Assembly (NCBI GenBank): GCA_964244895.1
Contig: CAXTKV010000061.1
Coordinates: forward strand, 10,968 to 24,288
From: an uncultured Deinococcales bacterium
GTDB lineage: Bacteria; Deinococcota; Deinococci; Deinococcales; JAAFIG01
Length of the DNA: 13,321 nucleotides
Reading direction: 5' to 3'
In this document: positions 1 to 13,321 of the stretch, piece after piece
Layout of the letters: each line of letters opens with the position of its first letter
Position numbering within the stretch: position 1 is the first letter of the stretch
Position numbers and translations under genes: made by a program
The notes under the pieces: generated by a model
Databases searched by the model: none
The model's input: only the letters and a program-made list of their open reading frames with translations
What the model was told of the DNA's origin: nothing

Positions 1-81
1 TCTTCGTGGTGGCAGGCCCGTTGTTGTGGACGCCTCGAGCGAGGCTGTGCGGGCCGCCTTAGGGGCCACCTTCAGTGTCAT
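1..81 (-). CDS. Possible 5' end of a gene running off the left edge (MTLKVAPKAARTASLEASTTTGLPPRR...)
   Basis: ATG at 81-79 on the minus strand, open for 27 codons to the window edge, downstream of the AT-rich operator-containing region. No clear RBS and no recognisable motif. Confidence 0.2.
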   Translation of the reverse strand, partial: MTLKVAPKAARTASLEASTTTGLPPRR

Positions 82-227
82 CCCGATGTGGATGTCGCGT
101 GCGCCTGCTCTGTGGGCTCGATTTTGCTGGCCGGTCTGTGTTCGATGGATAAAGGTGCTCGGATCGAACGTGCGGTTCTGGTTGGATCCTGGACTAAATG
201 AAATAAATGTTTCACGACCAGGAATAA

Positions 228-245
228 TTGTGAAGATATTCACTT
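228..245. promoter_or_regulatory. Rex-like (or CRP/FNR-like) operator TTGTGAAGATATTCACTT
   Basis: Matches 12 of the 14 defined positions of the Rex consensus TTGTGAA-N4-TTCACAA and also fits TGTGA-N6-TCACA with one mismatch. It lies in the only markedly AT-rich patch (about 195-250). Confidence 0.55.
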
Positions 246-275
246 ACTAGACGCCAGACCGTCTTTGTCTCAAAT

Positions 276-291
276 CACCGTCCAGCACGGT
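276..291 (+). repeat. Solo arm of the dispersed intergenic repeat (CACCGTCCAGCACGGT)
   Basis: 14/16 identical to the left arm at 5483-5498, followed by a T-tract as in other copies. Internally palindromic ACCGT-N5-ACGGT. Confidence 0.7.
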
Positions 292-304
292 AGTTTTTGC
301 AAAC

Positions 305-334
305 CGAGAACCCATCCAGCACGACGGGTTCTCG
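305..334 (-). repeat. Hairpin containing a second arm-like core (CCATCCAGCACG, 312-323)
   Basis: Perfect 9-bp stem CGAGAACCC/GGGTTCTCG, extendable to 12 bp with one G-U on the minus strand, loop GTGCTG. Core is 11/12 to CCGTCCAGCACG. Confidence 0.45.
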
Positions 335-426
335 AAACACCAACCTCAAATCCAGAACGATGTTTCTCGCGCATCGGCCTCGAGAATCGAGCAGGGGAGA
401 GGCGCATTGCCCCTTTGAATTCAATA

Positions 427-452
427 GGGCGGAGTCGTCATCGACCCCGCCC
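427..452 (-). terminator. Probable intrinsic terminator of the solute-binding protein gene
   Basis: Minus strand GGGCGGGGTCG-ATGA-CGACTCCGCCC (11-bp stem with one G-U) about 20 nt after the stop at 472, followed by TATTGAATT (weak U-tract). Confidence 0.6.
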
Positions 453-471
453 GAGAACTTCAAGAGAGGCG

Positions 472-1725
472 TTACTTCGTTTTGCCTGCCAGCAGATCCT
501 CGGCTTGCTTCTGCGCCCTGTCCAGCGCTGCCTTCGCGCCGATTGTCCCCGCTACGGCTTCCTTGACAGCGGTCTCGAGCACCTGAAAGCGGATCGCTTC
601 CCAGTCGGCCAGACGCGGTTCGTAGCTCGAGAAGCGCGCCTGCTTGAGCACCGCCGCGTACTCCGGGGTTTTCTCGACGTAGGCCTTGAACTCGGGTTGT
701 TCGGACGCCAGGTCGCTCGATGGCACGTAACCCGTCTGTGTGGCAAAGATCGCACTGTTGCGGGCCTGCATGGCGAAATTCATGAACTTCGCAGCCAGCG
801 CCTGCTGCGCCTGGGGTGCGTCCTTGAAGACCACCAGGTTGGTGCCTTGAATCAACGCGATGCCTGGTACGCCGACCTTCGCGCCGGGCAGTGTGGTCAC
901 ACCCAGGTTGAATTTCGCGGCGGATTTGTAGAACGGCAAGCCCGCTGAGGTGTCCATTGAAAAGCCGAAAGTCTCGTTCAGTTGGGCGTTGATGAAACCC
1001 TGCGTGATCGGTTTGGCCGCGCCATCCTTGACCAGATCTATCAACCATTGAAGCGCCTTGACAGCGGTCGGTGAGTTCAGGGTCAACTTCCCGCCGACCT
1101 CGTAGTCCCCGCCGAGGCTCAAAAAGATCGGTGCAAACGCGCTGGCGGTCGGCTGGAACCAGAACGCGGGAGCGCCCTGTTTTTTCGAGATATCCCGCGC
1201 CACCGATGCGAATTGGTCGAGCGTGGTCGGCGTTTTGGCGTTGTACTTTTTCAAGAGATCCTTGTTGAAATACATCAGTTGCACCGACTTGTTGAACGGC
1301 AGGCCGTACAGCACGCCGTTAAAGGTTCCAGCCTGGACAAAAATCTTCTGCAAATACTGCGTGCGAACGCCGATGGAAGAGAGGTTCTGCAACTTGCCCG
1401 CCTCGAGGTACAGGGCGATGTTGTTCTCGAAGGCCTGCGCCAAGACTGGAACTTTACCCGCTGCGAATCCGGCCTTGAGCTTGGTCGAGAGATCCGTGTA
1501 GTTGCCCTGCGCCACGGGCAGCACGCACGCGCCCTGGACGGTCTTGTTGAATTCTGCCGCCAGCGCGTTCAGCACGTTCTGCTGCGAGGCCGCCGTGAAA
1601 CCGTGCCAGAACTCCGCGATCGTGCCCGCGTTTGCGCACTGGGTTTTGACCAGATCCGCCGCCGTCGGCTGCGCCGATGCGGTCGCCAGAACCGCGAGTG
1701 CGGTACCAATCAAGGCTCTTTTCAT
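472..1725 (-). CDS. ABC transporter periplasmic solute-binding protein, CUT1/UgpB-like (SBP_bac_1/8), 417 aa
   Basis: AGGAGG RBS (1733-1738), Sec signal peptide ending ASA-Q with no lipobox, motifs FWHGF, LYGLPFNKSVQLMYFNKDLL, PTTLDQF, QGTNLVVFK, TGYVP, AALDRAQ. Confidence 0.93.
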   Translation of the reverse strand: MKRALIGTALAVLATASAQPTAADLVKTQCANAGTIAEFWHGFTAASQQNVLNALAAEFNKTVQGACVLPVAQGNYTDLSTKLKAGFAAGKVPVLAQAFENNIALYLEAGKLQNLSSIGVRTQYLQKIFVQAGTFNGVLYGLPFNKSVQLMYFNKDLLKKYNAKTPTTLDQFASVARDISKKQGAPAFWFQPTASAFAPIFLSLGGDYEVGGKLTLNSPTAVKALQWLIDLVKDGAAKPITQGFINAQLNETFGFSMDTSAGLPFYKSAAKFNLGVTTLPGAKVGVPGIALIQGTNLVVFKDAPQAQQALAAKFMNFAMQARNSAIFATQTGYVPSSDLASEQPEFKAYVEKTPEYAAVLKQARFSSYEPRLADWEAIRFQVLETAVKEAVAGTIGAKAALDRAQKQAEDLLAGKTK

Positions 1726-1981
1726 ACTCGTTCCTCCTGGAGTGCGATAGATCGTCCGTCTGATTGATCCGGGTGTGTCCGTCGGGATTCCCAGCTGGGC
1801 TCAGGCTACCAGAAGCCGAAAATTCAACCGTCATGCCGAGGTCAGAGAACGCTGTCGAACACGGACTCGAGTTGCATCGAGGACGGGACAGCACTTAGTC
1901 TGGGTTTTACTCAACCGTGCAAGAACCGGAGGGGACTCGTCGAGGGGACTTTTGGGCGAGGATCGAACCAGGGGAGGTTCC

Positions 1982-4477
1982 ATGGCATTCGAATGGTGGT
2001 GCGGGTTGCTGCTCGGTTTGTTGTTCGGCTGGTTATCGCACGCACTCTTAGACTGGTTTCTGGGTTTGCGCGGCGCGCACAACAGGGCGCAGTTGGCCGT
2101 GTCAGACCTCGAATTTGATCGGGATAAGATTCGCGCCGAATACGACGGTATGGAGCGCCAGGTCAAGGAAGCGCACGGGCTGCGCGAAAAGCTCGAACGA
2201 GACGGTCTAGAGATGCGCTCGCGGCTTCAGGAATTCGATGCCAACGCCTCGGAACTCGCCAGCCTGAGGTTGACCCTCAAGGATTTCGACGCGCTGACGG
2301 CTCGCGTTCCGGTGATCCAGGCCGATCTCTCGCATTTCAAATTGAGGGCTGAAGAACTCGAGGGCCAACTCGGGACGCGCGATCGGGAACTCGAGGATCT
2401 GAAGGCGCGCACCGCGGAGATTGAGCCGCTCAGGACGCGCACCGCTGCTCTCGACGAGGAACTGCGCCGGGCGCGCGAGGATGCTGAGGCTGAACGACTC
2501 AGGCTCGAGCAGCTTCAGACGCACCACGCGGCGGAACTCGATGCCGGACGCGGGGCGCTCGCCGAGGCTCAAAACGCCCAGGGGCGGTTGCCGGAACTCG
2601 AGATGCTGGTCGCCTCGATGCAGGCCAAGCTGGGCGAATCCTCGGGATTGGCGGCGGAACTCCGCGCCCGAGAGACGGAACTCGAGGTGCGAGACTCGGA
2701 GCTGAAGGCGCTGCGAACCCGCGTCGCCGACCTGGAATTGGGTCGGGCCAAGCCTGGGAATTTCGAGCCGCAACTGATTGAACTGCACGCCCGGCTCGAG
2801 CGCGTCGAGGCCGACCGCGCCCGCATCCAGAGCGAGCTTTCCGCGCGCGAGAACGACCTTTTCGATCTGGCTGGTCAGCTCAACCTGGCGCAGGGTTTTC
2901 AGGCGCGCGCCCTGAAACTCCAAGAAGAGCTGGGCGCCCGCGACCGACAGCTCAGGGCTTTCGAGGCCGCGCCGAAAGACGACACCGCCGCGCGGCGCGT
3001 CTCGGAGCTCGAGGGGGAACTTTCAAAGGCCCGAGCCGGGCTGGTGGGCGCGCAGGCGAGTGCGGCGCGACTGGCCTTGCTGGAGTCCCAGCACGCGAAC
3101 CTGAGCGCCAGGCTCGCAGAACTCTCGTCCGTTCAGGAGCACGCCGTACAACTCGAGCACGAGATTCGCAGCCTGAAGGCGAGCGCACTCGATCACGAAT
3201 CGGAACGCACCGCGCGAGAACAGGAGCGCGCCGGCCACGGCCTGCGCCTTCAGGGGCTCGAGGCTCAACTCTCAAACTCGAGCGCCGAGATCGCGCGTCT
3301 GAAAACCGAACTCGAGGAGGCGCGCCGCACGCCCGACGACCTAACCAGGGTGGACGGTATCGGCGCGGTCTTCGCTAAACGCTTGAACGCGGCGGGCATC
3401 GTGCGTTTCGGGCAACTGGCTCAGCTGCCTTCGGAGCGCTTGCGCGAGATCATCAAGCCCGAAGATTGGCAAAAAATCGAGTTTGAACACTGGACCGATG
3501 ACGCCGCCTTGCTGGCGCGCGGCGAGACGCCGCTCAAACGCGCCCGCGCGCTCGAGCGGCTGGTGCGAATCACCGGAATCGGGGAGGTCTACGAAAAACG
3601 CCTGCACGACGCTGGAATCACCACCCACGCGGAACTGGCCGCCACCGGAGTCGAGCGCCTGATGGAGATCGCGGGAGCGGAGAACCGCACCGAGGTCGAA
3701 CTCTGGATCACCGAGGCCGGAGCCTACGCGCAGGGCAAACGCCCGAACCGCGAGCGCGAGAAGGTCGTGCGCGGCAGGCTCTCGGATGCCGAAGGCGAAC
3801 TCGATCGCTTGAGGGGCGAGTTGCGACGCGCGGAATCTCAGCGCCGCGACCGCTTCGAGGTCATGACCCAAATTGGTGACGCCAAACAGCGCCGCCTGTA
3901 CGGCGCGGGCATCTACCTCTTCGAGGATCTGGCGCGCACGCCCGAAGGCCGGTTGCGCGAGATCTTCGAGGCCGCCGACCTGGATTACGGCCTGATCAGC
4001 CGCGAGGCCGCCGAGTACGCTCGCGGCGAGATCATCGTCGTCAAGGGTCGCCGCGCCGATCGGTTTGAGCGTCTGACGGGTGTTTCCGAAAGCGATGCCA
4101 GGGCGCTCTACGCCGCGAACATCTACAGTTTCGAGGAACTCGCGCAACGCTCGAGCGAACAACTCGAAGAAATCATCGGCAGGGACGGCATGGGCGGCTG
4201 CGTCACCGAAGCCGGGTTGTTCGCTACGGGTCAGGCTCAGATCGAGTTTATCGATGCGGGCAAGCGCCACCGCGATCAACTCTGGCGGATCGACGGCATC
4301 GGTGAGGTCTTCGAGGGCCGCCTGAACCGCGCCGAGATCTTCAGCTTCGCCGAACTGGCCGCCGCGAGCCCCGAGCGCTTGCGCGAGATCATCAATCCGC
4401 AACCCTGGGAACGCATCGAACCCGTCGCCTGGATCGCGCAGGCTCGCGCACTGGGCGCAGAGGAGAGGGAATCATGA
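1982..4477 (+). CDS. Membrane-anchored long coiled-coil protein with five C-terminal HhH-like (COG3743/DUF4332-type) repeats, 831 aa
   Basis: GGAGG RBS just before ATG 1982 (preferred to the ORF-track start at 1775). N-terminal hydrophobic helix WWCGLLLGLLFGWLSHALLDWFLGL, about 420 aa of E/L/R/A-rich heptads, then repeats of type DDLTRVDGIGAVFAKRLNAAGIVRFGQLA at 3335, 3554, 3848, 4058 and 4274. Confidence 0.85.
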   Translation: MAFEWWCGLLLGLLFGWLSHALLDWFLGLRGAHNRAQLAVSDLEFDRDKIRAEYDGMERQVKEAHGLREKLERDGLEMRSRLQEFDANASELASLRLTLKDFDALTARVPVIQADLSHFKLRAEELEGQLGTRDRELEDLKARTAEIEPLRTRTAALDEELRRAREDAEAERLRLEQLQTHHAAELDAGRGALAEAQNAQGRLPELEMLVASMQAKLGESSGLAAELRARETELEVRDSELKALRTRVADLELGRAKPGNFEPQLIELHARLERVEADRARIQSELSARENDLFDLAGQLNLAQGFQARALKLQEELGARDRQLRAFEAAPKDDTAARRVSELEGELSKARAGLVGAQASAARLALLESQHANLSARLAELSSVQEHAVQLEHEIRSLKASALDHESERTAREQERAGHGLRLQGLEAQLSNSSAEIARLKTELEEARRTPDDLTRVDGIGAVFAKRLNAAGIVRFGQLAQLPSERLREIIKPEDWQKIEFEHWTDDAALLARGETPLKRARALERLVRITGIGEVYEKRLHDAGITTHAELAATGVERLMEIAGAENRTEVELWITEAGAYAQGKRPNREREKVVRGRLSDAEGELDRLRGELRRAESQRRDRFEVMTQIGDAKQRRLYGAGIYLFEDLARTPEGRLREIFEAADLDYGLISREAAEYARGEIIVVKGRRADRFERLTGVSESDARALYAANIYSFEELAQRSSEQLEEIIGRDGMGGCVTEAGLFATGQAQIEFIDAGKRHRDQLWRIDGIGEVFEGRLNRAEIFSFAELAAASPERLREIINPQPWERIEPVAWIAQARALGAEERES

Positions 4478-5433
4478 CGCAGACCCGCAACGACCCGTGG
4501 ACCGCCTGGAACCTCTGGACGGCGCTGATCGCGCTCGCGTTTTTCCTGCTGTGGCTGATCGTCTGCCCGCTGCGCCTCTTCGGCGGGATGGCCGCCATGA
4601 CCGCGCCCAGCATCGATCCGCTCGCCTCGAGCGAGATCACCGCTTCGCCGCTCAAACTGAGCGGCACGGCTGCGCCCAACTCGAGCCTGCAACTCCGGCT
4701 CGGGGATAAAACCTTCGGCCCGGTCGCCGTCGGTGCGGACGGCACCTGGAACGCCAGCGCCGACCTGAAGGGGCTGGCGGGTGACCTCAGGCTGGTCGCG
4801 GATTCGCTGGCCGCAGACGGCTCGGTCGCGGCCAGTTCGGCCCCGGTGGCGCTCAAACTCAACCTCGCGAGCCCCTCTGGTGCGAGCTTCACCGCGCCCG
4901 CCGCCGACGAACCCCTGGATGCGCAGTCTTACATCCTCGAGGGCATCGGAACGCCCGGCCAGAAGCTCGAGATCTGGCAGAGCGCACCCGGTAAACCCAT
5001 CGCGCAGTACGCGACCGCGACCGTCGGGGCGGACGGTCAATGGAGTTCCGTCGTCGACGGCGCAAAACCCGGCACGAAGCCCGGCATCTACACCTACGAA
5101 CTGCGCCAGCCCGGCAAACCCGACGCGCTCGCCAGCCGCACGCTGACCGTCAAGGCGGGTTTGACCGGCGCCAGCAACGCCAAATGTCCATGCAAACTGC
5201 GAATCTTCACCAACACCAAGCAGAACATTCCGACCTCGAGCATCACGCTCTTCAAGGACGGTCAGAAACTCGATTCCGGCACGTCGGACAAGCTCTTTGG
5301 CGATCTCGGGCAGGGCAGCTACACCTACTCGGTTTCCGCGCCGAACTTCAAGACCTACACCTCGCCCGCAGGTAAGGTCAGCTTGCCGCGCAACAAGAGC
5401 TTCGAGGTCTACCTCGAGCCGATCAAGCGCTGA
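4474..5433 (+). CDS. Membrane-anchored extracytoplasmic protein with two bacterial Ig-like (Big) repeats and a C-terminal beta-sandwich (PEGA/carboxypeptidase-regulatory-like), 319 aa
   Basis: ATGA overlap with the upstream stop and a GAGGAG RBS. TM segment WTALIALAFFLLWLIVCPL. Repeats LSGTAAPNSSLQL...VAVGADGTWNA and LEGIGTPGQKLEI...ATVGADGQWSS, a CPC motif, and C-terminal FGDLGQGSYTYSVSAPNFKTY. Confidence 0.8.
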   Translation: MTQTRNDPWTAWNLWTALIALAFFLLWLIVCPLRLFGGMAAMTAPSIDPLASSEITASPLKLSGTAAPNSSLQLRLGDKTFGPVAVGADGTWNASADLKGLAGDLRLVADSLAADGSVAASSAPVALKLNLASPSGASFTAPAADEPLDAQSYILEGIGTPGQKLEIWQSAPGKPIAQYATATVGADGQWSSVVDGAKPGTKPGIYTYELRQPGKPDALASRTLTVKAGLTGASNAKCPCKLRIFTNTKQNIPTSSITLFKDGQKLDSGTSDKLFGDLGQGSYTYSVSAPNFKTYTSPAGKVSLPRNKSFEVYLEPIKR

Positions 5434-5482
5434 ACGCGGCGCAACTCGCTTCAGTCAACGCCTCGAGCCGACACAGAAACGG

Positions 5483-5524
5483 CACCGTCCAGCACGCATT
5501 TCACAGTTTGCGTGCTGGACGGTG
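5483..5524. repeat. Perfect 42-bp inverted-repeat element; candidate bidirectional terminator between convergent genes
   Basis: CACCGTCCAGCACGCA-tttcacagtt-TGCGTGCTGGACGGTG, perfect 16-bp arms with a 10-nt loop, between the stops at 5433 (+) and 5647 (-). Confidence 0.85.
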
Positions 5525-5646
5525 TTTGCTCGATGCTGCCCGCACGGCTCGGGTCGCAGACGCGAGCTTTCGGCCTCGAGACACCGTTTTTGCGCGAGCG
5601 CGCCGTTTTCCCCACAAAAGATCCTGCGATTCACGGGCCGGTATTC

Positions 5647-6951
5647 CTACTTCAATCCGCTGCGCGCCACGCCCGCGATGAACTGCTTTTGCGCCAGCAA
5701 GAACCCGGCGATGATCGGCAGGATCACCATGATCGAGGCGGCCATCAACTGACCGTAGTTCGATCCGGCCTCGCCGATGAACGCCTGCAGCCCGACCTGG
5801 AGGGTGCGCATGTCCTCTTTGCTGGTGACGATCAGCGGCCAGATCAGCGCGTTCCACGAGCCCAAAAACGAAAATATGGCGTAGGTTACCAGGCCCGGTC
5901 GGGCCAGCGGCAGCGCGACGCGCCAGAGCATCGTGCCGTAGCTCGCGCCATCCAGCCGGGCGGCCTCGAAGAGTTCGGCGGGCAGGGACAGGAAAAACTG
6001 GCGCAGCAAGAAAATCCCGAAGACGCTCGCCACCCACGGCACGATCAAGCCGGCGTAGGTGTCCGTCCAGCCCAACCTGGAGACGGTCACGAAGTTCGGC
6101 ACCAACAGCATCTCGCCGGGAATCACCAGGCTCGAGAGGATCAGCGTGAACGCCAGGTCTCGCCCCGCGAATTCGATCCGGGCGAAAGCAAAAGCGGCCA
6201 GGCAGACGATGACGGTTCCGAAAACCACGTTCGAGGCGGCTGCGATCAGCGAATTCAGCAGGTATCGCCCGAACGGAGCCGTCCGCAGCGCGTCGCCGTA
6301 ATTCTCAAAAATGTACCCCAGCCCGCCCGGACTGAGGTTCTGCCATTCCAGCACCGCGCCCGCGTCGTCGCGCCCGGTTCGGTCGGGCGGCAGCACGGTG
6401 CGCGCTTGGGTATACCCGTCCGGCAGGTTGATCTTCAACGGCAGTTTGCTCAGGGCTTCACGGCTCGCGTTCTCGAGCGTCACGTCCCAGACGGTTTCAT
6501 CGCCCTCGCGCCTCGGATTCGAGACGCTCACGCGCGGGCCGTCGCTGCCGCTCGCGGCCCGAGAGAACAGCGATGCCCCGGCGGACGCGTCCGGTACGCT
6601 CGCCCGGAGGTTCCCAGCGCCGATACCCTTCGCGCGCAGCTCGAGCGTTAGCGTCTTCCCCGGCGCGAGGCCACCCCAGATGGCATCCCCAGCCTGATTC
6701 CCGAGCGCCATCGCCGCGATCCAGTTCGCGGGGCGCAAGCGGTTCGGCCACCAGACCGGGCGCGGCTGCAAGGATTCCTGACTGGACTGAAAAGACGTGA
6801 TCAGCATCCACACGAACGGGAAGGCCATCACCACCGCCCCGAACCCGAGCGCCGCGTACAGCGCTCCCCGCGCCAGCGCGTACTGCGCGGTGAATGCCTT
6901 GTGTCGCGGTGCATTGAGCCGCACTGATCCTCGACTCACGAGAAACACCAT
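5647..6951 (-). CDS. Carbohydrate ABC transporter permease, MalG/UgpE-like, with a large periplasmic insertion
   Basis: FPFVWMLITSF, YLLNSL, AAFAFARIEFAGRD, EAA loop LPAELFEAARLDGASYGTMLWRVALPLARP, FLGSWNALIWPL, QKQFIAG. Start uncertain (ATG 6951 or in-frame GTGs slightly downstream). Confidence 0.92.
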   Translation of the reverse strand: MVFLVSRGSVRLNAPRHKAFTAQYALARGALYAALGFGAVVMAFPFVWMLITSFQSSQESLQPRPVWWPNRLRPANWIAAMALGNQAGDAIWGGLAPGKTLTLELRAKGIGAGNLRASVPDASAGASLFSRAASGSDGPRVSVSNPRREGDETVWDVTLENASREALSKLPLKINLPDGYTQARTVLPPDRTGRDDAGAVLEWQNLSPGGLGYIFENYGDALRTAPFGRYLLNSLIAAASNVVFGTVIVCLAAFAFARIEFAGRDLAFTLILSSLVIPGEMLLVPNFVTVSRLGWTDTYAGLIVPWVASVFGIFLLRQFFLSLPAELFEAARLDGASYGTMLWRVALPLARPGLVTYAIFSFLGSWNALIWPLIVTSKEDMRTLQVGLQAFIGEAGSNYGQLMAASIMVILPIIAGFLLAQKQFIAGVARSGLK

Positions 6952-6987
6952 CCAGTACGCGTTTTTAAGGATGCGTCCGGGACGGTC
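6946..6987. repeat. Degenerate copy of the 42-bp inverted-repeat element between the two permease genes
   Basis: CACCATCCAGTACGCG-tttttaagga-TGCGTCCGGGACGGTC; each arm 13/16 to the 5483 copy, same 10-nt T-rich loop length. Confidence 0.7.
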
Positions 6988-6996
6988 TTTCCCGGA

Positions 6997-8304
6997 TTAC
7001 TGCTCATAATTGACCCGCCTGGACAGCGCGCGGTTCTGCACCAGCGTCAGCCCAAACACGATGGCGAACAACGCGAAGGCCATCGCGCTGGCGTAACTGA
7101 ACTGCCCGTCCCGGAAGCCCTTGTCGTAGAGGTACTTGACGACCGTCAGCGTGTCGTTCAGCGCGCCGCCACCCGGCGTCAGCACCAGCACCTGCGTGAA
7201 GACCTGAAACGATCCGATCAAGCCCGTGACCGCCAGAAAGAACGTCGTCGGTGACAACAGCGGCCAGGTGATGTGGCGCACCGCGTCCCACCAGCTCGCG
7301 CCGTCCAGGCTGGCGGCCTCGTAGTACTCGCGCGGCACGTTCTGCAACCCGGCCAGCAGGATCACGACCGCGTAACCGAGCTGATGCCAGATGCCCATGA
7401 CCGCGACGCAGATCAACGCGACGCTCGGGCCGTGCAGCGCGGAGGGAAGCTCGAGCCCGAAATTTCTCGCGACGAGCGCCAGAGCGCCGTTCGGATTCTC
7501 GAGCCACGGCGCTCCGGGCGTGTTCAGAATCGCGTTCAGCAACCCGAATTCCGAGTTGAAAATCCACTTCCAGACCGCCGCCGCCGCCGTCAGGGCGGTG
7601 ATGTAGGGCAAAAAATAGATTGTCCTGAAGGCCGCCAGACCGCGCACGTTCTGATTTAACAGGATCGCCAGCAGCGTGGCGAGCAGAATCCCGATGGGTA
7701 CGGTCAGAATCACGTACCAGAAGGTGTTCAGGAGGCTCTTCCAGAACAACGGATCGCGCACCAGGATCGCGTAATTCTCGAGCCCCGCGAACCTGGCGGA
7801 GGAAACGAAGTTCAGGTTGTCAAAAAAAGATTGCACCAGCGCGAAAAGGGCTGGTGCGAAGTGCCAGACCACCAACAGCAGCATCGCGGGCAAGACCAGC
7901 ACCCAGCCCCACAGGTTCGCCTCGACCCGGCGCGGGAGTTGGCTCGAGCGCCCGAGCAGAAACGCGACGCTCGCGAGGCCGACCAGCCCCGGCATCAGAT
8001 TCGTCCAGCCGCCTAGCGCGTTGGCCAGTCCAATTGCCGGAATGATCGCGCCGAGCGTCAGGTTCCTCCAGCGCCCCACCCACGGCACCGAGGGCAAACT
8101 CAGCATCGAGACGAGCAGCACGCACGCGCCCAGCCCGCACGCACCCAGCACGATGGCCGGGCCCGCGACCGGCGTCCCGGTCGTCGAGCCCAGCGCCGCC
8201 ACCGCGCCCGCCGTCAGCGCTGCCGCACTCGAGATCACGAGTCCCGCGACCGCGCTCCCGTCCGCGCGACTTCGGTGCTTGCCTGGTTCGGTCGCCGCTC
8301 GCAT
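6997..8304 (-). CDS. Carbohydrate ABC transporter permease, MalF/UgpA-like, with extra N-terminal membrane segments, 435 aa
   Basis: FAGLENY, DPLFWKSLLNT, FRTIYFLPYIT, WKWIFNSEFGLLN, EAA loop VPREYYEAASLDGASWWDAVRHITWPLLSP, FQVF, YASAMA. Confidence 0.92.
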   Translation of the reverse strand: MRAATEPGKHRSRADGSAVAGLVISSAAALTAGAVAALGSTTGTPVAGPAIVLGACGLGACVLLVSMLSLPSVPWVGRWRNLTLGAIIPAIGLANALGGWTNLMPGLVGLASVAFLLGRSSQLPRRVEANLWGWVLVLPAMLLLVVWHFAPALFALVQSFFDNLNFVSSARFAGLENYAILVRDPLFWKSLLNTFWYVILTVPIGILLATLLAILLNQNVRGLAAFRTIYFLPYITALTAAAAVWKWIFNSEFGLLNAILNTPGAPWLENPNGALALVARNFGLELPSALHGPSVALICVAVMGIWHQLGYAVVILLAGLQNVPREYYEAASLDGASWWDAVRHITWPLLSPTTFFLAVTGLIGSFQVFTQVLVLTPGGGALNDTLTVVKYLYDKGFRDGQFSYASAMAFALFAIVFGLTLVQNRALSRRVNYEQ

Positions 8305-8312
8305 CGCGCTCG

Positions 8313-8318
8313 AGTATA
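8313..8318 (-). promoter_or_regulatory. -10 box TATACT, 8 nt before the permease ATG (leaderless or very short leader)
   Basis: Minus strand TATACT-cgagcgcg-ATG(8304), with no Shine-Dalgarno in between. Confidence 0.45.
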
Positions 8319-8362
8319 TCGGGCGCGAACCGTCGCGGTTGGCGAGCCTTTTATCCCTAGAA

Positions 8363-8405
8363 CACCGTCCTGGACGATACTCTTTGAGCCCGGCGCGGGA
8401 CGGCG
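8363..8405. repeat. Degenerate copy of the inverted-repeat element
   Basis: Left arm CACCGTCCTGGACGAT (12/16, preceded by AA as in other copies); right end GCGCGGGACGGCG is 10/13 to GTGCTGGACGGTG; total span 43 bp. Confidence 0.5.
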
Positions 8406-8458
8406 CGCCGCAGTGTGACGGTGCTCGCCCGACCTCCCAAAGCCCGAAGGGATCTCGA

Positions 8459-8926
8459 CTACCCGCCGGATGCGTCGTCGTCGCGGGCCTTGACGGCGAT
8501 CATCGCGACCAGCGCCAGCACCTCGAGCGGCGCGTCACCGAACAGGCTGACCTCCTCGGCGTTGGTTCGCCCTCCGACGCGACCGTGCACCCAGCCGCCC
8601 TTGCGCTCGAGCCGCACGTCCTTGCCGAAAATTCTGCCGCCGTACCGCCCGGTGGCGGTGGTGTCGCTCAGGATCAGGTCGAGGTCGTGGCCGTTGTGGT
8701 CGCCACCCAGCCGCAACCGAATTCGGCTGGGCGATACGAGGCCGCGCAGGTCGAAACCCAATCGATCGCCCCCGACCCGACCGTGGGTGTTCGAGCCGAC
8801 CGTCACGAGCACCTCGTGCCCGAACGCGCGACCACCGAGCCGCCCGCTGAGTTCGGCGTCCAGCCACTCTAATTCGAGTTTGGTGCCGCCACCCAGCCCG
8901 TTGCCGACCGTTCCACGGATCTTCAT
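8459..8926 (-). CDS. Hypothetical Gly-rich protein with six ~22-aa GRhGG repeats and a C-terminal hydrophobic helix, 155 aa
   Basis: Repeats GTVGN, GRLGG, GRVGG, LRLGG, GRYGG, GRVGG at residues 5, 28, 49, 71, 93, 115, then PLEVLALVAMIAVKA. A -10-like GAGAAT lies 6 nt before the ATG. Confidence 0.8.
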   Translation of the reverse strand: MKIRGTVGNGLGGGTKLELEWLDAELSGRLGGRAFGHEVLVTVGSNTHGRVGGDRLGFDLRGLVSPSRIRLRLGGDHNGHDLDLILSDTTATGRYGGRIFGKDVRLERKGGWVHGRVGGRTNAEEVSLFGDAPLEVLALVAMIAVKARDDDASGG

Positions 8927-8956
8927 GGGTCGATTCTCGCGAGCGGGTTGTCAACG

Positions 8957-8982
8957 GATTCTGAAGGCTGATTCAGAAGGCT
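8957..8982. promoter_or_regulatory. Candidate operator: tandem 13-mer that is also an inverted repeat
   Basis: GATTCTGAAGGCT GATTCAGAAGGCT (12/13 direct repeat) containing TTCTGAA-N6-TTCAGAA, 30 nt upstream of ATG 8926 in a divergent intergenic region. Confidence 0.35.
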
Positions 8983-9099
8983 GCGGGCCACGGGAGCCGC
9001 GGGGCCAGAACAGACGCCCTTGATCGCGACCGTTTCGATCTCGTGTCTCGCGCAACGCATCAGCGCGGACTGAAATCCCTCGACCGATGCCCCATAAAG

Positions 9100-9117
9100 A
9101 CCGTCCTGTACGGTGTT
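9100..9117 (-). repeat. Degenerate solo arm of the dispersed repeat
   Basis: Minus strand AACACCGTACAGGACG is 14/16 to AACACCGTCCAGCACG; palindromic ACCGT-N5-ACGGT at 9100-9114. Confidence 0.5.
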
Positions 9118-9301
9118 CTCTGCGTCCTGCACTGAACGGTTCGCCGTTCGCGGGCTCGAGATCGGGCATGTCTAAATCCGCGCTCGCGCCGAAGGCCGCG
9201 CTCGCGAGATCATCGTCGCGGACGATCCCGAACCGATTCGTCCATCCACAAACGTCGTTCGCCACAGCGCCCCGGATGTGGGCGCCCTCAGATTTTCGCG
9301 T

Positions 9302-9307
9302 TACAAT
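9302..9307 (+). promoter_or_regulatory. -10 box TACAAT for smpB, probable leaderless promoter
   Basis: TACAAT followed by 7 nt and an in-frame GTG at 9315; no Shine-Dalgarno upstream. Confidence 0.55.
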
Positions 9308-9740
9308 GCCCAGCGTGTACGCCAACCGGCGCGCGGGATTCGAATACGAGCTGCTCGAACGCTTCGAGGCGGGCATCGCTTTGACTGGGACGGAGATCAA
9401 AAGCATCCGAACCGGCGGGGTGGACTTCCGCGATGCCTTCGCGCGCTTCCACGGTCAGGAACTCTACCTGGAGGGCCTCTACATTCCGCCCTACGACAAG
9501 GCGTCCTACAACAACCACGAACCGCGCCGTGATCGCAAGTTGCTGTTGCACAAGAGCGAATTGCGCGACCTGCGGATCAACATCACCCACAAGGGTTTGA
9601 CGGTCGTGCCGGTCAAGATGTACTTCAAGAACGGTCGCGCCAAACTCGAGGTCGCCGTGGCGCGCGGCAAGAAGCTGCACGATAAGCGCGAATCGGATCG
9701 CGCCCGCGAGGTCAAACGCGAAATGGAAGGCTACCGGTGA
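9306..9740 (+). CDS. smpB: SsrA-binding protein SmpB
   Basis: NRRAGFEYELLERFEAGIALTGTEIKSIR, NHEPRRDRKLLLHK, GLTVVP, ARGKKLHDKRE. Start is ATG 9306 or leaderless GTG 9315, not the ORF-track 9087. Confidence 0.97.
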   Translation: MPSVYANRRAGFEYELLERFEAGIALTGTEIKSIRTGGVDFRDAFARFHGQELYLEGLYIPPYDKASYNNHEPRRDRKLLLHKSELRDLRINITHKGLTVVPVKMYFKNGRAKLEVAVARGKKLHDKRESDRAREVKREMEGYR

Positions 9741-11248
9741 ACATCGCTCGAGCGGCGATGCTCGCGCTGGTGCTTTCGGTCGCGGCCCTGATCGCGGTGG
9801 CGTTCGCGCAGGCCGCCAGCAAGGACGTGCTGGTGCTCAATTCGACCCTCAAGGCGAGCTTCCCCGGCGGTTTCGGCGTGGGTTACGTCCCGGCGGACGA
9901 TCTGGCGCAGGCGCTCGGGCTCGAGGTGCAGGTCGGGCGCGACTGGATCAACCTGACGCTCGGCGGAACCGTTTTGCGCCTGAGCCTGGCGGATACGGCG
10001 CTGGAAGCCTCTCGTTACAACCGCGCCCTGAGCGTCAACGGCTCGCCGGGGAGCGGCCCGGCGGCGGGCTACTCGGGCGGCGAGATCGTCGTGCCGTTGC
10101 GGGCGGTCGTCGAGGCGTTCGGCGGCAGCATGCAGGACGCTGGATCTCAGATCAAGGTGGTCTTTTCGTCTGCGCAGCTCAAGGAAGTCTCGCAATCCAC
10201 GGGCGCAAACGCGGATCGCGCCGTGTTGGAGCTCTCGCACCAGGCGAGCTTCACGGCTCGGGTCGAGGGCGAAGACGCGGTCGTGACCGTACGCAACGCG
10301 CGCGGCGAACCGGTGCGTTACGCGGTCAATGGTACATATATCAAGGAAGTCGAGGTTCGCACCGTCGGCGACGATCTCGAGGCCAGAATCAGGTTGCCCA
10401 AAGATTCGGGTTTTCGCGCCTTCGCCCTGCCCGTCGCGCCGGGCGCGGACGCCGCCACCGCCAAAGGGCGCGTCGCGATCGATGTCGGTCCAGCCTACGA
10501 CCGCCCCGAGGTGGCGCTCGAGGCTCGGCCCGTGGTGGTCGTGCTGGACGCTGCCCACGGCGGTTCGGATCTGGGTGTGGTCGAAGGCAACCTGATCGAA
10601 AAAACCATCGCCTTGAGCATGGCTCGGCTGATCGGGCAGAACCTGTCGAATCGGGGCGTGACGGTGCGTTACACCCGGACGGACGATTCCGACCCGAGCC
10701 TCGTGGCGCGCCGCGAGCGCCTGATCGCCTCGGACGCCTTCGTCAGCCTCCACCTCTCTCGATTGCCCGGCGCCAGCGCTTCGGGTGTGGCGGTCTACTC
10801 GCTCGACAAGAACGCCCCCCTGGACGGTATTCTTCGCGCTGGACGGCAAGCCCTGGCCGACCCCGCCAGCGATCCTCGCCGCAAGCTGCTCGAGCATTTC
10901 CTTTCGCCCGCCGACGCCGGCGAAGCTCTGTCCGACGCAATTCTCGGGCGGGTACAGGCGCTCTCAGAGCCCAAAATTCCGATTCAGGCCCTGACCACCG
11001 CCAGCCAGGTGCTGCTCTCGCACGCGCCGAAATCGGCGGTCGTGATCGAACTCGGCTGGCTCTCGAGCGACGCCGACCGACAGCGCCTCTCGAGCCGCAA
11101 GGAACTCGAACGGATGGCGCAGGCCATCGCGGCGGGTTTGCTCGATCACCTCGCGCCTTCCCTGCCGCGCCGCGCCACCAATCCCGGCTCGAGTACGCCA
11201 GCTCCACCCTCGAGCGCGCAACCCGCGCCCGCCACGGGTAAGCCGTGA
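9737..11248 (+). CDS. N-acetylmuramoyl-L-alanine amidase (Amidase_3) with signal peptide, copper-amine-oxidase-N-like and AMIN-like domains, 503 aa
   Basis: GTGA overlap with smpB stop. Signal peptide, YVPADDLAQALG and VVPLRAVVEAFGG motifs, catalytic domain VVLDAAHGGSDLG, IEKTIAL, YTRTDD, FVSLH, AVVIELGWLSS. Confidence 0.88.
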   Translation: MNIARAAMLALVLSVAALIAVAFAQAASKDVLVLNSTLKASFPGGFGVGYVPADDLAQALGLEVQVGRDWINLTLGGTVLRLSLADTALEASRYNRALSVNGSPGSGPAAGYSGGEIVVPLRAVVEAFGGSMQDAGSQIKVVFSSAQLKEVSQSTGANADRAVLELSHQASFTARVEGEDAVVTVRNARGEPVRYAVNGTYIKEVEVRTVGDDLEARIRLPKDSGFRAFALPVAPGADAATAKGRVAIDVGPAYDRPEVALEARPVVVVLDAAHGGSDLGVVEGNLIEKTIALSMARLIGQNLSNRGVTVRYTRTDDSDPSLVARRERLIASDAFVSLHLSRLPGASASGVAVYSLDKNAPLDGILRAGRQALADPASDPRRKLLEHFLSPADAGEALSDAILGRVQALSEPKIPIQALTTASQVLLSHAPKSAVVIELGWLSSDADRQRLSSRKELERMAQAIAAGLLDHLAPSLPRRATNPGSSTPAPPSSAQPAPATGKP

Positions 11249-11841
11249 ATGGGGTTGCCGGCGTGATCCGACGCCTGATCTGGCTGGCCTCGACGCCGTT
11301 CAATGTGGTCGCGGTGATCGCCGTGGCGGGCTTGCTGCTGGTGCGGCTGGTGCAGGAGCGCCCCGTCTCGACGCCGATCGACCCTTCGATCCTCGAGTTT
11401 GAGCAGGGGCCGCGCAAGGCGGAAGTCCCGTTGCGCCTGTATTTCGCCAGCCCGGACGCCCAGAGTTTCGCCATCGAGACGCGCGGCGTGCCCGTCTCCG
11501 GGAGCGCGCTGGCGGATCGCGCCAGCGCGGCGGTCAACGCCTGGATCGCCGGGCCGACCTCGCAGGGGGCGCTGCCGTTGATCGCGGTGCAGAACCTGCC
11601 CGAACCGACGATCTTCGCCAAGGCCGGGACGGTGTACATCGATCTGCCAAAACGCTGGACGACCAATCAGCTCGGCACGGCGGGCGAATTTTTGATGATC
11701 TGCGGTCTGGCCAACACCGTGCTCGAACTGGACGGCGCGAAAGCGGTGCAGTACCTGCTGGACGGCAAACCGACCGAGACCATCGGCGGGCACGTCGAGA
11801 CGACCGAGCCCTTCAGCTTGAAAACCTGTCGGGGGAGCTGA
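11245..11841 (+). CDS. GerMN domain-containing membrane protein, 198 aa
   Basis: GTGA overlap with the amidase stop. N-terminal TM, LRLYFASPD, GTVYIDLP, EFLMICGLANTVLELDGAKAVQYLLDGKPTETIGGHV. Confidence 0.85.
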   Translation: MNGVAGVIRRLIWLASTPFNVVAVIAVAGLLLVRLVQERPVSTPIDPSILEFEQGPRKAEVPLRLYFASPDAQSFAIETRGVPVSGSALADRASAAVNAWIAGPTSQGALPLIAVQNLPEPTIFAKAGTVYIDLPKRWTTNQLGTAGEFLMICGLANTVLELDGAKAVQYLLDGKPTETIGGHVETTEPFSLKTCRGS

Positions 11842-11851
11842 TGCCCAGCAA

Positions 11852-11893
11852 CACCGTCCAGCACAGCGTTTTTGATCTGCGTCCCGGACGATG
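11852..11893. repeat. Copy of the 42-bp inverted-repeat element between GerMN and smc
   Basis: CACCGTCCAGCACAGC-gtttttgatc-TGCGTCCCGGACGATG; each arm 13/16 to the 5483 copy, 10-nt T-rich loop. Confidence 0.75.
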
Positions 11894-11902
11894 CCCGTGA
11901 GC

Positions 11903-13321
11903 ATGCGCGTCCGGTCGGTGACGATCAGCGGCTTCAAATCCTTCGGCGAAAAGGTGCGCCTCGAGTTCAGCCCGCGCGTCAACGTGGTCGTCGGGCCGAA
12001 CGGTTCGGGCAAATCGAACGTCATCGAAGGCATCCGCTGGGCGTCCCACACGGCCCGCACCCGGGAGTTGCGCGCCCGAAACGCCAGCGAATTGATCTTT
12101 CACGGCTCCTTGGGCAAGGCGCAGCTCAACCTGGCCGAAGTGCAGCTCGAACTCGAGGATCTTCAGTCGGGCGGCGTCAGCATCTCGCGGCGCCTGTTCC
12201 GCGACGGCGAATCCGAACTGGAACTGGCGGGCAAGACGGTTCGCGTGCGCGACCTGCACGAGGTGCTGCGCGGTTCCGGGCTCGGGCCGGGCGGTCTGGC
12301 GGTCGTCGGTCAGGGCGAGATCGGCGCGGTCATCGGCGCGGATCCCGAAACCATGCTCGGTTACCTGGAGGAAGCGGCGGGCCTGTCTCGCGCCACCCAC
12401 CGCCGCGCCCAGACCATCGACCGGCTCGAGCAGGCGCGACTGCACCTCTCACGGCTCGAGGATGTGGCCGTGGAACTCCGCACGCGCGTCGCCCGGCTGG
12501 AAAAAGAGGCCGCCGCTGCGACGGAACACGCCAGTTTGACGGCGGAAGCCTCCGCGCTCGAGCGCGCGCTCCATCGCCACCGCGTGGCCACGCTCAATGA
12601 CGAGATCGCCAAGCTCAGGCTCGAGATCGCCGCCACCGAAAACCTCAGCCAGAGGCTCTCAAACTCGATTCAATCGACCAGCGCCGACCTGGAAGGCTTG
12701 CGGCTGGCTCGAGAGACGGCTCAATCCGATCTGACTCGCCTGAGCGCCGAATTCGAGCGCCTGAACGGTCAAGTTCGCGCCCTGCGGGAACGCGCCAGCG
12801 CCGCCGACGCTGGACTCACGGGGGCGAAGCGCGAACGCGACGGCCTCGAGCGAGAGGCCGATGGTTTGAGCGGCCTCGAGGCTCCCGTTGCGCCCACGGA
12901 ACCGATCGACGACGTGGCCGCCCTGCAAGCCGCGCTCGAGCGAGCCAGAACGAGCGTCCAGGAGCTGCAAGCTCTGGAATCTCGGTGGGCCGCAGACCTG
13001 AGCCTGGCCCGAGTTTCCCGCGAATCCCTGGAGCGCGAATCCGCCGTCGCTCAGTCCCGTCTGGCCGCCATCACCGCCGAACGCGAGACGCTCGAGCGGG
13101 AACTGGAATCATCCCAGCTCGAACTCCTCGAGATCGCCGCGCGCATGGAGCGCTTCGAACCCGAACGCGCCGAACGCGAAGCGGCCTTCCGGGCCGCCTC
13201 GAAACTGCTGGATCGTCTGGAGCGCGAGGCCGCCGTGCAATCCGAACGGATCGCCGCCAACGGCACACGCGTGGCCGAACTGCGCGCCGGACGGACGCCG
13301 CTCGCGAAAGAATTCGCGCGC
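11903..13321 (+). CDS. smc: Chromosome segregation protein SMC, 5' part (runs off the window; absent from the ORF track because no stop is included)
   Basis: Own translation: MRVRSVTISGFKSFGEKVRLEF...VVGPNGSGKSNVIEGIRW (Walker A), ELRARNASELIFHG, ISRRLFRDGESE, Q-loop AVVGQGEI, YLEEAAGL, then coiled coil; open for 473 codons. Alternative starts ATG 11891 or GTG 11897. Confidence 0.93.
   Translation, partial: MRVRSVTISGFKSFGEKVRLEFSPRVNVVVGPNGSGKSNVIEGIRWASHTARTRELRARNASELIFHGSLGKAQLNLAEVQLELEDLQSGGVSISRRLFRDGESELELAGKTVRVRDLHEVLRGSGLGPGGLAVVGQGEIGAVIGADPETMLGYLEEAAGLSRATHRRAQTIDRLEQARLHLSRLEDVAVELRTRVARLEKEAAAATEHASLTAEASALERALHRHRVATLNDEIAKLRLEIAATENLSQRLSNSIQSTSADLEGLRLARETAQSDLTRLSAEFERLNGQVRALRERASAADAGLTGAKRERDGLEREADGLSGLEAPVAPTEPIDDVAALQAALERARTSVQELQALESRWAADLSLARVSRESLERESAVAQSRLAAITAERETLERELESSQLELLEIAARMERFEPERAEREAAFRAASKLLDRLEREAAVQSERIAANGTRVAELRAGRTPLAKEFAR

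Follow-up and report, generated by a model that had tools for sequence, protein, structure and literature searches.

An uncultured Deinococcales bacterium carries a tightly coupled pair of genes for two membrane proteins of which we found no description in the literature searched, in agreement with the initial annotation of this DNA, which had proposed an undescribed system; a primary paper on Rv0899-like proteins may list neighbouring HhH genes. The core of the system is the pairing of the two proteins' membrane segments, and the HhH tips are optional in relatives. The transmembrane (TM) segments that define the pair have no above-chance Pfam or NCBIfam model, and no copy of the pair turned up in the best-sampled genera of the phylum, which may explain why it was overlooked.

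Architecture of the gene pair

The window, the whole stretch of 13,321 nucleotides analysed here (contig CAXTKV010000061.1, positions 10,968 to 24,288), holds both genes on its forward strand (Table 1). They overlap by ATGA at positions 4474–4477, as first annotated, and this arrangement may couple their translation. Both starts have a Shine-Dalgarno-like motif. A longer reading frame for gene 1, starting with GTG at 1775, was rejected because close homologues share the same Met start. No excess of sigma-70-like promoters or terminators was found between 1650 and 5750, and no RNA holder is listed for the gene-pair region.

Table 1 Coordinates of the two genes and their parts in the window
Feature	Residues (aa)	Position	Strand	Remarks and evidence
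Shine-Dalgarno-like GGAGG upstream of gene 1 ATG		1973..1977	+	sequence
Gene 1	831 in total	1982..4477	+	TM1 - coiled coil - 5 HhH (COG3743/HHH_5-type); ORF, Pfam, AF2
TM1 helix	7-28	2000..2065	+	family motif GxxxGWxxEWxxDxxxWR; window's copy has H for E
Coiled-coil stalk	35-448	2084..3325	+	net charge -18, six prolines
HhH repeat 1	451-513	3332..3520	+	net -2; own HMM, AF2
HhH repeat 2	524-584	3551..3733	+	net -5; own HMM, AF2, fold search
Long spacer helix, repeats 2-3	~588-619	3743..3838	+	AF2 model
HhH repeat 3	622-681	3845..4024	+	net -2; first Gly of GhG replaced
HhH repeat 4	692-~748	4055..4225	+	degenerate hairpin; net -5 over HMM-matched part
HhH repeat 5	764-826	4271..4459	+	net -2; own HMM, AF2, fold search
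GAGGAG motif and ATGA stop/start overlap, gene 1/gene 2		4460..4477	+	sequence
Gene 2	319 in total	4474..5433	+	TM2 - Ig - Ig - CPC/transthyretin-like cap; ORF, Pfam, AF2
TM2 helix	9-32	4498..4569	+	family motif [YF]DxxK at helix start; window's copy N..T
Ig-like domain 1	~43-132	4600..4869	+	missing from some orthologues
Ig-like domain 2	~137-230	4882..5163	+	AF2, alignment
CPC-led transthyretin/CnaB-like beta-sandwich	238-318	5185..5427	+	AF2 and alignment

Both domain layouts drawn initially were borne out: for gene 1 a TM segment, a coiled coil of some 420 residues (measured at about 414) and five HhH domains, and for gene 2, from its AF2 model and Pfam, a TM segment, two Ig-like repeats, a CPC motif and a beta-sandwich. 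Each protein has a single hydrophobic peak, with Kyte–Doolittle 19-mer values of 1.66 for gene 1 and 2.49 for gene 2 (next-best peaks 0.84 and 0.99). Hydrophobicity along residues 35–448 of gene 1 has a 3.5-residue periodicity of 0.71, against 0.27 ± 0.06 (maximum 0.49) in 300 shuffles; it is broken by the six prolines, and at full extension (0.148 nm per residue) the stalk would measure about 60 nm. Gene 1 scores 83.8 bits with Pfam HHH_5 (cut-off 27), its AF2 model (pLDDT 82, pTM 0.35) contains five separate helical units, and the identity of the repeats, called HhH from the outset, is upheld by AF2 and structure searches, in which they model as HhH/SAM-like folds. In the model of gene 2 (pLDDT 87) a TM helix precedes two Ig sandwiches, and the CPC motif at residues 238–240 opens a third sandwich.

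The two genes occur together

Metagenomic loci were collected by the TM1 pattern alone, yielding 80, of which 16 were cut by contig ends and 64 were evaluable. A gene with a DxxK-type TM segment starts within −30 to +100 nt in 59 of these 64 loci, compared with 1 of 136 other ORF ends in the same loci and 3 of 4828 ORF ends in this genome. Among the five loci scored without a partner, L191, L193 and L198 continue with an HhH-type ORF resembling a split gene 1, and in L264 the motif is visible at the contig end. The partner also adjoins gene 1 in 38 of 38 own-phylum loci (2 broken) and is present in 7 of 9 Chloroflexota loci, a tight co-occurrence in all three sets; f1 loci were retrieved through gene 2 matches and related loci are not independent, which makes the metagenomic count the cleaner test. 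Two loci whose weak TM1 matches failed a 15-bit check (G192 and G235) were left out of the 38, and three more (G001, G009 and G014; upstream region cut off or not examined) stand outside the counts. HhH proteins lacking the TM1 motif have no partner gene after them, and at locus G021 a decayed partner accompanies a TM1 that is without its E, D and W.

The TM1 profile matches 818 clusters at 50% identity (E ≤ 0.001). Neither the 92 genomes of genus g7 nor the 30 of genus g9 gave a TM1 match, and the system is therefore dispensable for many relatives. A scan of genome contigs with gene 2 returned one locus only. A short relative of gene 1 matched hypothetical-protein clusters of Chloroflexota and Bacteroidota in the ESM Atlas and had no match in a plasmid search.

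Constant helices and variable modules

Across the family only the two TM helices are constant. Stalks of relatives range from about 27 to about 870 residues and HhH repeats number from 0 to 5; at least five occur in other homologues too, and 14 of the 38 own-phylum loci have none, two of these with stalks of 390 and 870 residues. Because of these 14 loci, DNA tethering is not a universal function of the system. Nor did the central place originally given to a long multivalent HhH arm survive the comparison, most metagenomic loci having a single HhH (51 of 64; at least one in the gene 1 ORF in 56 of 64). The 60 of 150 TM1 representatives without HhH were not taken as HhH-less, many of them being fragments.

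Alternatively, the TM pair and its stalk might do the work by themselves, as a LapA/ZapG-like envelope accessory or a division or shape scaffold, the heads being an addition of certain lineages that matters little. The 14 HhH-less loci fit this reading, as do the weak matches of Pfam LapA_dom (PF06305; threshold 28 bits) to 16 of 32 TM1 segments of relatives (best E 9.5e-6) and of ZapG to two. We nevertheless judge it unlikely, since most metagenomic loci keep an HhH in the same ORF, the five repeats are about 50–93% identical among close homologues, and the window's gene 1 is not among the sequences matched by LapA_dom.

Both helices carry conserved charged residues: E and D are invariant in the canonical TM1 subset, and TM2 has Y-D..K. 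They might form an ion path like that of MotAB or GldLM, with gene 2 as a wall-anchored stator and gene 1 as the driven part; the partner's single pass, its Ig domains and its wall-binding cap, and the two tandem TM1 genes found in some loci, are compatible with such a motor. This is very improbable, however: one helix per subunit would be too little without large oligomers, MotA/B, ExbB/D and GldL/M profiles are none of them among the Pfam matches of 32 TM1 and 32 TM2 segments, which are short, and the charges have been lost both in genus g13 and in the window's pair, which is without the canonical E of TM1 and D..K of TM2. The loss in the window's pair also weighs against the explanation that we prefer.

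A putative membrane complex anchored at the wall

That explanation, which we put forward tentatively as the best overall, is an anchor resembling HubP/FimV but split into two proteins, whose optional heads would tether DNA as in the Caulobacter phasin PhaH. The two genes would specify one inner-membrane complex of single-pass proteins, and that their products do form a complex is a prediction we consider probable. TM1 (N-out, C-in) and TM2 (N-in, C-out) would pack antiparallel, bringing the E and D of TM1 and the D..K of TM2 together in the cytoplasmic leaflet. Flanking charges, from which the orientation of gene 1 had first been read, are weak in the window (net 0 at gene 1 residues 29–45 and at gene 2 residues 1–12); the predicted orientations rest on homologues instead. 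Complex prediction for the TM segments (55 and 48 residues, 32-row alignments) scored 0.02 (mark 0.32) with no controls folded, and counts neither for nor against the complex.

The initial annotation envisaged a trans-envelope complex. No outer-membrane component is seen, and a span from the inner membrane to the wall fits better. Relatives of gene 2 end in LysM or SH3b, which are wall-binding domains. Gene 2 would reach the wall through the Ig or Pro/Thr spacers of its family and, by analogy with known LysM and SH3b domains, grip it there, with the CPC sandwich replacing them in this lineage. Caps do differ among relatives (LysM, SH3b or CPC): by end motif, 27 full-length metagenomic partners comprise 19 SH3b-like, 7 LysM-like and 1 other, with Pfam SH3_3 matching 12 of 12 SH3b-like caps tested and LysM above cut-off in the partners of L124 and L233. 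For the CPC version we lean only slightly towards predicting attachment to the wall or envelope. Its C, P, C, R, L, P and N are invariant in 17 aligned copies. No ligand is known for this cap, and other proteins than the pair bear it too, in this genome a membrane pyrophosphatase and a PPIase. A CPC-domain profile found weak matches only in the PDB (best E 0.013), and ESM Atlas matches to the C-terminal module of gene 2 were all under 0.9.

HubP/FimV proteins combine a periplasmic part with LysM and an Ig-like domain, a TM segment and a cytoplasmic region that is large, acidic and of varying length, and Pseudomonas putida FimV needs its LysM and Ig-like domain for polar positioning (PMC12918733). 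In relatives of the window's pair these elements are spread over two polypeptides, which differ further in their TM–TM signature, coiled-coil stalk, HhH heads in place of the FimV TPR, and SH3b or CPC caps beside LysM. Neither gene matches a FimV/HubP profile in Pfam or NCBIfam, and neither contains LysM or TPR, LysM occurring only in relatives of gene 2.

Ligand of the HhH heads

On the predicted cytoplasmic side, gene 1 has a stalk of lineage-specific length and 0–5 HhH heads that, where present, might bind DNA without sequence preference, as reported for PhaH; in that case the five-head form of about 60 nm would keep the nucleoid at membrane sites fixed to the wall and set its distance. [quoted passage not shown] Gene 1 as a whole is not a PhaH (44.3 bits against a cut-off of 250, restricted to the tail). 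PhaH, the only member of the tail family with a tested and reported ligand, is stated in a review to bind DNA non-specifically through its HhH, placing PHB granules on the nucleoid (PMC13052382). Its single tail ties a granule to DNA, whereas here 0–5 tails stand on a membrane stalk.

Opinion on the ligand is evenly poised: DNA or RNA is predicted for these heads at no better than balance, and not independently of the complex and anchoring steps. A hub that binds proteins competes seriously with the DNA reading, given that the five repeats are net acidic and their fold is most like that of the acidic repeats of NusA. In that alternative, which we hold to be rather unlikely, complex and wall anchor are the same, but the acidic heads, HhH/SAM-like in fold, would associate with proteins or with one another, making the pair a landmark that captures HhH-tailed complexes (ribosomes through L4 or L21, Complex I, glycogen enzymes) or other clients at sites fixed to the wall. 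The acidic-repeat (AR) domains of NusA are protein binders, in agreement with the PDB titles 2jzb and 1u9l, and NusA is also the best structural match of the repeats (4mtn with Z 9.4, rmsd 2.2, 64 aligned; 2jzb with Z 7.5); POLQ, AF1548, RAD51 paralogue N-domains and SAM domains come next, all Z values being middling; the top Foldseek row is the tandem (HhH)2 of Topo V (E 0.02). These are likenesses of fold in individual repeats, no solved structure matching the array by sequence. All five repeats are acidic (−2 to −5), and in 48 of the 74 TM1-linked repeats scored Val takes the place of the Lys two residues beyond GhG, which counts against DNA. Yet HhH motifs touch the DNA backbone through main-chain atoms and the GhG hairpin is retained in most repeats, so acidity is not decisive, and the linkers are basic (−10 for the region against −16 for the repeats alone).

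The same tail is fused to L4, L21, NuoC, NuoE and ATP synthase gamma, and is found on a GvpC-like gene that follows gvpA, on a GH57 branching enzyme and on a GH13 protein. These fusions are in line with the tether; their spread over complexes with nothing else in common, L4 of other genera in the family among them, also favours the hub, as does the acidic, variable and client-binding cytoplasmic part of HubP (PMC12918733); the DNA binding reported for PhaH speaks for the tether. Two other proteins of this genome carry the tail. The L4 gene is missing from the assembly of this genome. Homologues are named 'predicted flap endonuclease-1-like 5' DNA nuclease' by JGI.

The pair offers a clean test object for a tail carried by L4, L21, S2, Complex I subunits, ATP synthase gamma, a GvpC-like protein and PhaH. 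DNA binding by the five-head arm would make the pair a tether dedicated to the nucleoid and anchored at the wall; protein binding would make the tail a tag for interactions and alter how all the fusions are read in the light of PhaH. More broadly, and doubtfully, the pair might be a bacterial counterpart of LINC-type bridges, a two-protein wall–membrane–nucleoid tether of interchangeable modules, in which the constant TM pair joins an arm gripping the wall to a coiled-coil stalk of 4–130 nm if extended, with 0–5 DNA-gripping heads according to lineage; the HhH tail would then serve generally as a 'nucleoid address tag' carried by ribosomes, respiratory complexes, gas vesicles and storage granules alike.

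Comparison with the ArfA operon

The ArfA–ArfB–ArfC operon (ompATb, rv0899–rv0901), with a role in ammonia release and acid adaptation according to a review (PMC12183614), resembles the pair, as do the ArfA-like operons of rhizobia, in setting a wall-binding single-pass protein beside a GxxxG-type TM protein with a possible COG3743 HhH tail. The window's pair differs in having no BON/OmpA and the reverse gene order. Membership of this operon was rejected: gene 2 has no BON, OmpA or NF051434 match in scans that detect them in a Rhizobium gene, and NF051434 matches elsewhere in the genome only weakly. With the ArfB model (NF051435), one of the 32 TM1 segments gave a match (E 0.049) but the window's gene 1 gave none, and hhalign gave probabilities of 2.9% for TM1 against the rhizobial TM and 0.5% for TM2 against the ArfA-like TM, all of these helices being too short to decide on remote kinship. 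As the initial annotation had suggested, a TM–HhH gene does accompany an ArfA-like BON/OmpA gene on a Rhizobium lusitanum plasmid, where a TM–BON–OmpA gene is followed by one for a multi-TM protein with two HhH; the Methylobacterium equivalent is tail-less.

Organization of the gene pair

Gene 1 and its partner, gene 2, share an ATGA at the end of the former and the start of the latter, and constitute an apparently undescribed modular membrane pair, no description of which was found in the literature searched (most subscription journals lay outside the search). A longer GTG open reading frame from position 1775 was rejected as gene 1 because close homologues begin at gene 1's methionine. Each protein carries one strong hydrophobic segment, near its N-terminus (TM1 in gene 1, TM2 in gene 2). 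Residues 35-448 of gene 1, which include six prolines, have a 3.5-residue periodicity (0.71; 300 shuffles gave 0.27 +/- 0.06) and form a coiled-coil stalk ahead of five HhH repeats, identified with a custom HMM and present as five separate helical units in the AF2 model. Pfam HHH_5 matches gene 1 at 83.8 bits, and the L21, S2, NuoE and phasin PhaH models of NCBIfam match it through their tail regions. The best fold match of the modelled repeats is NusA (Z 9.4, rmsd 2.2 over 64), with further matches to POLQ, AF1548, RAD51-paralogue N-domains and SAM domains, and Topo V as the top Foldseek row (E 0.02). The predicted structure of gene 2 comprises the TM, two Ig domains and a transthyretin/CnaB-like sandwich starting at CPC.

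On the opposite strand, an ABC sugar-binding gene precedes the pair and ABC permease-like genes follow it. Elsewhere in the window, overlapping Amidase_3 and Germane (GerMN) genes sit between an smpB-like gene and an SMC-like ORF, which looks like ordinary housekeeping context, and a 155-aa ORF with Gly/Arg-rich repeats has no Pfam match.

Coordinates of the gene pair and related features (unprefixed, window; G000:C, contigs of the window's source genome; L, fetched loci)
Feature	Location	Strand	Remarks
Gene 1	1982-4477	+	831 aa; Shine-Dalgarno-like motif ahead
Gene 2	4474-5433	+	319 aa; Shine-Dalgarno-like motif ahead
155-aa ORF	8459-8926	-	
smpB-like	9087-9740		
Amidase_3/Germane	9737-11841		
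SMC-like ORF	from 11891		
ATP synthase gamma	L176:1038-2306		HhH tail
NuoC	L031:1501-3114		HhH tail, several copies
GH57 branching enzyme	L133:1013-2971		HhH tail
1,500-aa GH13 protein	G000:C34:17045-21559		HhH tail; Ala/Lys/Pro-rich linker
L4	L094:1483-2529; L109:1465-2574; L096		
GvpC-like-repeat gene	L172:3746-5470; L173:3755-5056; L174:3692-4969		
Membrane H+/Na+-pyrophosphatase	G000:C103:13554-16190 (L068)		
SurA/PrsA-like PPIase	G000:C69:8398-10797 (L069); L286		
DUF937 + Ig proteins	L084:3866-6241; L080; L082		

Co-occurrence of the two genes

A gene 2-like sequence was found in all 18 other genomes of the window's uncultured family (f1). A profile of the first 55 residues of gene 1 (the TM1 profile) matches 29 of 251 genomes of Deinococcota, including 5/5 in f1, 6/6 in the apparently Oceanithermus-like genus g8, 10/22 in the apparently Meiothermus-like g13 and 3/4 in genus g22, with no match in the 92 genomes of the apparently Deinococcus-like g7 or the 30 of the apparently Thermus-like g9. 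It also matches 8 of 301 Chloroflexota genomes and, overall, 818 protein clusters at 50% identity. The partner directly follows gene 1 in all 38 loci examined in Deinococcota (G021 and one of the G004 loci have a broken copy) and in 7/9 Chloroflexota loci. In G021 the decayed partner accompanies a TM1 without its E, D and W.

These locus sets involve some circularity and consist of related genomes; a metagenome scan by the TM1 pattern alone provides a cleaner test. It retained 80 of 216 loci, 16 cut by contig ends and 64 evaluable; in 59 of the 64, a gene starting within -30 to +100 nt encodes DxxK followed by a hydrophobic helix, compared with 1 of 136 other ORF ends in these loci and 3 of 4828 in the window's genome. 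HhH proteins lacking the TM1 motif had no DxxK-TM gene after them. The pairing is real and tightly coupled. Separately, one Anaerolineales locus (L048) carries two complete gene pairs in tandem.

Constant helices and variable modules

Across loci, TM1 preserves GxxxGWxxEWxxDxxxWR and TM2 preserves [YF]DxxK followed by a hydrophobic stretch; given opposite orientations, the charged residues of both would lie at the cytoplasmic leaflet. That helices so charged make the pair an ion-driven motor seems very improbable to us; in the window's own pair they have diverged (TM1 E to H; TM2 D..K to N..T).

The modules beyond the helices vary. HhH repeats number 0 in 14, 1 in 12, 2 in 9, 3 in 1 and 5 in 2 of the 38 loci of Deinococcota, and 1 in 51, 0 in 8, 2 in 2, 3 in 1 and 5 in 2 of the 64 metagenomic loci; stalks span ~27 to 870 residues. 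In genus g37, gene 1 is a coiled coil of 418 or 897 aa without HhH, and genus g5 (L054-L056, L063-L065, L067) has two tandem 58-65-aa TM1 proteins in its place before the partner. The five-HhH, long-stalk form is an elaboration of one lineage. Tandem TM1-type genes also precede the partner in two metagenomic loci (L218, L250), and the two loci of G004 differ, one having three HhH and the other none. As its spacer, the partner has either a Pro/Thr linker or anything from zero to several Ig domains. Among 27 full-length metagenomic partners, 19 have an SH3b-like cap, 7 a LysM-like one and 1 another type, with support from Pfam; by lineage, partners from g8 and g22 carry LysM, those from g13 a two-Cys sandwich and those from f1 and g37 the CPC domain.

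Our best, still tentative, reading is a split HubP/FimV-like anchor, held at the wall and bearing optional DNA-gripping heads on a stalk. TM1 and TM2 would associate in the membrane, with gene 2 fixing their complex to the wall and gene 1 projecting the stalk, whose HhH heads, where present, would grip DNA; the window's version would place five heads on a ~60 nm rod. A precedent is FimV, which is reported to carry LysM, an Ig-like domain, a TM and an acidic cytoplasmic region on a single chain (PMC12918733). LapA_dom matches half of the TM1 segments weakly, perhaps no more than a sign that both combine GxxxG with a coil, and we consider it improbable that the HhH heads, absent from some loci, are incidental to a LapA/ZapG-like scaffold.

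The initial annotation pointed to ArfA-like operons containing a TM+HhH protein, and one indeed exists on a Rhizobium lusitanum plasmid, where TM-BON-OmpA precedes a multi-TM protein that carries two HhH tails. The pair differs in lacking BON/OmpA and in its reversed gene order; TM1 and TM2 did not align with the helices of the rhizobial locus (hhalign 2.9% and 0.5%), and the ArfB model matched 1 of 32 TM1 segments (E 0.049). The pair may work like this operon's architecture and is not counted as a member.

HhH tails on other proteins and the ligand

HhH tails also occur on L21, NuoC, NuoE, ATP synthase gamma, a GH57 branching enzyme and a jacalin. In the window's genome, a GH13 protein and the gene preceding a nuoJ-like ORF have them as well. 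PhaH is reported to bind DNA non-specifically via its HhH-tail domain and to position PHB granules (PMC13052382). Two features speak against extending this DNA binding directly to gene 1: each of its five repeats is net acidic, and the second position after GhG in TM1-linked repeats is mostly Val (48/74; Lys 4/74). Other HhH tails range in net charge from -7 to +2, so acidity is not peculiar to gene 1. That the heads instead bind proteins or one another is, in our view, rather unlikely but likelier than the scaffold reading; DNA-gripping heads remain our preference.

L4, absent from the G000 assembly, is extended at its C-terminus in other f1 genera by a long segment with an HhH tail at its end. 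In Chloroflexota gas-vesicle clusters, the GvpC-like-repeat gene directly after gvpA ends in one too, a possible organelle tether by analogy with PhaH.

The CPC domain as a portable cap

The CPC-domain profile matches 41/301 genomes of Deinococcota, mostly in f1 and family f5; in f5 it caps multi-TM proteins via Pro-rich linkers. Its occurrence in the same position as LysM/SH3b, replacing them, suggests a putative envelope-binding role. Further proteins of the window's genome that end in the Ig+CPC module are a small membrane protein, a SurA/PrsA-like PPIase and a membrane pyrophosphatase. In the last, gene 2's module forms a C-terminal extension of ~190 aa, also present in G005, G003, G007, G009, G011, G013 and G015; we know of no such fusion. 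The PPIase of other f1 genera ends in a version of the sandwich without CPC. In g7, which lacks the pair, DUF937 + Ig proteins end in the two-Cys sandwich of the g13 partner.
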